DNA from: Minisyncoccota bacterium
Lineage (GTDB): Bacteria > Patescibacteriota > Minisyncoccia > Phycocordibacterales > JAQTLZ01
Reading direction: 5' to 3'
Assembly (NCBI GenBank): GCA_028714635.1
Contig: JAQTLZ010000001.1
Coordinates: 79,650-143,649, forward strand
Length of the DNA: 64,000 bases
This document shows positions 1 through 64,000 of this stretch, one piece after another. Both the position numbers and the translations under genes were made by a program. Below the pieces are notes generated by a model that ran no database searches, was not told the origin of the DNA, and saw only the letters and a program-made list of their open reading frames with translations. How positions within the stretch are numbered: position 1 is the stretch's first letter; the number at the start of each line of letters is the position of its first letter.

Positions 1-256
1 TGATACCGCTTTGAAGCGCACTGCCGTAGCCCATATTCTTCTCATGACTTATGAGGCGCACGCGAGGTTCTCTGACCATGACCTCTCGCACAATCTCCGC
101 TGTCTTATCGGTGCTTCCATCATCAATGACAATGACTTCTGATTTTCTGATTTCAGGAATTGAGTCTATTGTTTTTATAGCATCGAGAAGTGTCTCTTTG
201 ATGTTGCCTTCTTCATTGTGAGCGGGGAAGAAAACCGATAGCGAAAATTCTTTCAT
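1..256 (-). CDS. Family 2 glycosyltransferase (polyprenyl-phosphate sugar synthase-like), N-terminal part; gene continues past the window edge
   Basis: My translation of the minus strand from ATG (rc of 254-256) gives MKEFSLSVFFPAHNEEGNIKETLLDAIKTIDS...VIVIDDGSTDKT...YGSALQSG. This is the typical GT2 (DPM1/ArnC-like) N-terminus with a DxD-type motif. The gene is not in the ORF track because it has no stop inside the window. Confidence 0.6.
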   Translation of the reverse strand, partial: MKEFSLSVFFPAHNEEGNIKETLLDAIKTIDSIPEIRKSEVIVIDDGSTDKTAEIVREVMVREPRVRLISHEKNMGYGSALQSGI

Positions 257-295
257 GCATCTAGACTATCAGCTTTTCGGCAAATGGAATAGTCC

Positions 296-2119
296 GTGAA
301 ATCAAGCTATAATAGAGACCAAGGAAATTGTATGCCGATTTTTTTTAACAAAATTCGCTCATTTTTTGGCGACACCACTCGTACGCAATGGGTAGTTTTT
401 GTGGCATTTGTTGTTTTTCTTTGCATCCATTTTTACCTCATGTCCCATGTGCTCTTTTTTGATTCGGGAGGATCGCTCCATAGCACTTTTTACGGCTATG
501 GCGACACCCCATATCACCTCACCCAAGTGACCAAATTTGGCTATAGTTCGCTCACAAATCTCAATGAACCGACATTTTTGGGAGAAAAACTTCACTATCC
601 ATTTTTCATCAATTTTCTAAGTGGAATGCTTGTGCGTATTACGGGTTCGCTCGTCTTCTCATTCCTTTTACCCGCGTACATTTTTATCTTTCTGAATGCT
701 TGTCTCGTCTATCAGATCTATAAAAAATGCATTGGAAAAGCGAGATACGCAGTTTTAGGACTTTTTATCTTTTTTCTCGGTACCGGATTTGCCGGATATG
801 GATTCTTGCAAAAAGCATATCAGGATAAAATGGGACCAGTAGCGCTTTTCGAATATCTTTCGCACAACAATCTTTCAACAACTGTCATATGGCAGGATGC
901 CTATCCAGAGCAGAGTGTTATCTTCGGAACTCCGATGGTGTTATCCTTTTTGCATCAAAGAGCGTTTCTTCCGGGACTTTTTGGTTTTTCTTTATTTCTT
1001 TTGTTGCTTATAAAGATGTGGCAGGAGAGGGGGCGGGTAAAACGTTCGCTAATAATCGCGACTGCGATAGTTTTTGGGATTCTGCCGATTATGCATACGC
1101 ATAGCTTTGTCTGTGCTTCGATTGTGTTCGGAGTTTTTGGACTTTTCTCACTTTTCTACAAAAGGTTCGATCTTTTCAAAAAATATCTTTTTATTGCTAT
1201 TTTGGGCGGACTTGTTGCTCTACCTCAGATCTGGTATCTCGTTGGAACCAAAACAGTTTTTAGTGCTAGCGCAACTTTTATCTCATACCGGCTTGGCTGG
1301 ATGAGCGAGCCGGCATTTGGAGGAATGAATTTTCCTACTGGCGCACCTCGCTCGATATTTTCATGGGTGTTTGTGCATTTCACCTTTCTTAATTTTGGTG
1401 CGATTCTTATTGCCTTTCTTCTCGCTTGGCTTTTGTATTTGCTTCGAAACCGGATGAATTTTGTTCGAGAGATTTTTTCTCGAGCCGAACTACCCATTTT
1501 ACTCGGATTCACTGGTCTCCTCATTTTTGTTATCGGACAGCTTTTCCGCTTTCAGCCGTGGGACTTCGATAACAATAAAATTTTCGAGTACTACCAATTT
1601 TTTGCCGTCCCATTTATCCTTTTTATACTTTCTAAAATATACGACAAGAAAAAAACTCTCGGAGTAGTTTTGCTGGTTATTTTTACAGTTCTTTCGATTT
1701 TTTCGGGTATTTTGGAGATAGTGCCAAGACTTATTAAAACAATTCCAGAAGAGCCGGTTATTTTTTCTCCCGCAGCTTTGCGTCTCGCGGATTTTATAAA
1801 AACAAATATTCCCGAGGGAGATCTTATCGTTACTGGCACGACTCATCTTAATCCTGTCGCTTCATTGGCGGGGAGAGGAGTCTTAGTTGGATATCCGGGA
1901 TGGCTTTGGACGCATGGGATTAATTACGGAGCGCGTGAGGAGGAGATAAAGAAGTTCTACGCTAATCCTTCCAAAAGCGATTTGGCGCAAAAATATAATG
2001 CAAAATATGCACTTTTCGATTCATGGTCTGTTTCAGATTTCAAAGCGGACAAGAAAAATTTCGATGCCCGCTTTCAGAAAGTATTCGAAGAGGGAGAGTA
2101 TACGCTTTATAAGATTTAG
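296..2119 (+). CDS. Polytopic membrane protein, probable GT-C fold glycosyltransferase (ArnT/PMT-like) with a C-terminal soluble domain
   Basis: 607-aa ORF with about 12 hydrophobic helices in the first ~450 aa followed by a hydrophilic C-terminal domain. It sits directly downstream of a GT2 polyprenyl-phosphate sugar synthase, a typical pairing. The call rests on architecture, not a motif match. Confidence 0.45.
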   Translation: MKSSYNRDQGNCMPIFFNKIRSFFGDTTRTQWVVFVAFVVFLCIHFYLMSHVLFFDSGGSLHSTFYGYGDTPYHLTQVTKFGYSSLTNLNEPTFLGEKLHYPFFINFLSGMLVRITGSLVFSFLLPAYIFIFLNACLVYQIYKKCIGKARYAVLGLFIFFLGTGFAGYGFLQKAYQDKMGPVALFEYLSHNNLSTTVIWQDAYPEQSVIFGTPMVLSFLHQRAFLPGLFGFSLFLLLLIKMWQERGRVKRSLIIATAIVFGILPIMHTHSFVCASIVFGVFGLFSLFYKRFDLFKKYLFIAILGGLVALPQIWYLVGTKTVFSASATFISYRLGWMSEPAFGGMNFPTGAPRSIFSWVFVHFTFLNFGAILIAFLLAWLLYLLRNRMNFVREIFSRAELPILLGFTGLLIFVIGQLFRFQPWDFDNNKIFEYYQFFAVPFILFILSKIYDKKKTLGVVLLVIFTVLSIFSGILEIVPRLIKTIPEEPVIFSPAALRLADFIKTNIPEGDLIVTGTTHLNPVASLAGRGVLVGYPGWLWTHGINYGAREEEIKKFYANPSKSDLAQKYNAKYALFDSWSVSDFKADKKNFDARFQKVFEEGEYTLYKI

Positions 2120-2124
2120 ATTGG

Positions 2125-3339
2125 ATGAAGAGTCTATTGCACTATCTAGCCGAAAAACACGAGATAATTGCAGCTTTTTTGCTTGTGATTATTTTGTCCG
2201 GCTATTTGTCATTTTTTTCACCCAAAGGACACTATGTTGTGCATGATTACACTTTTAGGATAGCGGAAGCTTTTACTCACGGTGAATTGGGAATTTCAGA
2301 GCGTCCATCCTGGCTTGGCGAACTTGTTCCGTTTCAAGGACAGTATTTTTCAGTGTTTCCTTTGGGAAGTGTTCTGGTGATGTTGCCTTGGGCTGTTCTT
2401 AAAAATTTTGATGTGATTCCTCATCAGCCAACGCAACCTCTTGTGGCAATTATCGGAATCCTTGTGACCCTATTTTCCTTTCTTCTTTGTGGTTTTTATG
2501 AGATGTCGATTTTTCGCCGTATTCTCTTTTCTTTATTTCCGATATTTGGAACATGGAGTTGGGCGAATCTTTCATTTGCCAGTTCATGGCAGTTAGCACT
2601 CGGCTTTGCGATGCTCGGCGAATTGGGAGCTCTTTATTTTACTTTTCGCAAAAAGCCTTTTTGGGCGGGGCTCTTTTTTGCACTCGCATTTGGGAATCGC
2701 ACTGAAATTATAATTACCCTGCCGATTTTTCTCTTTATTTTCTGGCGTCTATCAGATGCAACCTCACTCAAAGAGTTTCTCTGGGAGGTCGCTCCTTTTT
2801 TCTTCGTGCCCTTTGTTTTGGGAATGGCGACGTTAGGCTATAATTTTTTGAGATTTTCTTCTCCTCTTGATTTCGGGTATTCAAGAATTCCTGGAATTCT
2901 TGAAGAACCCGGATATCGTCATGGCTTCTTTTCCCTCTATGCTATACGTGAAAATTTTGAGCAGATGCTTATCCGTGGATGGAAACAAATTTCCTTTTTT
3001 CCTTATTTCATTCCAACCGGCTGGGGAGGATCTATATTTGTCTTTTGTCCTTTTCTTTTTCTTTTGTTCCGCAGAAACTCGAAGGACAAGATGATAAAAT
3101 GGTGCGCTTGGATTGCAATTTTTGTTCTGACTTTTATTCTTTGGATGCATGGAAACCCGGGTGGTTGGCAGGTTTCTTACAGATACGCAATGATTCTTAT
3201 TCCCTGGATGCTCGTTATCTTTCTTGAGAACGGGAAATCGAAACTTTCATGGGCGGAAATCGTCCTCTTCGCGGTTTCATTTTCCATTAGTGCCTACACT
3301 TTTTATGTTTTCAGCTGGACGAATCTTATGACCCCGTAG
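2125..3339 (+). CDS. Polytopic membrane protein, probable GT-C family glycosyltransferase (GT39/GT83-like)
   Basis: 404-aa ORF that is hydrophobic throughout. Its start is 6 nt after the stop of the previous membrane protein, so the two look like one operon. Confidence 0.45.
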   Translation: MKSLLHYLAEKHEIIAAFLLVIILSGYLSFFSPKGHYVVHDYTFRIAEAFTHGELGISERPSWLGELVPFQGQYFSVFPLGSVLVMLPWAVLKNFDVIPHQPTQPLVAIIGILVTLFSFLLCGFYEMSIFRRILFSLFPIFGTWSWANLSFASSWQLALGFAMLGELGALYFTFRKKPFWAGLFFALAFGNRTEIIITLPIFLFIFWRLSDATSLKEFLWEVAPFFFVPFVLGMATLGYNFLRFSSPLDFGYSRIPGILEEPGYRHGFFSLYAIRENFEQMLIRGWKQISFFPYFIPTGWGGSIFVFCPFLFLLFRRNSKDKMIKWCAWIAIFVLTFILWMHGNPGGWQVSYRYAMILIPWMLVIFLENGKSKLSWAEIVLFAVSFSISAYTFYVFSWTNLMTP

Positions 3340-3345
3340 CTTGTT

Positions 3346-4350
3346 CTAGAGTGTTGTTGGAACGTAATTTGTGGGCGCCTCGGCAAGGTATTTGAGAAGC
3401 GCCTCCCGAGAGAGGAGTCCTTTCTGTGCTCCGACTTGTTGGACAACAGACATGGAGTTTATCGGTCCCCACATAAGCGCTTCGCGGATTGATTTTCCAA
3501 GAGCGAGAGCAGAAACAAATGTTGAAGCGAATGCATCGCCAGCACCAGTCCTCTGTACAGGGGGTTTGGGATCTGGATAGATCGGCATTTTGATAAACTC
3601 TTGTCCGTCATAGCAATACGCGCCTGCCGGCCCATCGGTCATTACGACGATTTTTGGCCCGAGTGCGCAGAGTCCCTCTAAAAGCGTTTTCGGATCAGCG
3701 TTTTCTTTTCCAAGAATTGTTTCAGCCTCCTCCAAATTACATATAAAAACTTCTGTTCTTTTATAAATACGAGCAAATTTTGGAACTCCAGCCTTTATTT
3801 CGAAGGTCGCTGGTTGAAAAGCCACTTTTACGCTTGGATTTTTCTCGATGAAGGTCATTATTTCCTCAATGTAATCTTCATTCTTGTGGGCGAATGAAGA
3901 GAGGTAAATCCATTTGGTATCGAGGGAGCTTGGCATTTTGCTTGGATATGTTTCGTGCTTTACCAATATTGTTCGGTCGGCATCATAACAAAGAACGAAA
4001 TCATAATTTGATGTCATGCCTTTGTGAACTCGGATAAAATCAGTCGAAACTTTGTTCTTTCTGAAAACCTGTAGCGACTCCTCGCCATTTTGATCATCAC
4101 CCGTATCAGAGATAAGCGCAGAGCAAAGTCCGAGCCGAGCCGCCGAAACTGCAGCGTTGGCTGCATTCCCGACTGCATGAATTACTTCAACTGATTCGTA
4201 AGGAATCTTGGAGCCGAAATCTATACAGAGCTTTTTGTAGCCATCGTGGGTATCATCAGGAATGATATGGGCATCTTTTAGGCGAATAAAAGCGTCGGTT
4301 GTGTTATCCCCGATTGCTACAAAATCGTAGGTTTTTTTGAAAAATGACAT
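3346..4350 (-). CDS. PfkB-family carbohydrate kinase (ribokinase-like)
   Basis: The N-terminus MSFFKKTYDFVAIGDNTTDAFIRL has the PfkB Gly-rich motif. The C-terminal GAGDAFASTFVSALALGKS is the PfkB DTxGAGD signature. The ORF-track start at 4614 is an upstream extension; I place the start at ATG rc 4348-4350. Confidence 0.8.
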   Translation of the reverse strand: MSFFKKTYDFVAIGDNTTDAFIRLKDAHIIPDDTHDGYKKLCIDFGSKIPYESVEVIHAVGNAANAAVSAARLGLCSALISDTGDDQNGEESLQVFRKNKVSTDFIRVHKGMTSNYDFVLCYDADRTILVKHETYPSKMPSSLDTKWIYLSSFAHKNEDYIEEIMTFIEKNPSVKVAFQPATFEIKAGVPKFARIYKRTEVFICNLEEAETILGKENADPKTLLEGLCALGPKIVVMTDGPAGAYCYDGQEFIKMPIYPDPKPPVQRTGAGDAFASTFVSALALGKSIREALMWGPINSMSVVQQVGAQKGLLSREALLKYLAEAPTNYVPTTL

Positions 4351-4399
4351 GGTCAGATTATACACCATATCCCTTTTTCTTTGTGATACAATAATCCCC

Positions 4400-5281
4400 A
4401 TGATGACGCTTCGAGAAGCTATCACTGACGCAATACGAAAGAAGGTTGCCATTGGGCACTTCAACATCTCCAATCTTGAAGGATTTTGGGCTGTGTTTCG
4501 GGCTGCACAAAAATTAAATGTACCTGTCATTATCGGCGCATCGGAAGGGGAGCGGGATTTTATTGGAGTGAGACAAGTCGCGGCGCTCGTCAAAAGTGTT
4601 CGAGAGGAATTCAATTACCCAATTTATCTTAATGCTGACCATACTTATTCATTTGAAAAGGTAAAAGAGGCGATTGATGCCGGCTTTGATGCTGTAATTT
4701 ACGACGGAGCAAAGCTTTCGCTCGAAGAAAATACTGCAACAACGAAGAAGTGTGTCGAGTATGCACGTCAATGCGGGCGAGACGTACTTCTCGAAGGTGA
4801 ACTCGGATTCATCGGGCAATCTTCAAAGATTCTTGATGCGGTACCTGTGGGAGTCGGGCTTTCAGGCGACGCACTTACCAAGCCAGAAGTTGCTGCACAA
4901 TTTGTAAAAGAGACCGGAATTGATCTTTTCGCACCATCGGTAGGGAATTTTCATGGAATGGTAAAGGATAGCGGAGCAGTAAAAAAGATCGATGATGCTC
5001 GCGTCTCTGAAATTTTCAAAGCAACTGGGGTTCCTCTCGTGCTTCATGGTGGTTCGGGCACTTCCGATGAGGAATTTTTGGCGGCAATAAAAAGCGGAAT
5101 TGCAATTGTTCATATTAATACTGAACTTCGTCTCGCATATCGAAAAGGTTTGGCTTTGGCGCTTCAGGAAAATCCAGATGAAATTGCTCCCTATAAATAT
5201 CTCAAAGGCGCGCTCTTGGCGATGGAAAAGGTAGTGGAGGAGAAGCTTGCCTTGTTCAACAATCTCAATACTGCGAAGTGA
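4400..5281 (+). CDS. fba: Class II fructose/tagatose-bisphosphate aldolase
   Basis: MMTLREAITDA...GHFNISNLEG...NADHTYSFE...LHGGSGTSDEEF matches the class II Zn-aldolase family. The start is trimmed to ATG 4400. It is divergent from the PfkB kinase. Confidence 0.85.
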   Translation: MMTLREAITDAIRKKVAIGHFNISNLEGFWAVFRAAQKLNVPVIIGASEGERDFIGVRQVAALVKSVREEFNYPIYLNADHTYSFEKVKEAIDAGFDAVIYDGAKLSLEENTATTKKCVEYARQCGRDVLLEGELGFIGQSSKILDAVPVGVGLSGDALTKPEVAAQFVKETGIDLFAPSVGNFHGMVKDSGAVKKIDDARVSEIFKATGVPLVLHGGSGTSDEEFLAAIKSGIAIVHINTELRLAYRKGLALALQENPDEIAPYKYLKGALLAMEKVVEEKLALFNNLNTAK

Positions 5282-5505
5282 ACACGACAATAAAAATTGG
5301 GGCAACCTACCAGCATTTCAAAAATAAGAAATTGTATAAAGTGATCGCTCTCGCGAAGCACTCGGAAACCCTTGAAGATATGGTGGTGTATGAATGCCAG
5401 TATGAAAATGTAACTTCGAAGACATGGGTTCGGCCGGCTTCAATGTGGCTTGAGGAAGTCGAATATGAGGGGCTCAAACAGCCTCGATTTAAACTCATAA
5501 AATAG
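5278..5505 (+). CDS. DUF1653-family small protein
   Basis: 75 aa. YQHFKNKKLYKVIALAKHSETLEDMVVYECQ matches the DUF1653 core (YxHYKGxxYxV...HSET.E..VVY). It has a GTG start overlapping the fba stop. Confidence 0.55.
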   Translation: MNTTIKIGATYQHFKNKKLYKVIALAKHSETLEDMVVYECQYENVTSKTWVRPASMWLEEVEYEGLKQPRFKLIK

Positions 5506-5530
5506 CTCTATTCCTGGGTTTAAGCCGAAA

Positions 5531-5566
5531 CTTGCCCGGGCACCTAATTTAGGTGCCCGGGCTTGC
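5531..5566. promoter_or_regulatory. Perfect 14-bp inverted repeat (GCCCGGGCACCTAA / TTAGGTGCCCGGGC) upstream of rplY
   Basis: CTTGCCCGGGCACCTAATTTAGGTGCCCGGGCTTG, read directly from the sequence. No U-tract follows on either strand, so it is not a classical terminator. It could be an operator or a stable RNA hairpin. Confidence 0.4.
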
Positions 5567-5598
5567 GAAGTGAGACTGGCTCTGCTATAGTATCGCCC

Positions 5599-6315
5599 AT
5601 GCTCAAATTGGATGTAGAAAAGCGAGAAAGCAAGATTTCTGCGGAAAAATTGCGTGAATCTGGCAAAATGCCGGCTGTTTTTTATGGCCGCAAAGTGAAA
5701 TCTACTCCAGTTTCCGTATCTCAGAAAGAGTTTATAAAAGTGTGGAAAAAGGTTGGAGAATCTTCAGTTTTTACCGTTCAAGAAGGAAAAGAAGAGCACG
5801 ATGCTTTGATCCAAGACGTTGATCTCGATCCTATTAAAAGTACTCCTCGACACGCTGATTTTTATATCATTGAAAAAGGACAGAAGCTCAAAGTGAAAGT
5901 TCCGATTGAATTCGTAGGCGTTGCTCCGGCTGTGAAGGATCTCGCTGGTATTCTTGTGAAAGTGCTTCACGAGCTTGAACTCGAGGCGGAACCAAAAAAT
6001 CTTCCGCATGTTATTTCTGTAGATATCGCGGCGCTTGTCATGCTTGATAGCCGAATTGTAGCGAGCGATATTAAACTTCCTGCGAACGTTTCTCTTGTCA
6101 CAAAACCAGATGAGGTGGTTGCTTCAGTCGCTGTTGCTAAAGAAGAAGTCGAGGAAGCTCCAGTTGATCTTTCTGCAATTGAGATGAGTGAGACGAAAGG
6201 AATCAAACCTGATGCAGAAGGTGCTGAGGGAGCACCAGCAGAGGCAGGGAAAGCACCCGCAGGCAAGGAAGGTGGGAAACCAGAAGTGGCAAAGAAAGAG
6301 GTGAAGAAAGGGTAG
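5599..6315 (+). CDS. rplY: Ribosomal protein bL25 (general stress protein Ctc form)
   Basis: MLKLDVEKRE...MPAVFYGRK...PRHADFYII is the L25/Ctc N-domain, with an acidic and Lys/Ala-rich C-terminal tail. The start is trimmed to ATG 5599. Confidence 0.85.
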   Translation: MLKLDVEKRESKISAEKLRESGKMPAVFYGRKVKSTPVSVSQKEFIKVWKKVGESSVFTVQEGKEEHDALIQDVDLDPIKSTPRHADFYIIEKGQKLKVKVPIEFVGVAPAVKDLAGILVKVLHELELEAEPKNLPHVISVDIAALVMLDSRIVASDIKLPANVSLVTKPDEVVASVAVAKEEVEEAPVDLSAIEMSETKGIKPDAEGAEGAPAEAGKAPAGKEGGKPEVAKKEVKKG

Positions 6316-6420
6316 GGACCCATTCCGCAAGACCTTTTGAGATAGAATTGAGACTAGGCGAAAATTATATCCAAAAGGTGTACTGCTCCTGTAAGGAGCC
6401 TGCAAAAAAATAAGAAATTT

Positions 6421-6460
6421 AAAAAGCCCCGTCTGATTTAATCAGGCGGGGCTTTTTCTT
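6421..6460 (+). terminator. Rho-independent terminator after rplY
   Basis: AAGCCCCGTCTGATT-TAA-TCAGGCGGGGCTT stem (one G:U pair) followed by TTTTTCTT. Confidence 0.7.
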
Positions 6461-6475
6461 AAAATATGTTAAAAT

Positions 6476-7870
6476 TTGAGGATGTTCTCCAGAAGAATTG
6501 CGATTTTTTCTTTAGCCACATTCCTCGTTTGGGGACTGTGTTTTCTTTCTTCTCCACACTTTGCTAGAGCAGATCTAACTGCTGATGCAGTTCAGAGACG
6601 CGAGGATGCACTTAAAGCGGAACTCGCAGCTTTGACGGCAGAAATTGCAGAGAAACAGGCGCTTCTTGATGCAAAACATGGAGAATCGGCATCGCTTCAA
6701 AGAGATGTCGCCCTTCTAAACGGTAAGATTCAAAAGGCAAAATTAAGCATCAAAGCAAGCGACATTATTCTTCAGCAATTGAATAATGATATTGGCATAA
6801 AATCAGAGACCATCTCTGCGTTGGAAGAACGTATAGCAAAAAACAAGGCATCGCTCGCCGACCTTATCCGGAAGACCAATCAGACGGAAAATAATTCGTT
6901 AGTTGAAATGATTCTCAATGATCAGACCATTTCTGATTTCGTGTCTGACATCAATGATTTCGATACTATTAAAAGTTCGCTTCGTGATCTCTATTTTGAG
7001 ATAAGCGACCAAAAGCAGACCACTGAAACTGAAAAGCAATCTCTTGAAGAAAAAAGCCAGGCGGAAGCTGACGCAAAAGCGCTTCTTGAAGCCCAAAAAC
7101 GCCAAGTAGAGCTGACAGAAAAACAAAAGAAAGATCTGCTTACCGTTACAAAATCTCAAGAGAAAAATTATGCGCTTGCTGTGGCAGCGAGACAGAAACG
7201 GGCGGCTGAAATCAGAAGCGCGCTTTTCTCTCTCCGAGATACTTCTGCGATTCCTTTCGGCACTGCACTTGAATATGCGACATTTATATCAGGGAAAACT
7301 GGTATTCGGCCGGCATTTCTCCTTGCAATCCTTACTCAAGAATCAAATCTCGGCCAGAATGTCGGTTCCTGTTTTCTCACTGATACGACGACTGGCAATG
7401 GTATCGGAGCAAATACGAGGACTCCGCAGTCTCGGGTAATGCATCCTACTCGCGATGTTCCCGTATTTCTCGGCATAACAAAGAGTCTAGGTCTTGATTT
7501 TGCAACCACGCGGGTATCTTGCTGGCAACCTATCTATAGTAAAGGAAGTCCGATCGGTTGGGGAGGAGCGATGGGACCAGCCCAATTTATTCCCTCAACT
7601 TGGAAATTATTCGTAAATCGAATCGCAGCTGTCACGGGCAATGCATTGCCGAACCCTTGGAGCCCTAAAGATGCCTTCACTGCTTCTGCACTTTATTTGA
7701 CTGATTTGGGGGCAAAAAATGGAAGCTATACAGGAGAAATGAATGCGGCTTGCAAATATTATTCAGGTTCGGGCTGTATCACTTCTTACGCAAAAAGCTA
7801 TGGCGCGCAAGTAATGGCCAAAGCAGCAAGTATTCAGGAGAACATGATCGACCCCTTGCAGAATCTTTAG
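6476..7870 (+). CDS. Secreted peptidoglycan lytic transglycosylase (SLT domain) with a long N-terminal coiled coil
   Basis: Signal peptide (MRMFSRRIAIFSLATFLVWGLCFLSSPHFARA). About 230 aa of heptad-rich, charged sequence. The C-terminal LAILTQESNLGQN (catalytic Glu-Ser) and GAMGPAQFIPSTW resemble the SLT motifs ES and GLMQ. Confidence 0.6.
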   Translation: MRMFSRRIAIFSLATFLVWGLCFLSSPHFARADLTADAVQRREDALKAELAALTAEIAEKQALLDAKHGESASLQRDVALLNGKIQKAKLSIKASDIILQQLNNDIGIKSETISALEERIAKNKASLADLIRKTNQTENNSLVEMILNDQTISDFVSDINDFDTIKSSLRDLYFEISDQKQTTETEKQSLEEKSQAEADAKALLEAQKRQVELTEKQKKDLLTVTKSQEKNYALAVAARQKRAAEIRSALFSLRDTSAIPFGTALEYATFISGKTGIRPAFLLAILTQESNLGQNVGSCFLTDTTTGNGIGANTRTPQSRVMHPTRDVPVFLGITKSLGLDFATTRVSCWQPIYSKGSPIGWGGAMGPAQFIPSTWKLFVNRIAAVTGNALPNPWSPKDAFTASALYLTDLGAKNGSYTGEMNAACKYYSGSGCITSYAKSYGAQVMAKAASIQENMIDPLQNL

Positions 7871-7886
7871 AGAAATGTCGAAAAAT

Positions 7887-8342
7887 CTATTTACGAATAC
7901 CAGCCATATCTGCGCGAATCATCCACACTCTTTTTCCGTCACGAATTTCTGGTGAGGGAAAGGCTCTGAATTTTGAGTCATTTGGAAAACTGGATACATA
8001 AGTTGATTGTCTGTCTGATCTCTCCTCCGGTCCACCACCAGCATCTGGCCGGAGTCCGGCTCTTTTTAGAAGCAGCACGACCTCTTCAAGAGTATCCTCT
8101 GTAGGATAGAGAACTAAAATGCCCTTTTCCTCCGGACCCGAAGGCCACTCATCCTTTTTGCCGCGAGTCAGATATTGATGGAGTTCCGTAAAAAGAGTGT
8201 CCATGTTTATCGGGTGAGCCTCGGCAATAGCGTCAGTCATTTCCTCTATTGGAATTATCTGCGTCTTCTCTCCAGATTTTTCTTCTGGAAGTTCGGGAGG
8301 TGTAACCACGTTTTCCTCATCTAGGGGTAATTCTGAATCCAT
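7887..8342 (-). CDS. Hypothetical acidic protein
   Basis: ORF with no recognisable motif. The start is ambiguous (ATG rc 8340-8342, or the 8390 of the ORF track, whose extension overlaps a GC hairpin). Confidence 0.3.
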   Translation of the reverse strand: MDSELPLDEENVVTPPELPEEKSGEKTQIIPIEEMTDAIAEAHPINMDTLFTELHQYLTRGKKDEWPSGPEEKGILVLYPTEDTLEEVVLLLKRAGLRPDAGGGPEERSDRQSTYVSSFPNDSKFRAFPSPEIRDGKRVWMIRADMAGIRK

Positions 8343-8545
8343 GGCTTTATTATGAAGAAAGAGGGGAAGCCCTGCAAGCGCCCCAGCCACTTGCGGGGCT
8401 TGCCAAGTTCTGCTATATTAATGACTTCCATATTTGAGAGAAATGCTAGGCGCAGGTGAGCATTGTGACTAAGCTGTAGTAAACCTACTGCGCAGGAACA
8501 AGCGGAACCTGCAACAACGCAGTTCTCCAAATATGAAAGTCATTT

Positions 8546-8785
8546 ATGCAGAAAGAAATACATCCAAAATACTTTCCTGCTGCCAAGGTAAAATGCGCCT
8601 GTGGCAAGACCTACACTGTCGGTTCAACCCGAGAGACTTTTGAAGTTGAAATTTGTTCCGCTTGCCACCCATTCTATTCTGGTTCTGAAAAGATCATCGA
8701 TACTGCAGGACGAGTAGAGCGATTTAAAGCTCGAAAAGCAAAGGCCGTGGAACCCAAGAAGAAAGCGAAGGCTTCCGCTAAATAA
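8546..8785 (+). CDS. rpmE: Ribosomal protein bL31
   Basis: MQKEIHPKYFPAAKVKCACGKTYTVGSTRETFEVEICSACHPFYSG is the canonical L31 with its CxxC...CxxC pattern. Confidence 0.9.
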   Translation: MQKEIHPKYFPAAKVKCACGKTYTVGSTRETFEVEICSACHPFYSGSEKIIDTAGRVERFKARKAKAVEPKKKAKASAK

Positions 8786-8800
8786 CTGAAATTATGAACG

Positions 8801-8838
8801 AAAAAATCCGAGGGTCTTTTGACTCGCGGATTTTTTCG
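8801..8838 (+). terminator. Probable intrinsic terminator after rpmE
   Basis: AAAAATCCGAG...CTCGCGGATTTTTT. The stem is imperfect; a U-run follows. Confidence 0.5.
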
Positions 8839-8862
8839 TCCCTTTAAGGTAAAATTATCACA

Positions 8863-9831
8863 ATGGATTTAACACCCTACAAAGAAAATCACAAAACAAG
8901 CTTTTTGGCTTCTGAATATGAACGTCTCGAAAAAGAAGAGGTGGGACTTTTGGCTATGATTGAAAAAGATCCATCATACAAAGAGCTTGCAGAAGAAGAT
9001 TTGAAAAGCTTGAGGGAACAAAAGGAAAACCTTTTGAAGCAGATGAATGAAATCGTTGAGGGAGAAAAAGTTGAGGAGGAATTTCCGAATGAGGTTGTGT
9101 TGGAAGTGCGTGCGGGAGCCGGGGGAGACGAGGCTTCTCTTTTTGCCGAGGAATTGGCGAATATGTATAAAAAATATGCTGAATCGAAAGGTTGGGTCTT
9201 TGTTCTTCTCGATGAATCCAGAACTGCACTTGGGGGCTATAAGGAAGCGACGTTTGAAATTCGCGGGAAGGAAGTCTACAAAACCATGCGATTTGAGACG
9301 GGAGTGCACCGAGTTCAGCGAGTTCCTGCAACAGAGAAAATGGGACGGGTGCATACTTCCACAGCTTCTGTCGCCGTGCTCCCGATTCGCAAGAAATCGA
9401 AAGTAATTATAAATCCAACCGATATCGAGATGGAATTTTCGAAGTCCGGAGGGAAGGGGGGACAGAACGTGAATAAAGTGGAGACTGCAGTGCGACTCGT
9501 CCACAAGCCGACAGGGCTTGAGGTGAAATGCACCAACGAGCGAAGTCAGGGCAGAAACCGGGAAAAAGCAATGTCTATGCTCATTGCCAAGCTCGAGATG
9601 CTTCAAGAAGAACAAGATGCAAAAAAGTACTCAGCAAACCGCAAAAATCAGATCGGTACCGCAGATCGTTCAGAAAAAATCCGCACCTACAATTACCCGC
9701 AAAATCGCATTACTGATCATCGTCTGAAGAAGTCGTGGTATAGTCTCGAGAAGATCATGACAGGCGAATTTGAGCCAATTGCGGAGGCTATGAATAAGGG
9801 TGAGATTGGAAATGAAGATGATGAGGGATAA
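8863..9831 (+). CDS. prfA: Peptide chain release factor 1
   Basis: GGQ motif ([11 protein letters not shown]). PAT tripeptide in VPATEK (RF1 has PxT; RF2 has SPF). [13 protein letters not shown]. Confidence 0.9.
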
Positions 9832-9869
9832 TTTGCCTTTTCATATCTAATCTGCTAGACTTTTCATCC

Positions 9870-10580
9870 ATGACAGATACCAAAAACAGTGCGGTTATTG
9901 AGGGCCTTTTTAAAGCGGGCGCTCATTTTGCCTATTCAAAATCACGCCGACATCCTTCAGTAAAATCTTATATTTTCGGGGCTAAAAACAAGGTTGAAAT
10001 CTTTGATTTGGAGAAAACATCTGACCTTTTGGAAAAGGCGAAGATGTTCGTGAAAACTCTCGGTGCGGAAGGAAAACAGATCCTTTTTGTTGGAGGCAAA
10101 CCAGAATCACGAGACACAATGAAAAACGGCGCTTTGGCTATCAATATGCCTTACGTTGCTGGACGATGGATTGGAGGAACTCTTACCAACTTTGGACAAA
10201 TCCGAAGCCGAATCGACAAGATGCTCACTCTCATGGACCAAAGAGAGAAAGGAGAGCTTTCAAAATACACAAAGAAGGAGCGACTTCTCATTGACCGAGA
10301 GATCACGAAACTCAACCTCTTTTTCTCCGGACTCGTTCTCTTGAAAGGAATGCCACAGGCCGTATTTGTGATTGACTCAAGAAAAGAAAAGATCGCGGTA
10401 GATGAAGCAAAGAAAATGAACATTCCCGTTATCGCTCTTCTCGGTTCTGACTGTGATATTTCTGAAGTAGATCATGCTATCGTCGGTAATGACGCTTCGC
10501 TCGCCAGTATTCGATTTTTCGTAGACCAAATTGTGAAGGCCTACCAGGAAGGAAAGGGCAGCGTTGAGCGCAAAGCGTAA
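9870..10580 (+). CDS. rpsB: Ribosomal protein uS2
   Basis: LFKAGAHFAYSKSRRHPSV...ILFVGGK...NMPYVAGRWIGGTLTNF...IPVIALLGSDCD is diagnostic of S2. Confidence 0.9.
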   Translation: MTDTKNSAVIEGLFKAGAHFAYSKSRRHPSVKSYIFGAKNKVEIFDLEKTSDLLEKAKMFVKTLGAEGKQILFVGGKPESRDTMKNGALAINMPYVAGRWIGGTLTNFGQIRSRIDKMLTLMDQREKGELSKYTKKERLLIDREITKLNLFFSGLVLLKGMPQAVFVIDSRKEKIAVDEAKKMNIPVIALLGSDCDISEVDHAIVGNDASLASIRFFVDQIVKAYQEGKGSVERKA

Positions 10581-10666
10581 AGCGTAGAGAAGAACGCCAG
10601 CTCGTCCCCGTATTTTGAGTTTTGTATTTCTACACGCTTACCGCTATACGCTAATCGCTATTAACT

Positions 10667-11254
10667 ATGATTACCACAGAACAAATCAAAGCGCTTCGAG
10701 ACGAAACAGGTATTTCTATTATGCAGTGCCGAAAGGCTCTTGAAGAGGCGGGAGGCGATAAGGAAAAGGCTCTCATTATTCTCAAGAAAAAAGGAGGCGA
10801 TATTGCAGCTAAGAAAGCTGATCGAAGCCTTGGTGCGAGTATTGTTTCTGCATATGTTCATAGTAATGGAAAAGTTGGCGCTCTCGTTGAACTTTCCTGT
10901 GAGACAGATTTTGTCGCAAAGAACGAAGAGTTCAAGGCTCTTGCTTATGATATTGCGATGCATGCTGCGGCGATGAATCCGGAATTTCTTAAGAAAGAAG
11001 ATGTCTCCGAAGACATGAAAAAGAAGGCAATTGAGATTTTTGAAAAGGAAGTGGTTGGAAAACCGAAAGATATGCAGGCAAAGATTCTCGAGGGAAAGAT
11101 CAATGCCTACTTCAAAGACAAGATTCTTCTTGAACAGCCATTCATCAAAAATCCTGAAGTAACTGTAAACGGTCTTGTGCAGGCAGCGATTCAGAAGTTC
11201 GGCGAGAAGACAGAAATTGTGCGATTTGTGAGATTCGGTTCTCTCGAGAAGTAA
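10667..11254 (+). CDS. tsf: Elongation factor Ts (short form)
   Basis: ITTEQIKALRDETGISIMQCRKALEEAGGDKEKAL (UBA-like N-terminus) and VELSCETDFVAKNEEF. At 195 aa it is the short variant. Confidence 0.9.
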   Translation: MITTEQIKALRDETGISIMQCRKALEEAGGDKEKALIILKKKGGDIAAKKADRSLGASIVSAYVHSNGKVGALVELSCETDFVAKNEEFKALAYDIAMHAAAMNPEFLKKEDVSEDMKKKAIEIFEKEVVGKPKDMQAKILEGKINAYFKDKILLEQPFIKNPEVTVNGLVQAAIQKFGEKTEIVRFVRFGSLEK

Positions 11255-11266
11255 GTTCCTCTAAAA

Positions 11267-11653
11267 ATGACATTTGCACTCTCATCATTCATCGTGTCGT
11301 TTGTGCTCATCGTGGTGCTTATCGGGCACAAGCTTTATGAAATGTCTCGGAGCGAGACCGCATTCTCGAAAATTCGAGGAAAGATGGATACGATGGTGTC
11401 TGAAAACATTTCAGTGGTAAAAAGCCACTCTCATATGTTTGAAAAGGGAACGGTGAGAAAATTTTTCAAGATCTTTTTTAGCGGAGTGGCTGAAGCAGCT
11501 CTCCACATAAGACAAAGTCTCATCCGAAAATGGAATGGTTTTTTCCATTCACTTAAGACTGGCGCAGTCAAAAAAAGCGACGGAGAAGTTTCCATTTTTC
11601 TTAAGGATATTTCTCGGGATAAAAAAACTGGCGGAGGAGAGAAAAAAATGTAG
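11267..11653 (+). CDS. Hypothetical small membrane protein
   Basis: 128-aa ORF with an N-terminal TM helix. Supported by ORF length only. Confidence 0.3.
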   Translation: MTFALSSFIVSFVLIVVLIGHKLYEMSRSETAFSKIRGKMDTMVSENISVVKSHSHMFEKGTVRKFFKIFFSGVAEAALHIRQSLIRKWNGFFHSLKTGAVKKSDGEVSIFLKDISRDKKTGGGEKKM

Positions 11654-11695
11654 AATGGAGAAGGTTTTCACGTTGCCTTAGTGAAGTTGGTGGGG

Positions 11696-11723
11696 CTGAA
11701 ACGAAAACTGCTTTTCGTTTCAG
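11696..11723. promoter_or_regulatory. Perfect 12-bp stem hairpin (CTGAAACGAAAA-CTGC-TTTTCGTTTCAG)
   Basis: Read directly from the sequence. No flanking U-tract. It lies between the small ORF and tRNA-Thr. Confidence 0.35.
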
Positions 11724-11800
11724 GAGGTTCGTAATCGAAATTGCCGTTGCTGAATGAAATGAAGCAGACAATAACGAACTGTTTTGTAAAAATTATAGAT

Positions 11801-11873
11801 GCCGGCATAGCTCAGTTGGTAGAGCGCCACTTTTGTAAAGTGGATGTCCGGGGTTCGAACCCTCGTGCCGGCT
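11801..11873 (+). tRNA. tRNA-Thr (anticodon UGU)
   Basis: I folded the cloverleaf by hand. Acceptor GCCGGCA/TGCCGGC. D-arm GCTC-AGTTGGTA-GAGC. Anticodon stem CCACT/AGTGG with loop TTTGTAA (anticodon TGT). T-arm CGGGG-TTCGAAC-CCTCG. Discriminator T. CCA is not encoded. Confidence 0.8.
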
Positions 11874-11917
11874 CCCTGTATACCAAATGTTTGGTTACTT
11901 GTGGTACACTGTAAAGT

Positions 11918-12334
11918 ATGAAAAGATGCAAAGAATGTGGTGTGTCGCTTAAAACCAGATTTCAATTAAAATATTGCTCTAATAAGTGTCAGTCCAATCA
12001 TCAATATAAGGAATACATTCAGGGCTGGAAATCTGGGACTTTTGATGGGAGTAGAGGAATCACAACCAAAGCTCTATCTCAACACCTGAAGCGTTACCTC
12101 ATTGAAAAGTGCGGCGAGTTTTGTTCGAAGTGTGGATGGAGGGATATTCATCCTATTACTGGTAGAGTCCCGCTAGAAGTTGATCATGAGGATGGAAATG
12201 CAGAGAATAATAGCGAAAAAAATTTAAAACTTTTGTGTCCCAATTGTCATTCTCTCACCCCGGGTTTCAGAAATTTGAACAAGGGAAAAGGAAGAATTTG
12301 GCGAAAGAATAAATACTTGAAGACTAACTCATAG
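11918..12334 (+). CDS. Small HNH endonuclease with an N-terminal Cys4 zinc finger
   Basis: CKECGV...CSNKCQ zinc ribbon. HNH core EVDHEDGN...NLKLLCPNCH. 138 aa. It starts 44 bp after tRNA-Thr and ends 3 nt before the next gene. Confidence 0.75.
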   Translation: MKRCKECGVSLKTRFQLKYCSNKCQSNHQYKEYIQGWKSGTFDGSRGITTKALSQHLKRYLIEKCGEFCSKCGWRDIHPITGRVPLEVDHEDGNAENNSEKNLKLLCPNCHSLTPGFRNLNKGKGRIWRKNKYLKTNS

Positions 12335-12337
12335 GAC

Positions 12338-13879
12338 ATGGAATACATTCGGACACCCTATTACACAGCGGGGCAGGCAAAAGATCTTACAGGAAAAGAT
12401 TTTCGTATTTATCGCTTCTTTGAAATTCTTCCCGGATTTTTGGCGTGGGCTACGCTCTTTGGCGCGCTTTTGCTTTCTTACCTCGCGCCTTTTTATGCGG
12501 CGCTTTTTATCATTGTCTTCAATTTATATTGGGTTTTGAAAAGCGCCTATCTCTCGCTTCACCTCTACCAAAATTGGCGCCATATCAGAAAATCTTTGGG
12601 AATGGATTGGGAGGAAATGCTTGCGCCTCTTAAATATACTCGTATTGTCCATCTTGTTATTTTGCCATTCTACAAAGAATCATATGAAATTGTAGAAACA
12701 AGTATTAAATCCCTTCTCTCTGCGCGTGGGAATAAAAAGAAAATGGCGGTCGTTCTCGCTGTTGAGGCGCGAGCAGGCGAGAGCGCATTCCAAACGGCAG
12801 AAAAAATCAGGGACTTGTATGGCAGAGAATTTGGCTACTTTCTAATCACCATTCACCCAAGCGGTATTTCAGGAGAGATGGATGGGAAGGGTTCGAACAT
12901 TGCTTACGCAGCGGAAGATGCGCGAAAGAAGATTCTCGACGCGAATGAAATTCTGTACGAGGATGTTCTTGTTTCTGCATTCGACATCGATACTATCGCG
13001 TATCCGGATTATTTCCTCTGTCTTATGTGGCATTTCCTGACGAGCGAAGATAGGCTTCATGCTTCGTATCAGCCAGTTCCTTTTTATAATAATAATATGT
13101 GGGATGCACCGGCACTGTCGCGAATCGTCGCTACGTCGGGAAGTTTCTGGCAGATGATCCAGCAGGAGCGTCCGGAGCGTCTTACCACTTTTTCTTCGCA
13201 TTCCATTCCATTTCCGACGTTGCAAGAAATTGGCTATTGGCAGAAAAATATTGTTTCCGAAGATTCCCGTATTTTTTGGAATGCATTTCTTGCACATGAT
13301 GGAAATTACAAAGCTGTACCGATTTCTTACCCGCTCTCGATGGATGCCAATCTCGCGCCCTCTTTCTGGCAGACCATGAAGAATGTCTATAAACAACAGC
13401 GCCGATGGAGCTGGGGCGTAGAAAATCTTCCTTATATTCTTATGGGCTTTGTAAAAAATCCTCGGATTTCTCTGGGGAGAAAATTGCGCATCACATTCAT
13501 CGAACTTGAACGGGCATGGTCTCTTGCGACAAACCCGATCCTTCTTTTTCTTTTCACTTGGACGCCAATTCTTCTCGGAGGAAGAGTTTTCAATAGTACT
13601 TTGCTTTCATATAATTTGCCGGTTGTCTCAAGGAATCTGACATTTCTCGGCATCCTCGGAATTTTGCTCTCCGCTATCGTTTCTATTTCGCTTCTTCCTC
13701 CGCCTCCAAAAGGGAGCTCAAAAAGAGGAACGCTCACCATGTTTGCCCAGTGGATATTCGTGCCCGCAACACTTCTCGTGTTTGGCTCGATCCCGGCTCT
13801 TGAGGCGCAGACCCGTCTCATGCTCTCCGGAAAATTCCGTCTTGGCTATTGGGTGACGCCAAAACACCGGAAATCTTAA
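12338..13879 (+). CDS. Processive family-2 membrane glycosyltransferase (cellulose/chitin synthase-like)
   Basis: QQRRWSWG is the QxxRW motif of processive beta-glycosyltransferases. D,D motifs (VSAFDID). TM helices at the N- and C-termini. Confidence 0.7.
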   Translation: MEYIRTPYYTAGQAKDLTGKDFRIYRFFEILPGFLAWATLFGALLLSYLAPFYAALFIIVFNLYWVLKSAYLSLHLYQNWRHIRKSLGMDWEEMLAPLKYTRIVHLVILPFYKESYEIVETSIKSLLSARGNKKKMAVVLAVEARAGESAFQTAEKIRDLYGREFGYFLITIHPSGISGEMDGKGSNIAYAAEDARKKILDANEILYEDVLVSAFDIDTIAYPDYFLCLMWHFLTSEDRLHASYQPVPFYNNNMWDAPALSRIVATSGSFWQMIQQERPERLTTFSSHSIPFPTLQEIGYWQKNIVSEDSRIFWNAFLAHDGNYKAVPISYPLSMDANLAPSFWQTMKNVYKQQRRWSWGVENLPYILMGFVKNPRISLGRKLRITFIELERAWSLATNPILLFLFTWTPILLGGRVFNSTLLSYNLPVVSRNLTFLGILGILLSAIVSISLLPPPPKGSSKRGTLTMFAQWIFVPATLLVFGSIPALEAQTRLMLSGKFRLGYWVTPKHRKS

Positions 13880-13909
13880 GAAATGCCGTCTCTGTAAAAG
13901 AAGCCGATT

Positions 13910-14800
13910 TTGTGTATAATATCCTCCTATATGCCGCACATGTCTCTTCGCAGAAGAAGGCTCTATTTCTATTCTTTTTGCCTGATTTTTTTCGTGCTCA
14001 TCCCTGTTCTTGTTTTTTACGCGAATGGGTATAGGATCACCAAAGATTGGCAAGTCGCTGAAACGGGCGGTATTTATGTCTATGCTTCCGAAAGCAATGC
14101 AGACGTCTCTTTGAACGGAGTCCTCTTGCAGAAAAGTGGGATTTTTCAGAGGGGAACTTTTCTCGACGGTCTTACAGAAGGGAAGTATGAGATTTCAGTA
14201 TCAAAGGCAGATTTTTCTTCTTGGAAAAAAGATATTGAAGTGAAAGAAGGATTTGTTACGGAAGGACATCCGTTTCTTATTCCTTTGAATATTGAGCCCG
14301 TTCTGATCCCCGAATTTTCAACTTCCACAGCTACTAGCACAAAAATAAAAAATCCTGATTATGCCGATGCTCTGCTTCTTTTCCAAAAATCGCTGGTAAA
14401 GAAAACTCTCGCTACAACTACGTTGTCTTACGGAGAGGACGCTCTTCGAAATGGGAATCTTGTGGTTTTTGAGACAGGAACTCAATTACAGGCTGTCTGG
14501 CTTGGAGATACCAATTCGATGCCCTACTTTTTCTGTCATGCAGTTTTGTGCGGGACAGATACAAGCGCGACTTCCACTGTCTATACGAATGTTGTGCCGA
14601 AATCCCATCTTGAATTTTTGCCACGGCGTACCGATGTGGTGTTACTCGAAACAAAAGAGGGTATAGAGGCAGTTGAGCTTGATACGACATTTCCTCAAAA
14701 TGCAGTTTTGGTATATCCGACGAAGACAGCGGACTTTAGAGTTTCAAATGGCGTCATCTATTTAAAAGACGGTGCCAATATATCGAAGATAAATTTGTAA
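13910..14800 (+). CDS. Membrane-anchored PEGA-domain protein
   Basis: N-terminal TM helix. GIYVYASESNADVSLNGVLLQKSG...GKYEISVSKADFSSWKKDIEV is a PEGA-domain pattern. The start may lie at ATG 13931 or 13940. Confidence 0.5.
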   Translation: MCIISSYMPHMSLRRRRLYFYSFCLIFFVLIPVLVFYANGYRITKDWQVAETGGIYVYASESNADVSLNGVLLQKSGIFQRGTFLDGLTEGKYEISVSKADFSSWKKDIEVKEGFVTEGHPFLIPLNIEPVLIPEFSTSTATSTKIKNPDYADALLLFQKSLVKKTLATTTLSYGEDALRNGNLVVFETGTQLQAVWLGDTNSMPYFFCHAVLCGTDTSATSTVYTNVVPKSHLEFLPRRTDVVLLETKEGIEAVELDTTFPQNAVLVYPTKTADFRVSNGVIYLKDGANISKINL

Positions 14801-14812
14801 TATACTATAAGC

Positions 14813-15565
14813 GTGGAGACAGAAAGTAAAAAAGGATATTTGCACCCAATTACACAGACTATTCGGCAGGCGGTTTCGATTTGGAATGATCTTGGATTTG
14901 AAGTGGCGGAAGGGCCGGAAATTGAAACCGAACATTACAATTTCGACGCTTTGAATATTCCCGCGAATCATCCAGCACGGGATCTTTGGGATACGTTTTG
15001 GCTGAAACCTCTTTCAGCTCGTAAACTCTTGCGAACTCACACTTCTCCTGTCCAGATCCGCTATATGGAGAAGCACAAAAAGGATTTGCCAATCCGCATT
15101 ATTGTTCCAGGAAAAACTTTCCGTCATGAGGCAACGGATGCCACCCATGAAGCTCAATTTTTCCAAATGGAAGGGCTTGCCGTGGGCGAGGGAATTACGC
15201 TCGCGAATATGAAATCAGTGCTCATCACTTTTTTCAAAAAGCTCTATGGTCCCGATGCGGATGTTCGATTTCGCCCGAGCTTTTTCCCTTTTACCGAGCC
15301 AAGCGTTGAGATTGATGTCTCTTGTTTTAAGTGTGCTGGAAAAGATTCTGCCTGTCCGCTTTGCAAAGGCACCGGCTGGATAGAAGTTATGGGCGGAGGA
15401 ATGGTTAATCCAAAAGTGCTCGAAGGTGTAGGAATTGACCACAAAAAATACACAGGTTTCGCCTTCGGTTTCGGACTGGACCGCCTCGTGATGCTCAAAT
15501 ATGGCGTAGATGATATTCGTTCGCTTTATTCAGGAGATTTACGATTGTGGCAGGTTAAAAAATAA
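14813..15565 (+). CDS. pheS: Phenylalanine--tRNA ligase alpha subunit (catalytic core only, no N-terminal extension)
   Basis: HPITQTIRQ...FDALNIPANHPARD...FRHEATDATHEAQFFQMEG...FGFGLDRLVML are class II aaRS motifs 1-3. GTG start 13 nt after the upstream stop. Confidence 0.85.
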   Translation: METESKKGYLHPITQTIRQAVSIWNDLGFEVAEGPEIETEHYNFDALNIPANHPARDLWDTFWLKPLSARKLLRTHTSPVQIRYMEKHKKDLPIRIIVPGKTFRHEATDATHEAQFFQMEGLAVGEGITLANMKSVLITFFKKLYGPDADVRFRPSFFPFTEPSVEIDVSCFKCAGKDSACPLCKGTGWIEVMGGGMVNPKVLEGVGIDHKKYTGFAFGFGLDRLVMLKYGVDDIRSLYSGDLRLWQVKK

Positions 15566-15568
15566 ATT

Positions 15569-17467
15569 ATGCTCATCTCTTACAAATGGCTCACGATGTA
15601 TTTCGACAAACCGATTCCTTCACCGGAGGAGGTTGCCAAGCTTTTTACTTTTCATGCTTTTGAGGTGGAAGGGTTGGAAAAGAAAGGCGATAATGCAACT
15701 CTGGATGTAAAAATTTTGCCAGACCGAGCGCATTATTGTCTTTCGCATCGAGGCGTTGCCGGAGAGCTTTCTGCAATAACCGGAATTCCACTCAAGAAAA
15801 TCGAGCCGAAAGTTTTTCCTATTGCCAAAGTTCGTGATTTGAAAATAAAAATAGATGAGCCGAAACTTTGCCGACGATATATCGGGCGCGTTATCGAAGA
15901 TGTGGTTGTTACTGATTCGCCGGATTGGCTTTCTGCCGACTTAGCGGTTGTCGGTCAGCGACCAATAAATGTTGTTGTTGATAATGCCAACGGAGCGATG
16001 TTCGATGTCGGTCAGCCACTTCACGCTTTCGATGCGGATAAAGTGGTGGGGGGAATTACAGTACGTCTCGCAAAAAAAGGGGAAAAAATCACTACACTTG
16101 ATGACAAAGATATTACTCTCGATGCTGAAACGCTTGTGATTGCTGACGACGAGGGACCAATTGCTATTGCAGGGGTCAAAGGCGGAAAGCGGGCGGAAGT
16201 GACGAAAGAGACCAAAAACCTCATTCTCGAATCTGCCAATTTTGATCCGGTAAATATTCGCAAGACTTCTACTCGGCTTGGAATCAAGACTGATGCATCA
16301 AAGCGTTATGAAAATGAGATAACTCCGGAGCTGGCAGCAAGCGGAATGGAAATGCTTACCTTTTTCCTTCAATACTGTATTAAAAGTCCTTTCAAAATCG
16401 GATCCCTTGTGGATGTTTACCCACATCCTGCAAAGCAAACTGTGATTGATTTTGACCCAAGTTTGGCAAGCGGGCTTCTTGGGGTTGAAATTAGCGAAGA
16501 AAAGGTTATTGAACTTTTGAATCGCCTTGAAATTAAAATAGAAAAGAAAGGCAGACATCTTTCACTCACGATTCCCTTTGTTCGTCTTGATTTAGAGATG
16601 TCTGAAGATATTGTGGAGGAAATTGGACGGCTATACGGCTATGAAAATATCAAGCCCGTGCCGATGGAGAAAATGCAGAAATCTCCCACGATCAATAAGA
16701 ATGTCTATTATCAAAACAAATTCCGAGACGTGCTTACAAATCTGGGCTTTACCGAAGTCTACACATATGCGCTTCAGGAAAGTGGGGAAGTAGAGCTTGA
16801 AAACCCATTGGCATCGGATAAAAGCTTTTTGCGCAAAAACCTTTCTGCGCTTCAAAATAGCCTCGATATGAACGCGCTCAATGCTCCGCTTCTCGGGCTC
16901 ACGGATGTACGAATATTTGAAATTGGAAAAGTATTCGATAAAGGCGCTGAAGAACATACAGCTTTGGGTATTGGTTTTTGGACTGGCACAAAGAAAAAAC
17001 AAAAAGAAATGATTGAAGCCGAGTTCGACAAGATCGCAGATGCTTTCAGAAAGGAGATTGGAGATGCGCCAGAGGCGCACAATCTTACGGCGAATGTTAT
17101 GGAAGCGAATCTTGATGCGTGTATTGAAAAATTACCCGACCCAAAGAAATATGATTTTGCCAAAGCGACAGAAGTCATTTACAAAAAACCATCAGCCTTT
17201 CCATTTATTGTCCGTGACGTAGCACTTTTCGTCCCATCTGCCACCAAAGAGGGGGATGTGCAAAATATAATCAAACAATCAGCGGGGGATTTGGTAGTCC
17301 GAGGTCCGGAACTTTTCGATGTATTCGAAAAAGGAGACAAGAAATCTCTCGCATTCCGGCTTGTTTTCCAATCATATGAAAAGACACTCACAGACAGCGA
17401 GGCGAATGGATTTATGGAGAAGGTCTATGGAGTTTTAGAGAAAGAGGGTTTCGAATTGAGAAAATAA
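15569..17467 (+). CDS. pheT: Phenylalanine--tRNA ligase beta subunit (short, 632 aa)
   Basis: MLISYKWLTMYFD is the standard PheT N-terminus. B3/B4 and B5-like regions are present. It starts 4 nt after pheS. Confidence 0.85.
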   Translation: MLISYKWLTMYFDKPIPSPEEVAKLFTFHAFEVEGLEKKGDNATLDVKILPDRAHYCLSHRGVAGELSAITGIPLKKIEPKVFPIAKVRDLKIKIDEPKLCRRYIGRVIEDVVVTDSPDWLSADLAVVGQRPINVVVDNANGAMFDVGQPLHAFDADKVVGGITVRLAKKGEKITTLDDKDITLDAETLVIADDEGPIAIAGVKGGKRAEVTKETKNLILESANFDPVNIRKTSTRLGIKTDASKRYENEITPELAASGMEMLTFFLQYCIKSPFKIGSLVDVYPHPAKQTVIDFDPSLASGLLGVEISEEKVIELLNRLEIKIEKKGRHLSLTIPFVRLDLEMSEDIVEEIGRLYGYENIKPVPMEKMQKSPTINKNVYYQNKFRDVLTNLGFTEVYTYALQESGEVELENPLASDKSFLRKNLSALQNSLDMNALNAPLLGLTDVRIFEIGKVFDKGAEEHTALGIGFWTGTKKKQKEMIEAEFDKIADAFRKEIGDAPEAHNLTANVMEANLDACIEKLPDPKKYDFAKATEVIYKKPSAFPFIVRDVALFVPSATKEGDVQNIIKQSAGDLVVRGPELFDVFEKGDKKSLAFRLVFQSYEKTLTDSEANGFMEKVYGVLEKEGFELRK

Positions 17468-17899
17468 AACTGTTCTGTATCGCTGTCGGTGGCGAAACAG
17501 AACAGAATGTGTCACGGAAGGTTGAAGTAGATCGCTACATGTGTTGCGAGGTAGCATCCGGGATTTTTCACCCGCGGAGGCCTTTTTCTCCCGCAAGTTA
17601 GAACATCGGCGATACTTCTTGAACACGCGGACAGGCTACTGCTTCCTGCACCTATCGCACCTCGCGGTTTTGATAGGAGTAGAGAGAGGTTCTCTTGCCG
17701 TTTGTCACATGCCAGTTGCATGACTTTCTCCCTTCAAAATGTACTTGGTTATCCCTCCTTATCTCCGCATCTTTTTATACTATATGCATTTGTATAAAAA
17801 ACCCGCAAATTGGTTTTGTGCATAAGCCTGTGGAGAAATTGTGAGTTTGTTGGGGATTAGATGTTTACGCAATATTTGTAAAAATAATCAATATATTTT

Positions 17900-17942
17900 T
17901 GAGAAAATAAAAGATGCCGTTGAGTTAAAAGCCCTCAACGGC
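17900..17942 (-). terminator. Intrinsic terminator for the small minus-strand gene
   Basis: On the minus strand, GCCGTTGAG-GGCTTTTAA-CTCAACGGC (9-bp perfect stem) is followed by ATCTTTTATTTTCTC. Confidence 0.6.
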
Positions 17943-17967
17943 ACCTGTGTTTGTCCGCGCATTCTGT

Positions 17968-18309
17968 TTATAAGCGCTCGAGCCAGTATGAGTTGGTTTT
18001 CGCATTACCAACTGCATAACACTTGGACTTTACCACATACTGCGCGCCGACTCGCAGCGTCGGACCCGGGGTGTTCACAAACACCCGAGTGCCATCCGCC
18101 GCTTCGAAGACAGATGTGTCTCCGATTTGCGCCAGGAGCGTATGCGGCTCGCCCTGGAGCTTGCTCATGTGGGCCGGTTTGCCTTCGGCATTGAGAACGA
18201 TCAGAGCAATCGCTATCGGGACACAGAGCAGCAGGCCGACGAACGCGAGTATGTGTACGCCTGACAGGGCGACAAAGATTCTTTTCGTTCTCGGAACTTT
18301 TATTCTCAT
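17968..18309 (-). CDS. Hypothetical small membrane-anchored protein (GC-rich orphan with strong SD)
   Basis: 113 aa: MRIKVPRTKRIFVALSGVHILAFVGLLLCVPIAIALIV... is an N-terminal TM anchor followed by a beta-rich domain. AGGAGGAGTGAAGTC lies before the ATG. GC is about 58% against ~42% for the neighbours. It has its own terminator. Confidence 0.55.
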   Translation of the reverse strand: MRIKVPRTKRIFVALSGVHILAFVGLLLCVPIAIALIVLNAEGKPAHMSKLQGEPHTLLAQIGDTSVFEAADGTRVFVNTPGPTLRVGAQYVVKSKCYAVGNAKTNSYWLERL

Positions 18310-18508
18310 GACTTCACTCCTCCTGTATTGCCTCACGCGGGCAAGCTCACACTTGGGGTCGAGCCCCTTCCAGAAGCCTTGGTGACAGGCTTTATACATG
18401 AAGAACTCTATCAAATTCATATCATTTTATTTTTAAAAAGTCAAATTTTTGATACCAGAAACTATCCACTAAAACCGAGAAAAAGCCCTTTCATTTTAAG
18501 GCTAAATT

Positions 18509-18517
18509 TGCTATAAT
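18509..18517 (+). promoter_or_regulatory. Extended -10 promoter (TGcTATAAT) for gyrB
   Basis: TGCTATAAT lies about 45 nt upstream of the gyrB ATG. There is no good -35. Confidence 0.4.
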
Positions 18518-18562
18518 AAGAGTACCAAAAGGGTGCTTTTTTGTTTGTATTTTCGCTCATAA

Positions 18563-20638
18563 ATGCCTAAAGAAGAAGTCAAAACAAAAGGTTCATATAG
18601 CGCTCAAGACATCACTGTTCTTGAGGGTCTTGAACCTGTCCGAAAGCGTCCCGGAATGTATATTGGAACGACTGGACCGGACGGATTGCACCACCTCATC
18701 ACTGAAATTTTCGATAACTCCCGCGACGAGGCGATGGGTGGTTTTGCTAACGATATTGAAATCGTTTTGCTTCCCGGAAATAAAGTGAGAGTGACGGACA
18801 ACGGCCGAGGTATTCCAGTTGATGTTCATAAATCTACAAAAGTTTCCGCGCTTGAAACGATTATGACCACGCTTCATGCCGGAGGAAAATTCGGCGGGGA
18901 AGGGTACAAAGTCTCCGGTGGGTTGCACGGAGTGGGTGCGTCTGTGGTGAATGCACTTTCTATTTACACCCAAGTCGTTGTGCATCGAGATGGCGGAAAG
19001 TACATGCAGGAGTACAAGCAAGGAAAGAAAAAGGCGGCGGTCAAGAAAATTGGTTCATCGAAACTCCACGGAACGATTGTGACCTTCGAGCCAGACATCG
19101 AGATTTTTAAGGAGATAAAATTTGAATGGAACAAGATCGTTTCGCACATGCGCCAGCAGGCTTATTTGGTGAAGGGATTGAAAATTGCTGTCATTGATGC
19201 GCGAGAATCAAAAGATCTCGAGAAAGTGGATTTGACTGATGTCTTTTATTTCCGAGAGCTTGGACGAGACCTTCCTTCATTCACTTTCTATTTTGAAGGA
19301 GGACTCATGTCGCTCATTAAGTTCTATAACCAAACTCAAAAGCCGGTACATAAAAATATTTTCTATGTTGAGAAAGAGGTGGATAATGTGGCGGTAGAAG
19401 TCGCGCTTCAATACGTGGATGATATTAGTTCTCGCGTACTTGCTTTCGCAAACAACATTTACAACTCCGAAGGCGGTACGCATATCACAGGATTCAAAAC
19501 GTCTCTTACCCGAACGCTCAACAGTTATTCTAATAAAAATGGAGGGGGGAAAAGCGAAGATAATTTTACCGGAGATGATGTGCTGGAAGGACTGACTGCC
19601 GTTGTCTCTGTAAAGATCCGCGAAATCCAATTTGAAGGCCAGACGAAAGCTAAACTCGGAACCGTTGAAGCCCAGTCAGCAGTAAGCACTGTTTTCGGCG
19701 AGGCATTTAGCGCATTTCTGGAAGAGCATCCTGATGATGGCCGGGCTATCATAAGCAAGGCTGTGCTCGCTATGAAGGCTCGAAAAGCCGCTAAGGCTGC
19801 GAAAGACAGCGTGCTTCGAAAAGGTGCGCTCGAGGGTATGACGTTGCCGGGAAAGCTTGCAGACTGTCAGAGTAAAGACGCTTCTGAATCCGAAGTGTTC
19901 ATAGTAGAGGGAGATTCTGCAGGAGGTACCGCAAAGACTGGCCGTGATAGGCGAGTGCAGGCAGTGTTGCCTTTGCGAGGAAAAATCTTGAACATTGAAC
20001 GAGCTCGGCTTGATAAAATGCTTGCGTCAGAGCAGATCAAGAACTTGGTGGTTGCTGTCGGTACTGCTATCGGCGACACATTCGATATCAGTAAACTTCG
20101 CTATCACAAAATCATTATTGCGACCGATGCCGACGTTGACGGAGCACACATCCGTACTTTGCTCTTAACTTTGTTCTACCGGTATTTCCGTCCGCTCATT
20201 GATGGAGGATTTATTTATATTGCCCAGCCGCCGCTTTATAAAATAAAGAGAGGGAAAGAAATTCATTACGCCTATTCGGATGAGGATAAAGTAAAGATTG
20301 TCGGCAAAAACGCTTCAGCGGAAATAGTTGAAGAGAGTTCCGAATCTTTGCCGGAAGGTGAAGAAAGCGAAGAAGCAGAAGATACAAAAGCGGGCGCAGG
20401 CAAGGAATCAAAAAAAGTTGCTAAAATTGCAATCCAGCGTTACAAAGGTCTCGGAGAAATGAATGCGGAAGAACTTTGGGAGACGACGATGGACCCCGCA
20501 AGACGCATTTTGAAACAAGTAAAGATAGACGATGCACAAGAGGCTGACAAAGTATTCGATATCCTCATGGGGACAGATGTGCCGGCACGAAAATCTTTTA
20601 TACAGTCTAACGCAAAATTGGCAAACATAGATATCTAA
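18563..20638 (+). CDS. gyrB: DNA gyrase subunit B
   Basis: YSAQDITVLEGLEPVRKRPGMYIGTTG...HHL..EI.DNS.DEA (GHKL ATPase). Toprim EGDSAGG. The acidic C-terminal GyrB tail is present. Confidence 0.9.
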   Translation: MPKEEVKTKGSYSAQDITVLEGLEPVRKRPGMYIGTTGPDGLHHLITEIFDNSRDEAMGGFANDIEIVLLPGNKVRVTDNGRGIPVDVHKSTKVSALETIMTTLHAGGKFGGEGYKVSGGLHGVGASVVNALSIYTQVVVHRDGGKYMQEYKQGKKKAAVKKIGSSKLHGTIVTFEPDIEIFKEIKFEWNKIVSHMRQQAYLVKGLKIAVIDARESKDLEKVDLTDVFYFRELGRDLPSFTFYFEGGLMSLIKFYNQTQKPVHKNIFYVEKEVDNVAVEVALQYVDDISSRVLAFANNIYNSEGGTHITGFKTSLTRTLNSYSNKNGGGKSEDNFTGDDVLEGLTAVVSVKIREIQFEGQTKAKLGTVEAQSAVSTVFGEAFSAFLEEHPDDGRAIISKAVLAMKARKAAKAAKDSVLRKGALEGMTLPGKLADCQSKDASESEVFIVEGDSAGGTAKTGRDRRVQAVLPLRGKILNIERARLDKMLASEQIKNLVVAVGTAIGDTFDISKLRYHKIIIATDADVDGAHIRTLLLTLFYRYFRPLIDGGFIYIAQPPLYKIKRGKEIHYAYSDEDKVKIVGKNASAEIVEESSESLPEGEESEEAEDTKAGAGKESKKVAKIAIQRYKGLGEMNAEELWETTMDPARRILKQVKIDDAQEADKVFDILMGTDVPARKSFIQSNAKLANIDI

Positions 20639-20640
20639 AA

Positions 20641-20677
20641 CAAAAAAGCCCCGCGACCAAAATCGCGAGGCTTTTTT
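20641..20677. terminator. Bidirectional intrinsic terminator between gyrB (+) and def (-)
   Basis: AAAAAAGCCCCGCGA-CCAAAA-TCGCGAGGCTTTTTT has an A-run on one side and a T-run on the other. Confidence 0.65.
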
Positions 20678-21214
20678 CTATTTCTTCTTCATGAGAAGTT
20701 GATATTCCTTTTCGGTGAGGATATCTTTGCTCCTTGCCCGATCGAGAAATACAATTCCATTCAAATGGTCGAGCTCGTGTTGAAAAATTCTCGCGACAAA
20801 ATTATGCGAAAGTTTTTTCTTCTCTACTTTTCCTTTTCTATCTGTGTATTCGACTTCGACTGAAATCGAGCGGGGGACAAGAGCGCGGATTCCCGGCACA
20901 CTCAAGCATCCTTCCCAATCTTTCTTCATCTTGTGCGATTTCTTGAGGATTCGGGGATTGATCATCGCAATCGGCTTCATCTTTGGAGCTTTTGGATATC
21001 GAGAGTTTGGGTGCGACCAAATAATAAAAATTCGGAGCGGTTCATAAACTTGCGGTGCAGCAATACCAACTCCGTTCGAATCCTTACAGGTGGCGATCAT
21101 ATTTTCGATAAGTTCCTGAATTTCAGGATCGTGAACATTTTTGACAGCCTTAGCTTTTTGCCGGATTACCGCATTTCCAAGTTGAGCAACCTGGAGTATT
21201 TTGGATTTTCTCAT
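20678..21214 (-). CDS. def: Peptide deformylase
   Basis: GVGIAAPQ, EGCLSVPG and HELDHL are the three PDF motifs. Confidence 0.9.
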   Translation of the reverse strand: MRKSKILQVAQLGNAVIRQKAKAVKNVHDPEIQELIENMIATCKDSNGVGIAAPQVYEPLRIFIIWSHPNSRYPKAPKMKPIAMINPRILKKSHKMKKDWEGCLSVPGIRALVPRSISVEVEYTDRKGKVEKKKLSHNFVARIFQHELDHLNGIVFLDRARSKDILTEKEYQLLMKKK

Positions 21215-21232
21215 AAGCCAATTCTACTATGC

Positions 21233-22468
21233 TTAGTACACAATCGGAATCGAGATTCTCAAAGTATTGTTATTCTCACTCGATTCTCGAATGTCTCGGT
21301 CTGGATCGAGAGTGATTGTCACTGGAGCGGTGTAATTTCCTCGATAGTCATAACGATAATCGTCGTATCTGTAATCGTCTGAATAATTCGTATCTAGATT
21401 ATCAAATCCGATCGTAATGATGATTCTCTCCCCAGGTCGCAGCGACGGCTGAAGATCTGATTCGAACGAGCTGTCAGCATTGGTAGGCAAGTCCGCATTG
21501 AACGCCCATCTTCCTGTTGCAGTCCCGCCATCATTTCTTACTTCGAATTGCACTCCAACTCTCTGGTTTGAATAAAGCTGTCCTGTTGGTCGAAATGCTC
21601 CGGTGTATGGATCGACAGTACCGATGCCGATGACTCGGATAGCGAGATCGGGCAAACCATTTCCGTAATAATTATTTGCAGGAGGATAATAGACATCATT
21701 ATTTCCGTAGTAAGCGTCTCCAGTCACGCTGAAATAAACAGTGCCCGCGTTATTATCCTTTCGTGATTCAGAGACAAGACCGCCTTCATCTACGCTTATC
21801 GTTACGGGCTGTCGTCCAGAACGAATATTGTCAAAACCGACGGTAATCTGCATTTTCTCTCCGGGTGCGAGTGAGCGCTCTGTTGGTGAAGAATAAGTAT
21901 CTTTTCCAGCTACAACTGGCATAAGCATACTGAATGCCCATGCTCCGCTTGCTCGTCCGCCGGCATTTTGCACTTCAAATCTTACTGCTGCACGCTCACT
22001 CGCGTCTATCGAAGGGCGAGTGACGAATACGTTTGTGTTTCGATCGATAACTCCAGTCGCGAGAATATATAAAACCAAATCAGCCCGCGTGTTTTGATTG
22101 TAGGCAGCGACGGGTGTTGGAGTCGGCGTATAGTCGGTGGTTCCAGAATTATCCGGATAAGAAACAACAGGAGCGGGGGTTGGTGTTGGAGTGCTTACAA
22201 TAATGACGGGGGTTGGTGTTGGTGTAGAAACTGCGGGAATAGGAGTCGCTTTCGGTTTGAAAATTTTAGAGACAGACACAGAAATAGAAGCAAGGCCAGA
22301 GAAAATAGAAGGGGCTAATCTGATCACTGCCCAGCTACCTACGATGATAAGGATAATAATCAGCCCAATTACTAGGGCTTTTTTGACAAATTCTCCCGTC
22401 CCACTCTTTTTTGGGGGCTCTTCGTGGAAATTTACCTCTACATCCGGCTTATGTTCGTCGTCTTCCAT
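21233..22468 (-). CDS. N-terminally anchored surface protein with a Pro/Thr linker and two CARDB-like domains
   Basis: TM helix at residues ~30-55. PTPTPV linker. Two ~110-aa repeats ending in ESRKDNN and ESSENNN (E-x-NE-xNN-like CARDB terminal motif), each with an internal FEVxNxGG. Confidence 0.65.
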   Translation of the reverse strand: MEDDEHKPDVEVNFHEEPPKKSGTGEFVKKALVIGLIIILIIVGSWAVIRLAPSIFSGLASISVSVSKIFKPKATPIPAVSTPTPTPVIIVSTPTPTPAPVVSYPDNSGTTDYTPTPTPVAAYNQNTRADLVLYILATGVIDRNTNVFVTRPSIDASERAAVRFEVQNAGGRASGAWAFSMLMPVVAGKDTYSSPTERSLAPGEKMQITVGFDNIRSGRQPVTISVDEGGLVSESRKDNNAGTVYFSVTGDAYYGNNDVYYPPANNYYGNGLPDLAIRVIGIGTVDPYTGAFRPTGQLYSNQRVGVQFEVRNDGGTATGRWAFNADLPTNADSSFESDLQPSLRPGERIIITIGFDNLDTNYSDDYRYDDYRYDYRGNYTAPVTITLDPDRDIRESSENNNTLRISIPIVY

Positions 22469-22559
22469 ATTTCACTATTATATGATAGTATCTATTCAAT
22501 GTCAACAGTCCGACAGCATGTTCTCGTTTTTGTGTCTGATTGTGTGCTATATTTAAAAA

Positions 22560-23225
22560 ATGTCATATCAAGAGAATAACATCGTCACAGGGAGTTCATT
22601 TAAGAACAAGCTTTTGTTTCTTGGAATATTTTTCGCTGTTTTTTTCGTATCGTTCGGCATTCTCTACGCCCTGGGGTTCATTCCTCTTGAGCTTGCACCG
22701 ACGAATGAAGAGCCGTCTCTGCCAAGCCCCACTGAAAGCGTTTCAGTTTCCGGGATGTCGCCAGCACCGACGGCCTCAATGGCTACGGGTGAAGAGCCGA
22801 TCCGCATTAAAATCCCAAATATTGGAGTTGATTCTCCAATACGAAATCCTTCGACTACCGATATTGACGCGCTCGATAACGAGCTTTTGAAAGGCGTTGT
22901 GCATTATCCAGGTTCGGGATATCTGGGGCAGGGGAATATGTTTCTCTTTGGCCATGGATCAAATCTTCCTGTTATCCATAATCAAGCCTTTAAAGTATTC
23001 ACCCAGATCAAGACTTTAAAACAAGGCGATGTAATTCATGTCCTCTCGCAGACCAAAGATTATTCGTACACTGTTTCTAAAGTAACTCTTGTGGATGCAA
23101 GCAAGGTGCTTGTGGAGTTTTCTACACAAAGAAAGATGCTTACGCTCTCGACTTGCGATACTTTTGGCACAAAACAACAGCGCTATGTCGTCGAAGCCGA
23201 TTTTTCTGGGAGCACTGATCTCTAA
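22560..23225 (+). CDS. Sortase-family transpeptidase
   Basis: N-terminal TM anchor. Catalytic His in MFLFGHGSN. TLSTCD = TLxTC active-site Cys motif. Downstream Arg (QQRYVVEA). Confidence 0.75.
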   Translation: MSYQENNIVTGSSFKNKLLFLGIFFAVFFVSFGILYALGFIPLELAPTNEEPSLPSPTESVSVSGMSPAPTASMATGEEPIRIKIPNIGVDSPIRNPSTTDIDALDNELLKGVVHYPGSGYLGQGNMFLFGHGSNLPVIHNQAFKVFTQIKTLKQGDVIHVLSQTKDYSYTVSKVTLVDASKVLVEFSTQRKMLTLSTCDTFGTKQQRYVVEADFSGSTDL

Positions 23226-23346
23226 AGTTCTTTTCTCGCCACGGGAGGCCGTATTCGAGGAGAGAGCTAAATACTTGACAATAGTATCTATATACTATAT
23301 AATACAAGAGTAAGGTAATTAATTGAGCTTAAAAACGGCTTGAATT

Positions 23347-25053
23347 ATGGCTTTTTTAGGCAATTTAACATTCATGAAAAACATTTTTTCAGTAAAAGAT
23401 ACTATGTCGAAAATTTTCGCAACAGCACTTATTTTTGTTGTGGTTTTTTCCGTGTTCGCTCCTTTCGTTGCGAAAGCGGATGATTATTATGATGGAGATT
23501 GGGGAACCACCTATGATGCTGACTGGGGTACTACTTACGATGCTGATTGGGGCACAACCTATGACGCTGACTGGGGTACCACCTATGACGCGGATTGGGG
23601 CACAACCTATGATGGTGACTATGGCACTACTTACGATGCTGATTGGGGCACCTCATACGATAATAATAATTATGATTCTGGTTGTGATGATTGTAATAAC
23701 ACCTATTACGATAATAATTATGACAATGGATGTTCAGACTGTAATTCTGGCTATTATGATAATTACGATTACGGCTGTTCTTCTAACTGTTACAGTCACA
23801 ACACTGGTTGTTCATACAATTGTTATCCACCGCCACCTCCTCCACCACGTCCGACTCCGCATCCTACTCCGCATCCAACACCAACTCCTGTTCAGAATCT
23901 TTCCGTTTATTGTGTAGCGAGTGATACAAATATCCGTGTAGGAGATTCCGTAACATGGAGAGCGAATGTTTCTGGCGGTAATGGCAATTACTCATACACT
24001 TGGAGCGGAGACGCTTCCGGTTCAGGCTCTAATGTTTCGAGAACATACAATAGTTCTGGAACTAAGCGTGCAACTGTTGAAGTACGATCTGGAAATCAGG
24101 TAGAAACTGCTTCTTGTACAACTTTCGTACAGGAGGAACAAAATGACCTAGACGCATATTGTGAAGCAACTCCGAATAATGCTGACCGAAATGAAACGGT
24201 TACTTGGAGGGTATTTCCTTCTGGAGGATCAGGTTCTTACTCCTACGATTGGAGCGGAGCTGTCACAGGAGATGGAAGGACTGAACAAGAATCATATTCA
24301 AGTTCTGGTACGAAACGAGCTACGGTAGAAGTGCGATCTGGAAATCAGACGATCACCCGAAGCTGTACCACGACTATAGAAAGAAATAATAACCGTGATC
24401 TCAACTTTACTTGTGAAGCCGATAGAAATAGCGCGCGAGTAGGCGAGACTGTCCGATGGACGGCTGACGTCGAAGGGGGCGATGGAGACTATGATTATTC
24501 ATGGAGAACATCTGATAATGTCGGTAGTAAGGATAACGAAACACTTCGTACTCGATACGATTCGACAGGAACGAAAAGAGTTTCTTTGACTGTAAGATCT
24601 AATGGAGACAGCGAAACTGAAGATTGTGGATCGGTATTTATTACAGGCACACTTGGAACATCTGTAACGGTGACCAGTATACCTACTGCTCCGCTTTCAT
24701 CTGCAGTTTATCTCTCCCAGGTTCCTTACACCGGTCTTGAGCTTTCTTGGAAGCTTGTCGGATTCGTTGGAGCTCTTATTCTCTGGAGTGCATGGATCGC
24801 ATACTTCATCTTCCGAAAGAAAGTGCTTCGCGATATTGCTAAAAATAGCGCACTCGTAAGCTCTCTCGAAGAGGAAGCTCGAAAAGAGAATGTGGTTGTA
24901 TCTCAAGATGCGATCGCTTCCATTATGAAGAAAGCAAAAGCTGAAAAGGCGATTGCAAGCGAAGTTCTTAAGCGAGTTATTGCGAAAGCAAAAGCCGTTT
25001 CAGGAAACGATTCTTGGATTGCTCTCTCGAAAGAAAAACTTAATAATCTCTAA
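23347..25053 (+). CDS. Secreted repeat protein: 8x DADWGTTY octapeptide, Cys/Tyr/Asp-rich region, poly-Pro linker, three PKD-like domains, and a C-terminal sorting-signal-like anchor with a cytoplasmic tail
   Basis: Signal peptide (MSKIFATALIFVVVFSVFAPFVAKA). The PKD-like units show W..W.GD..G.Y.Y.W.......YDSTGTKRVSLTVRS with a conserved Cys pair. C-terminal VPYTGLELSWKLVGFVGALILWSAWIAYFIFRKK plus 75 aa. The start may lie at 23377 or 23407. Confidence 0.65.
   Translation: MAFLGNLTFMKNIFSVKDTMSKIFATALIFVVVFSVFAPFVAKADDYYDGDWGTTYDADWGTTYDADWGTTYDADWGTTYDADWGTTYDGDYGTTYDADWGTSYDNNNYDSGCDDCNNTYYDNNYDNGCSDCNSGYYDNYDYGCSSNCYSHNTGCSYNCYPPPPPPPRPTPHPTPHPTPTPVQNLSVYCVASDTNIRVGDSVTWRANVSGGNGNYSYTWSGDASGSGSNVSRTYNSSGTKRATVEVRSGNQVETASCTTFVQEEQNDLDAYCEATPNNADRNETVTWRVFPSGGSGSYSYDWSGAVTGDGRTEQESYSSSGTKRATVEVRSGNQTITRSCTTTIERNNNRDLNFTCEADRNSARVGETVRWTADVEGGDGDYDYSWRTSDNVGSKDNETLRTRYDSTGTKRVSLTVRSNGDSETEDCGSVFITGTLGTSVTVTSIPTAPLSSAVYLSQVPYTGLELSWKLVGFVGALILWSAWIAYFIFRKKVLRDIAKNSALVSSLEEEARKENVVVSQDAIASIMKKAKAEKAIASEVLKRVIAKAKAVSGNDSWIALSKEKLNNL
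23494..23660 (+). repeat. Seven to eight tandem 24-bp coding repeats (GAYGCNGAYTGGGGNACNACNTAY)
   Basis: Read directly: gat/gac tggggnacnac(c/t)ta(t/c)ga(t/c)gc(t/g) iterated. Wobble positions differ between copies. Confidence 0.85.
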
Positions 25054-25054
25054 T

Positions 25055-25096
25055 TAAAAAAACCGCGCGACCCTTAAAGGTCGCGCGGTTTTTTGC
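25055..25096. terminator. Bidirectional intrinsic terminator between the repeat protein (+) and thrS (-)
   Basis: AAAAAAACCGCGCGACC-CTTAAA-GGTCGCGCGGTTTTTT is a perfect 11-bp stem with flanking A/T runs. Confidence 0.75.
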
Positions 25097-25101
25097 GTGT
25101 T

Positions 25102-26865
25102 TTATTTTTTGCTTTTTATTTCCTCTGTGAGTTTTGTAACAATCTCCTCCGTACTCATCTGCCCGAGATTTCCTTTTTCGCGATGTTCGAGTGTTGCTTT
25201 CTTCGCTTCAATATCTTTATCTCCGACAATTATAAAATAAGAAACTCGCTCTTCTTTCGCAGAACGGACCTTTTTGCCAAGCCCAACATCTTCGAGTGAG
25301 ATTTCCGCTCGGATACCAGCTTCACGCAATTTTTTGTAAATCTCTTTTGCGTATTCATTATGCGAAACTCTTACAGGAAGCACTCGCACCTGTACAGGGG
25401 AGAGCCAGAGAGGGAAATTGCCTCCGTAATGTTCAATAAGAAATCCGATAAAGCGTTCGTGAGTTCCAAGAGGCGCTCGGTGGATGCAAAGCGGTGTTTC
25501 CTCTTTTCCTTCTTTGTTTGTATACACTAGTCCAAATTTTTTGGGAACCGAGAAATCAACCTGATTTGTTGCCAAGGTAAATTCGCGTCCGATAGCGCTC
25601 CAAACTTCAACATCAATCTTTGGTCCGTAAAATGCGGCTTCGTTCGGTACTTCGACATACGGAATTTTTGATTCAATAAGAACATCACGCACCATCTTTT
25701 CGGTTTTTTTCCAAAGCTCTGGTTCATTCACGTATTTTTCTCCAAGTTTTGCTGGATCGTGAGTCGAGAAGCGCATAACATATTTATCAATGCCGAAGAT
25801 TTTGAAATATTTGAGATACATATCGTTCACTGCTCTGAATTCGTCGGCGAATTGCTCTTCCGTACAATAAATGTGCGCGTCGTTCATTGAAAGAGAGCGA
25901 ACACGCATAATGCCAAAGAGTTCTCCTGATTTTTCGTGGCGATAGACAGTGCCGTATTCTGCAAGACGAAGAGGAAGATCGCGATAACTTTTCGGTTCCG
26001 CGGCAAAGATCTTATGGTGATGGGGACAGTTCATTGCCTTCAGATAGTATTTTCCGCCTTCATATTCGAGCGGAGGGTACATACTTTCCTCATAGTAGGG
26101 GAGATGACCGCTTTTTAGATACATAGATTCTTTTGCGATATGAGGAGTTCTGACCCGTTCGTAACCGGCTTCAAACTCAGTTTCTTTCGCTAATTTTTCA
26201 ATTTCTTCTATCATTGCTCCTCCGTGTGGAAGCCATAGGGGCAATCCCGCGCCCACGTCTTCATCGAATGCAAAAATGCCAAGCTCTTTCCCGAGCTTTC
26301 GGTGGTCTCGTTTCTTTGCTTCCTCCTCTTGCTTTTCATACGCCTCGAGTTCTTCTTTTGTATCGAATGCTAGTCCATAAATACGGGTGAGCATTTTATT
26401 TTTCTCATCTCCTCGCCAGTATGCTCCCGCAACTCGCACGAGTGTGAATCCCAATGGGTCAATTTCTTTTGCAGGATTCTCAACATGTCCTCCTCGGCAG
26501 AGATCGGTGAATTCTCCCGCAGTGTAGAGGGTTATTTTCTCACCTTTACCAGCAATTTCTTCGATGAGTTCGAGTTTGTAGGGATTTCCTTTGAAATGTT
26601 TCTTTGCCTCTGCTTCCGTAACTTCTTTGTGGGTAAATTCTTTCCAACTTGGAAGCATTTTCTCCATTACCTTTTCGATTTTAGGAAGGTCGTTGTCGCT
26701 TATAGTCTCCGGCAATTCGATATCGTAATAAAAACCGTTTTCAATCGCAGGGCCGATCGCCAATTTTGCTTTCGGATACATTTCCAAAACAGTCGCGCCG
26801 AGAAGGTGAGAGAGTGAGTGTCGTTTATGTTCGAGTTTTTCTTCGGATTTCATGCCCGTAATCAT
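25102..26865 (-). CDS. thrS: Threonine--tRNA ligase
   Basis: HKRHSLSHLLGATVLEMYP (second additional domain). FRVRSLSMNDAHIY, HRAPLGTHERFIGFLIEHY. C-terminal anticodon-binding domain. Confidence 0.9.
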   Translation of the reverse strand: MITGMKSEEKLEHKRHSLSHLLGATVLEMYPKAKLAIGPAIENGFYYDIELPETISDNDLPKIEKVMEKMLPSWKEFTHKEVTEAEAKKHFKGNPYKLELIEEIAGKGEKITLYTAGEFTDLCRGGHVENPAKEIDPLGFTLVRVAGAYWRGDEKNKMLTRIYGLAFDTKEELEAYEKQEEEAKKRDHRKLGKELGIFAFDEDVGAGLPLWLPHGGAMIEEIEKLAKETEFEAGYERVRTPHIAKESMYLKSGHLPYYEESMYPPLEYEGGKYYLKAMNCPHHHKIFAAEPKSYRDLPLRLAEYGTVYRHEKSGELFGIMRVRSLSMNDAHIYCTEEQFADEFRAVNDMYLKYFKIFGIDKYVMRFSTHDPAKLGEKYVNEPELWKKTEKMVRDVLIESKIPYVEVPNEAAFYGPKIDVEVWSAIGREFTLATNQVDFSVPKKFGLVYTNKEGKEETPLCIHRAPLGTHERFIGFLIEHYGGNFPLWLSPVQVRVLPVRVSHNEYAKEIYKKLREAGIRAEISLEDVGLGKKVRSAKEERVSYFIIVGDKDIEAKKATLEHREKGNLGQMSTEEIVTKLTEEIKSKK

Positions 26866-26950
26866 AGCATTTCTGGTGTTTTTTCAAAATATTAAAAAAA
26901 TGGCGCGACGTGAATCGGCCACTTTCGAAAACTTGCACCCTTCGAAATCC

Positions 26951-27265
26951 TTAGGGCAATGAACTTATGGCGATGATATCGCAGTGGTCTTTGCGCGGAG
27001 TCGCTCGGATTCCAGTGTGCTGGCTAAGCACCACGTAAAGTCCTTCTTCTCCAAGTTCCACGCTTATTCCTCGCGGTCCGACGACTATGCAATGATGAGC
27101 AAGTTCCAGGAGCACCTGGTCTACAAAGGCCCTGCACATCGCCTGTACACTGGCATCGTTACTCGCGAACTCTTCGCATGTAAACAAGAGCGGCTTTTTG
27201 TTCTCCAACCTTCCGTAGATCGCTCGCGCTACGGCGTCGGGACGAGAAAGATTCTCTGAAGCCAT
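26951..27265 (-). CDS. Hypothetical protein (GC-rich orphan with strong SD)
   Basis: 104 aa with no recognisable motif. GGAGGAACGTATC lies before the ATG. About 52% GC. Confidence 0.45.
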   Translation of the reverse strand: MASENLSRPDAVARAIYGRLENKKPLLFTCEEFASNDASVQAMCRAFVDQVLLELAHHCIVVGPRGISVELGEEGLYVVLSQHTGIRATPRKDHCDIIAISSLP

Positions 27266-27358
27266 GATACGTTCCTCCGGTTTCTGGTTGAGTTTCGGTG
27301 ACTAATAAAATACTAGCATGTGGCTTTTTTGTTTTCTAGTCTGTGATAGAGTAGCAAT

Positions 27359-28117
27359 GTGAAAAAGAAAGATACATCATGGGGGAATGTTGCGGGATGG
27401 TATGACGAACTTCTCTCGAAGGATTCCGACAGCTACCAATCTAAGGTTATTCTGCCGAACCTCCTTCGGCTTATGGAGATCAAAAAGGGCGAGTGGATAT
27501 TTGATATTGCTTGCGGACAGGGATTTTTTTCGCGGGAATTTGTAAAAGCGGGAGCGAATGTTGTCGGTTCGGATATCGCTCCAGAGCTTATTGCAATCGC
27601 TAAAAAAGACGCGCCCAAAGAAGCCATTTTTCATGTTGCTCCTTCGGATGATATTTCGTTTGAAGAGAATGAATCTTTCGATAAGGTAGTCTGTATCCTG
27701 GCGCTTCAAAATATCGAGAAACTTTCCGAAACACTAGCAGAAGCATCTCGGATACTGCGTAAGACAGGGAAGCTCTATCTGGTTCTCAACCATCCAGCAT
27801 TTCGCATCCCGCAAAAATCCGGCTGGGAGTTCGACGAGAAAAAGAAGATACAATTTCGCCGAGTGGACGAATATCTTTCAGAATCCCGCACCGAAATCGA
27901 TATGCATCCGGGTCAAAAAGAAAGTGAGCACACGGTCTCATTCCACCGCTCGCTCCAAGTCTATTTCAAAATGTTTCGTAAAAATAATTTGGCCGTAACC
28001 CGTCTCGAAGAATGGATTTCCCACAAGGCGAGCCAAAAAGGCCCGCGAGCGGTAGCGGAAGACAAAGCCCGCAAAGAAATTCCATTGTTTCTTTTTCTTG
28101 AGATAGTTAAAATTTGA
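27359..28117 (+). CDS. Class I SAM-dependent methyltransferase
   Basis: DIACGQGFFSREF is motif I (GxGxG). VVGSDIAPE is the post-I acidic residue. The length is typical for MTase_11/25 family members. Confidence 0.7.
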   Translation: MKKKDTSWGNVAGWYDELLSKDSDSYQSKVILPNLLRLMEIKKGEWIFDIACGQGFFSREFVKAGANVVGSDIAPELIAIAKKDAPKEAIFHVAPSDDISFEENESFDKVVCILALQNIEKLSETLAEASRILRKTGKLYLVLNHPAFRIPQKSGWEFDEKKKIQFRRVDEYLSESRTEIDMHPGQKESEHTVSFHRSLQVYFKMFRKNNLAVTRLEEWISHKASQKGPRAVAEDKARKEIPLFLFLEIVKI

Positions 28118-28178
28118 CTATTTTCTCCCAAAAAGATATTTTGGCATAAGAGGTAACACTTGGATTGAGGAGGTGGCG

Positions 28179-28478
28179 ATGGAACTACAGATTGGTGAAT
28201 GCTACATTTGTCCTGGGTGCTCTCAACCTTGGCTGTGCACTTCGGTGAATGTAGAGAAATGCCGTCTTGCTGGTCTTGCCCCCTCTGAAACTCCTAGGGG
28301 ACAAAAACGTTGCACATGTCTTCTTTGTATTGAAAAAGCCAAGAAGAGCAGCTCAAAGCATTTGGCGAAAAATATAGAGAGACGTCTTCAACATTTAAAC
28401 GGCTCAGCTTATCCTCCTTCTTTTAGGAGCAAGGTATCTTTAGCCGATGTTGTTGTGAGACGCCTTAAAAAGGATTAA
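28179..28478 (+). CDS. Hypothetical small Cys-rich protein (possible zinc ribbon)
   Basis: CYICPGC...C....CTCLLC. GGAGGTGGCG lies before ATG 28179. The ORF track starts 6 nt earlier at GTG. Confidence 0.35.
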   Translation: MELQIGECYICPGCSQPWLCTSVNVEKCRLAGLAPSETPRGQKRCTCLLCIEKAKKSSSKHLAKNIERRLQHLNGSAYPPSFRSKVSLADVVVRRLKKD

Positions 28479-28543
28479 CTACACTAAGAAAATTTGTGTA
28501 GTTTTTTATAATTTTTTTCATTGCTTCCGCGAGAAGAATTTTC

Positions 28544-29002
28544 CTAAAGAATAGCCTTCAATTCCTTCAGATCTTTTATTGTAAAAGTGGGAAGGCCGGT
28601 TTCTTCATTCGGCAATTCATTCTCGAATTTTCCTTTTTGGAGCCAGATCGTTGTTGCTCCGAATTTATTTCCCCATTGTATTCCTCGGAACATTCTGTCG
28701 TCGATAATCACTGTCTTTTCCGGCTTCATTTTGAATTGCTGTACCGTTTTTTCATATAAAGCATCTTTATTTTCGTCCGTAAAAGCAACATATTCAAAAT
28801 ATTTTTCCAAGTCCTTTTCTTTTACGATAGCTTTTCGTCTTTCGATATCTCCGTCTTTTTTAGCAAGAGAAACAATAGCCAGATGATATTTACTTTTCAA
28901 ATATTCAAGGATTTCAATAGCGTCGGGAAATAGATCAGCATTTTCTGCATCATAGAGAGTGCGTCCCCAGTCAAAAATAATCCATGATTTTTCTTCGGTC
29001 AT
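28544..29002 (-). CDS. HAD-superfamily-like hydrolase (small)
   Basis: IIFDWGRTL at the N-terminus and VIIDDRMFRGI resemble HAD motifs I and IV. Motif I is non-canonical (DWG rather than DxD). It overlaps the dnaE stop by 4 nt. Confidence 0.45.
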   Translation of the reverse strand: MTEEKSWIIFDWGRTLYDAENADLFPDAIEILEYLKSKYHLAIVSLAKKDGDIERRKAIVKEKDLEKYFEYVAFTDENKDALYEKTVQQFKMKPEKTVIIDDRMFRGIQWGNKFGATTIWLQKGKFENELPNEETGLPTFTIKDLKELKAIL

Positions 29003-32000
29003 AATTTCTTCACTGCTTCAGAGAGAAGCGAAAATTCTCCATTTCGCATTGAAACCTTGCCTTTAATCGCTATGCAGGCTTCGGGAAGAAGGAATGCTTT
29101 AAATTCTGCAAGGGTACGTGCGAAGACGACCACTTCCATCGTTCCGCTCATATCAGAGAGCTTGATAAATGCCATTTGATCGCCTTTTTTGGTCTGTATC
29201 GGTTTCACTTCTTCTACAATGCCGGAGACAACGGTCATCATGCCTTCTTTCATTGTTTCTTTTATTTTCTGAATGGAAATTTTTCCTGCAAGCTTTTCTT
29301 TGAAATTATCGAGCGGATGGCCAGACACATAGAGGCCGAGAAGCTCTTTTTCCCACGCGAGCTTGTCTTTTTGTTCCGCAGGAGGCATTGATTTCAACGT
29401 GAGATTTTCGTGCTCGCCCGCGATTCCACCGAAAAGGGAATCCTGATTTTTGATCTTATTTTTCTCTTTGTTATAAGTAAGGATATCTTCAAGATTTCCG
29501 AGCATTGTTCCTCTTTCGCCAAGTTCGTCCATCGCTCCGCATTTGATGAGCGCTTCGAGTGATTTTTTATTTAAATTTTTATCCTTTATACGATCGAGGA
29601 AATCGACGAGGGATTTGAATTGTCCGTTCGTTTTTCTTTCTTCGATGATTACTTTCGCGATGCCTTCTCCAAAGTTCTTAATCGTGTTGAGCCCGAACCG
29701 AATCTTATCTTTTCCAATCGTGCCATTTTGGCGAACTTCTGCGTCGGAAGCTCCGCCCGCTCCACGCGCAGTAGTATTAACTACAGCTTGGTCGCGGTGC
29801 TCACTCCCTTCTTGAATTTCATCCAAAATAACACGATTGGTTTCCTCTTCTTTCTTAACAACAGTAAAATCCTGGAAACTTTCGTTGATAGAAGGTGGAA
29901 GCACGGGAATTCCCATGCGCTTGCATTCCGCGATGAACTCGGCGATTTTCTCCACATCTCCGGCGTCGGCTGTGAGCACTGCCGCCATGTAGATAGCAGG
30001 GAAATTCGCTTTCATATATGCGGTCTGGTATGCGACACGTCCATAGCTCGCAGCGTGGGCTTTGTTGAATCCGTATGCAGCGAAAGGCTCGATAAGTTTC
30101 CAAAGCTCTTCCGCTTTTTCTTTACTCATGCCATTTTTGACAAAAGCAGATTGAAGTTTCTCTTTCTGCGCCTCCATTTCAGCTGGAATTTTCTTTCCCA
30201 TGGCTTTTCGAAGCTTGTCCGCTTCAAGCCATGAATAACCTCCGATTTTTACGGCAATGAGAAGCACGTCGTCCTGGTAGGTGATCACTCCGTAACTTTG
30301 GTCGAGGATATCTTTCATTCGCGGATCAAGATAGCGGATGAGAAGGGGATTATGCTTGCGCTCGATATACCGAGGGATTGATTCAAGCGGTCCTGGGCGA
30401 TACAGCGCCACCATTGCGTTTATATCAAGAATTGTCGAGGGGCGAAGGTCTTTCAAAAATTTCGTAAGGCCTGAACCATTCAATTGGAAAAGCCCGATCG
30501 TTTCTCCGCGTGCTAACATTTCAAATGTTTTCTTGTCATTGAGCGGAACATGCTCAATATCGATTTTCTGGCCGAGAATTTTCTCTACGAGATCAACCGA
30601 ACTCGCAAGAATAGAAAGATTTTTGATTCCGAGAAAGTCGAATTTCAGAAGTCCGACGCCATCTTCTCCGACGCTGTACATATCGTATTGAGTGATGATT
30701 TTCCCTTCGCCTTTGGGATCAAACTGAAGCGGGGTGTAATCGGTAAGGGGAGTTGGAGCGATAACCACACCTGCGGCATGGACTCCAACGTGCCGAGCAC
30801 AACCCTCGATTTTTTTTGCCATATCGATGATGGTTTTTGCATCGGCCTCTTTGTCGTATGTTTCTTTGAGTTCCGGAACGTCTTCGAGTGCCCTGTCTAT
30901 CGTCATAGGAAATCCTTGTGCGCCCATCGGAATAAGTTTTGCCAGCCGATCACCTTCGGAATATGCAAAGCCAAGCGCTCGGGCAACGTCGCGGACAGAG
31001 CCTCGAGCCATCATCGTTCCGAATGTTCCGATCTGGGCGACATGTTCCTCTCCGTATTTTTTGCGGGCGTAAGCAATCACTTCGTCTCGGCGGTTATCGG
31101 CGTAATCCATATCGATATCGGGAGCGGAAGGGCGTTCGGGGTTTAAAAATCGTTCGAACGGAATTTTATATTCAAGCGGATTTACATTCGTAATTCCTGC
31201 GAGGTAGGTGACAAGCGAGCCCGCGACCGAACCTCGAATGGTGGTCAAAATTTTATTTTCATGGGCAAAACGCAAAAGGTCTCCCACGACGAGGAAATAT
31301 TTTGAGTATCCTTTGTTTTTGATGACCTCAAGCTCGTATTCGTATCGTTTTTTCACTTCTTCCGTTGCCTCCATTTTTCGCGTCTTGAGGCCTTCAATTA
31401 CAAGATGCCGTAATTCTTCATCCGGTGTCCGTCCGCTCTCAATTTTCATATCTGGAAAATACCAAGTACCAAGCGTCAATTCCAAATTGCATTTTTCGGC
31501 AACTTTAATCGTATTTTCGACAGCTTCAGGAAAATCTTTGAAAAATTCTTCCGCCAGTGATTCTTTGATAAAAGAAAGGTCGGGTTCGTCGTCTCCAAAC
31601 GCATTTCGTTCTCCTACTTCGCCATTATTTTGTATCGAGAGAAGCGTATTTCGTGCTTTTCTGTCATTCAGTGAAAGATAATAGACATCGTTCGTAGCGA
31701 CAACGGGGATTTTTTCTGCTTTTCCAAATTCAACAATTTCTTTCACGAGTGCTTCATGCCCTTCAATTTCCGGATGATGGGTAATTTCAAGATAGAGATC
31801 ACGGTCGAAAATTTCCTGATACCAGTGAGCAATTTCTTTCGCTTTCTCCGTATCGTGGATTTTTAACGCTCCCGAAAGTTCTCCATTAAAAGCGGGCATA
31901 ATGCAGACGAGACCATTATGATTTTGCTTAAGAAGCTCTCTATCAATGCGAGGCCGGTAATAAAAGCCCTCAATGTTTGCGCGAGTGACAAGCTGTATCA

Positions 32001-32304
32001 AATTTTTATATCCCGTTTCGCTTTTTGCCAAAAGGACGAGCCGAGTGCGTCTGTTGTCCACTCCAGCTTGCTTGTCTTGTCGGGTACGAAGCGCGACGTA
32101 TGCATCAACGCCAATGATGGGTTTTATCCCAGCTTTTTTGCAGGCTTGATAGAATTCGATGGCACCGTAGAGATTTCCATTATCGGTAAGAGCAAGAGCG
32201 TTCATCCCGGCATCTTTTGCAGCTGAAACAAGCTCTGGGATTTTGGGCAGGGCCTGCAATAAGCTGTAATGTGAATGTGTATGTAAGTGGATAAATTTAG
32301 ACAT
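28999..32304 (-). CDS. dnaE: DNA polymerase III alpha subunit
   Basis: MSKFIHLHTHSHYSLLQALPKI (PHP domain). Palm/fingers GSVAGSLVTYLAGIT...PDIDMDY. OB fold at the C-terminus. The start is trimmed to ATG rc 32302-32304. Confidence 0.9.
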   Translation of the reverse strand: MSKFIHLHTHSHYSLLQALPKIPELVSAAKDAGMNALALTDNGNLYGAIEFYQACKKAGIKPIIGVDAYVALRTRQDKQAGVDNRRTRLVLLAKSETGYKNLIQLVTRANIEGFYYRPRIDRELLKQNHNGLVCIMPAFNGELSGALKIHDTEKAKEIAHWYQEIFDRDLYLEITHHPEIEGHEALVKEIVEFGKAEKIPVVATNDVYYLSLNDRKARNTLLSIQNNGEVGERNAFGDDEPDLSFIKESLAEEFFKDFPEAVENTIKVAEKCNLELTLGTWYFPDMKIESGRTPDEELRHLVIEGLKTRKMEATEEVKKRYEYELEVIKNKGYSKYFLVVGDLLRFAHENKILTTIRGSVAGSLVTYLAGITNVNPLEYKIPFERFLNPERPSAPDIDMDYADNRRDEVIAYARKKYGEEHVAQIGTFGTMMARGSVRDVARALGFAYSEGDRLAKLIPMGAQGFPMTIDRALEDVPELKETYDKEADAKTIIDMAKKIEGCARHVGVHAAGVVIAPTPLTDYTPLQFDPKGEGKIITQYDMYSVGEDGVGLLKFDFLGIKNLSILASSVDLVEKILGQKIDIEHVPLNDKKTFEMLARGETIGLFQLNGSGLTKFLKDLRPSTILDINAMVALYRPGPLESIPRYIERKHNPLLIRYLDPRMKDILDQSYGVITYQDDVLLIAVKIGGYSWLEADKLRKAMGKKIPAEMEAQKEKLQSAFVKNGMSKEKAEELWKLIEPFAAYGFNKAHAASYGRVAYQTAYMKANFPAIYMAAVLTADAGDVEKIAEFIAECKRMGIPVLPPSINESFQDFTVVKKEEETNRVILDEIQEGSEHRDQAVVNTTARGAGGASDAEVRQNGTIGKDKIRFGLNTIKNFGEGIAKVIIEERKTNGQFKSLVDFLDRIKDKNLNKKSLEALIKCGAMDELGERGTMLGNLEDILTYNKEKNKIKNQDSLFGGIAGEHENLTLKSMPPAEQKDKLAWEKELLGLYVSGHPLDNFKEKLAGKISIQKIKETMKEGMMTVVSGIVEEVKPIQTKKGDQMAFIKLSDMSGTMEVVVFARTLAEFKAFLLPEACIAIKGKVSMRNGEFSLLSEAVKKL

Positions 32305-32447
32305 TTTGTATGGAGGCTTGCCCCGTAGCCATCTCTGATGTGCTACCGGGGTGGACGAATTTCGAGGGCATTGTGGATGTAGTATAACAAAAAATTGACC
32401 CACCAGAGGCGGGTCAAATACAGTCGAAGAGGTTCTCTTGAACCACG

Positions 32448-32765
32448 TTATTCGTGACGTTCTCGTATTTCGTCACAGAAAAGTTCCAACAGGAATCGCT
32501 CCATGGAGATTTCTGTTGGGCGGGCACTTGTAAGCAACTCTTCCAGTGACATCCCCAAGACCTCCGCGGACTTGATGATGAATCTCCAACTGGCGATTTC
32601 CAAGTTTTCTTCGCCTTTCTCGATTTCCTCGAGGAGATCCGCGTCTATCCTATCCACCTTCACTCGGCGAACGAATTCTTCCCGAGGTATGCCGCACTCT
32701 TCTCTTTTCCTCCCGATTGCTGCTCCAATCGCAAATCTCGGATTGATGCACCTCTTTGCGCTCAT
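32448..32765 (-). CDS. XRE-family helix-turn-helix transcriptional regulator (GC-rich, strong SD)
   Basis: FAIGAAIGRKREECGIPREEFVRRVKVDRIDADLLEEIEKGEENLEIASWRFIIKSAEVLGMSLEELL has the Cro/C1-type HTH pattern. GGGGAGGATAC lies before the ATG. About 50% GC. Confidence 0.55.
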   Translation of the reverse strand: MSAKRCINPRFAIGAAIGRKREECGIPREEFVRRVKVDRIDADLLEEIEKGEENLEIASWRFIIKSAEVLGMSLEELLTSARPTEISMERFLLELFCDEIRERHE

Positions 32766-32882
32766 GGTATCCTCCCCGTGGTTTGTTGTGCTTTTTCCTC
32801 GCATAAAGATAGCATCCGGTACTCGTTCGTCAATTGTGGGCAAGAAAAAACGACCAGCCAGTAAAGGCGGGTCGTGAACGAA

Positions 32883-33347
32883 CTATATTCGAAATCTGGG
32901 GAACTTATCGGTGGGGAGGGGAAGGCTACAAGAGACTTCTCCTCCGATCATATCCTTTCCGAGTTCCTGCGCAATTTCTTTCAAGGATTGATTGGTCGCA
33001 TCATCTTGATCAAGAAAGAGAAGATATGCCCAGAGGCCTCGGCAGATTTTTTCTTCTGCATGTCTTTCGAAAATGAAGATGATGTCGTCCTCTTCCGATC
33101 TCTCTTTTAGGCAAAACCAGAACCTCTTTCCTTCGAGCTTGCCTATTACTACCCAAGCGCGGGCACGGCGCCCCTTTTCAGTCTTAAATGCTCCGGCCAA
33201 TTCCCCTGTCTTATGATCCAGGTTGATTCTCGCATTCCATTTTCCTCCCAATCGATTGGGAGGGCTAACATCAAAAGTTCCGCTCAAAAACACCTGTCCT
33301 TTTGCGTCCTTTCGCAGATTGACCCACGGCGCCGTTCTCTCTTCCAT
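32883..33347 (-). CDS. Hypothetical protein (GC-rich, strong SD), upstream partner of the XRE regulator
   Basis: 154 aa with no motif. GGGAGGAATCGCAC lies before the ATG. Confidence 0.45.
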   Translation of the reverse strand: MEERTAPWVNLRKDAKGQVFLSGTFDVSPPNRLGGKWNARINLDHKTGELAGAFKTEKGRRARAWVVIGKLEGKRFWFCLKERSEEDDIIFIFERHAEEKICRGLWAYLLFLDQDDATNQSLKEIAQELGKDMIGGEVSCSLPLPTDKFPRFRI

Positions 33348-33442
33348 GTGCGATTCCTCCCAATGGTTGTCTCGAATGATGTCAAATCTCTTTATAATTT
33401 ATCACATATTCAAAACGCGAAAAAACGTGGTAAGATTTTTAA

Positions 33443-34069
33443 ATGGTCGTCAAGTATAGTATTGGAATTGATGAGGTGGGACGGGGGCCTTTGGCGGGGC
33501 CGGTAACTTTGTGCGCAGTTATGGTGGAGAAGGGGGCAGCGAAAAATTTCTCGGAAATTTTTCGCGGGGTCCGGGATTCAAAACAGCTTACCGAAAAGGT
33601 GCGTGAAAAGTGGTCAAAAATCGCAAAATCAGAAAAAGAAAAAGGTGCCATCCAATTTTCGATTTCATCAGTTCAAAATTTTACGATAGACAAAATTGGA
33701 CTCGCGCGCGCCGTACGGCGCGCGCTCAAAAACTGCTTGAAAAAACTCGAAGTAATTCCGAGCGAATGCGAAATTTTTTTAGACGGCTCGCTTTACGCTC
33801 CCAAAGAATTTAAAAATCAGAAAACAATTATCGGAGGCGATTCGAAAGTAAAAATCATTTCTCTTGCATCTGTTATCGCTAAAGTTCATCGCGATAGAAA
33901 AATGGCTCGACTTTCAAAAAAATATCCCGGTTACGGCTTTGAAATCCACAAAGGCTATGGCACCAAACTTCACTATAAAAGTCTTAAAAAATGGGGCGTT
34001 TCGGAGATTCATCGCAAGAGTTTTCTCCACTCCTTACCCACAGCATCCCCACAAGTTATCCACAGCTAA
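33443..34069 (+). CDS. rnhB: Ribonuclease HII
   Basis: IGIDEVGRGPLAGPV is the RNase HII DEDD N-terminal signature. Confidence 0.9.
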   Translation: MVVKYSIGIDEVGRGPLAGPVTLCAVMVEKGAAKNFSEIFRGVRDSKQLTEKVREKWSKIAKSEKEKGAIQFSISSVQNFTIDKIGLARAVRRALKNCLKKLEVIPSECEIFLDGSLYAPKEFKNQKTIIGGDSKVKIISLASVIAKVHRDRKMARLSKKYPGYGFEIHKGYGTKLHYKSLKKWGVSEIHRKSFLHSLPTASPQVIHS

Positions 34070-34158
34070 CTGTGGAAAAGAGAGTAAAATAGATATCAGC
34101 AACATTGTGCAGTTAAATTGGAGTTTTTCCATTCACACTCTCGAAGGAGGGAACGGCC

Positions 34159-34374
34159 ATGACAAGCTCGATTCTCAATCCACAAGTGGGTGATGTGGAT
34201 CCAAAAGTAGGGAAATCAGATTGGGATTTCGGTGGAACATCGGAACGGCCTGCAGCTGTTGAGCTGCTTCAGATTCTTGGAAGGATGAGTAGCGTTGATC
34301 GCTCCGAATTCTTCTCAAAGAGGGCTGCAAAGCTGTTTCGTCATCGTTTCGATGTCCCGTCCGCTTGCAAATAG
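34159..34374 (+). CDS. Hypothetical small protein (strong SD)
   Basis: 71 aa. AAGGAGGGAACGGCC lies before the ATG. A CCCUCC...GGGGGG stem followed by a U7 run lies downstream (34395-34430). Confidence 0.4.
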   Translation: MTSSILNPQVGDVDPKVGKSDWDFGGTSERPAAVELLQILGRMSSVDRSEFFSKRAAKLFRHRFDVPSACK

Positions 34375-34471
34375 CTCCATTCAACTCCGTTCGCATTGTG
34401 CTCCCTCCTTTCTCACCGGGGGGACACTTTTTTTGAATTTTTCCGCTCTTGCGGATTTTTTGGTTTTACTC

Positions 34472-34480
34472 TGGTATAAT
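34472..34480 (+). promoter_or_regulatory. Extended -10 promoter TGgTATAAT
   Basis: ctggtataatt lies about 75 nt upstream of ATG 34553. Confidence 0.45.
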
Positions 34481-34552
34481 TAAAAGGGTAAGTTCCTTGT
34501 GAACAGGGAACAGGTCTCGTGGGCGCGAATGCGCAGAAAGGAGGATAGTGTC

Positions 34553-35008
34553 ATGGCTTTTGAGCAACAGCTAGTTGAGGCCACTCTTGCCGGTCTCAAA
34601 GGCGGGATGCTTCATTGGCAAACGCTGGGCTACTCCGAAGTCAGGGGTATAATCAAGAACTTGTCTCTCAGCGCAGGAGTAATTCAGGTGGATTTGTTGG
34701 AGGATCCTTTGACGGTTATACACGTCAAGGATAGGTTGGAGAGGCCGCTTTGCGGGGGTGAGCTCTCGCTTTGCAGAATTGTCACTAGTGAACCAACTTG
34801 CACAGGGGAGGAGAAAAATGGAGTGTTCAAGTTTGAGTGGCAGGATGAAGATCGGCGGTTTGTTGTCACACTCACTCCGCCGGAGAAGCCCAAGGACGAG
34901 AAGAAAGGTGAAAAGAAAGAGGGGGTTGCGACAGCGGCGAGCAAGCCCGCCTCCGAAAGTCCTTCTCAGCCATTTCGTTCTCCGCAGAGACCAAAGTCCC
35001 GCGCGTAA
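34553..35008 (+). CDS. Hypothetical protein (GC-rich, strong SD)
   Basis: 151 aa. AAAGGAGGATAGTGTC lies before the ATG. About 52% GC. Lys/Glu/Pro-rich C-terminal tail. The ORF-track start at 34499 is an extension. Confidence 0.45.
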   Translation: MAFEQQLVEATLAGLKGGMLHWQTLGYSEVRGIIKNLSLSAGVIQVDLLEDPLTVIHVKDRLERPLCGGELSLCRIVTSEPTCTGEEKNGVFKFEWQDEDRRFVVTLTPPEKPKDEKKGEKKEGVATAASKPASESPSQPFRSPQRPKSRA

Positions 35009-35107
35009 AGTGTCCTAAAAGCCCTCCCTCAACAAGATTGTTCGGGAGGGCTTCACGCATCTCTTAAGTGTTGTGTTTTTCTGTAAATTGAGTATACTGT
35101 TCGGAAT

Positions 35108-35329
35108 ATGGTAGTACGAATGCGACATACACGTGCTCATACAGGAAACAGGCGCTCACATCATGCGCTCGTTTCGATGCGTGTATCGAAGTGCCCAGAT
35201 TGCGGCGCAATGCGTATGAATCACACCATGTGCACCAATTGCGGCAAATATAAAGGCCGGGTGGTTATCGATGTTTTGGCAAAAATTGCCAAGAAAGAAA
35301 AGAAAGCAAAAACTGCCGCTAAAAGATAG
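35108..35329 (+). CDS. rpmF: Ribosomal protein bL32
   Basis: RHTRAHTGNRRSHHAL...C.DCG..R..H..C..CGKYKGR is L32 with its zinc ribbon. Confidence 0.85.
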   Translation: MVVRMRHTRAHTGNRRSHHALVSMRVSKCPDCGAMRMNHTMCTNCGKYKGRVVIDVLAKIAKKEKKAKTAAKR

Positions 35330-35397
35330 TTTTTCGAGGTAGTTTTTGAGTTTTGTTTCGTGTTTTGAGGGAGAAGTTCTTAGCTAATAAGCTATAA

Positions 35398-36300
35398 ATG
35401 GCCAATAGGCACCTTTCCAGAAGTATAGTGATGCAGTCCATGTTTGAAATGGATTTCAGAGGACTTCCTGCCTCTGATGCATCTGCCGTGCTCGAAAGAA
35501 ATGCCGAAGAGTTTGCCCCTGGGATGGGAGATTTTTCATTTATGAAATCTCTCACTCAGCATATTCTCGAAAAGAAAAAAGATATTGACGCGATTATTGA
35601 AAAAGCGGCGCCGGACTGGCCGATAGATAAAATTTCAATCGTAGATAGAAATATTCTCCGCATCGGACTTTACGAACTTCTTTTTTCAGATCGCGGAGAA
35701 GTGCCGGCAAAAGTTGCTATCAATGAATCGATCGAGCTTGCAAAAACATTCGGCGGAGAGACATCGGGCAAATTTGTAAACGGAGTCTTGGGCGCAGTTT
35801 ATAAAGAACTTGGTGAGCCGGGTAAAGACGAAACGTCAAAGAAGAAAAAAGACGAGGTGCCGGATGACAAAGCGCCCATTGAAAAGCTTGGCGGAGCAGT
35901 CGTCTATATGAAAAAGGGGAACCAGATGTATCTCGCTTTTGTCCACGATATTTTCAAACACTGGACGCTTTCGAAAGGTAAACTTGAATCGGGTGAGGAC
36001 GATGAAAAAGCAACTTGTCGAGAGATAAAAGAAGAAATGGGAGTCGATATTGATATCAAACAAAAACTTGGCGAGAATTCCTACATTACCTACAACAAAG
36101 AAAAGAAAAAGATTAGAAAATCAGTTGTTTATTTTCTCGCAGAATGCACTTCTCCGTTTGAAACTTTGAAATTGCAGAAACTTGGCGGGTTGGATGATGC
36201 AAAATGGTTTCCTCTTGAAAAAATCGGCGAGCTCACGCTCTACGATGATCTCGTTCCTATTATCACCAAAGCAGTGAATATCTTATTGAAGGCAAAATAA
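35398..36300 (+). CDS. NusB-like antitermination domain fused to a C-terminal NUDIX hydrolase domain
   Basis: N-terminus [19 protein letters not shown]...[10 protein letters not shown] is a NusB/RsmB-N pattern. C-terminus [23 protein letters not shown] fits the Nudix box Gx5Ex7REUxEExGU exactly. Confidence 0.7.
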
Positions 36301-36304
36301 TTCT

Positions 36305-36991
36305 ATGGATTTAGGCGTTTTTGAAAAAAAAATTGGAGTAACATTTCAAAACAAAGAGCTTCTCAAACAAGCTTTTATTCATCGTTCCTATTTGAATGAA
36401 AATCGCTCTCTTAAAATGGCTCACAACGAACGACTGGAATTTTTGGGTGACGCAGTGCTTGAGCTTATCGTGACCGAATATCTTTATCACAAATATCCCG
36501 ACAATCAAGAAGGCGATCTTACTTCCTATCGAGCATCTCTTGTGAACGCAGTGACGCTTTCTGGCGTTGCAGAGTCCCTAGGTTTCAACGATTATCTTCT
36601 TCTTTCGAAAGGCGAAGCGAGAGATACCGGCCGAGCGCGACAATCAATCTTGGCAGATACCATGGAATCTGTGATCGGAGCAATTTATATTGACCAAGGA
36701 TACGAAGTAGCAAAACAATTTATCTCAGAAAATATTTTCGGTCTCATTGATTCGATTGTCGCGCAAGGTGCCTGGATCGATGCAAAAAGCCGTTTTCAGG
36801 AATTGGCACAAGAAAAAACAGGAGTCACGCCTGCGTATAAAACCATCCGAGAATCAGGACCAGATCACGATAAACATTTTCTCATCGGTGTCTATCTCAA
36901 TGAAGCATGCCTCGCTGAAGGAGAGGGGAAGTCAAAGCAAGAAGCTGAGCAAAAAGCGGCTGAAGGAGCACTCAAGACCAGCGGATGGTAA
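36305..36991 (+). CDS. rnc: Ribonuclease III
   Basis: ERLEFLGDAVLELIVTEYLY is the RNase III signature. dsRBD at the C-terminus. Confidence 0.9.
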   Translation: MDLGVFEKKIGVTFQNKELLKQAFIHRSYLNENRSLKMAHNERLEFLGDAVLELIVTEYLYHKYPDNQEGDLTSYRASLVNAVTLSGVAESLGFNDYLLLSKGEARDTGRARQSILADTMESVIGAIYIDQGYEVAKQFISENIFGLIDSIVAQGAWIDAKSRFQELAQEKTGVTPAYKTIRESGPDHDKHFLIGVYLNEACLAEGEGKSKQEAEQKAAEGALKTSGW

Positions 36992-37108
36992 GGTAGAGTT
37001 GAAGTAACCTTCAACTCGACACTTATCCAGCGACCTTCTTCAGAAGGGAGTCGGATAAAATAAAAATGACCGAGTCGCGCGCGAGCACGAAACGGTCAAT
37101 GTGAATCC

Positions 37109-37534
37109 TCAAAGCGGTTGAAAATATGCCGCGTTGACGTAAGAGGAATTCTCGCCGGAGTCGCGGAAATCCTTCCCGTCTTTGTTTGCGATGAGGAAAC
37201 ATTGCTCTCTTCCTTTTCCAGTCGCAAATAAGACTTTGTACGGAGGCGGTCCAATCTCGGCGAGAATCGCCGACTGCACAGGCTCGACTGTCCTCTCCAT
37301 TATTCTTGAGATGGAAGCGAGCTCCGGGCTCCAATCCACCAACCTGACGACAACTTCTCCGGGCGATTCCTCTTCCGGCGGTACAATTCGAAGAAGAGGT
37401 TGCTCGTGTTTCTGACTTTGAGCTTTTTGAGTTAAGCCGATGCCGACGGCTTTCCTCTGACCTTTTCCGCGAACGCGCTTTTCTTTAGCCACTCCTTTTT
37501 TAGAGGAGCAGCTCCGATCCGTGACTGTACTCAT
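37109..37534 (-). CDS. Hypothetical basic protein (GC-rich) preceded by a G10 tract
   Basis: 141 aa with a Lys/Arg-rich N-terminus. On the minus strand the start region reads GGGGGGGGGGAACAATG. About 52% GC. Confidence 0.45.
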   Translation of the reverse strand: MSTVTDRSCSSKKGVAKEKRVRGKGQRKAVGIGLTQKAQSQKHEQPLLRIVPPEEESPGEVVVRLVDWSPELASISRIMERTVEPVQSAILAEIGPPPYKVLFATGKGREQCFLIANKDGKDFRDSGENSSYVNAAYFQPL

Positions 37535-37538
37535 TGTT

Positions 37539-37548
37539 CCCCCCCCCC
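37539..37548. repeat. Homopolymeric C10 (G10 on the coding strand) tract 4 nt upstream of a start codon
   Basis: Counted directly: ten consecutive C at 37539-37548. Confidence 0.9.
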
Positions 37549-37666
37549 TTGTAACCCAAGAACTCCAATTTCCCGTCTATCATTAGATACTTTTTTCTGT
37601 TTTTGTCAATCTACTCTCGGTATAACTTGTTTTGAAACACAGTAAAAAAATGCTACATTTATAGCC

Positions 37667-39934
37667 ATGTATTTAAAATCGCTTGAGATTTCTGGCTTTA
37701 AATCTTTCGGGAAGAAAAGCACGCTGGATTTCAATTCACCGATTGCCTCTATTGTGGGTCCCAACGGCTCTGGAAAATCAAACATCGCCGAAGCGTTTCG
37801 GTTTGTTTTGGGCGAGCAGTCTATCAAATCAATGCGAGGCAAGCGCGGGGAAGACCTCATTTTTAACGGCACAAAAGAAGCCGGGCGACAGAATCGCGCT
37901 AGCGTAAAAGTGGTTTTTGATAATCGGAAACGTGTTTTGGATATTGATTTTGACGATGTTTCGATCGAGCGCGTAGTTCATCGAGATGGGGTGAATGAAT
38001 ACCTCATCAATGGTTCAGCTGTGCGCCTCAGAGATATTATTGAGATTTTAGCGAAAGCGCATATCGGCTCATCTGGCCACCACATCATTTCCCAAGGCGA
38101 AGCGGACAGGATTTTGAACGCAAATTTAAAGGAACGTCGCGAGATGGTTGAGGATGCGCTTGGACTTAAAATTTATCAATACAAACGAGCAGAAAGCGAG
38201 CGGAAACTCGAAAAGACAGAAGAAAATATTAAATCAGTTGAGTCGCTTCGCCGAGAAATCACTCCGCATCTCACTTTTTTGAAAAAGCAGGTTGAGAAGG
38301 TTGAGAAAGCGCTGGTGATGAAAGATGAGCTCACGAATCTGTATCTCGAATATTTCAAACGAGAAGATGCATATTTGAAACATGAAAAAAAGACTTTGGG
38401 AGATGCAAAGCGTGGCCCGACTGAAGCTCTCGCAAAACTCGAACGCGAGCTTGGATCTGCAAAGGCTGTACTTTCTGAATCTGGTACTAAAGACAAGAAA
38501 AGCAATGAGTTGGTATCTCTTGAAGGAAAGATCCGGATTGTCCGGGAAAATCTGGATGTTCTTTCCCGTTCGCTCGGACGACTTGAAGGAAATATTTCTG
38601 CGGAAGAAAGGCGTAGAGAGAAAGCTAAACACGCGCTTGGAAATGCTGATGAGAAATTGGTGCATCTCAAAGATGTCGAAGATTTGAGTAAAAAAATTGA
38701 TGAAACTTTGCGTGAGGCAGAGGGAAGTGAAGATCTGTCAAAGGTGCGAGGAATTTTGAAAAGTATCCGAGATATTTTCGCTCGATTTATTTCAGACAAA
38801 AAACAAGGAGGTGCGCCGAAAGAAATTGAAGATGCCGAGGCTGAATTAACACGGCTGAATTCTGAAAAGAAGGGCATCGAAGTAGAGATCGAAAAAGACA
38901 AAAAGGAAGAAGCGGGGTATCACAAAGCTTACGAAACGCTCAAAAATGACATTGAAAAGGAAAAAGATTCGAGCCGGGATGCCGAGAAAGCGATTTTCAA
39001 GATCATGGCCGAGCAGAATCAGATTCATGGGGAACTCAGCGTACTTAAGGTGCGGGAAGAACTGTATCATCATGATGAAGAAGATTTTAAGCGTGAACTT
39101 GGGGAAGCGGGGCATCTTGTGGGGCGGGCAATTGTTGAGTACGAAAATTTCAAAATAGAGGGAGAGGTGCTTGAGACTGAAAGATCTGGACAACAAGAAC
39201 GTCGAAAGAGAATTGAAAAAATTAAAGTACGTCTGGAAGACGCAGGAGGAGGCGGAGCAGATGATATTATGAAAGAATTTCGTGAAGTATCCGAGCGCGA
39301 AGCTTTTTTGACCCGTGAGCTCGAAGATCTTAAAAAGTCCTCTGCATCGCTTGAAATTCTCATTAAAGAGCTTGAACAGCGTCTTGATATTGAATTCAAA
39401 GAGGGAGTCTTAAAAATTAACAAGCAATTCCAGGAATTTTTCGCGCTTATGTTTGGAGGTGGAACGGCAGCGCTTGAGGTGGTTCGAGAAGTGAAGAGAA
39501 AGAAAGCTTTGACGGATTTAGATTTGGAAGGAATGGATGAAGTGCCAGAAGAAATGGGCGATCCTGAAGAGGAAGGAAAAGAAGGAATTGATATTTCCGT
39601 AACCCTTCCGCACAAGAAAGTGAAAGGATTGACGATGCTTTCCGGAGGCGAGCGAGCGCTTACTTCCATCGCCCTTATTTTTGCGGTCTCTCAAGTGAAT
39701 CCTCCGCCATTCATTATTCTTGACGAAACAGACGCCGCGCTCGATGAAGCAAATTCAAAAAAATACGGAGATATGATCGAAAATCTTTCGAAATATTCCC
39801 AGCTTATTCTCATCACTCACAATCGAGAGACAATGTCTCGTGCCGGAATTCTTTATGGGATCACAATGGGTTCTGACGGTATCTCAAAGCTTCTCTCTAT
39901 TGCTTTTGAAGAAGCAGCAGCTGTCGCTAAATAA
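37667..39934 (+). CDS. smc: SMC-family chromosome condensation ATPase, unusually short (755 aa) with no obvious hinge domain
   Basis: The N-terminus MYLKSLEISGFKSFGKKSTLDF...GPNGSGKSNIAEAFRFVLGEQSIKSMRG is near-identical in pattern to canonical SMC. The C-terminus LSGGERALTSIALIFA...ILDETDAALDEAN is the signature motif plus Walker B. Only ~500 aa of coiled coil lie between them. Confidence 0.7.
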   Translation: MYLKSLEISGFKSFGKKSTLDFNSPIASIVGPNGSGKSNIAEAFRFVLGEQSIKSMRGKRGEDLIFNGTKEAGRQNRASVKVVFDNRKRVLDIDFDDVSIERVVHRDGVNEYLINGSAVRLRDIIEILAKAHIGSSGHHIISQGEADRILNANLKERREMVEDALGLKIYQYKRAESERKLEKTEENIKSVESLRREITPHLTFLKKQVEKVEKALVMKDELTNLYLEYFKREDAYLKHEKKTLGDAKRGPTEALAKLERELGSAKAVLSESGTKDKKSNELVSLEGKIRIVRENLDVLSRSLGRLEGNISAEERRREKAKHALGNADEKLVHLKDVEDLSKKIDETLREAEGSEDLSKVRGILKSIRDIFARFISDKKQGGAPKEIEDAEAELTRLNSEKKGIEVEIEKDKKEEAGYHKAYETLKNDIEKEKDSSRDAEKAIFKIMAEQNQIHGELSVLKVREELYHHDEEDFKRELGEAGHLVGRAIVEYENFKIEGEVLETERSGQQERRKRIEKIKVRLEDAGGGGADDIMKEFREVSEREAFLTRELEDLKKSSASLEILIKELEQRLDIEFKEGVLKINKQFQEFFALMFGGGTAALEVVREVKRKKALTDLDLEGMDEVPEEMGDPEEEGKEGIDISVTLPHKKVKGLTMLSGGERALTSIALIFAVSQVNPPPFIILDETDAALDEANSKKYGDMIENLSKYSQLILITHNRETMSRAGILYGITMGSDGISKLLSIAFEEAAAVAK

Positions 39935-39976
39935 TACTCGCTTTTAGGCCCAAAATCGGCTAGAATCTACGCCTAA

Positions 39977-41551
39977 ATGTTTTCACCTGCTATACAAAGG
40001 CTTGTAGACGATCTTAAGCACCAGTCGGGGAAAACTGGCTCTTTCGGTGGTTCTAGCGATGCTTTTATTAAGGTCAATAAATTAACGGGAAAAGCCGGCG
40101 CTTTTTATGAAAAAGTGCGCTATTTTGTTGATTATAAAGAAGAACATACGATTCGCCGTTCTGCAATCGAAAGAATCATCAAGCGAAAAGTGATGATCGA
40201 GATCGATAATAACGTCGGTCTTTCTCTTCTCGAAGAGTTGGTTGGCGGGGGATATTTGCCGAACGATCGCGTGGGCGCGGATGTTGCAAAAGACATTCAG
40301 CGAATCTTGAATAGATTTCTTATCGTCAAAAAACATATTGGCCCAAAACTGCTTCGGAATTTGAAATTAAAAAGCCGTCTCATTAATCTCGCAGCAACCG
40401 AAATAGATCTCTTCTTGTTTCCGCGTCCCAACGACAATCTTCTTGTCGAGGCTTTTTATTCGACTGTCAAAGGCTCAATAAAATATTCAGGCGAGCTTTC
40501 CAATATGCAATTCGGCAGACAACTTTATATTGCGTGCCGTCGCCTGCTTCTTCAAGATGATGATCCGACTGTCTTTTATGCGCTTTGGCTGAAATCTGTC
40601 CCGGAATGGCCGGTTATTTCCAGTGAAGCGGATTTGCAAAAACTGAACATCGATTTTTTCGTGCTCATCAAAAATATTATCCTTGAAATCGAAGATCCTA
40701 TCCGTTTTCAGATCCAAGCGAAGCTTCGAAATCACGGGCTCTATTTTTCGGTGCTCAAAGAAATTATCGATAAATACGGCGCTGAAAGCGAGCAGGTTTT
40801 GTCCGATAAGCACCATCTTGACGGCGATATTTCTGAAGTTCTCGATAAAAAATACAAAAAAGAAAATAACCGCATCAAAAAAAGCGGGAAGCGCGCTATC
40901 GTATATGTTTTTTGCACTAAAATCATTCTGGCATTTCTCCTTGAGTTGCCGTATGAACTTTTCTACATCCACTCTGTCAATTATGTTGCATTCGTAACTA
41001 ATATTCTTTTTCACCCGTTTCTCCTCTTTCTGATGACTAGAAATATAAAACCTCTCGGTGAGAAAAATACGAAAAAAATTACCGAGGGAATTCACAAGGT
41101 CCTCTATTCGAGCGATGTGAAGAAAATGTACGTAAAACCCTCAACATCCGGCATTCTTCTCGATACGACATTTTTCTTGCTTTACGGACTTCTTTTCCTT
41201 GTAAGTTTCGGCTGTATTTTGTGGGTCCTCCTGTCTCTCGGATTCAATGTTGTCGGTATTTTACTTTTCTTAACCTTCCTTACATTTGTCAGTTATTTCG
41301 GCCTGCGTATCCGCTACAATGCAGAAAGATGGAGGATTCGGGACGAAGACGAAAAAACCCTGACTCTTCTTTGGAATGTTTTTACTTTTCCGATCGTGCG
41401 AATGGGCAGATGGCTTTCTGTGAAATTTGCTTCAGTAAATGTCTTCGTCTTTGTGATGGATTTTCTTATTGAAGTGCCGTTCAAGCTTGTGCTCGCTACG
41501 TCAGACGGGTTTCTCTCATTCTTGAAAGAAAAACGCGACGAGACGTATTAA
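39977..41551 (+). CDS. Hypothetical protein, soluble N-terminal domain (~290 aa) plus a C-terminal multi-TM domain
   Basis: 524-aa ORF 42 nt after smc. At least five hydrophobic helices in the last 230 aa. No motif recognised. Confidence 0.45.
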   Translation: MFSPAIQRLVDDLKHQSGKTGSFGGSSDAFIKVNKLTGKAGAFYEKVRYFVDYKEEHTIRRSAIERIIKRKVMIEIDNNVGLSLLEELVGGGYLPNDRVGADVAKDIQRILNRFLIVKKHIGPKLLRNLKLKSRLINLAATEIDLFLFPRPNDNLLVEAFYSTVKGSIKYSGELSNMQFGRQLYIACRRLLLQDDDPTVFYALWLKSVPEWPVISSEADLQKLNIDFFVLIKNIILEIEDPIRFQIQAKLRNHGLYFSVLKEIIDKYGAESEQVLSDKHHLDGDISEVLDKKYKKENNRIKKSGKRAIVYVFCTKIILAFLLELPYELFYIHSVNYVAFVTNILFHPFLLFLMTRNIKPLGEKNTKKITEGIHKVLYSSDVKKMYVKPSTSGILLDTTFFLLYGLLFLVSFGCILWVLLSLGFNVVGILLFLTFLTFVSYFGLRIRYNAERWRIRDEDEKTLTLLWNVFTFPIVRMGRWLSVKFASVNVFVFVMDFLIEVPFKLVLATSDGFLSFLKEKRDETY

Positions 41552-41578
41552 AAATCCCACCGGGCAAGGGTGGGTTGT

Positions 41579-41968
41579 TCAGATTCTGCCCTGAAGGCGC
41601 AGCGTCTCGAATTCTTGTTGTGTTATTTTACCTAATGTAAATAAGAGGTAATACACGCTTGACTGATTTGGTTCTGTGCAAAAATTTTCGATGAGAATAT
41701 CCACGATCTCCTGTCGCGTACTTATGATACTTCCGTGTTCTCTTTCGGACGCATGAAGACCAGAGAGGGCGAGTGAGACCATCTCGTCGAGAAGTGGCAA
41801 GGTCCGAGACATTTTCGTTCTTCGGCACTCTTTCGTAATAACCGTGATTTCTTTCCGTAGATCCTCTGCTCGGATCTGATCTCGCAGTGAAGCTGCAAGA
41901 TTTTTTCCCACAAAAGATTCCAAGTGCCGAAGAAGGCGTGGAATCTTGGCAAGTTTGCTCTTGTCCAT
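41579..41968 (-). CDS. Hypothetical protein (GC-rich, strong SD)
   Basis: 129 aa. GAGGAGGAAGGAAC lies before the ATG. About 50% GC. The ORF-track start at 42025 is an extension. Confidence 0.45.
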   Translation of the reverse strand: MDKSKLAKIPRLLRHLESFVGKNLAASLRDQIRAEDLRKEITVITKECRRTKMSRTLPLLDEMVSLALSGLHASEREHGSIISTRQEIVDILIENFCTEPNQSSVYYLLFTLGKITQQEFETLRLQGRI

Positions 41969-42031
41969 GTTCCTTCCTCCTCGGCTAGTATTAAAATCTA
42001 TCGAACACAGTGTTTCTGTCTCCACCTTACC

Positions 42032-44056
42032 TTATACAAGAGCAAAATCAAGCGTTTTCGCTTCAAGATCCGCTTTCATGACGCGGAATTTCACGCTGTC
42101 GCCCAAGCGATATTTTTTGTGTTTCTTTTCTCCGACGAGGGTGTAATTTTTCTGATCGAGTTTGTAATAGTCGTCAGTGAGATCTCGGAGGCGGATCATT
42201 CCTTCGCATCGCGTGTCTTTTTCTTCAATATAGATGCCCCATTCAGTCACGCCGGAAATAATTCCGTCAAATACTTGGCCGACTTTATCCTGCATGAATT
42301 CAACCTGCTTGTATTTGATACTTGCTCGCTCCGCTTCGGCAGCAGAAATTTCTCTCTCGGTATTTTTGGTCGCGAGGGATTGGTAGCGAGCAATTTCACC
42401 TGATTGGATCGGCTCTTTATTCAAATGCCGTGCGAGAAGGCGGTGCACCATGAGGTCGGCATATCGGCGGATCGGGGAAGTGAAGTGGGTGTAGTATTTG
42501 AAGGCCAACCCGAAATGTCCGACATTCTGGGTCGAATAGACGGCTTTTGCCATGCTTCTGATTGCTGCAGTTCTGATGAGTCCCGCCTCTGGTTTTCCTT
42601 CGATAGAAGTGAGAAGTTTTGTAAGATCTTTCGAATGAATTTCTCCATTTTTTTCTTCGAGCTCATATCCGAGCGCTTTGATAAATACTGCAAGATCTTT
42701 AATTTTTTCTGCGTTTGGCAGATCGTGAATGCGGTAGATCATCGCGGCATTTGTCTTTCCTTCCGCTTTGTATGCTTTTGAAATAAACTCTGCTACGCCT
42801 CGGTTTGCAAGAAGCATATATTCCTCGACGAGTTTGTGGGTGTCGAGCCGTTCTTTTTTATAAACTCGAATGGGCTTTCCCGTTTCATCGAGCTCGAATT
42901 TTACTTCAGTCTGCTCAAAATCAATTGCGCCAGCACTAAATTTTTCTTTCTGCATTATTTTTGCAAGACGGTTGAGTTCGATAAGTTCTTTTGCATATTC
43001 ACCGCTACCCTGATTAATTCTTTCCTGCGCTTCTTCATAGCTCCAGCGTTTGTCGGAATTTATGATCGTCTTTCCAAACCAGCTTGATTTTACTTTTGCA
43101 TTTTTGTCGATAATAAATACTGCCGAGAAAGTAAGCTTGTCTTCGCGGGGGTTTAAAGAACAAATATCATTTGAGAGAACTTCGGGAAGCATGGGAATAG
43201 TGCGGTCTACAAGGTAGACGGAAAACCCGCGCTTGACTGCTTCGCGGTCAAGCGCGGTCCCTTCTCGCACATAGTGCGAAACATCAGCAATATGCACGCC
43301 GATCTCTGCATTACCGTCTTCGAGTGGCTTGTAAGAAATCGCATCGTCGAAATCTTTCGCATCAACAGGGTCAATGGTAAAAGTGAGCGTATGGCGGAAA
43401 TCTTTTCGCTTTGCTATCTCTGCTTGCGGAATCGGCTTTTCAGTTCTCTCGATATGCTCCGCTTCAGCCTCAACTTCAGGAGGGAAGTCGGTGTCGAATC
43501 CTTTTTCGAGGACGATTGAATGCATTTCTGCATCATTGTCGCCTTTCTTGCCGATTATTTTTATAATTTTTCCTTTCGGATTTCTTTCCGGATCTGTCCA
43601 CTCGGTAATTTCTACCTGCGCTTTCATCTTATTTTTCATCCGCTTATCGGTGCCCGTGTCGGTAATATAAATATCTTTGTAAACTTTTTTGTCGTCAGGA
43701 ATAAGAAAAACAGTGTTTTTGTTGATATGAATTGTGCCGACGAAAGTATTTTTCGCTCGCTTTATAATCCGTACGACTTTTCCAGTTTGTCGTTTGCCGG
43801 GTGCGAGAGGGAACAGGCCGATTTCTACTTCGTCGTTATTGAGAGCAGTATTTAAATGTTCCGGAGCAATTTCAATATCCTCTGCACTTTCTGGGGCGCC
43901 TTGAATTTCAGCATATCCAACACCTTTTGCAGTAACAAAAATACTTCCCATGAGAAGCGGGCCTTTGATTGGAGTTTTGTCGTGATGAGACTTTGAGTGG
44001 GGTTTATCGGTCTTTTTGCCGTGTTTCTCGTGTCCGCCTTGAGTCTTTTTGTGCAT
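42032..44056 (-). CDS. rnr: Ribonuclease R / exoribonuclease II family (RNB + S1 domains)
   Basis: His/Lys-rich N-terminal tail. Cold-shock/OB region. RNB catalytic region (IDPVDAKDFDDAIS). C-terminal S1 (GIISGVTEWGIYIE...). Confidence 0.85.
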   Translation of the reverse strand: MHKKTQGGHEKHGKKTDKPHSKSHHDKTPIKGPLLMGSIFVTAKGVGYAEIQGAPESAEDIEIAPEHLNTALNNDEVEIGLFPLAPGKRQTGKVVRIIKRAKNTFVGTIHINKNTVFLIPDDKKVYKDIYITDTGTDKRMKNKMKAQVEITEWTDPERNPKGKIIKIIGKKGDNDAEMHSIVLEKGFDTDFPPEVEAEAEHIERTEKPIPQAEIAKRKDFRHTLTFTIDPVDAKDFDDAISYKPLEDGNAEIGVHIADVSHYVREGTALDREAVKRGFSVYLVDRTIPMLPEVLSNDICSLNPREDKLTFSAVFIIDKNAKVKSSWFGKTIINSDKRWSYEEAQERINQGSGEYAKELIELNRLAKIMQKEKFSAGAIDFEQTEVKFELDETGKPIRVYKKERLDTHKLVEEYMLLANRGVAEFISKAYKAEGKTNAAMIYRIHDLPNAEKIKDLAVFIKALGYELEEKNGEIHSKDLTKLLTSIEGKPEAGLIRTAAIRSMAKAVYSTQNVGHFGLAFKYYTHFTSPIRRYADLMVHRLLARHLNKEPIQSGEIARYQSLATKNTEREISAAEAERASIKYKQVEFMQDKVGQVFDGIISGVTEWGIYIEEKDTRCEGMIRLRDLTDDYYKLDQKNYTLVGEKKHKKYRLGDSVKFRVMKADLEAKTLDFALV

Positions 44057-44107
44057 TCGGCTACTATAGCAGAAAATACCTTGTTTTGTAAGGGTTTAAA
44101 GTAAATA

Positions 44108-44136
44108 TTGACATAAGTATATAAAAATGATAATAT
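44108..44136 (+). promoter_or_regulatory. Near-consensus sigma70 promoter TTGACA-17-TAATAT
   Basis: ttgaca taagtatataaaaatga taatat lies about 100 nt upstream of ATG 44239. Confidence 0.5.
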
Positions 44137-44238
44137 ACTGTTATTGTTGGATTGGAATCCAGCAGGCATCGCATCTAGTCCCGTCGGAGGCCAAAACCCC
44201 GCGGAAAAAGACGGAGCGAAAAAGAAAGGAGTAGTAGC

Positions 44239-44685
44239 ATGCAGATTCGAGTGTACCTTAAGGCGGGCGTTGCACAGAATGAAAAGTTCCGAGACGTTGC
44301 GCCAGGGAGTATTTATTGGGGAGAGAAAAACTTTCCGCTTTCCCGGGATAAATTTGGCAGGCTTTTTTTCACCATGGAATCAGGTGAGTCGATTCCCGAG
44401 GATTTTTTCGAATCGGTGGAGTTTTTCAGCCTCTCTGCCTCTTGGCTGAAAGTGGCTCATCGTTGCACAGGAGAGTACCAAGATGTTCCTGATGAGGTCG
44501 TCCATGAAGAAGGACGAGCCCGCGGTTTTCTGGATCTTCGTCCAAGTGGTAGTGGTCCAGAGTATTACCTCCGGCTTTCTACCCTCAACGGCGGCGACGA
44601 GAATGATCTCGAAAATTTGTATTGGCGAATCCGTGAAGGGAACATCGCTCCGGTTACCAGTTGGGAGGAGAGACAAAAAAAGTAG
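44239..44685 (+). CDS. Hypothetical protein (GC-rich, SD AAGGAG)
   Basis: 148 aa. AAAGGAGTAGTAGC lies before the ATG. It sits behind its own consensus promoter and a structured ~95-nt leader. Confidence 0.45.
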   Translation: MQIRVYLKAGVAQNEKFRDVAPGSIYWGEKNFPLSRDKFGRLFFTMESGESIPEDFFESVEFFSLSASWLKVAHRCTGEYQDVPDEVVHEEGRARGFLDLRPSGSGPEYYLRLSTLNGGDENDLENLYWRIREGNIAPVTSWEERQKK

Positions 44686-44792
44686 TAAGGTTGGGATACT
44701 GGCCTCGTATGGAAAAGCTTCGGCTCCTACATGCGAGGCTTTTTCATTTGCCCAAATTTGACCTTTCAGGCTCATTTTGCTACTATCTTCGG

Positions 44793-45167
44793 GTGTTAAA
44801 AATCAGATTACAGCGAGTAGGACGCAAGCATGAACCGGTTTTCCGGGTTGTTTTGACTGATTCTAAGAACTCTACCAAGAGCGGAAAGTACCTTGAAGTA
44901 CTCGGCTCTTTTGATGCTCGAAGCCATGAACGACAGACTGTGGATGCAGAGCGAGTAAAGCACTGGATTGCACAGGGCGCGGAACCAACCGACACGATGC
45001 ACAATTTCCTCATTAGCCAGAAAATCATTACCGGAAAGAAACGAAACGTACTGCCAAAGAAATCTCCTATTAAGAAAGAGGAGGCTGCGAAGGCACCAGA
45101 GGCTCCTAAGGCGGAGGCTGCTCCTGAAGCTCCAAAAGAAGAGAAAAAAGAGGAAGCAAAAGCATAA
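44793..45167 (+). CDS. rpsP: Ribosomal protein bS16 with a Lys/Ala/Pro/Glu-rich C-terminal extension
   Basis: VLKIRLQRVGRKHEPVFRVVLTDSKNSTKSGKYLEVLGSFD is canonical S16. GTG start at 44793. The upstream in-frame stretch in the ORF track (from 44661) overlaps the previous gene and is not S16-like. Confidence 0.8.
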   Translation: MLKIRLQRVGRKHEPVFRVVLTDSKNSTKSGKYLEVLGSFDARSHERQTVDAERVKHWIAQGAEPTDTMHNFLISQKIITGKKRNVLPKKSPIKKEEAAKAPEAPKAEAAPEAPKEEKKEEAKA

Positions 45168-45176
45168 TTAAATTCG

Positions 45177-45210
45177 AAAAGCCCGCGACGTTAGTCGCGG
45201 GCTTTTCCTT
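45177..45210 (+). terminator. Intrinsic terminator after rpsP
   Basis: AAAAGCCCGCGAC-GTTA-GTCGCGGGCTTTTCCTT is a perfect 9-bp GC stem. Confidence 0.75.
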
Positions 45211-45352
45211 CGCTAACATGTGTGTCGCATTAAATTTAGCTTTTGTTTTTTCTCTAAAAAGGTGTATAGTATGTTTTTAATGAGCCTCGGTATACAGAAA
45301 GTCTTCCAAAAACCAACAAAGCAAAATTCCCCAAAGAATAGTTTTCATTATT

Positions 45353-45376
45353 TCCCCTTTCAGGGGATTTTTTCTA
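45353..45376 (+). promoter_or_regulatory. Hairpin plus U-run abutting the carA start codon (attenuator-like)
   Basis: TCCCC-TTTCA-GGGGA followed by TTTTTTCT, ending 5 nt before ATG 45381. Confidence 0.4.
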
Positions 45377-45380
45377 CTTT

Positions 45381-46436
45381 ATGAAATTATTTCTTGAAGA
45401 CGGGTCATCATACGAAGGAAAAAGCTTTGGCGCACCAGTTTCGATGAACGGCGAAGTAGTTTTTAATACGAGCATGGTTGGATATGTGGAAAGTCTGACC
45501 GACCCGTCCTATGCAGGCCAAATTCTCGTCTGTACCTATCCGCTCATTGGAAATTACGGCGTACCAAGTTCTTCTTTGTTCGAATCAAAAAAAATTCAAA
45601 TTGCCGGACTTGTAGTATCGGAATATTCAGAAAATTATTCGCACCACGAAGCGAAACAATCTCTCGCAGAGTGGCTCAAAAAAGCTAAAATCCCGGCAAT
45701 TACCGGAGTCGATACGCGCGCAATCACCAAAAAACTTCGCGAACGCGGAGTGATGCTTGGTGCGCTTGCCGAAGAAGTGCCGAAAAAATTTACCGATCCG
45801 AATGAAGAAAATCTTGTCGCAAAAGTTTCCACAAAAGAGAAACAAAAATATGGCTCGGGCAAGATAAAAATCATTGCTATTGATTGCGGAATGAAAGAAA
45901 ATATCGCACGCTCTCTTGCCCGCGACGGTGTTACCGTTGTTCGCGTGCCCTGGAATTATGATTTTACGAAAGAAAAATATGACGCCCTTTTTATTTCCAA
46001 TGGTCCCGGCGATCCCGCGATGTGCACAACGACAATTGAGAATATCCAAAAGGCGATGAAAATGAAAAAGCCAATCCTCGGTATTTGTCTTGGAAACCAG
46101 CTTCTCGCCCTTGCTTCAGGCGGGAAGACGTTCAAATTAAAATATGGACATCGCTCGCAAAATCAGCCTTGCACGGACCTCCTCACAGGAAGGTGCTATA
46201 TCACTTCGCAGAATCATGGATTTGCGGTAAACGCAAAAAGTCTGCCGAAAGATTGGAAGGTGTGGTTTACCAACGCGAATGATGGAAGTGTGGAGGGTAT
46301 TATGCACAAATCTCTCCCTTTTCGAGCCGTTCAATTTCATCCGGAAGCAGCACCGGGTCCGACAGATACCGCGTGGATCTTCGATGAATTTTTAAATTCG
46401 ATCAAGATTCACCCGCCAAAGTTTTCGGGTGCATAA
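45381..46436 (+). CDS. carA: Carbamoyl-phosphate synthase small (glutamine amidotransferase) subunit
   Basis: [36 protein letters not shown] (CPSase small N-domain). [15 protein letters not shown] (GATase Cys triad). HGFAV...FHPEA. Confidence 0.9.
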
Positions 46437-46518
46437 ATAAAAATCCTTAATCAATTAATCCAATTTTCTATAAAGATTTAATGTGTTACAAGTCATAGTA
46501 GAAAATTTCGGCGGGTAA

Positions 46519-49500
46519 ATGAAAAAGAATCATAAAATAAAATCAATACTTCTTCTTGGTTCCGGCGGACTCAAAATCGGCCAAGCGGGAGAATTTGATT
46601 ATTCCGGCTCACAGGCGATCAAAGCATTCAAAGAAGACGGCCTTCGAGTGGTCCTCATGAATCCAAATATCGCGACAGTTCAAACCGATGAAGGATTTGC
46701 CGATAAAGTGTATTTTCTCCCGCTCACTTTGGAATATGCTGAGAAAATAATTGCCGATGAGCGCCCCGATGCCATCGCCCTTTCTTTTGGCGGACAGACG
46801 GCGCTGAACCTCGGACTCGAACTTGAAGAAAGCGGAATTTTGGAAAAATATAAAGTGATCGTGTTGGGAACTCCAACTTCAGCTATTCGCGATACGGAAG
46901 ACCGCGCCCTTTTTACGGAACGCTTGAAAGAAATTGATGTTCACACGGCGAGAAGTTTTGCCACATCGAATACGAAAGAAGCCCTTGAAGCTGGCAAGAA
47001 AATCGGCTTTCCGCTCATGATGCGCTCTGGTTTTGCTTTGGGTGGCGAGGGTTCAGGGATGATAAAAAATCAAAAAGACCTTGAGATAAAAACGAAAGAA
47101 GTATTTCGCTCTGTCTCACAAGTTCTCATCGAAGAATATCTTGGCGGATGGAAAGAAGTTGAATATGAAGTGGTGCGGGATGTGTCTGACAACTGCATCA
47201 CTGTTTGTAATATGGAAAATGTCGATCCGATGGGAATTCACACAGGCGAATCAATCGTAGTTGCGCCATCGCAAACGCTTTCCAATCGCGAGTACCATAT
47301 GCTTCGCGAAGTGGCTATCAAAACGATCCGCCATCTTGGAATTGTTGGTGAATGCAATATTCAATACGCTCTCAATCCTGAAACGAGCGAGTATAGGGTC
47401 ATTGAAGTGAATGCTCGGCTTTCGCGCTCTTCCGCTCTCGCTTCGAAAGCAACTGGATACCCGCTCGCATTCGTCGCCGCAAAACTTATTTTGGGATACA
47501 CCTTGCCCGAGCTTAAAAACAATGTAACGAAAAGTACGACTGCATGCTTTGAACCAGCGCTCGATTATCTCGTCATGAAAATTCCGCGGTGGGATTTGGC
47601 GAAATTTGAAAATGCCGCGACGCGTATCGGCACGGAGATGAAAAGCGTCGGGGAAGTGATGGCGATCGGAAGAAGTTTTGAGGAAGTGCTTCAGAAGGGG
47701 ATTCGGTCGCTGAATATCGGTGCAGATGGTTTTACCGCCCAGCATAATGGGGGATTTATAATCGCTGATGTTGAGGGAGAGATACGCGAGCCGACCACAC
47801 GAAGAATTTTTGCGATTGCTCAAGCACTCCGTTCGGGCATGAGCGTTGCGAGAATCCATGAACTTTCAAAGATCGACAAGTGGTTTCTCGAAAAAATGAA
47901 AAATATCATTCTCACAGAGGAGAAGATACAAGAGGCCAGGAAACTCGATGACACTCTTTTGAAGGAAGCGAAACAGAACGGATTTTCTGATCTCCAGATC
48001 GCAACTCTTCACAAAACTACGGAAGAAAGAATCCGTACCATTCGAAAAGGCAGAAAAATTCTGCCGGTTGTAAAACAGATCGATACCCTTGCCGGAGAAT
48101 TTCCCGCGCGGACAAATTATTTGTATGTGACTTACCATGGTACGGAAGATGACGTAAAACCTGGGAAGCGGGAGATCGCTGTTATTGGAAGCGGGCCATA
48201 TTGTATCGGATCTTCGGTTGAATTTGATTGGTCATGCGTGCAGGTTTTGAAAACACTTCGCAAAGAAAAACGCCAGACTGTGATGATAAATTGCAATCCC
48301 GAAACGGTTTCCACTGATTATGATGAATCGGATCGGCTTTATTTCGAAGAACTTACGCTTGAGCGAGTGCTCGATATCGCGGATTTTGAAAAACTTGAAG
48401 GAATTGTAGTTTCTACTGGCGGGCAGATCGCCAATAACCTTGCGCTTCTGCTCAAAAATAACGGCTTGAAAATTCTCGGCACCTCTCCCGATGATATTGA
48501 TAGAGCGGAAGATAGGCACACATTCTCAAAACTTCTTGATCTTCATGAAGTTGATCAACCGCAGTGGATCGAGGCAACCAACAGAGAAAAGGCGCTTCGC
48601 TATGCGAGTGAATTTGGCTATCCCGTTTTGGTCCGGCCTTCATATGTGCTTTCCGGTTCGGCTATGAGTGTTGCTTATGATGAGCAGTCTCTTATTCAAT
48701 GTTTGGCAAAAGCGGCCGATATTTCAAGTGATCATCCTGTAGTCATTTCAAAATTTATCGAGAACGCACGCGAGATAGAAATCGATGGCGTTGCACAAAA
48801 CGGAAAACTTGTCATTTATGCCATTACCGAACACGTGGAAAATGCCGGCACTCACTCCGGTGATGCTACAATTGTGCTCCCTCCTCAACGCACCTTCCTT
48901 GAGACAGTGAGGCGCGCTAAAAAAATTACAAAAGCGGTGATTGCCGAGCTTGAAATTACCGGTCCATTTAATATTCAATTTTTGGCAAAAGATAATCGTA
49001 TTCAGGTTATTGAATGCAACGTCCGGGCTTCGAGAAGTTTTCCATTTGTTTCAAAAGCTACTGGATATAATTTTATCGAAATTGCCACTCGGGCAATGCT
49101 CGGGAAGGATGTGCGCGGGGAATATAAAACGCTGGACCTTGATCATGTGGTTGTAAAGTCACCCCAATTTTCATACGGACGCATCAAAGGCGCTGATCCG
49201 ATCGGTTATGTGGAGATGGGTTCGACGGGAGAGGTGGCCTGTTTCGGAGATTCATTTGGAGAAGCACTTATTTCTTCAATGCAGGCATCGGGAATGCGGC
49301 TGCCGAAGAAAAATGTGCTCATCTCGCTCGGCAAGGAAGAAAATAAAATAAAACTTTTGTCGGCGCTTCACTTGCTTGCACAGCTTGGACTTACTCTTTA
49401 TGCGACGGAACATACCGCTGATTTTTTGAATGAGCAGAATATAAAATGCGAAAAAGTTTTTAAAATTCACACCGGTTCAACTCCGAATGTGCTCTCGCTT

Positions 49501-49677
49501 ATTGAAGGCGGGAATCTTGACCTTATTATTAATATTCCGGCCCGAGCACTTTCCCGCGAACGCGAAGACGGCTTTATCATCAGACGCAAAGCGATTGATC
49601 ACAATATTCCTCTTATCACCAATCGCCAGCTTGCCGAGGCTTTTATCGTCGCGCTTGCGGAGAAACACAAGAAATAA
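46519..49677 (+). CDS. carB: Carbamoyl-phosphate synthase large subunit
   Basis: LLLGSGGLKIGQAGEFDYSGSQA with a duplicated ATP-grasp (second copy IAVIGSGPYCIGSSVEFDWS). MGS-like C-terminal domain. Confidence 0.9.
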   Translation: MKKNHKIKSILLLGSGGLKIGQAGEFDYSGSQAIKAFKEDGLRVVLMNPNIATVQTDEGFADKVYFLPLTLEYAEKIIADERPDAIALSFGGQTALNLGLELEESGILEKYKVIVLGTPTSAIRDTEDRALFTERLKEIDVHTARSFATSNTKEALEAGKKIGFPLMMRSGFALGGEGSGMIKNQKDLEIKTKEVFRSVSQVLIEEYLGGWKEVEYEVVRDVSDNCITVCNMENVDPMGIHTGESIVVAPSQTLSNREYHMLREVAIKTIRHLGIVGECNIQYALNPETSEYRVIEVNARLSRSSALASKATGYPLAFVAAKLILGYTLPELKNNVTKSTTACFEPALDYLVMKIPRWDLAKFENAATRIGTEMKSVGEVMAIGRSFEEVLQKGIRSLNIGADGFTAQHNGGFIIADVEGEIREPTTRRIFAIAQALRSGMSVARIHELSKIDKWFLEKMKNIILTEEKIQEARKLDDTLLKEAKQNGFSDLQIATLHKTTEERIRTIRKGRKILPVVKQIDTLAGEFPARTNYLYVTYHGTEDDVKPGKREIAVIGSGPYCIGSSVEFDWSCVQVLKTLRKEKRQTVMINCNPETVSTDYDESDRLYFEELTLERVLDIADFEKLEGIVVSTGGQIANNLALLLKNNGLKILGTSPDDIDRAEDRHTFSKLLDLHEVDQPQWIEATNREKALRYASEFGYPVLVRPSYVLSGSAMSVAYDEQSLIQCLAKAADISSDHPVVISKFIENAREIEIDGVAQNGKLVIYAITEHVENAGTHSGDATIVLPPQRTFLETVRRAKKITKAVIAELEITGPFNIQFLAKDNRIQVIECNVRASRSFPFVSKATGYNFIEIATRAMLGKDVRGEYKTLDLDHVVVKSPQFSYGRIKGADPIGYVEMGSTGEVACFGDSFGEALISSMQASGMRLPKKNVLISLGKEENKIKLLSALHLLAQLGLTLYATEHTADFLNEQNIKCEKVFKIHTGSTPNVLSLIEGGNLDLIINIPARALSREREDGFIIRRKAIDHNIPLITNRQLAEAFIVALAEKHKK

Positions 49678-49694
49678 CGAGGGTTTTACTGTTC

Positions 49695-49723
49695 TTGATA
49701 ATTTTTCCGAATTACAGTATTAT
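49695..49723 (+). promoter_or_regulatory. Candidate sigma70 promoter TTGATA-17-TATTAT for the KH-domain gene
   Basis: Read directly from the sequence; about 55 nt upstream of ATG 49780. Confidence 0.35.
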
Positions 49724-49779
49724 AATTTCATTACAAGAACGACCGCACACTCAAAAAGTGGAGGTTTAAGGCAAATATC

Positions 49780-50106
49780 ATGAACGAACAAGACACGCAG
49801 TTTCTCGAGTACACAGTGAAGGCTTTAGTAGACAATCCAGGGGACGTAAAGATTGTGCGAACGGTGGATGAGATGGGAGTTCTCATGACTCTCTCTGTCA
49901 ATCCAGCGGACATGGGAAAGATCATCGGACGAATGGGTAATACTGCAAAGGCTATTCGAACATTACTGCGAGTTGTCGGAATGAAGAATAATGCTCGAGT
50001 AAATTTGAAGATCAATGAGCCGGAAGGAGGAATGAAAAAAGAATACCCCTCTCAAACCCCGAATATGAAAAGTGTTGATGAAGCTATGGCGGATTTGAAG
50101 ATCTAA
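49780..50106 (+). CDS. KH-domain RNA-binding protein (YlqC/UPF0109 family)
   Basis: GKIIGRMGNTAKAIRTLLRVVG contains the KH GxxG loop. This is the small KH protein that normally follows rpsP. Confidence 0.75.
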   Translation: MNEQDTQFLEYTVKALVDNPGDVKIVRTVDEMGVLMTLSVNPADMGKIIGRMGNTAKAIRTLLRVVGMKNNARVNLKINEPEGGMKKEYPSQTPNMKSVDEAMADLKI

Positions 50107-50177
50107 TACAAAAATTTCAAGAAAAAATCTCCGAAAGGAGATTTTTTCTTTTGTTCTTAAAATGCTAGCATTTAGGA

Positions 50178-50441
50178 ATGAACGAATTGGAACAAGTCAA
50201 AAAGGATATACAGGAGATAAAGGAAAGGAACACTCGAGTTGAAATGGACAAGGCTTGGGAAACAAGTCTTTTTCGTAAGATTCTCATTGCCGTTTTGACG
50301 TACATTGTCATTGTTCTTTTCTTCACTTTTGCTCATTTACCAAATCCGTTTGTGAATGCTATTGTCCCCACTCTTGGATTTCTTCTTTCTACGCTTTCAA
50401 TTTCTCTCTTTAAACGTCTTTGGATGAGGGGAAATAAATAA
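50178..50441 (+). CDS. Hypothetical small 2-TM membrane protein
   Basis: 87 aa. Amphipathic N-terminus followed by two hydrophobic helices. Confidence 0.35.
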   Translation: MNELEQVKKDIQEIKERNTRVEMDKAWETSLFRKILIAVLTYIVIVLFFTFAHLPNPFVNAIVPTLGFLLSTLSISLFKRLWMRGNK

Positions 50442-50977
50442 TGGAAATTTCTATTTTGGGGGAGAAGGTAGAAATACAAGAAAGTTCGCGAGCTCGGCAT
50501 TTGCGGGTTATTGTCGAAGTTGATGGGAAGGTAAGAGCAGTTATGCCGGTGGGGTATTCGGAGCGGAAACTTGCGGCGTTTTTCGAAGAGGTACGCCCCC
50601 GGATCGAGAAGAAAGTTTTGTATTTTCAAAAGAGGAAACACAAAATTCATATCAAATCGAGTCGAGCCGATTTTTTGCGCCTTAAAAAATCGGCGCTCGC
50701 GCTCGCAATCTCCCGGCTCGAACATTTCAATCAGTTTTACAATTTTAAATATAAAAAAGTTTCAATTCGTAACCAAAAAACCCGCTGGGGAAGCGCGTCG
50801 CGGAAAGGAAATCTTCAATTTAATTACAAAATCGCCCTTCTCCCGCCGGAGCATCGCGACTACATTATCGTCCACGAGCTTTGCCACTTGGGCGAGTTCA
50901 ATCACTCCCGCGCATTTTGGGCATTGGTCGCAAAACAGATTCCTCGGTGGAAAGAGTTGCGGAAGAGTCTTCACTAG
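50441..50977 (+). CDS. YgjP/DUF45-family zinc metallohydrolase
   Basis: HELCHLGEFNHSRAFW contains the HExxH...NHS motif of the M48-like DUF45 family. It overlaps the previous stop (ATGG). Confidence 0.65.
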   Translation: MEISILGEKVEIQESSRARHLRVIVEVDGKVRAVMPVGYSERKLAAFFEEVRPRIEKKVLYFQKRKHKIHIKSSRADFLRLKKSALALAISRLEHFNQFYNFKYKKVSIRNQKTRWGSASRKGNLQFNYKIALLPPEHRDYIIVHELCHLGEFNHSRAFWALVAKQIPRWKELRKSLH

Positions 50978-50987
50978 TAGGGTTGTT

Positions 50988-51731
50988 CTATTCCGGAGAG
51001 GGAAGTGAATCCCAAAGTGTTTCAAAAAGTATTTTTCTGGCTTCTGCGAATTTCTGATCTTCTACAATGAAAAGGGAACCCTCGTATCTCCGTGCAAGAA
51101 AAGCCACAAATTTAGTCGAAATAATTTCAGTAGAAGAAAATATCCCGTGTTTTTCCGGAAGGAGCCGAGAAACGCGGTTTTCAGAAATGTCCTTCTTGGT
51201 AATCTTTCTTGCATAGATTGTATCAGTAATAATCTGTCTGCTTTTGATCCCTAACTTCTTTTTTTTGTCGATAATGTCGTCTAAAATATATTTTTCTTTC
51301 ACAAAATCCAGAAAGCTTCGTCCATCGGTGATAATGAGATACTCCCGCTCCTTCGACTCAAATAGCATATTCCAAACTTTTTTGAATCCCGCTGGCCCGG
51401 AAAGAAAAGAAATACGGGGGAGGGGATTTCGCTTTTTTTGAACCGAATCGTGTCCTTGCATCGCCATTGCGTCTTGGATTTTTTCTTCCGCCAATTTCGC
51501 GAGCTCTTCTGGGGCGATTGCTTTCCAATACGTTCTTTTACCCCGAAGTATTTCAAAGATTGCCCCAGAATTCTCAAGTTCCGGAAGAAGGGAATAGAGG
51601 GTCGTTCGTTTTATTCCCGATGCTACGGCAATTTCCGCCATAGTCGCTTCATTAAGAGAAATAAGCGCGGCATAAGCTTTAGCTGATTTCTCTGTGAGCC
51701 CGCAGGCGAGAGCTATATTTTCTGGCTTCAT
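50988..51731 (-). CDS. TrmB-family transcriptional regulator
   Basis: N-terminal wHTH LTEKSAKAYAALISLNEATMAEIAVASGIKRTTLYSLLPELENSG matches the TrmB N-domain pattern. About 150-aa C-terminal domain. Confidence 0.65.
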   Translation of the reverse strand: MKPENIALACGLTEKSAKAYAALISLNEATMAEIAVASGIKRTTLYSLLPELENSGAIFEILRGKRTYWKAIAPEELAKLAEEKIQDAMAMQGHDSVQKKRNPLPRISFLSGPAGFKKVWNMLFESKEREYLIITDGRSFLDFVKEKYILDDIIDKKKKLGIKSRQIITDTIYARKITKKDISENRVSRLLPEKHGIFSSTEIISTKFVAFLARRYEGSLFIVEDQKFAEARKILFETLWDSLPSPE

Positions 51732-51887
51732 ATCTAGAGTTTACAGGAAAAGGAAAATTTTGTCCAAATTTTCGACAAAACCCATTGTGAGCTTGTCTAG
51801 AAAAGGTACATTGAAAGAGGAAATGCGAAAAGGTTCTTTTACAAGCATTTACAAACAGGGCTATCATGCCCGGAAAGGAGGCCTATC

Positions 51888-52817
51888 ATGGCCGACAGGT
51901 ACGGATTGTTTCTCGGAGGCGTGTCCGGTTCAGGCAGCCCGAGAGTGTTTCAGAAGATGTGGTTTCAAGGGGAGACGCTGTTCAAAGCTCCTCTCGAACG
52001 CGGTCGTTTCGGCATTCATACCACGTCGCTTGGAATCGCGGCGGGCGACACGGGGATCTTTGTGGATTCGGGAAGCGGCATTACTGACGTTGCTGAGTTT
52101 CTGAAGCTTCTCGAAGTTCCTTCTGTCTACGGACTTCAAACTCACGAACACAAGGACCATATCGATACGCTCCACAGAAATCCATTCTTAGGGCAATCGG
52201 CAGGAATGCTCAAAGAGTATTTCTGGCCGAGACTTCTCGGACAGTCTGCTGATACGTTCCAGAGATCGTTTATGGATTGGCCGGTCGGACCGGTGGAGAC
52301 GAAAAGGCCGAAGATCTTTATGCCCGAATCTCTGCTCGATCTCGGCGCCGTGAAAGTGGCGACGTATTTGCAAAACCACGGCTTTGATGTGGTTCGCAAG
52401 TCTCCTGGTTTCTCTCTGGGTTTCAGAGTGGAGACGGCTCGGGGAACAATCGTTGTCGCTACAGATCATGAAATCGGACAGGACCCGACGTACCGAGAAA
52501 AATGCGCAGCATTTTTCTCGGGAGCAAAGATCCTCTATCACGATCTGCAGTACCGTGCTCGTGAGTATGATGGTACGGTCGGAATATGCGGTGGCACTCC
52601 GATGCCTCGAAAAGGCTGGGGGCATTCCACGCCTGAAATGCTTCACGAAGTCGTGAGGCTTTGTAAGGAGCCGATCGGCACTCTTATTCTCGGACACCAT
52701 GATCCGGAGCGGCACACTGGGGACCTCGAAAAGTTTGAAGGCGAAGTCCAGAAACTTTTCACTCCTCTGTGCGCCAAGGTCCAATTTGGCCGGGAAGGTA
52801 AGTACTATAGTTTGTAA
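51888..52817 (+). CDS. Metallo-beta-lactamase-fold hydrolase (GC-rich, strong SD)
   Basis: LQTHEHKDH is the HxHxDH motif, with later His/Asp ligands (ATDHE, GHHD). AAAGGAGGCCTATC lies before the ATG. About 53% GC. Confidence 0.65.
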   Translation: MADRYGLFLGGVSGSGSPRVFQKMWFQGETLFKAPLERGRFGIHTTSLGIAAGDTGIFVDSGSGITDVAEFLKLLEVPSVYGLQTHEHKDHIDTLHRNPFLGQSAGMLKEYFWPRLLGQSADTFQRSFMDWPVGPVETKRPKIFMPESLLDLGAVKVATYLQNHGFDVVRKSPGFSLGFRVETARGTIVVATDHEIGQDPTYREKCAAFFSGAKILYHDLQYRAREYDGTVGICGGTPMPRKGWGHSTPEMLHEVVRLCKEPIGTLILGHHDPERHTGDLEKFEGEVQKLFTPLCAKVQFGREGKYYSL

Positions 52818-52926
52818 ATGTGGTGTTCGCGGGGTTCGTTGTTATGACGGACCTCGTTTTTTTATCGGATATTTTTTGTTAAGTTAAAAAATTTGAGAAA
52901 ATACAGGAATGGTCTAGAGTGTATAT

Positions 52927-53739
52927 ATGGAAGAATACATTTCCCGTATCTATGAAGAAGCTCTCAAACGCGGCTATAGCGGTAGCAAAAAAGAATTTAT
53001 CGAAACAGAAATAAAACGAAGTGTGGTTTCGGAAATTCCGCAACTCGAGGACACGCTCGATACGCATTTTGTTACGCAAGCTGTCACTTTTGGAACCGAC
53101 GAGCCGAGCTACTGCGAGCTCATAGGTTCAGAAGAAGTGTTACGACTTCGCGCAGTAGGCGAGGCAAAATTTCTTCTCCTGGGCTCGCTCGGGTCTTATT
53201 CTGCCCGCGAATTTAAAAATTTTGCACAAAAAATCTCCCAGAAAATAGAACCGTTTGTTGTTGATATTGATCCTGTATCCGTAGAGAAAATCAAAAGGGA
53301 ATGGGGAAATACAGAAAATGTCATGGAGACAGACGCTCGCAACTTGCCCTTTGGCGAGGAAATTTTTGATTACGTTTTTACGAACAGGCTTTTTCATGAT
53401 CTCGTGAGGCGAAGCGGACACCAAAGAGATATCGAAATTGTGTTTCAGGAAGTATCACGAGTACTGAAACGAGGTGGAAGTTTTGTTATCGCAGAAGATT
53501 TGTACGGAAATTTTGCAAAAAAGCGCGATAGTACAAGAATGAAAAGAGAACTTATCTCTCTGGCAGGAAAGAATAGTCTCAAGGTGCTGAAAACTCTGGA
53601 TGATTTGATCGAGTTTCCATTCACCAAAGAGAGAAGTTCAGCAAAGTTTGATAATGACGGGAAACCGAATTACGGAGAAGCATTTCTTCTCAAAAATTTT
53701 CCAGGGTTTACTTTTGGTGCGAGGTTTGTGAAATCTTGA
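52927..53739 (+). CDS. Probable class I SAM-dependent methyltransferase
   Basis: LLLGSLGSYSAREF (Gly-rich motif I-like), VVDIDPVS, DYVFTNRLFHDL and VLKRGGSFVI fit the type-11 MTase layout. The motifs are degenerate. Confidence 0.5.
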   Translation: MEEYISRIYEEALKRGYSGSKKEFIETEIKRSVVSEIPQLEDTLDTHFVTQAVTFGTDEPSYCELIGSEEVLRLRAVGEAKFLLLGSLGSYSAREFKNFAQKISQKIEPFVVDIDPVSVEKIKREWGNTENVMETDARNLPFGEEIFDYVFTNRLFHDLVRRSGHQRDIEIVFQEVSRVLKRGGSFVIAEDLYGNFAKKRDSTRMKRELISLAGKNSLKVLKTLDDLIEFPFTKERSSAKFDNDGKPNYGEAFLLKNFPGFTFGARFVKS

Positions 53740-53769
53740 AAAAAGTCAAAAATGTGTTAGAGTAGCACA

Positions 53770-54429
53770 ATGAATTTCAGCGTTATTACTTTATTTCCCG
53801 ACTCTTTTTCCTCATATCTCAATGAGTCTATTATCGCTCGCGCAATTCGAGAGAAGAAAATCTCTGTGAAATTTTACAATCCTCGGGATTTTGTACCTAA
53901 GAGCAAGCGGGGAGGCAGGGATAATAATTATGCTCGGGTGGACGATAAGCCATACGGTGGGGGACCAGGAATGGTGATGGAAGCTGAACCAATTTTGAAA
54001 GCTGTTGCAAAAGCAAAAGGGAACAAGAAGAAAGTAAAAATAATTTTATTTACGCCAAGCGGAGAAAAATTTACAACGAAAAAAGCAAGCGAACTAGCTC
54101 ATAAAGTGGGGGATGTAATTCTTATCTGTGGGAGGTACGAAGGTATTGACGCACGAGTGCAGAAAATTCTCAAGGCTGAAAGTATTTCGATCGGCGATTA
54201 TGTGTTAACTGGAGGAGAGTTGCCGGCGATGGTTCTCATTGATTCTGTCTCCCGTCAGATCCCAGGGGTACTAGGAAATTTCAATTCTCTCGAAGAATCC
54301 CGTGTTTCAAGCTCTGAAGTCTACACAAGGCCAGAAGTGCTCACTCATAAGGGTAAAAAATATAAGGTACCGAAAGTGCTTCTTTCTGGACATCACGGCA
54401 AGATTGACGAGTGGAGGGCGCGAAAATAA
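53770..54429 (+). CDS. trmD: tRNA (guanine37-N1)-methyltransferase
   Basis: ITLFPDSFSSYLNESIIARA...DKPYGGGPGMVM...LICGRYEGIDARV...SIGDYVLTGGELPAMVLIDSVSR is diagnostic of TrmD (SPOUT). Confidence 0.9.
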   Translation: MNFSVITLFPDSFSSYLNESIIARAIREKKISVKFYNPRDFVPKSKRGGRDNNYARVDDKPYGGGPGMVMEAEPILKAVAKAKGNKKKVKIILFTPSGEKFTTKKASELAHKVGDVILICGRYEGIDARVQKILKAESISIGDYVLTGGELPAMVLIDSVSRQIPGVLGNFNSLEESRVSSSEVYTRPEVLTHKGKKYKVPKVLLSGHHGKIDEWRARK

Positions 54430-54510
54430 ACCTTCTGTTTTCCCTATAGTGTTGTTGAGCTTTTCCACATTTCTCTAAAAGACCTCCTTTTTTCATAGTA
54501 CAATAGAGGT

Positions 54511-56790
54511 GTGAAGTTTCTTTCTTCTACGGCGAAACGTATCTTTTTTCTTTCCATACTGATCCTTTTGGGAGCAACTTTTTTTGCGTTCGGTGCGTCT
54601 GCTTCTCACACGGATGGGACAATTGATTCTACAAACAAGTATGCGAAATTTTACGACACGAGTCTCGGAACTATAAATTTTGGCGTGATCGGTTCTACAA
54701 CGCCCTGTACGACAGATGTCGTGCATGTAACCGATACTCTCATTACAGGATGCGTGTGGGGAGACCGCGTGGGATGGATAAATCTGACACCACCTGGTTG
54801 CGGAGTAACAAACGATGGAGAAGGAAATTTGGGAAATGCTTGTCCGAGTGGTGGAGCCTGGGGGGAACAAACCGGATGGGTAAATTTTCATCCAACTTTC
54901 AGCGGGGTAGCGCCGGTGACCATTGACTCCAACGGAGATTTTAACGGATATGCGTGGAGCCAAAATTACGGCTGGATTGTTTTTAATAAAGCGACACACG
55001 ATTTGGGAGTGGGGAATTTTAAAGTTTCTACTGACTGGAGACCCGCGAGTGCCCGAGCATTTCAATGTAGTGATAGTACTGATAATGATGGAGACACGAT
55101 AATCGACTATCCGGATGATCCGGGTTGTTCGACTGGAATTGATGATGATGAAACTGATCCTGTTTCAACTCCAACTCCTTCGCCAACTCCAGGAGGTAGC
55201 AGCGGGGGCGGCAGTACACCGACTCCTACCCCCGTAGTTACTCCGACCCCCACCCCAACTCCGGTAGGTGAGACGCCGACCCCTACTCCATTTGGAGCAA
55301 CTCCGACACCGATAGGCGGAACTCCAACACCAACCCCAGGTCCCGATGAACCTACGCCAACTCCAATCGGAGCGACACCGACTCCTGGGCCAGGCGAAAC
55401 GCCGACACCAACAACATCAGGTGAGCCTGGAGTGACCCCAACTCCGGGTCCAGGGGCTCCGACGCCGACGTCAGAACCATTTTTCCCGCCTCTTGATCTC
55501 CCTCCGCTCCCTCCGCTTCCCCCTGCCGTACAGAATGCAATTGATGCTGGAGCAACTACTGTGAGAGAAGTAATCAAAACTCCTTCCGGCGGAGTGCTTA
55601 CTAAAGTATTGCCGACTGTCGGAGTTGTTACGGAAGCGGGTGCTGCAGCAGGGGCTGTTTTTGCGACACCTATTGTGTTTTCAGAGCTTATCTTTTTGCC
55701 TCTTCGATTATGGAGCCTCCTTCTCGGTTTCTTTGGTCTGAAAAAGAAAAAACGCCAGCCGTGGGGAGTCGTCTACGACTCAATAACCAAACAGCCTCTC
55801 GATCCCGCATACGTTGTTCTTGAGGACGGGAAGGGTGAGGAAATCACTTCGTCAATCACCGACCTCGATGGCCGTTATGGATTTTTGCTTGAGCCTGGAA
55901 CGTATAAACTGGTGGCAAATAAAACGAACTATACATTCCCTTCTAAGGCACTTGCAGGCAAGACAGAAGACGTTCTCTACAAAGACCTCTATTTCGGCGA
56001 GCCGATCGTTGTGGGCCAAGCGGGGGAGACGGTTACAAAAAATATTCCGCTCGACCCAATAAAATTCGACTTCAATGAATTTGCAAAAGGCAAGCAACAG
56101 CTTACGAAATTCTATTCAAAGCATGATGTTCTCATTCACAGAATTTCAAACATCTTTTTCTACGTCGGTCTTGTTATCGCTTTTGCCGCGCTTCTCGTTG
56201 CTCCAGAGCCTTACAATATTATTGTCTTCGTTGTGTACCTCTTTATGCTTGCTCTTAAATACTTTGTCTTCCGACCGACGCCGACTGGCAGTCTTATTGA
56301 TAAAGAAACCAAGTTTCCACTTTCATTTGCAATCGTTCGCGTGTTTTCTGTAAGCCTTGGTCGAGAGATGACGCATCGAGTTGCCGATATTCACGGCAGA
56401 TACTACTGTCTTGTTCCATTCGGGAACTACTACGTTACAGTTGAAAAGAAAAATGATGACGGAACATACACGAAAGTCTTCACTTCTCCAACCATTCAGG
56501 CAGGGAAGAGCGGAATGATCAAAGAGAGCTACACCATTTCAACTTCCGGAGTGCTGAAGGACCAAACTCCTCCTCCGCCCAACCCTCCAACAAATCCACC
56601 ATTACCTCCGCCGACCCCACCAACACCTACACCACCGACGACTCCGCCTGCACCACTAACTCCGGCTCCTGCCCCAGTTCCGCCAACGCCAGCTCCCGTA
56701 CCTCTCTATGCTGGAAATCCCGATCCAACAGTCCAAAACAAAATTCCACCAGCATCGAATCCGCCAATACCTCCAGCTCCTGCGGTCTAA
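54511..56790 (+). CDS. Large secreted/membrane protein: signal peptide, GW-motif N-domain, ~140-aa Pro/Thr linker, several TM helices, two carboxypeptidase-regulatory-like beta-sandwich domains, Pro-rich C-terminus
   Basis: [31 protein letters not shown]. Repeated GWINL/GWVNF/GWIVFN. The TPTPTP...PPLPPLPP linker. DLDGRYGF...[14 protein letters not shown] and [18 protein letters not shown] show the CarboxypepD_reg-like pattern. Confidence 0.6.
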
Positions 56791-56815
56791 ACCTCAATTC
56801 TGTTATACTTTTACT

Positions 56816-57316
56816 ATGAAAGACTTGATTATTCTCTCTGGTGCTCCAGGAAGCGGCAAATCGACTATCGCGGAACTTCTTCAGAAAGAACTTCAGTGTC
56901 CCTATATTGATTTTGGCTGGCTTCGTGAATTTCATTTGAAACCAGATTGGAGTGATGCTAGTGAAAAAGAAGAGGGAATTGCTTTCGACAATCTAGTCTA
57001 CATTCTCCGAAATTATATAAAAAATGGATATAAAAACATCCTCGTCTCTGATTTAACAGATGAAAGGGTACAGATGTGTCCAGAATTATTTTCGAAAGAT
57101 AATTTCGTAATTCTTTCTCTTGTGGTAGATTCCGATAAAGAACTCAAAAACAGAATAACGATTCGTAATAGCGGCTTCGTCAATACAGAGAAAGCTCTCG
57201 CTTGGAATCAAAAATTGAAAGAAAGAAAATTATTAAAGAATGAATACAAAATAGATAATACTGAGAATGATCCCAGGGCGACTTTTCAGAAAGTATTGAA
57301 AATAATACAAAGTTAG
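56816..57316 (+). CDS. P-loop NTPase, small kinase-like (AAA_33/chloramphenicol phosphotransferase-like)
   Basis: MKDLIILSGAPGSGKSTIAELL is a Walker A motif. 166 aa. The ORF-track start at 56708 is an extension overlapping the upstream gene. Confidence 0.55.
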   Translation: MKDLIILSGAPGSGKSTIAELLQKELQCPYIDFGWLREFHLKPDWSDASEKEEGIAFDNLVYILRNYIKNGYKNILVSDLTDERVQMCPELFSKDNFVILSLVVDSDKELKNRITIRNSGFVNTEKALAWNQKLKERKLLKNEYKIDNTENDPRATFQKVLKIIQS

Positions 57317-57346
57317 ATTTAGCACTAAAGCGACCTACAACTTTCC

Positions 57347-57472
57347 GGAAACATCGCGGAAGCCACGGGCATGGTCTGTCAACGTCCCCGCCCTGTAAGA
57401 GGCGGGGCTCATTGACAGCCGTGAGCTGAGCGTGAGGAAAATTCCGTCGCAGGCGGAATTATTCTGGTTTCC
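57347..57472. ncRNA. Structured GC-rich intergenic element: closing stem GGAAAC/GUUUCC around two perfect hairpins; candidate sRNA or complex terminator
   Basis: Hairpin 1 at 57376-57418 (CTGTCAA..TCCCCGCC-CTGTAAGA-GGCGGGG..TTGACAG). Hairpin 2 at 57440-57460 (AATTCCG-TCGCAGG-CGGAATT). About 58% GC. It lies between convergent genes and has no U-tracts. Confidence 0.3.
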
Positions 57473-57493
57473 GAAAAGTTCGTGGGGAGCGGC

Positions 57494-57871
57494 CTATTTG
57501 AGTATCGACTCCGCTTCCTTAATAATATCTTCAGGAGTTACTGTTGCCTTAATGAGATATGTTGTAACGCCGAGTTTTTGTCCTTGTTTGATCTGATCGT
57601 CGGAACCGAAATTTGAAAGGATGACAATCGGAATCATTTTTGTTGATTCGCTGGCTTTGAGTCTCTTCACCGTTTCAAATCCGTCAATTCCAGGAAGAAG
57701 CACGTCACAGAGAATGAGTTGCGGCTTTCCTTCTTCTGCCATCTTGAGTCCTTCTTCTCCGCTTCCTGCGTGAGACATGACCGCTCCAACTTTCCCTAAC
57801 TTTTTCGTGACGAGATCAGCAAAGAATGCATCGTCTTCAATAATAAGAATCTTTTTATTTTCTATAGACAT
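57494..57871 (-). CDS. Stand-alone response regulator receiver domain (CheY-like)
   Basis: ILIIEDDAFFADL...LILCDVLLPGIDGFE...IPIVILSNFG...K gives the receiver D-D-D-T/S-K residues in order. 125 aa with no output domain. Confidence 0.8.
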   Translation of the reverse strand: MSIENKKILIIEDDAFFADLVTKKLGKVGAVMSHAGSGEEGLKMAEEGKPQLILCDVLLPGIDGFETVKRLKASESTKMIPIVILSNFGSDDQIKQGQKLGVTTYLIKATVTPEDIIKEAESILK

Positions 57872-57980
57872 ATGATTGTATTAATCTTGTAGAAGAGACT
57901 ATAGCATACAGGATAAAAACATCCATCCCCAAGGCGGTTTGAGAGGGGAATAAGTTATCCCCAACGCTCTTTTTACCCTG

Positions 57981-58009
57981 TTGACATTCAATTTGAAAAG
58001 GAATATAAT
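57981..58009 (+). promoter_or_regulatory. Perfect-consensus sigma70 promoter TTGACA-17-TATAAT in the rpoB leader
   Basis: ttgaca ttcaatttgaaaaggaa tataat, read directly. It lies about 205 nt upstream of the rpoB ATG. Confidence 0.55.
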
Positions 58010-58121
58010 TCTGCCACTTCAGCAAGATTGAGTCACGGGTGATTTTCGTCATTATTTAGAGCCATTTTGGCTCTTTAAGCATTGCATATCTTGCAACACA
58101 AGACGAAATAAATAATAAAAA

Positions 58122-58160
58122 ACAAAAAAGTGCTCGGCAACGGGCGACTTTTTTGTTTTG
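58122..58160 (+). promoter_or_regulatory. Hairpin plus U-run (attenuator-like) within the rpoB leader
   Basis: ACAAAAAAGTGCTCGGCAACGGGCGACTTTTTTGTTTTGT. The flanking A6/T6 arms pair around a GC core. It lies about 55 nt upstream of the rpoB ATG. Confidence 0.4.
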
Positions 58161-58214
58161 TGCGCGCAAAGAGCTTTTATTAATCTTTATTATTAGCATT
58201 AGTAGAAAAAACCT

Positions 58215-61200
58215 ATGGAAACATCTTCAAACGTAGTGGCTAGTCCGAAAGAAAAGAAAATGGAAGTGTCTGTGCTGACAGTTGGACAGAGACCGAAGAA
58301 ATATTTCGGAAGATGGAAAAAGGCTCTGACCCCTATGCCAAACTTGGTGGAATCCCAAGTGGCTTCTTTCAAGTGGCTCATGGAAGAGGGGATCAAGGAG
58401 GTGTTCAAGGAATTTTCTCCAATCAAAGACTATTCGGAAAAGAAATTTGATCTCGAGTTCACAAAAATTGAGCTCGGATTTCCGAAACTCGACGAATTTG
58501 AATCAAAACGAAAGAAATTTTCATACGAAGCGCCTCTCAAAGTTACAGTAAAGCTCAAAAATAAGATCCTTGGTGAGACGAAAGAACAGGAAATTTTCAT
58601 GGCGGACTTTCCATTCATGACAAGCCACGGAACATTCATTATTAACGGTGTAGAGCGTGTTATTGTTCCACAGCTCGCGCGTTCTTTCGGAGTATTTTTC
58701 ACTGCAACAGAAATCAAGGCCAAGAAATATTTTGGCGCAAAGATCATCCCTTCCCGAGGAGCATGGGTAGAAATTGAAACAGACGTAGACAATACGTTCT
58801 ATGTTCGCATTGACCGAAAGCGAAAATTCTCCCTTGCATCTCTCCTTCGCGTTATGGGCGCTCCGACAGACGAGAAAATTCTCGCGCTTTTCAAAGGAAA
58901 TTCCACTGCGACTGAATACATTAAAAACTCAATCGAAAAAGATCCAGCAAAATCTGCTGATGATTCTGCGATTGAAATTCACAAGCGACTTCGAGACGGA
59001 GATCTTGCAACACCTGACAACGCGCGAGAATTTATCGAATCTATTTTCGGAACAGAACGATACGATCTCTCGAAAGTGGGACGATTCCGATTCAACAGCC
59101 GATTTGCAAAGAGCATGGCGGAAAAAGATATCGAAAAGAGAACCCTTACTCTCGATGATCTTGTTACCATCATCAATCACCTTATTGTATTGAACACAAC
59201 TCCCGGCTCTCTTCCAGATGATATCGATCACCTCGGTTCCCGACGTGTTCGATATGTGGGAGAGCTTATGCAACAGAAAATTCGTGTTGGAATGAGCCAG
59301 ATGAAACGAAATATTCAAAACAGGATGTCTACTATAGACACGAACATGACGCTTCCTGTGCATTTTATTTCTCCAAAACCGCTTCAAGCTCGACTTAAGG
59401 AATTCTTCACGACCAACCAGCTCTCACAATTTATGCAGCAGGAAAATGCGCTCACGGAAATCGAGCATCTTCGAACCCTTTCCACGCTCGGTCCCGGCGG
59501 TCTTACTCGTTCTCGAGCAGGATTCGAAGTTCGAGACGTGCACCCTTCGCACTACGGAAGACTTTGTCCTATCCACACCCCAGAAGGTCCGAACATCGGT
59601 CTTATCTTGCGCCTCGCTCTCTATTCTCGAATCAATGATTTCGGAATGATCGAGACTCCTTATGCGAAAGTAAAGAATGGAAAGATCACTGACGAAGTTT
59701 TGTATTTGAACGCTCTCGAAGAGGAGAAATTTAATATTGCTCACGCTGCGACTAACTATGACGAAGAGGGAAATATTCTCGACGAAAAAGTTGAAGTTCG
59801 CATCGAAGGAGATCCGGGTCTTGTAGATAAAAATAAAGTTGATTTTATTGACGTGGCAACGAATCAGGCATTTTCTGTTGCAACCTCCCTTATTCCATTC
59901 CTAAACCACGATGATGCAAACCGAGCGCTCATGGGTTCGAACATGCAGAAGCAGGCAACTCCTTGTATCTTGCCTGAAGCTCCGCTTGTTGCGACTGGAA
60001 TTGAGGCAAAAGCAGTTCGAGACACAGGACGACTTGTCATCGCGAGTGAAGAAGGAACAGTTACTCACGTAGATGCTGATCGAGTTGTCGTCAAAAATAC
60101 AAAAGGAAAAGAGCAAGAAACTCGGCTTGTGCATTTCTCACGAACAAACGGATTTACTTCTTTCCACCAAAGACCAGCAGTGAATGTCGGTCAAAAAGTG
60201 AAGAAAGGAGATGTGCTCGTTGATACCTCTTCTTCCGATGCGGGGGAGATGGCTCTTGGACAAAATATTCTTGTTGCCTTCATGTCATGGAGTGGTAGCA
60301 ACTACGAAGACGCTATCATTCTTTCTGAAAGACTGGTGCGAGAGAGTAAATTCAGCTCTGTCCACATCGAGGAATTTACCGTAAACGTCCGCGACACCAA
60401 ACTCGGTCCCGAAATTACCACCCACGATATTCCAAACGTCGGAGAAGCGAAACTCAAGAATCTTGATGAAGAAGGAATTATCCGCGTTGGTGCAGAAGTA
60501 CGCCCTGGCGATATTCTTGTTGGTAAAATTACTCCAAAAGGTGAGACACAGCTTACTCCTGAAGAAAGACTTCTTCGATCACTCTTCGGTGAAAAGGCTC
60601 GAGACGTCAAAGACACTTCAAAGAGAATTGAAAACGGAAAGCGGGGACGTGTTATCGGCGTACAAGTATTCTCCCGAGAAAAAGGAGACAAGCTTGAATC
60701 TGGAATCATAAAGAAAATCCATATTGAAGTTGCACAGCTTCGAAGCGTGTCTGTGGGAGACAAGCTTGCAGGACGACACGGAAACAAAGGAGTTATTTCA
60801 AAGATTCTTCCTATCGAGGATATGCCGCACATGGAAGATGGAACTCCGATCGATATTATTTTGACTCCTCTTGGTGTGCCATCACGTATGAACTTGGGAC
60901 AGATTCTCGAGCTTCACCTCGGACTTGCTGCGCATACTTTGAATTACCAAGCAGTTGTTCCTCCATTTGCCGGAGCGACTCACGCTGAAATCAAAGGAGA
61001 GCTCAAAAAGGCAGGATACAGCGAGGATGGAAAGATGAAGCTCTATGACGGACGAACTGGAATGGCATTCGAGCAAAATATTGCAGTCGGATACATGTAC
61101 ATCTTGAAACTTCACCATATGGTGGAAGACAAGATCCATATGCGTTCAATCGGTCCCTACTCTCTCATTACCCAACAGCCTCTTGGAGGAAAGGCACAGG

Positions 61201-61469
61201 GAGGAGGCCAGCGATTTGGAGAAATGGAAGTCTGGGCGCTCCTTGGTCACGGTGCCGCTCATACTCTGCGCGAGGTGTTGACCGTAAAATCAGATGATAT
61301 TGTAGGACGTTCTGCTGCATTCGATGCAATCGTGAAGGGCATGCCAATTCCAGAACCGAATATTCCTGCTTCATTCAACGTGCTCCTCAACAACCTTCGA
61401 GGACTCGCGCTTGATATCGAACTCAAAAAAGACAAAAAATCATTATCAGCTAATTCATCAGAGAAGTAA
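58215..61469 (+). CDS. rpoB: DNA-directed RNA polymerase beta subunit
   Basis: FMTSHGTFIINGVERVIV, GRHGNKGV, LGGKAQGGGQRFGEMEVWAL and the Rif-region motifs are present. 1084 aa. Confidence 0.95.
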   Translation: METSSNVVASPKEKKMEVSVLTVGQRPKKYFGRWKKALTPMPNLVESQVASFKWLMEEGIKEVFKEFSPIKDYSEKKFDLEFTKIELGFPKLDEFESKRKKFSYEAPLKVTVKLKNKILGETKEQEIFMADFPFMTSHGTFIINGVERVIVPQLARSFGVFFTATEIKAKKYFGAKIIPSRGAWVEIETDVDNTFYVRIDRKRKFSLASLLRVMGAPTDEKILALFKGNSTATEYIKNSIEKDPAKSADDSAIEIHKRLRDGDLATPDNAREFIESIFGTERYDLSKVGRFRFNSRFAKSMAEKDIEKRTLTLDDLVTIINHLIVLNTTPGSLPDDIDHLGSRRVRYVGELMQQKIRVGMSQMKRNIQNRMSTIDTNMTLPVHFISPKPLQARLKEFFTTNQLSQFMQQENALTEIEHLRTLSTLGPGGLTRSRAGFEVRDVHPSHYGRLCPIHTPEGPNIGLILRLALYSRINDFGMIETPYAKVKNGKITDEVLYLNALEEEKFNIAHAATNYDEEGNILDEKVEVRIEGDPGLVDKNKVDFIDVATNQAFSVATSLIPFLNHDDANRALMGSNMQKQATPCILPEAPLVATGIEAKAVRDTGRLVIASEEGTVTHVDADRVVVKNTKGKEQETRLVHFSRTNGFTSFHQRPAVNVGQKVKKGDVLVDTSSSDAGEMALGQNILVAFMSWSGSNYEDAIILSERLVRESKFSSVHIEEFTVNVRDTKLGPEITTHDIPNVGEAKLKNLDEEGIIRVGAEVRPGDILVGKITPKGETQLTPEERLLRSLFGEKARDVKDTSKRIENGKRGRVIGVQVFSREKGDKLESGIIKKIHIEVAQLRSVSVGDKLAGRHGNKGVISKILPIEDMPHMEDGTPIDIILTPLGVPSRMNLGQILELHLGLAAHTLNYQAVVPPFAGATHAEIKGELKKAGYSEDGKMKLYDGRTGMAFEQNIAVGYMYILKLHHMVEDKIHMRSIGPYSLITQQPLGGKAQGGGQRFGEMEVWALLGHGAAHTLREVLTVKSDDIVGRSAAFDAIVKGMPIPEPNIPASFNVLLNNLRGLALDIELKKDKKSLSANSSEK

Positions 61470-61544
61470 TCTGACAGCGGATAGCGTCGAGCGGATAGGG
61501 GATTCCTAAACGCTAAACGCTTTACGCTAAACCCTGTTAAAACT

Positions 61545-64000
61545 ATGAAAACAAACATCACAAAACCGGGAGATTTGAATGAGTTCGACATGATCACGTT
61601 GAAGCTCGCTTCTCCTGATCGAATTAAAGAATGGTCATTTGGAGAGGTTTTGAAGCCGGAGACAATCAACTACCGAACCCAGCGTTCTGAAAAGAGCGGG
61701 CTATTCGATGAAAAGATATTCGGACCTGACCGGGATTTCGAATGTTACTGCGGAAAATACCGGGGAGTGCGATATAAAGGAATTGTCTGCGAGAAATGCG
61801 GAGTGGAGATCACACGTTCAATAGTGCGACGAGAACGAATGGGACACATCGAGCTTGCGACGCCAGTTTCTCATATTTGGTTTCTCCGAAGCATGCCATC
61901 TCGAATCGGAATGATCCTCGGCATGAATACTGCTGACCTTGAAAAAGTTATCTATTTTGCTGGGTACATCATCACGAAAGTTGATGAGGCAGAGAGAGCA
62001 AGAATTTTGAAAGACGTAGATTCTGAATACAAAGCAAAAGTGAAGCCTCTCGTTGATGAAAAATCTCGGGACGCGATCAAAGAAAAACTTTCTGCAACTA
62101 AGAAAGAAATTGAAGCTATTCAGGAAGGAATGGTGCTCGATGAGGTTTCGTATCACAACTACTCCGTAAAATACGGCACGCTTTTTGAGGCTGGAATCGG
62201 AGCTGAAGCGGTCTATAATATTTTCCGAAAGATCGACCTCGGGAAACTCGCGAAAAATCTTGAAGCGGAAATTGAGAAGGCTGGCCCAATGAAGACAGAG
62301 AAGCTCAACAAGAGATTGAGTCTCGTGAAATCAATGATCAATACCGAGATTCGTCCAGAATGGATGTTCCTCACTTCTATTCCAGTTATTCCTCCCGCAC
62401 TTCGACCGATGGTCCCATTGGATGGAGGACGATATGCGACATCAGATGTAAACGATCTTTACCGACGCGTCATCAACCGAAATAATCGTCTCAAGAAACT
62501 CAAAGAGATTTTTGCTCCGGATGTAATCTTGCGAAACGAGAAAAGAATTCTTCAGGAAGCAGTTGACGCTCTTGTTGATAACTCTATCCGACATGGAGGA
62601 GGTTCTTCAGCTGCACTCACCCAATCACAAAGACGAGCACTCAAATCTCTCTCAGATAACCTGAAAGGAAAGCGAGGACTTTTCAGACAAAATCTTCTTG
62701 GAAAACGAGTAGACTATTCTGGACGTTCTGTGATCGTTGTCGGACCTGAACTCAAACTCAATCAATGCGGCCTTCCAAAGCACATGGCGCTTGAACTTTT
62801 CCGACCATTCGTTGTTTCAAAACTTCTTGAACGAGAACTTGCTTATAACATTCGTGGAGCAGGACGACTTATCGATGACGGTATCGCGGAAGTGTGGGCG
62901 ATTCTTGAAGAAGTCATTTCTAACAAATATGTGCTTTTGAACCGCGCACCGACCCTTCACCGACTTGGTATTCAAGCTTTCAAACCTATTCTTATTGAAG
63001 GAAATGCTATTCAAGTGCACCCGCTTGTTTGTACCGCTTTCAACGCTGACTTCGATGGAGACCAGATGGCTGTTCACGTTCCGCTTTCTCGCGAAGCACA
63101 AATCGAGGCAAAGGAAATCATGGCGTCGGACAAAAACATCTTAAAACCTGGATCAGGAAACATCGTTATTTCCGTGGACAAGCTCGACATCGTGCTCGGC
63201 TGTTACTGGATGACCACAATTATTCCGGGCGAAAAAGGCGAAGGAAAATATTTCTCTCGACCAAATACCGCTATCACTACATACGATTTCGGCGAGGTGT
63301 CATACCGAGCACTCATTAAAGTGCTTCCGACTGAAGATATTCGTTATGCGAAATTCGAAGGAAAGATATTCGAAACCTCTGTAGGCCGGCTTCTTTTCAA
63401 CTCTGTTCTTCCAAAAGATTATCCGTACGTGAACGAGGAAATGACCCGAAAGAAAATGTCTGTGCTTGTTGATGATCTCATCGATAGGTATGGAATTTAC
63501 AACGTCGCGGACATTGTGGACAAGATCAAAGCATTCGGCTTCAAACACGCTACCCTTTCCGGAACCACCTGGGGAATTGATGATATTCAGGAACCGAAAG
63601 ACAAAATGAAGGTTATCAATGAAGCAAAAGTGCAAGCTGAAACTGTTCAGGAGCAATTCAATGAAGGTCTTCTTTCAGCAGAAGAACGGCTTCGAAAGAA
63701 TGTTGAAATTTGGCACAAGGCGAAAAATGAAGTTGAAAAGCTCATGCCAGACACACTTGTAAAGCACGGCTCTGTCTATGACATGATCAATTCCGGTGCC
63801 CGAGGTTCGTTCTCTCAGATCACTCAAATGGCTGGTATGAAAGGTCTTATCACCAATACCGCCGGAGAGACGATCGAATTCCCAATTCTTTCTTCAAGCA
63901 AAAACGGTCTTACTCCGATCGAATATTTCATTACCACTCACGGTTCTCGAAAAGGTTTGACTGACACCGCTCTCAACACGGCAAAAGCAGGATATCTCAC
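61545..64000 (+). CDS. rpoC: DNA-directed RNA polymerase beta-prime subunit (5' part; continues past the window end)
   Basis: The zinc finger CYCGKYRGVRYKGIVCEKCGVE, NADFDGDQMAVH (catalytic DFDGD) and RGLTDTALNTA are present. No stop occurs before the window end, which is why it is missing from the ORF track. Confidence 0.95.
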   Translation, partial: MKTNITKPGDLNEFDMITLKLASPDRIKEWSFGEVLKPETINYRTQRSEKSGLFDEKIFGPDRDFECYCGKYRGVRYKGIVCEKCGVEITRSIVRRERMGHIELATPVSHIWFLRSMPSRIGMILGMNTADLEKVIYFAGYIITKVDEAERARILKDVDSEYKAKVKPLVDEKSRDAIKEKLSATKKEIEAIQEGMVLDEVSYHNYSVKYGTLFEAGIGAEAVYNIFRKIDLGKLAKNLEAEIEKAGPMKTEKLNKRLSLVKSMINTEIRPEWMFLTSIPVIPPALRPMVPLDGGRYATSDVNDLYRRVINRNNRLKKLKEIFAPDVILRNEKRILQEAVDALVDNSIRHGGGSSAALTQSQRRALKSLSDNLKGKRGLFRQNLLGKRVDYSGRSVIVVGPELKLNQCGLPKHMALELFRPFVVSKLLERELAYNIRGAGRLIDDGIAEVWAILEEVISNKYVLLNRAPTLHRLGIQAFKPILIEGNAIQVHPLVCTAFNADFDGDQMAVHVPLSREAQIEAKEIMASDKNILKPGSGNIVISVDKLDIVLGCYWMTTIIPGEKGEGKYFSRPNTAITTYDFGEVSYRALIKVLPTEDIRYAKFEGKIFETSVGRLLFNSVLPKDYPYVNEEMTRKKMSVLVDDLIDRYGIYNVADIVDKIKAFGFKHATLSGTTWGIDDIQEPKDKMKVINEAKVQAETVQEQFNEGLLSAEERLRKNVEIWHKAKNEVEKLMPDTLVKHGSVYDMINSGARGSFSQITQMAGMKGLITNTAGETIEFPILSSSKNGLTPIEYFITTHGSRKGLTDTALNTAKAGYL

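Follow-up and report, generated by a model that had tools for sequence, protein, structure and literature searches.

Introduction

NusB and ribosomal protein S10 bind the BoxA RNA element and nucleate the rRNA antitermination complex. NusB is a universal factor that is normally a single-domain protein, and the models of rRNA antitermination have been built on E. coli. In Aquifex NusB, residue F122 stacks on U8 of BoxA and E81 is a BoxA-RNA contact residue, and Y18 of E. coli NusB belongs to the interface with S10 (NusE) (PMC3177189). Among Nudix enzymes, those of Plasmodium and humans that act on Ap4A have an HWxxxK motif as their P1-phosphate site (PMC4734340), and the Ap4A hydrolase NUDT2 trims PPP-RNA to P-RNA (PMC8616924). 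Nudix-fold proteins with no enzymatic role are also recognised (PMC5389931). Here we describe a gene that joins a NusB to a Nudix-fold domain, located in a 64-kb stretch of DNA from an ultra-small bacterium of the Patescibacteria (referred to as the window, i.e., the whole stretch that was analyzed).

Results

A nusB::nudix fusion gene occupies the nusB position between rpmF and rnc

The fusion gene, its parts and its neighbors were assigned as follows.

35398..36300, + strand: nusB::nudix fusion gene, 300 codons plus TAA, ATG start (Pfam NusB and NUDIX, TIGR01951)
35398..35817, + strand: NusB domain, residues 1-140 (seven helices in the AlphaFold2 model; phmmer)
35818..35883, + strand: Lys/Glu/Asp-rich tether, residues 141-162, starting with a conserved EPGK (low pLDDT)
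35884..36297, + strand: Nudix-fold domain of Ap4A/ApnA-hydrolase type by predicted fold and sequence, residues 163-300 (Foldseek, phmmer)
35977..36045, + strand: Nudix box, residues 194-216 (regular-expression match)
35108..35329, + strand: rpmF (ribosomal protein L32), upstream neighbor (PF01783; TIGR01031, 53.9 bits)
36305..36991, + strand: rnc (RNase III), downstream neighbor (TIGR02191, 263 bits)

The Pfam NusB model PF01029 spanned residues 7-136 (E = 2.3e-32, 112.6 bits, cut-off 23.1) and the Pfam NUDIX model PF00293 residues 183-280 (E = 1.1e-11, 45.3 bits, cut-off 21.1), and the NusB and Nudix motifs quoted in the original prediction were found at residues 87-96 and 194-216, respectively. 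Location between rpmF and rnc, as originally predicted, was confirmed by the TIGR01031 and TIGR02191 matches. The start of rnc lies 4 nt past the stop codon of the fusion, and the two genes are probably co-transcribed. An rnc gene was found 3' of the fusion at all 80 related loci inspected (the best 80 of at least 583 genomes) and in the distant members L084-L086, and rpmF was detected 5' of the fusion in nearly all of these best 80 loci.

Stand-alone NusB relatives of 140-144 aa, 50-56% identical, were found in an identical rpmF-nusB-rnc slot (with rpmF adjoining in L082 and L083), and the fusion is therefore a positional orthologue of NusB. Since this slot is common to genomes with a stand-alone nusB, the neighborhood belongs to nusB and not to the Nudix part, and the rpmF/rnc neighborhood pointed out in the original prediction is uninformative about that part. 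No second nusB or Nudix gene was detected beyond the fusion when all six-frame ORFs of the window were searched by tblastn and family HMMs, and no further NusB was found within 10 kb of the fusion in the best 80 of the at least 583 genomes. Analysis of the whole window with Rfam revealed one tRNA-Thr only, with no rRNA operon in the window and no RNA element near the fusion gene. A promoter and terminator scan of positions 33300-37800 was uninformative, because the counts matched the shuffled expectation.

The fusion is common within one large lineage of Patescibacteria

Among species-level Patescibacteria genomes, at least 583 were found to encode the NusB-Nudix fusion, one of them a Ca. Paceibacterota MAG (L001) with an orthologue 99% identical to the window protein. 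A frameshift or assembly artefact as the origin of the fusion was excluded, because the identical in-frame gene was present in all 80 independent genomes whose loci were inspected (the best 80 of at least 583). The best 120 database homologues listed were all fusions, each with the source name 'NusB' only, and one IMG source labels a distant family member '8-oxo-dGTP diphosphatase'. The single apparent stand-alone copy of the Nudix domain that was checked, P0236 (149 aa), was rejected as such; with 39 nt between its start and the edge of a 1.8-kb contig, it is a truncated fusion. The fusion was not described in the literature searched by full text, including a review of the Nudix clan. The original prediction had regarded the architecture as unusual and had allowed that it might instead prove common and already annotated with a known function. 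The first view does not hold, as the fusion is common, not rare, within one large Patescibacteria lineage (Parcubacteria/Paceibacteria-type MAGs); of the second, the commonness was borne out and the annotated function was not, the sources saying 'NusB' only.

The N-terminal half is a true NusB

The fusion protein scored 120.4 bits against the NCBIfam nusB equivalog model TIGR01951 (cut-off 88.35), and PF01029 was matched by all 42 of 42 diverse members of the fusion family. In the AlphaFold2 model, seven helices (residues 2-21, 25-39, 46-58, 60-70, 81-96, 104-119 and 121-138) were predicted for this half with pLDDT values mostly above 90, and phmmer searches with the NusB half matched NusB of T. 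maritima (1tzt, E = 2.8e-19) and of Aquifex (3.6e-17). An RsmB/Sun-type N-terminal domain was considered and rejected, the RsmB models covering only residues ~31-150 at scores far below cut-off (e.g., 51 bits compared to 319); likewise, the methyltransferase domain expected after a NusB-like domain of RsmB type was not found in the fusion protein by Pfam or NCBIfam. The N-terminal half is thus a true NusB, as had been proposed, and not a generic helical domain.

Residues of the BoxA interface were compared by alignment. F126 is the counterpart of Aquifex NusB F122 and is invariant across the family, while the position of Aquifex E81 is taken by D83, which shows at least 90% conservation and is likewise Asp in T. 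maritima NusB. F16, also aromatic, aligns with E. coli NusB Y18; its position is not one of the columns listed as conserved in the family. The residues of the BoxA-U8 pocket are retained, and it is from this conservation that binding of BoxA is predicted.

The Nudix half is closest to Ap4A/ApnA hydrolases in sequence and predicted fold

The isolated Nudix domain was modeled with high confidence (pLDDT 94.6, pTM 0.88), and a Foldseek search of the PDB with this model returned 578 matches at E <= 0.001, of which the 50 listed were all Nudix-family structures; the domain thus has the alpha/beta/alpha fold of Nudix proteins in the model. The top match was the Aquifex Ap4A hydrolase 3i7u (aq_158; E = 4e-12, TM 0.85/0.90, rmsd 1.8 A), followed by Chlamydia CT771, mycobacterial MutT1/Rv2985, Thermus Ndx1 and the human and C. 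elegans Ap4A hydrolases (order of the best PDB entries: 3i7u, 4mpo, 5gg5, 9cxx, 1vc8). By phmmer, the best-ranked sequences were 1kt9 (E = 3.6e-8), 3i7u (1.8e-7), 4ilq and 3u53, with the Nudix half 20-27% identical to Ap4A/ApnA hydrolases. Alignment placed H188-W189-x3-K193 at the HWxxxK motif (P1-phosphate site) of the Ap4A enzymes from Plasmodium and humans, Y282 at C. elegans Y121 and K241 at C. elegans K83; the equivalent of the loop-5 Tyr is ambiguous and may be Y229 or Y232.

Identity as RppH, Dcp2 or NudC was rejected. The models for RppH (NF001936, 27 bits compared to a cut-off of 118, E = 3.4e-6), YtkD (TIGR02705, 16.7 compared to 154.4) and NudC (NF001299, 17.7 compared to 158) were all far below their cut-offs, and TM values were 0.61-0.67. 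By both sequence and predicted fold, the Nudix half is closest to Ap4A/ApnA hydrolases. Of the substrates originally suggested, the Np4A type is in keeping with these nearest structures, and NudC, the enzyme of the NAD-cap type, matches far less well (TM 0.64-0.65).

The two domains are joined by a constrained tether

Both domains were predicted with confidence by AlphaFold2, residues 144-150 had a pLDDT below 50, and the whole-protein pTM of 0.57 gave no confident interdomain arrangement. The model shows a flexible two-domain architecture, and structural independence of the two halves is predicted. Across homologues, a spacer of 11-41 residues (median 23; 23% Lys) separates K143 from G166, and residues E140, P141, G142, K143 and P160 are each at least 95% conserved (n = 81 genome representatives). 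In three close comparisons, the tether displayed no nonsynonymous differences compared to 9-15 synonymous differences, with synonymous change saturated, and by this measure the tether is shown to be under very strong purifying selection. Outside the Nudix box, dN/dS was ~0.02 in close comparisons, and both domains, as judged from codon change, are likewise shown to be under very strong purifying selection.

These results bear on whether the fusion is one of convenience, in which a housekeeping Ap4A/NTP 'house-cleaning' Nudix enzyme would have been joined to nusB in a streamlined genome and would be unlinked to antitermination. Such an origin would be in accord with the compact genomes of Patescibacteria, with the predicted structural independence of the domains and the disordered linker, and with the '8-oxo-dGTP diphosphatase' name given to the distant family member. 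However, a free-standing housekeeping enzyme would be expected to degenerate or disappear once catalytic residues were gone, whereas the Nudix domain was kept in 80 of 80 loci (the best 80 of at least 583) and with the low dN/dS noted above for close comparisons, the tether has not changed in amino acid sequence in such comparisons in spite of synonymous saturation, and the sole apparent stand-alone copy checked proved to be the contig-edge fragment P0236. We therefore consider a fusion of convenience very unlikely.

Catalytic residues of the Nudix box are repeatedly lost

The Nudix box of the window protein (G194-x5-E200-x7-R208-E209-I210-x-E212-E213-x-G215-V216) fits the GX5EX7REUXEEXGU consensus at all specified positions, and is thus the textbook box that had been predicted. 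Compared to L001, the amino acids of the box are identical, with no nonsynonymous and five synonymous changes (dS ~0.5). Since the box is complete and conserved in the sub-lineage of the window, the window protein is predicted to be an active hydrolase, and probably is.

Across the family, the catalytic box was intact in 110 of 247 full-length homologues (~45%) and, after clustering at 50% identity, in 9 of the 58 representatives. Box state changed at least 50 times on a neighbor-joining (NJ) tree, compared to 81 +/- 4 times for shuffled labels, a count that is approximate because the tree is crude. The residue altered most often was the glutamate of 'RE', E209, which is replaced by K, V, I or A; this change may reduce and not abolish activity, such that some degenerate members could still be slow enzymes. 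Relatives 91-95% identical to the window protein carry E200Q or E200K together with R208K, and one of these (P0003, with E200K) also has E212L. In such close relatives no other stretch of the protein varies as much as the box, which accounts for 9 of 16 and 11 of 28 amino acid differences (p = 6e-7 and 3e-6), with dN of 0.29-0.41 in the box compared to 0-0.07 elsewhere.

At least one of the three box glutamates was non-acidic in 114 members, in which K193, Y229, K241, Y245, W189, W270 and Y282 were still 91-99% conserved, and E213 of the box was still present in 89% of degenerate members. For members with NusB identity of at least 0.6, the rest of the Nudix domain was similarly conserved in degenerate and intact proteins (0.65 compared to 0.66 and 0.60 compared to 0.62). 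At NusB identity of 0.3-0.6, degenerate members were less conserved outside the box (0.34-0.36) than intact members (0.39-0.44), and relaxed constraint is possible in these diverged proteins. Comparison of the aligned family shows that catalytic glutamates were lost repeatedly while the counterparts of Ap4A-hydrolase contact residues were kept, i.e., the phosphate residues K193 and K241, the HWxxxK residues and the stacking positions W189 and Y282; Y229, Y245 and W270 are also conserved. Judged by this pattern, the role under selection across the family looks like binding, not turnover.

The original prediction had coupled antitermination to hydrolysis, and its strongest form would have the fusion link NusB RNA targeting to an obligatory pyrophosphohydrolase chemistry (decapping or 5'-end conversion), with catalysis as the selected activity. 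The perfect box of the window protein and its conservation compared to L001, the co-encoded rnc, and the nearest relatives in fold and sequence, which are Ap4A hydrolases able to act on RNA 5' ends (PMC8616924), all speak for this explanation. We nevertheless judge it unlikely, as the box is intact in less than half of the homologues and in few of the cluster representatives, relatives as close as 91-95% identical have replaced its residues, and the similar constraint on the remaining domain of degenerate members (at NusB identity of at least 0.6) is unexpected if catalysis were the point. As a conserved function, coupling to hydrolysis is thus not upheld (110 of 247 intact, at least 50 changes), whereas the predicted activity of the window protein is plausible.

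A second alternative is that the Nudix half serves the antitermination complex only as an architectural module for interaction with protein or RNA, comparable to SuhB, with neither a small-molecule nor a 5'-end ligand. Catalytic residues that are dispensable across the family and a tether and domain surface that are strongly constrained would be expected of such a module, and SuhB, which is needed for stable integration of NusB/E and binds an RNA signal element, provides a precedent (PMC6614801). This explanation is made doubtful by W189, K193 and Y282, which are among the best conserved residues and are the aligned counterparts of phosphate-site and adenine-stacking residues of Ap4A hydrolases, as well as by the retention of E213 in degenerate members and of a complete box in ~45% of members.

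Discussion

Our preferred reading, which may be right or wrong with about equal chance, is that the protein is the NusB of this organism combined with a Nudix pocket that is taken to nascent transcripts, with binding conserved and hydrolysis predicted in addition for the window copy. By this reading, the NusB of a Patescibacteria lineage would have gained a C-terminal Nudix domain of Ap4A/ApnA type, joined to it by a charged tether under constraint (median ~23 residues). Through the NusB half, the Nudix pocket would be delivered to RNA polymerase and to nascent transcripts that carry BoxA, where the pocket would bind a nucleoside-polyphosphate group; candidate ligands are the 5'-triphosphate of the nascent RNA, its Np4N-type cap or free Ap4A. 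The window copy would probably also hydrolyze its ligand, for example by converting a 5'-ppp end or an Np4N cap to 5'-p beside the co-encoded RNase III.

A more specific and rather improbable extension is that the Nudix domain, tethered to NusB, reads a nucleoside-polyphosphate signal and in some lineages erases it as well, and that binding of the signal gates or stabilizes the rRNA antitermination complex. Either the 5'-ppp/Np4N end of the rRNA being transcribed or a free alarmone, for instance Ap4A, would serve as this signal. If so, rRNA synthesis and processing would respond directly to nucleotide-stress signals in bacteria of minimal genome. Repeated switches of the domain between enzyme and pseudo-enzyme would then adjust how long the response lasts, from transient to persistent.

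Across much of a major bacterial radiation, NusB carries a Nudix domain, predicted to bind nucleotide polyphosphates, that is very strongly selected and has repeatedly dropped catalytic residues. The finding suggests that the machinery for rRNA transcription and processing in Patescibacteria includes a component that has gone unstudied. The orthologues form a natural series of enzymes and pseudo-enzymes, some a few residues apart, by which binding and hydrolysis can be tested against each other in vitro. For annotation, a second domain is hidden in thousands of database entries named only 'NusB'.

Comparison with known systems

The 140 N-terminal residues of the fusion are like bacterial NusB (1tzt of T. 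maritima, 3r2c of the Aquifex NusB-NusE-BoxA complex and 3d3b of E. coli NusB-S10) in the seven predicted helices, the U8-stacking Phe (F126), D83 at Aquifex E81 and the aromatic residue at E. coli Y18. Unlike the solved NusB chains that were matched (139-156 aa), the fusion has ~160 additional C-terminal residues that comprise the tether and Nudix domain. SuhB of the E. coli rRNA antitermination complex is similarly a protein of enzyme fold that acts with NusB/E on the rRNA leader (PMC6614801); by contrast to the fusion, it has an inositol monophosphatase fold and is a separate polypeptide, and the analogy is a functional speculation.

RppH, BdRppH (3ees), Dcp2 and NudC share the fold and box of the fusion, and an analogous activity on RNA 5' ends is plausible. 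The Nudix domains of Dcp2 match the Nudix half at E ~1e-6 by phmmer, and these RNA 5'-end and decapping enzymes are a weaker structural match (TM 0.61-0.67). Retention of a Nudix fold for binding, as suggested for the half of the family with a degenerate box, has parallels in the pre-mRNA 3'-processing factor CFIm25 (PMC2425470) and in the DBC1 family, where the fold serves binding and not hydrolysis (PMC5389931). The likeness to CFIm25 and DBC1 would be one of role, and a point of difference is that the catalytic box of the window protein is complete.

The Ap4A/ApnA hydrolases (3i7u, 1kt9/1ktg, NUDT2 3u53, CT771 4ilq and Ndx1 1vc8) are like the fusion in predicted fold, box and HWxxxK motif, and Y282 of the fusion aligns with the adenine-stacking residues Y121 of C. 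elegans and F128 of human NUDT2. Unlike these hydrolases, the Nudix domain described here is fused to NusB, and its catalytic residues have been replaced in more than half of the orthologues.

Identification of the fusion protein as NusB

The gene under study and its immediate neighbours are as follows.

35108..35329, rpmF, neighbour of the fusion gene
35398..36300, + strand, nusB::nudix fusion open reading frame (ORF), ATG to TAA, 300 codons
36305..36991, rnc, neighbour of the fusion gene, starting 4 nt past its stop codon

The original prediction of a NusB half joined to a Nudix half was borne out, as both motifs it quoted were found in this ORF and the domain models scored above their curated cut-offs. 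Pfam NusB was matched at residues 7-136 (112.6 bits vs a cut-off of 23.1), Pfam NUDIX at residues 183-280 (45.3 bits vs 21.1), and the NCBI NusB equivalog TIGR01951 at 120.4 bits (cut-off 88.35). RsmB models reached the NusB-like part only, below their cut-offs, and this identity was rejected. Residues 194-216 matched all specified positions of the Nudix box, GX5EX7REUXEEXGU.

In the Aquifex NusB-NusE-BoxA structure, F122 stacks on BoxA U8 (PMC3177189); its counterpart in the window protein, F126, was found to be invariant in the family. Residue D83 corresponds to Aquifex E81, a position also occupied by Asp in Thermotoga maritima NusB, and F16 aligns with Y18 of the Escherichia coli S10 interface. 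Profile searches placed an RNase HII gene upstream and a short SMC gene downstream of the rpmF-fusion-rnc stretch, and a distant fusion on a 930-kb contig (P0201, 33% identity) lies in the same gyrB-dnaE-rnhB-rpmF-fusion-rnc-smc order as in the window. No second NusB or Nudix of the type in the fusion was detected within the 64-kb window, nor within 10 kb at the best 80 of at least 583 related loci. Judged by equivalog score, conserved contact residues and genome position, the fusion is identified as NusB. Two stand-alone NusB relatives (144 and 140 aa) likewise sit between rpmF and rnc. Thus, the ribosome and RNA-processing neighbourhood that had been noted is real, both genes flanking the fusion as claimed, but such surroundings go with nusB itself in this phylum and are uninformative on the Nudix part. 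Other housekeeping genes in the window include gyrB, dnaE, pheST, thrS, def, rpsB, tsf, a release factor with PCRF and RF-1 domains, and a ribonuclease of the RNase R/II type with an RNB domain.

Several further features of the locus were observed. A BoxA-core-like motif, [GT][CT]TCTTT (often GTTCTTTAA/AT), was present on the coding strand of 22 of 74 rpmF-nusB intergenic regions (loci L002-L080), compared to 4 on the opposite strand and 5.4 ± 2.1 in mononucleotide shuffles, which do not cover dinucleotide bias; about half of the matches were at most 25 nt from the nusB start codon. The window carries a one-mismatch version, GTTCTTAGCTAAT, at 35376-35388 (+). The motif could reflect BoxA-mediated autoregulation of nusB, a mode of control that has been demonstrated for suhB and suggested for nusE and nusB of other bacteria (PMC5725501).

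The rnhB-rpmF stretch (34027-34991) is highly divergent from locus L001 of the Ca. Paceibacterota isolate STB_28, the DNA being barely alignable. The product of an ORF at 34499..35008 (169 aa), with a Lys/Glu/Pro-rich C-terminal tail and no Pfam or NCBIfam match, is only 33% identical to its L001 counterpart compared to 89-99% for flanking-gene proteins. Between rnc and smc, about 580 bp (37067-37644) have no counterpart in L001, where the gap is about 120 bp; this DNA, which may be a small insertion, includes a 141-aa ORF (37109..37534, - strand) with no Pfam match. Bacterial SMC proteins are typically about 1,150-1,200 aa. The product of the SMC-like gene downstream of rnc (37667-39934) is only 755 aa long, and that of its counterpart at locus L084 only 700 aa; both ATPase head halves are apparently present, and the gene is syntenic in most loci. 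It looks like an SMC with a shortened coiled coil that is conserved in the lineage.

Distribution of the fusion

Among 5.8 billion proteins, a word-indexed search returned at least 8000 matches to the window protein. The best 120 of these were from Patescibacteria, Parcubacteria and Paceibacteria metagenome-assembled genomes (MAGs), were 283-352 aa in length and 64-95% identical, and had both Pfam domains in 118 cases; where source names were given, they read only 'transcription antitermination factor NusB' or 'N utilization substance protein B'. A profile confined to the Nudix half, run against a single genome for each GTDB species, yielded at least 600 stretches, with the fusion confirmed in at least 583. 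The best 80 of the latter were all from Patescibacteria-type MAGs, with the Nudix half fused in frame to the NusB half in every one and the order rnhB-rpmF-nusB::nudix-rnc-smc kept almost everywhere. By exhaustive HMMER search of 1.84 billion 50%-identity cluster representatives, dozens of full-length fusion clusters were detected, to about 30% identity, together with many stand-alone NusB proteins (140-150 aa) that were 50-55% identical to the N-terminal half. A fusion of convenience appears very improbable to us.

Full-text literature searches found no description of a NusB-Nudix fusion, and 'NusB' is not mentioned in a large Nudix-clan review. Databases record both Pfam domains under a protein name of NusB only. 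Within the literature searched, the fusion is uncharacterised and undescribed; it is not rare in nature, and its distribution of enzyme and pseudo-enzyme members is informative.

One distant fusion (L086:6001-6900; GCA_054047225.1, JBPLFY010000016.1), 30% identical and from a genome of 25.7% GC, has in-frame TGA exactly at the near-invariant W189 and W270 positions and also where RNase III has its C-terminal Trp. Across 12 genes of this locus, 16 in-frame TGA codons were counted vs only 2 TGG codons; thus, UGA is apparently decoded as Trp, as it is in code 4, and not as Gly. Gly is its meaning in code 25, which has been reported for some Patescibacteria.

Predicted structure and Nudix type

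An AlphaFold2 model of the whole protein, built with 42 diverse homologues, had a mean pLDDT of 91.9 and a pTM of only 0.57, with seven helices in the NusB half and pLDDT below 50 at residues 144-150. The Nudix half modeled separately gave a pLDDT of 94.6 and a pTM of 0.88. The protein is thus predicted to be two confident domains joined by a flexible tether. From K143 to G166 this tether spans 11-41 residues in the family (median 23), is Lys/Glu/Asp-rich and opens with a conserved EPGK that stand-alone NusB proteins lack.

The solved structures nearest in sequence were the Ap4A hydrolases of C. elegans, Aquifex and human, together with Chlamydia CT771 and Dcp2 Nudix domains. By fold, the top match was Aquifex Ap4A hydrolase 3i7u (TM 0.85/0.90, rmsd 1.8 Å), followed by CT771, the diadenosine polyphosphatase MutT1/Rv2985 of mycobacteria, Thermus Ap6A hydrolase and the Ap4A hydrolases of human and C. 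elegans, with BdRppH, Dcp2 and NudC further down. Equivalog models for RppH, YtkD and NudC all missed their cut-offs by wide margins. H188-W189-x3-K193 corresponds to the HWxxxK phosphate site of the Plasmodium and human enzymes (PMC4734340). In the alignment with the C. elegans enzyme, K241 pairs with K83 and Y282 with Y121, a position at which human F128 stacks on adenine (PMC4734340). The fusion thus tethers an Ap4A-hydrolase-type Nudix domain to NusB.

Loss of the Nudix box

With G/E/RE/EE/G taken as the intact state, the box was kept in only 9 of 58 full-length representatives of 50% clusters, 62 of the 120 closest homologues (the best 120 of at least 8000 matches), 42 of 81 genome representatives and 110 of 247 non-identical full-length proteins in the merged set. 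On a crude neighbour-joining tree its state changed at least 50 times, vs 81 ± 4 with shuffled labels; box loss is therefore highly patchy. The commonest change replaces the 'RE' glutamate, E209, by K, V, I or A, single substitutions with an uncertain effect on activity. Of the three glutamates in the box, one or more were non-acidic in 114 proteins, and two or more in 28.

Close relatives displayed the same loss. Compared to P0001 (95% identical), 9 of 16 amino-acid differences fell inside the 23-residue box (p = 6e-7), and compared to P0003 (91% identical), 11 of 28 (p = 3e-6), including E200Q/K, R208K and, in P0003, E212L. By Nei-Gojobori counts, with synonymous divergence saturated in close comparisons, dN was 0.29-0.41 in the box, 0.02-0.04 in NusB, 0 in the tether and 0-0.07 in the remainder of the Nudix half. 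Sister lineages have thus let the box go. By contrast, the box differs from that of L001 (protein 99% identical, DNA about 87-91%) by 5 synonymous and 0 nonsynonymous changes, and the canonical box is therefore maintained in the window's own sub-lineage. Obligatory catalysis as the purpose of the fusion, the view taken originally, agrees with this maintenance and not with the patchy loss elsewhere, and we consider it unlikely.

Over its whole length, 35398-36300 differs from L001:9524-10423 at 4 of 300 amino acids (dS about 0.5-0.7, dN/dS about 0.01-0.03), and the 'disordered' tether has zero replacements, an unusually tight constraint for a linker. These comparisons show very strong purifying selection on the whole fusion protein, tether included.

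The Nudix domain does not appear to decay despite box loss. Mean conservation was 0.72 in the Nudix half vs 0.75 in NusB, and among 42 diverse members Pfam NUDIX was detected in 35 and NusB in all 42. Outside the box, degenerate and intact members were similarly conserved at NusB identity of at least 0.6 (0.65 vs 0.66 and 0.60 vs 0.62), with degenerate members somewhat lower in more diverged pairs (0.34-0.36 vs 0.39-0.44). In degenerate members K193, Y229, K241, Y245, W189, W270 and Y282 were still 91-99% conserved. At the level of sequence, the catalytic residues are thus dispensable across the family, unlike the residues that correspond to ligand contacts. A purely architectural Nudix half would accord with the first of these and not with the second; we doubt it to the same degree as obligatory catalysis.

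We favour, at roughly even confidence, a NusB-delivered pocket that binds a polyphosphate ligand, with hydrolysis where the box is intact. The NusB half would bring the Nudix pocket to nascent transcripts that bear BoxA, and the pocket would bind a nucleoside-polyphosphate group, for which RNA 5'-ppp, an Np4N cap and free Ap4A are candidates; in intact-box members, including the window protein, the Nudix domain would also hydrolyse the bound ligand. Known systems offer parallels. PPP-RNA is trimmed by NUDT2, an Ap4A hydrolase (PMC8616924), Nudix folds without enzymatic activity are recognised (PMC5389931, PMC2425470), and SuhB, a protein of enzyme fold, is needed for NusB/E to be stably incorporated into the rRNA complex of E. 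coli (PMC6614801).

Follow-up and report, generated by a model that had tools for sequence, protein, structure and literature searches.

Current models assign two roles to the hinge of SMC proteins: it is their constitutive site of dimerisation, and it serves as an element for DNA binding and DNA entry. In B. subtilis, smc lies in the order rnc-smc-ftsY and is unlinked from scpAB. The zinc hook of Rad50 is a dimerisation module as well, and B. subtilis Smc is reportedly functional with its hinge swapped for this hook. RecN, for its part, dimerises via its distal coiled coil. Engineered B. subtilis Smc works with discrete arm lengths only, according to Burmann et al. 2017 (PMC5344682), and the arm lengths of natural Smc proteins show modes at 163 and 238 aa. 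More recently, a cluster of hinge-less SMC proteins, labelled Actinomycetes, was described from ocean metagenomes (Sussfeld et al. 2025, PMC12153180).

Here, we analysed a 755-aa SMC protein encoded in a 64-kb stretch of DNA from an uncultured Paceibacteria member of the Candidate Phyla Radiation (CPR), the whole stretch being referred to as the window. Taken as a whole, the locus is in our view likely to represent an orthologous smc from which the hinge was removed, with ScpAB encoded elsewhere and an unrelated gene for a 524-aa protein as neighbour. The following features are discussed:

36305..36991, + strand: rnc (RNase III), a gene conserved next to smc on its upstream side (TIGR02191, 1.8e-78)
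37632..37659, + strand: promoter-like TTGAAA-16-TACATT with TG, a consensus match only
37667..39934, + strand: smc, encoding the 755-aa hinge-less SMC (head motifs, profiles, AF2)
39977..41551, + strand: gene of a 524-aa polytopic membrane protein from an uncharacterised Paceibacteria family (prediction, family comparison)

The ORF coordinates agree exactly with the lengths of 755 and 524 aa and the 42-nt spacer between the two genes given in the initial annotation. The promoter-like site stops 7 nt 5' of the smc ATG.

The SMC heads recognised in that annotation are well founded, as Walker A (GPNGSGKS, residues 31-38), the signature motif (LSGGE, residues 658-662) and Walker B (FIILDETDAALD, residues 682-693) are all present, and these head motifs are invariant across the short-SMC family. 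Pfam SMC_N matches the protein at 2.6e-66, while the top NCBIfam match is SMC_prok_B (TIGR02168, 1.7e-154), with a score of 516.3 bits that stays below the equivalog cutoff of 567.35 bits, consistent with about 430 missing residues. The heads, joint included, match B. subtilis Smc at 1.8e-85, and the best fold match of the protein is 5xei, which comprises the Smc head, coiled coil and joint (2.9e-23). In most metagenome loci rnc is situated directly 5' of smc, whether short or canonical, and the order rnc-smc is common to the 755-aa gene and to the genes of 1186-aa SMCs in these loci. The conserved cluster around smc (dnaE/rnhB/rpmF/nusB-NUDIX/rnc/smc/rnr) consists of housekeeping genes. In this Paceibacteria (CPR) genome, the 755-aa gene is the smc orthologue.

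The hinge is missing by each of the approaches applied. The Pfam hinge model PF06470 was found in 0 of 51 family members at E<=1, and the central 217 aa of the 755-aa SMC had no match in the PDB at E<=10. A hinge HMM built in this analysis, which recovered 17 of 17 held-out canonical SMCs as a control, detected 0 hinges in 78 short SMCs, with nothing better than E 0.2 (3.6 bits). A hinge hit is also missing in three longer SMCs of 906-1090 aa (L121, L135 and L167). In the AF2 model, which is of moderate confidence (pLDDT 72.5, pTM 0.38), residues 168-596 are all-helical with 0 beta strands and form a single continuous helical hairpin, whose arms of 213 and 212 aa are separated by a helix break at 381-384. 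The hinge domain of this smc has been cleanly removed, leaving head, neck and joint intact, and the loss extends over the whole Paceibacteria lineage. The parts of the protein, together with a hinge-bearing homologue used for comparison, are as follows:

residues 1 to about 165: N-terminal head
residues 168-380: N-terminal arm
residues 381-384: tip
residues 385-596: C-terminal arm with the joint
residues 597-755: C-terminal head
38801..38830, + strand: coiled-coil tip, aa 379-388, KQGGAPKEIE (AF2 break at 381-384, L130 alignment)
39149..39256, + strand: C-arm joint, aa 495-530, with a GGGG loop at 527-530 (5xg3 alignment, AF2, 5xei)
metagenome contig OCVV011062400.1: L130, a short-armed, hinge-bearing SMC of 977 aa with a hinge of about 215 aa at 384-599

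The arms of L130 are colinear with those of the 755-aa SMC, residues 1-369 of the latter aligning with 1-367 of L130 and 379-748 with 586-976, and the L130 hinge thereby maps between residues 369 and 379 by BLASTP. The tip thus occupies the position at which hinge-bearing homologues carry a hinge of about 215 aa. Just before the tip, the motif F374-[IV]-x-x-[NH]-[KR]-[TS] is semi-conserved in the family. The arm of about 212 aa corresponds to about 30 nm, compared with about 47-50 nm in canonical Smc. Some NCBIfam and PDB alignments pair residues 1-478 with SMC 1-486, as if the N-terminal arm were of full length; we rejected them because they are driven by coiled-coil composition, and they are contradicted by the symmetry of the arms and by L130.

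The Smc joint has been defined previously (PMC5526789), and the corresponding region of the 755-aa SMC aligns with 5xg3 at the joint of B. subtilis Smc and is predicted by AF2 to form helix-loop repeats. The GGGGAD stretch (527-532), previously read as a hinge remnant, aligns with the conserved joint loop of B. subtilis Smc, and the separation of the heads is about 430 residues and not about 500. Of the proposal of a reduced condensin with a novel membrane partner, the reduced, hinge-less SMC stands, while the role assigned to the 524-aa protein does not, as discussed below.

In the 524-aa protein, an all-alpha domain of about 300 aa at the N-terminus, called cytoplasmic, precedes 5-6 C-terminal TM helices, in agreement with the soluble domain and C-terminal membrane helices described earlier. 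The lack of known motifs in this protein was also borne out, as no match was obtained in Pfam, NCBIfam, PADLOC or the PDB sequences, and a structure-based search with Foldseek against the PDB gave no significant match either (best E 2.4). A Pfam scan of all 62 members of its family at E<=1 returned scattered noise only. This family of membrane proteins is large and uncharacterised, with K, E, N, D and E residues invariant inside the membrane segments. On the basis of this residue pattern, the family is suggested to comprise a transporter, channel or membrane enzyme.

For the remaining condensin subunits, scpA and scpB were searched with B. subtilis sequences as queries, and matches were then confirmed independently with Pfam. 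Neither gene was found in the 64-kb window. Their absence downstream of smc, noted in the initial annotation, was never anomalous, since smc and scpAB are unlinked in B. subtilis too, and in this lineage the genes are present away from smc. A Taylorbacteria locus (L039) carries a bona fide scpA-scpB operon (Pfam 5e-19 and 7e-38), and contig JAXOUH010013645.1 bears both the gene of a 763-aa SMC (near 117 kb) and scpA-scpB (near 315 kb). By analogy with these relatives, ScpA and ScpB are most likely encoded elsewhere in the same genome, and the 755-aa SMC most likely still acts as a prokaryotic condensin with the ScpA kleisin and the ScpB kite. A lead from the Lipocone paper was discarded, as the gene found there between scpA and scpB is another one.

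Could the 755-aa protein nevertheless be something other than a genuine, reduced Smc? That it is merely a piece of a full-length smc, left by truncation or faulty assembly, is suggested by its short length and nothing else, and we regard the chance of this as negligible: both head halves are complete within a single ORF, the two arms are equal (213 and 212 aa), the best 120 homologue clusters, which stem from independent assemblies, all measure 742-795 aa, and metagenome loci add another 27 short SMCs. The frameshift or assembly error once considered is thereby excluded. It is also improbable that the protein is another SMC-like ATPase, be it RecN-like, a Lamassu LmuB or MADS-type defence protein, or of the Rad50/SbcC type. 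PADLOC does report mad3 (4e-58) and LmuB (1.8e-17), the hinge-less hairpin resembles RecN or Rad50, and a score under the SMC_prok_B cutoff would fit this identity. However, the PADLOC matches are limited to the shared head, recN (TIGR00634) reaches 39.4 of the 407.85 bits required, and Rad50 models remain below 50 bits against cutoffs of at least 700. The protein contains no Cys and hence no CxxC motif; therefore, it has no zinc hook. Among the tested flanking ORFs, PADLOC detected no partner of Lamassu LmuB, MADS mad3, Wadjet JetC or Gabija GajA, and no nuclease gene (Mre11/SbcD partner) adjoins smc. The canonical rnc-smc synteny in its housekeeping context, the Smc joint and the presence of a short SMC and scpAB on one contig likewise speak against the "SMC-like system of another kind" that had been raised. 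Very improbable, too, is a membrane-tethered reduced condensin in which the 524-aa protein replaces ScpAB. Both genes lie on the same strand 42 nt apart, and since no terminator was found between them they are probably co-transcribed; the closest relatives (L018 included) keep the pair, down to 62% identity, and the short-SMC and 524-aa families are both typical of Paceibacteria. Nevertheless, the membrane gene adjoins smc in only 1 of the 80 species-representative genomes that carry it, and none of 80 SMC-centred metagenome loci has it within 7 kb of smc. Four more SMC loci (L015-L017, L099) lack it, and in L011 and L019 it is placed elsewhere within the same gene cluster, in one relative four genes upstream of smc, between rnhB and rpmF. 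Neighbour clustering around 80 members of the 524-aa family revealed no conserved partner, the commonest neighbour being glutamate dehydrogenase (12 of 80 loci). With the gene unlinked in relatives and ScpA and ScpB present in the lineage, the idea of a novel partner is not upheld: the 524-aa gene is a chance neighbour of smc, outside the SMC system, and probably reached its present place by local rearrangement in a narrow clade. Co-transcription probably reflects only local gene order; taken together with the conservation of the pair to 62% identity, it leaves room for a possible clade-specific functional link.

For an orthologous smc without a hinge, the question then becomes how the dimer is held together. 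The protein consists of an intact ABC-type ATPase head, neck and joint, and an antiparallel hairpin of about 212 aa closed by a four-residue turn. In the arrangement that we infer, the two subunits would pack against each other through their distal coiled coils or through the tip (semi-conserved F-I-x-x-N-K-T), as in RecN. Alternatively, the dimer may be joined at the heads only, by ATP engagement and ScpA bridging, and would then form an open clamp and not a closed ring, which we regard as conceivable and rather doubtful. Such a clamp would agree with the finding that conservation within the protein is lowest in the tip and distal arms (entropy 2.2-3.0 bits), and with the missing hook motif. 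The hydrophobic content of the distal arms (0.26-0.34) is not above that of a two-stranded coiled coil, so there is no positive sign of a four-helix dimer interface, and no extra hydrophobic seam is visible. Against it, the arm length is nearly indel-free across the family, which speaks for a function of the tip, and the tip carries a semi-conserved motif, F-[IV]-x-x-N-[KR]-T. In engineered B. subtilis Smc, moreover, the hinge could be exchanged for a Rad50 zinc hook that itself dimerises (PMC5344682, PMC6969161). The chimera is reportedly functional.

What appears to be new here is the hinge-less SMC in CPR bacteria, hinge-less SMCs having already been reported in 2025 for marine Actinobacteria; no literature report of such a protein in CPR, Patescibacteria or Parcubacteria was found. 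The 755-aa gene provides a natural smc orthologue with head, neck and joint and no hinge, in a lineage where ScpAB co-occurs in relatives. As a small construct already tested by evolution, it can be used to ask what the hinge is needed for, and it could inform arm-length tuning and chromosome folding in bacteria with small genomes. We tentatively suggest, with some doubt, that Paceibacteria, and perhaps other CPR bacteria with SMCs of 670-800 aa, run their only Smc-ScpAB condensin without a hinge or hook. If dimerisation at the tip is in addition weak or nil, SMC-based DNA organisation would need no closed, hinge-bounded ring, and hinge-DNA contacts would be dispensable for it; in that case, nature would have supplied in the 755-aa SMC a minimal system with which loop-extrusion models can be tested. 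There is also a consequence for annotation: short SMCs score too low for the SMC equivalog model and carry the label "AAA family ATPase", so surveys could score condensin as absent in CPR genomes.

In comparison with B. subtilis Smc-ScpAB, the 755-aa SMC shares the head with Walker A, Walker B, signature motif, R57 and Q143, as well as the neck, the joint, the antiparallel arm and the rnc-smc order, and ScpA and ScpB occur in its lineage. In contrast to canonical Smc, it has no hinge, arms of about 212 instead of about 344 aa and a total length of 755 instead of about 1186 aa. Shortened arms are a feature common to the 755-aa SMC and the engineered B. subtilis mini-Smc, whereas the engineered mini-Smc and zinc-hook chimeras keep a dimerisation module and the 755-aa SMC has no recognisable one. 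Its arm of about 212 aa falls between the modes of 163 and 238 aa given for natural Smc proteins in PMC5344682. The cluster described in PMC12153180 has the same SMC-type head and hairpin, with neither a hinge nor a CxxC hook; the present protein differs in its CPR Paceibacteria lineage, and for it synteny shows the orthology to smc, and ScpAB co-occurs in relatives. RecN is alike in carrying an SMC-like head on a short, hinge-less coiled-coil hairpin, while in sequence the two are only weakly similar (39 bits, with a cutoff of 408), and the 755-aa SMC has the joint of Smc and resides at the smc locus.

The closest homologues carry the labels Candidatus Pacebacteria or Paceibacterota, which places the window in a bacterium of the Candidate Phyla Radiation (CPR). 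The gene of the 755-aa structural maintenance of chromosomes (SMC) protein lies among housekeeping genes (rpsB, tsf, pheST, gyrB, thrS, dnaE, rnhB, a nusB-NUDIX fusion, rnc, RNase R, rpsP, carAB, trmD and rpoB). The presence of carA-carB is notable, since biosynthesis is usually sparse in CPR bacteria. The sortase gene and its neighbours likely form a sortase-substrate cell-surface module.

Features of the smc locus and its surroundings (window positions; motifs by SMC residue)
21233-25053: sortase gene between CARDB-domain and PKD/SprB-repeat surface-protein genes
35398-36300 (+): NusB and NUDIX hydrolase domains fused in a single ORF
37109-37534 (-): 141-aa ORF between rnc and smc, no family match
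37632-37667: promoter-like site with extended -10 (TG-TACATT), ending 7 nt before the smc ATG
37667-39934 (+): SMC, 755 aa (ORF call)
aa 31-38: Walker A, GPNGSGKS (from sequence)
aa 658-662: signature motif, LSGGE (from sequence)
aa 682-693: Walker B, FIILDETDAALD (from sequence)
39977-41551 (+): 524-aa ORF, starting 42 nt after smc
45381-49677 (+): carA-carB (carbamoyl-phosphate synthase), complete

In the window, rnc immediately precedes smc. Across 80 SMC-centred metagenome loci, rnc is mostly found directly 5' of the canonical 1186-aa smc and of the short smc alike, which identifies the short gene as an smc ortholog by position. Relatives share the gene cluster dnaE(-)/rnhB/rpmF/nusB-NUDIX/rnc/smc/rnr(-), and the NusB-NUDIX fusion stands ahead of rnc in all Paceibacteria loci examined. 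No Shine-Dalgarno sequence is visible ahead of the smc ATG, so that the mRNA may be leaderless, judging from the sequence. Just before the ATG of the 141-aa minus-strand ORF stand some nine consecutive C (37539-37548; G when read on the minus strand), which could be a slippage-prone homopolymer or a G-rich ribosome-binding site.

The initial annotation had described SMC-type heads, and the motifs listed here together with the Pfam SMC_N match (2.6e-66) bear this out; its ORF lengths and the 42-nt spacing were likewise exact. SMC_prok_B is the top NCBIfam match (516 bits vs a cutoff of 567), and B. subtilis Smc aligns with the heads at 1.8e-85. In this alignment, the GGGG loop at residues 527-530, previously taken for a hinge remnant, corresponds to segment EELGTVNLGSIDEFERV of B. 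subtilis Smc. As this segment falls in the Smc joint, a conserved head-proximal break in the C-terminal helix (PMC5526789), the loop is the joint and not a remnant of the hinge. The top fold match of the AlphaFold2 (AF2) model was 5xei, which comprises the Smc head, coiled coil and joint (E 2.9e-23). The ATPase head, neck and joint are intact.

The AF2 model, calculated with 51 homologues (pLDDT 72.5), predicts unbroken helix without any beta structure for residues 168-596. The chain turns at 381-384, giving arms of 213 and 212 aa (~30 nm), with paired helix breaks at N 272-276/C 486-506 and N 327-333/C 431-436. Pfam SMC_hinge matched none of the 51 family members at E<=1, and the central 217 aa had no match in the PDB at E<=10. 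A custom hinge HMM trained on 17 canonical SMCs recovered all 17 held-out canonical SMCs (E 4e-15 to 1e-101) and also picks up this domain in SMCs 977-1094 aa long; across all 51 family members and 27 short SMCs from metagenomes (670-804 aa), its best E was 0.2. The hinge, noted from the sequence as unrecognisable, is indeed absent, and the protein is a hinge-less hairpin. It contains no cysteine and hence no zinc hook. In a BLASTP comparison with the hinge-bearing 977-aa SMC of locus L130, residues 1-369 align with L130 1-367 and residues 379-748 with L130 586-976, which places the L130 hinge exactly at the tip, with colinear arms; the hinge loss looks like a clean excision.

Short hinge-less SMCs of 670-804 aa that are just 31-36% identical to the 755-aa protein were also seen (L115, L117, L118, L120, L123, L125-L127 and L138), and hinge loss may extend well beyond its own family. 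The hinge HMM gives no match to the SMC ORFs of L121, L135 and L167 (931, 1090 and 906 aa), which may represent further hinge-less or hinge-divergent lineages; for L121, the start codon may alternatively be mis-called.

The possibility that the short ORF is a fragment or an assembly error is contradicted by its best 120 homologue clusters, every one of which is 742-795 aa long at 59-94% identity. Within the family the arms are nearly indel-free, and length varies in the joint loop (after residue 499), the C-head loop 614-632 and the N-terminus. Sequence variability is highest in the distal arms and tip (2.2-3.0 bits vs 0.55-0.73 for the heads). Immediately before the turn lies a semi-conserved F374-[IV]-x-x-[NH]-[KR]-[TS] motif. 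A conserved C-arm island, EKEKDSNRDAEKA (aa ~429-442, nt ~38951-38992, entropy 0.66 bits), is situated opposite the conserved N-arm break 327-333, ~50 residues below the tip, and could be a putative elbow-like element or binding site.

The initial annotation had raised the 524-aa protein as a possible novel membrane partner of this SMC. As it had noted, the protein has no known motif: searches of Pfam, NCBIfam, PADLOC and PDB sequences gave no match, and neither did Foldseek against the PDB (best E 2.4). The AF2 model is all-alpha and confident (pLDDT 82.9, pTM 0.80). Its family is real and sizeable, with 1034 representatives (50% identity, E<=0.001), the best 150 of which are about 400-600 aa, mostly 510-560 aa. 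Hydrophobic segments lie at ~306-326, 334-354, 390-446 and 480-509; among the invariant residues are, in the soluble domain, Y44, E45, R48 and R66 and, in or near the membrane, K315, E323, N342, D495 and E499. Many species-representative MAGs with this Paceibacteria-type gene (L019-L097) are labelled 'uncultured Candidatus Saccharibacteria', while L051 is labelled Gammaproteobacteria and L090 Pseudobdellovibrionaceae; wrong taxonomic labels or contigs assigned to the wrong bin are the probable cause.

Gene order speaks against a link between this gene and smc. The two are adjacent in one of the 80 gene-carrying species-representative genomes, an 80%-identical relative (L018), and in one further locus they lie 6.7 kb apart on opposite strands. 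The 524-aa gene is situated between rnhB and rpmF or nusB in L011 and L019, and next to secA, transketolase, gdh or other genes elsewhere; its most frequent neighbour occurs in at most 12 of the 80 loci. Conversely, no 524-aa gene was found within 7 kb of smc in any of the 80 SMC-centred loci, nor in SMC loci L015-L017 and L099. Combined with the presence of ScpAB in the lineage, these counts tell against a partner system, and the pairing is a chance gene arrangement specific to one clade.

The usual Smc partners, the kleisin ScpA and the kite protein ScpB, exist in Paceibacteria unlinked to smc, a finding that the initial annotation had itself named, together with an unlinked 524-aa gene in relatives, as counting against a membrane partner. 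A six-frame search of the 64-kb window with Paceibacteria ScpA and ScpB gave no match. Among ~1.35 Mb of Paceibacteria loci, one scpA-scpB operon was found (L039, 20045-21388(-)) and confirmed by Pfam (SMC_ScpA 5.4e-19, SMC_ScpB 6.6e-38); homologues from a search with it are abundant, the best 120 clusters being 238-282 aa with PF02616. Contig JAXOUH010013645.1 (340,823 bp) encodes both a 763-aa SMC 63% identical to ours at ~117 kb and scpA-scpB at ~315 kb (L098). The next gene is a D-Ala-D-Ala carboxypeptidase (S11) in both L039 (19011-21388) and L098 (4001-8744), followed in L098 by mraY, ftsW and murG, so that the condensin accessory genes head a cell-wall/division cluster. In B. subtilis, scpA and scpB are likewise unlinked to smc.

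We infer that the 755-aa protein most likely still works as an Smc-ScpAB condensin, in which dimerisation would occur via the distal coiled coil or the tip, as in RecN. The strictly conserved arm length and the tip motif lend tip dimerisation indirect support, and the same two features stand against a head-only dimer forming an open clamp bridged by ScpA. The arms show no additional hydrophobic seam at the heptad level, and the open clamp therefore stays a serious alternative to tip dimerisation.

According to the account in Burmann et al. 2017 (PMC5344682), natural SMC arm lengths cluster at 238, 341 and 515 aa and, less prominently, at 163 and 423 aa, only discrete arm lengths are functional, and the survey pipeline demanded a hinge alignment. 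A literature search for hinge-less SMCs in CPR bacteria found no report. What stands is a natural, lineage-wide hinge-less Smc that co-occurs with ScpAB. 'Hinge-less' SMCs have been described in ocean metagenomes and termed a new kind of biology (Sussfeld et al. 2025, PMC12153180); these share the lack of a hinge with the present protein but were assigned to Actinomycetes, whereas ours belongs to the CPR.
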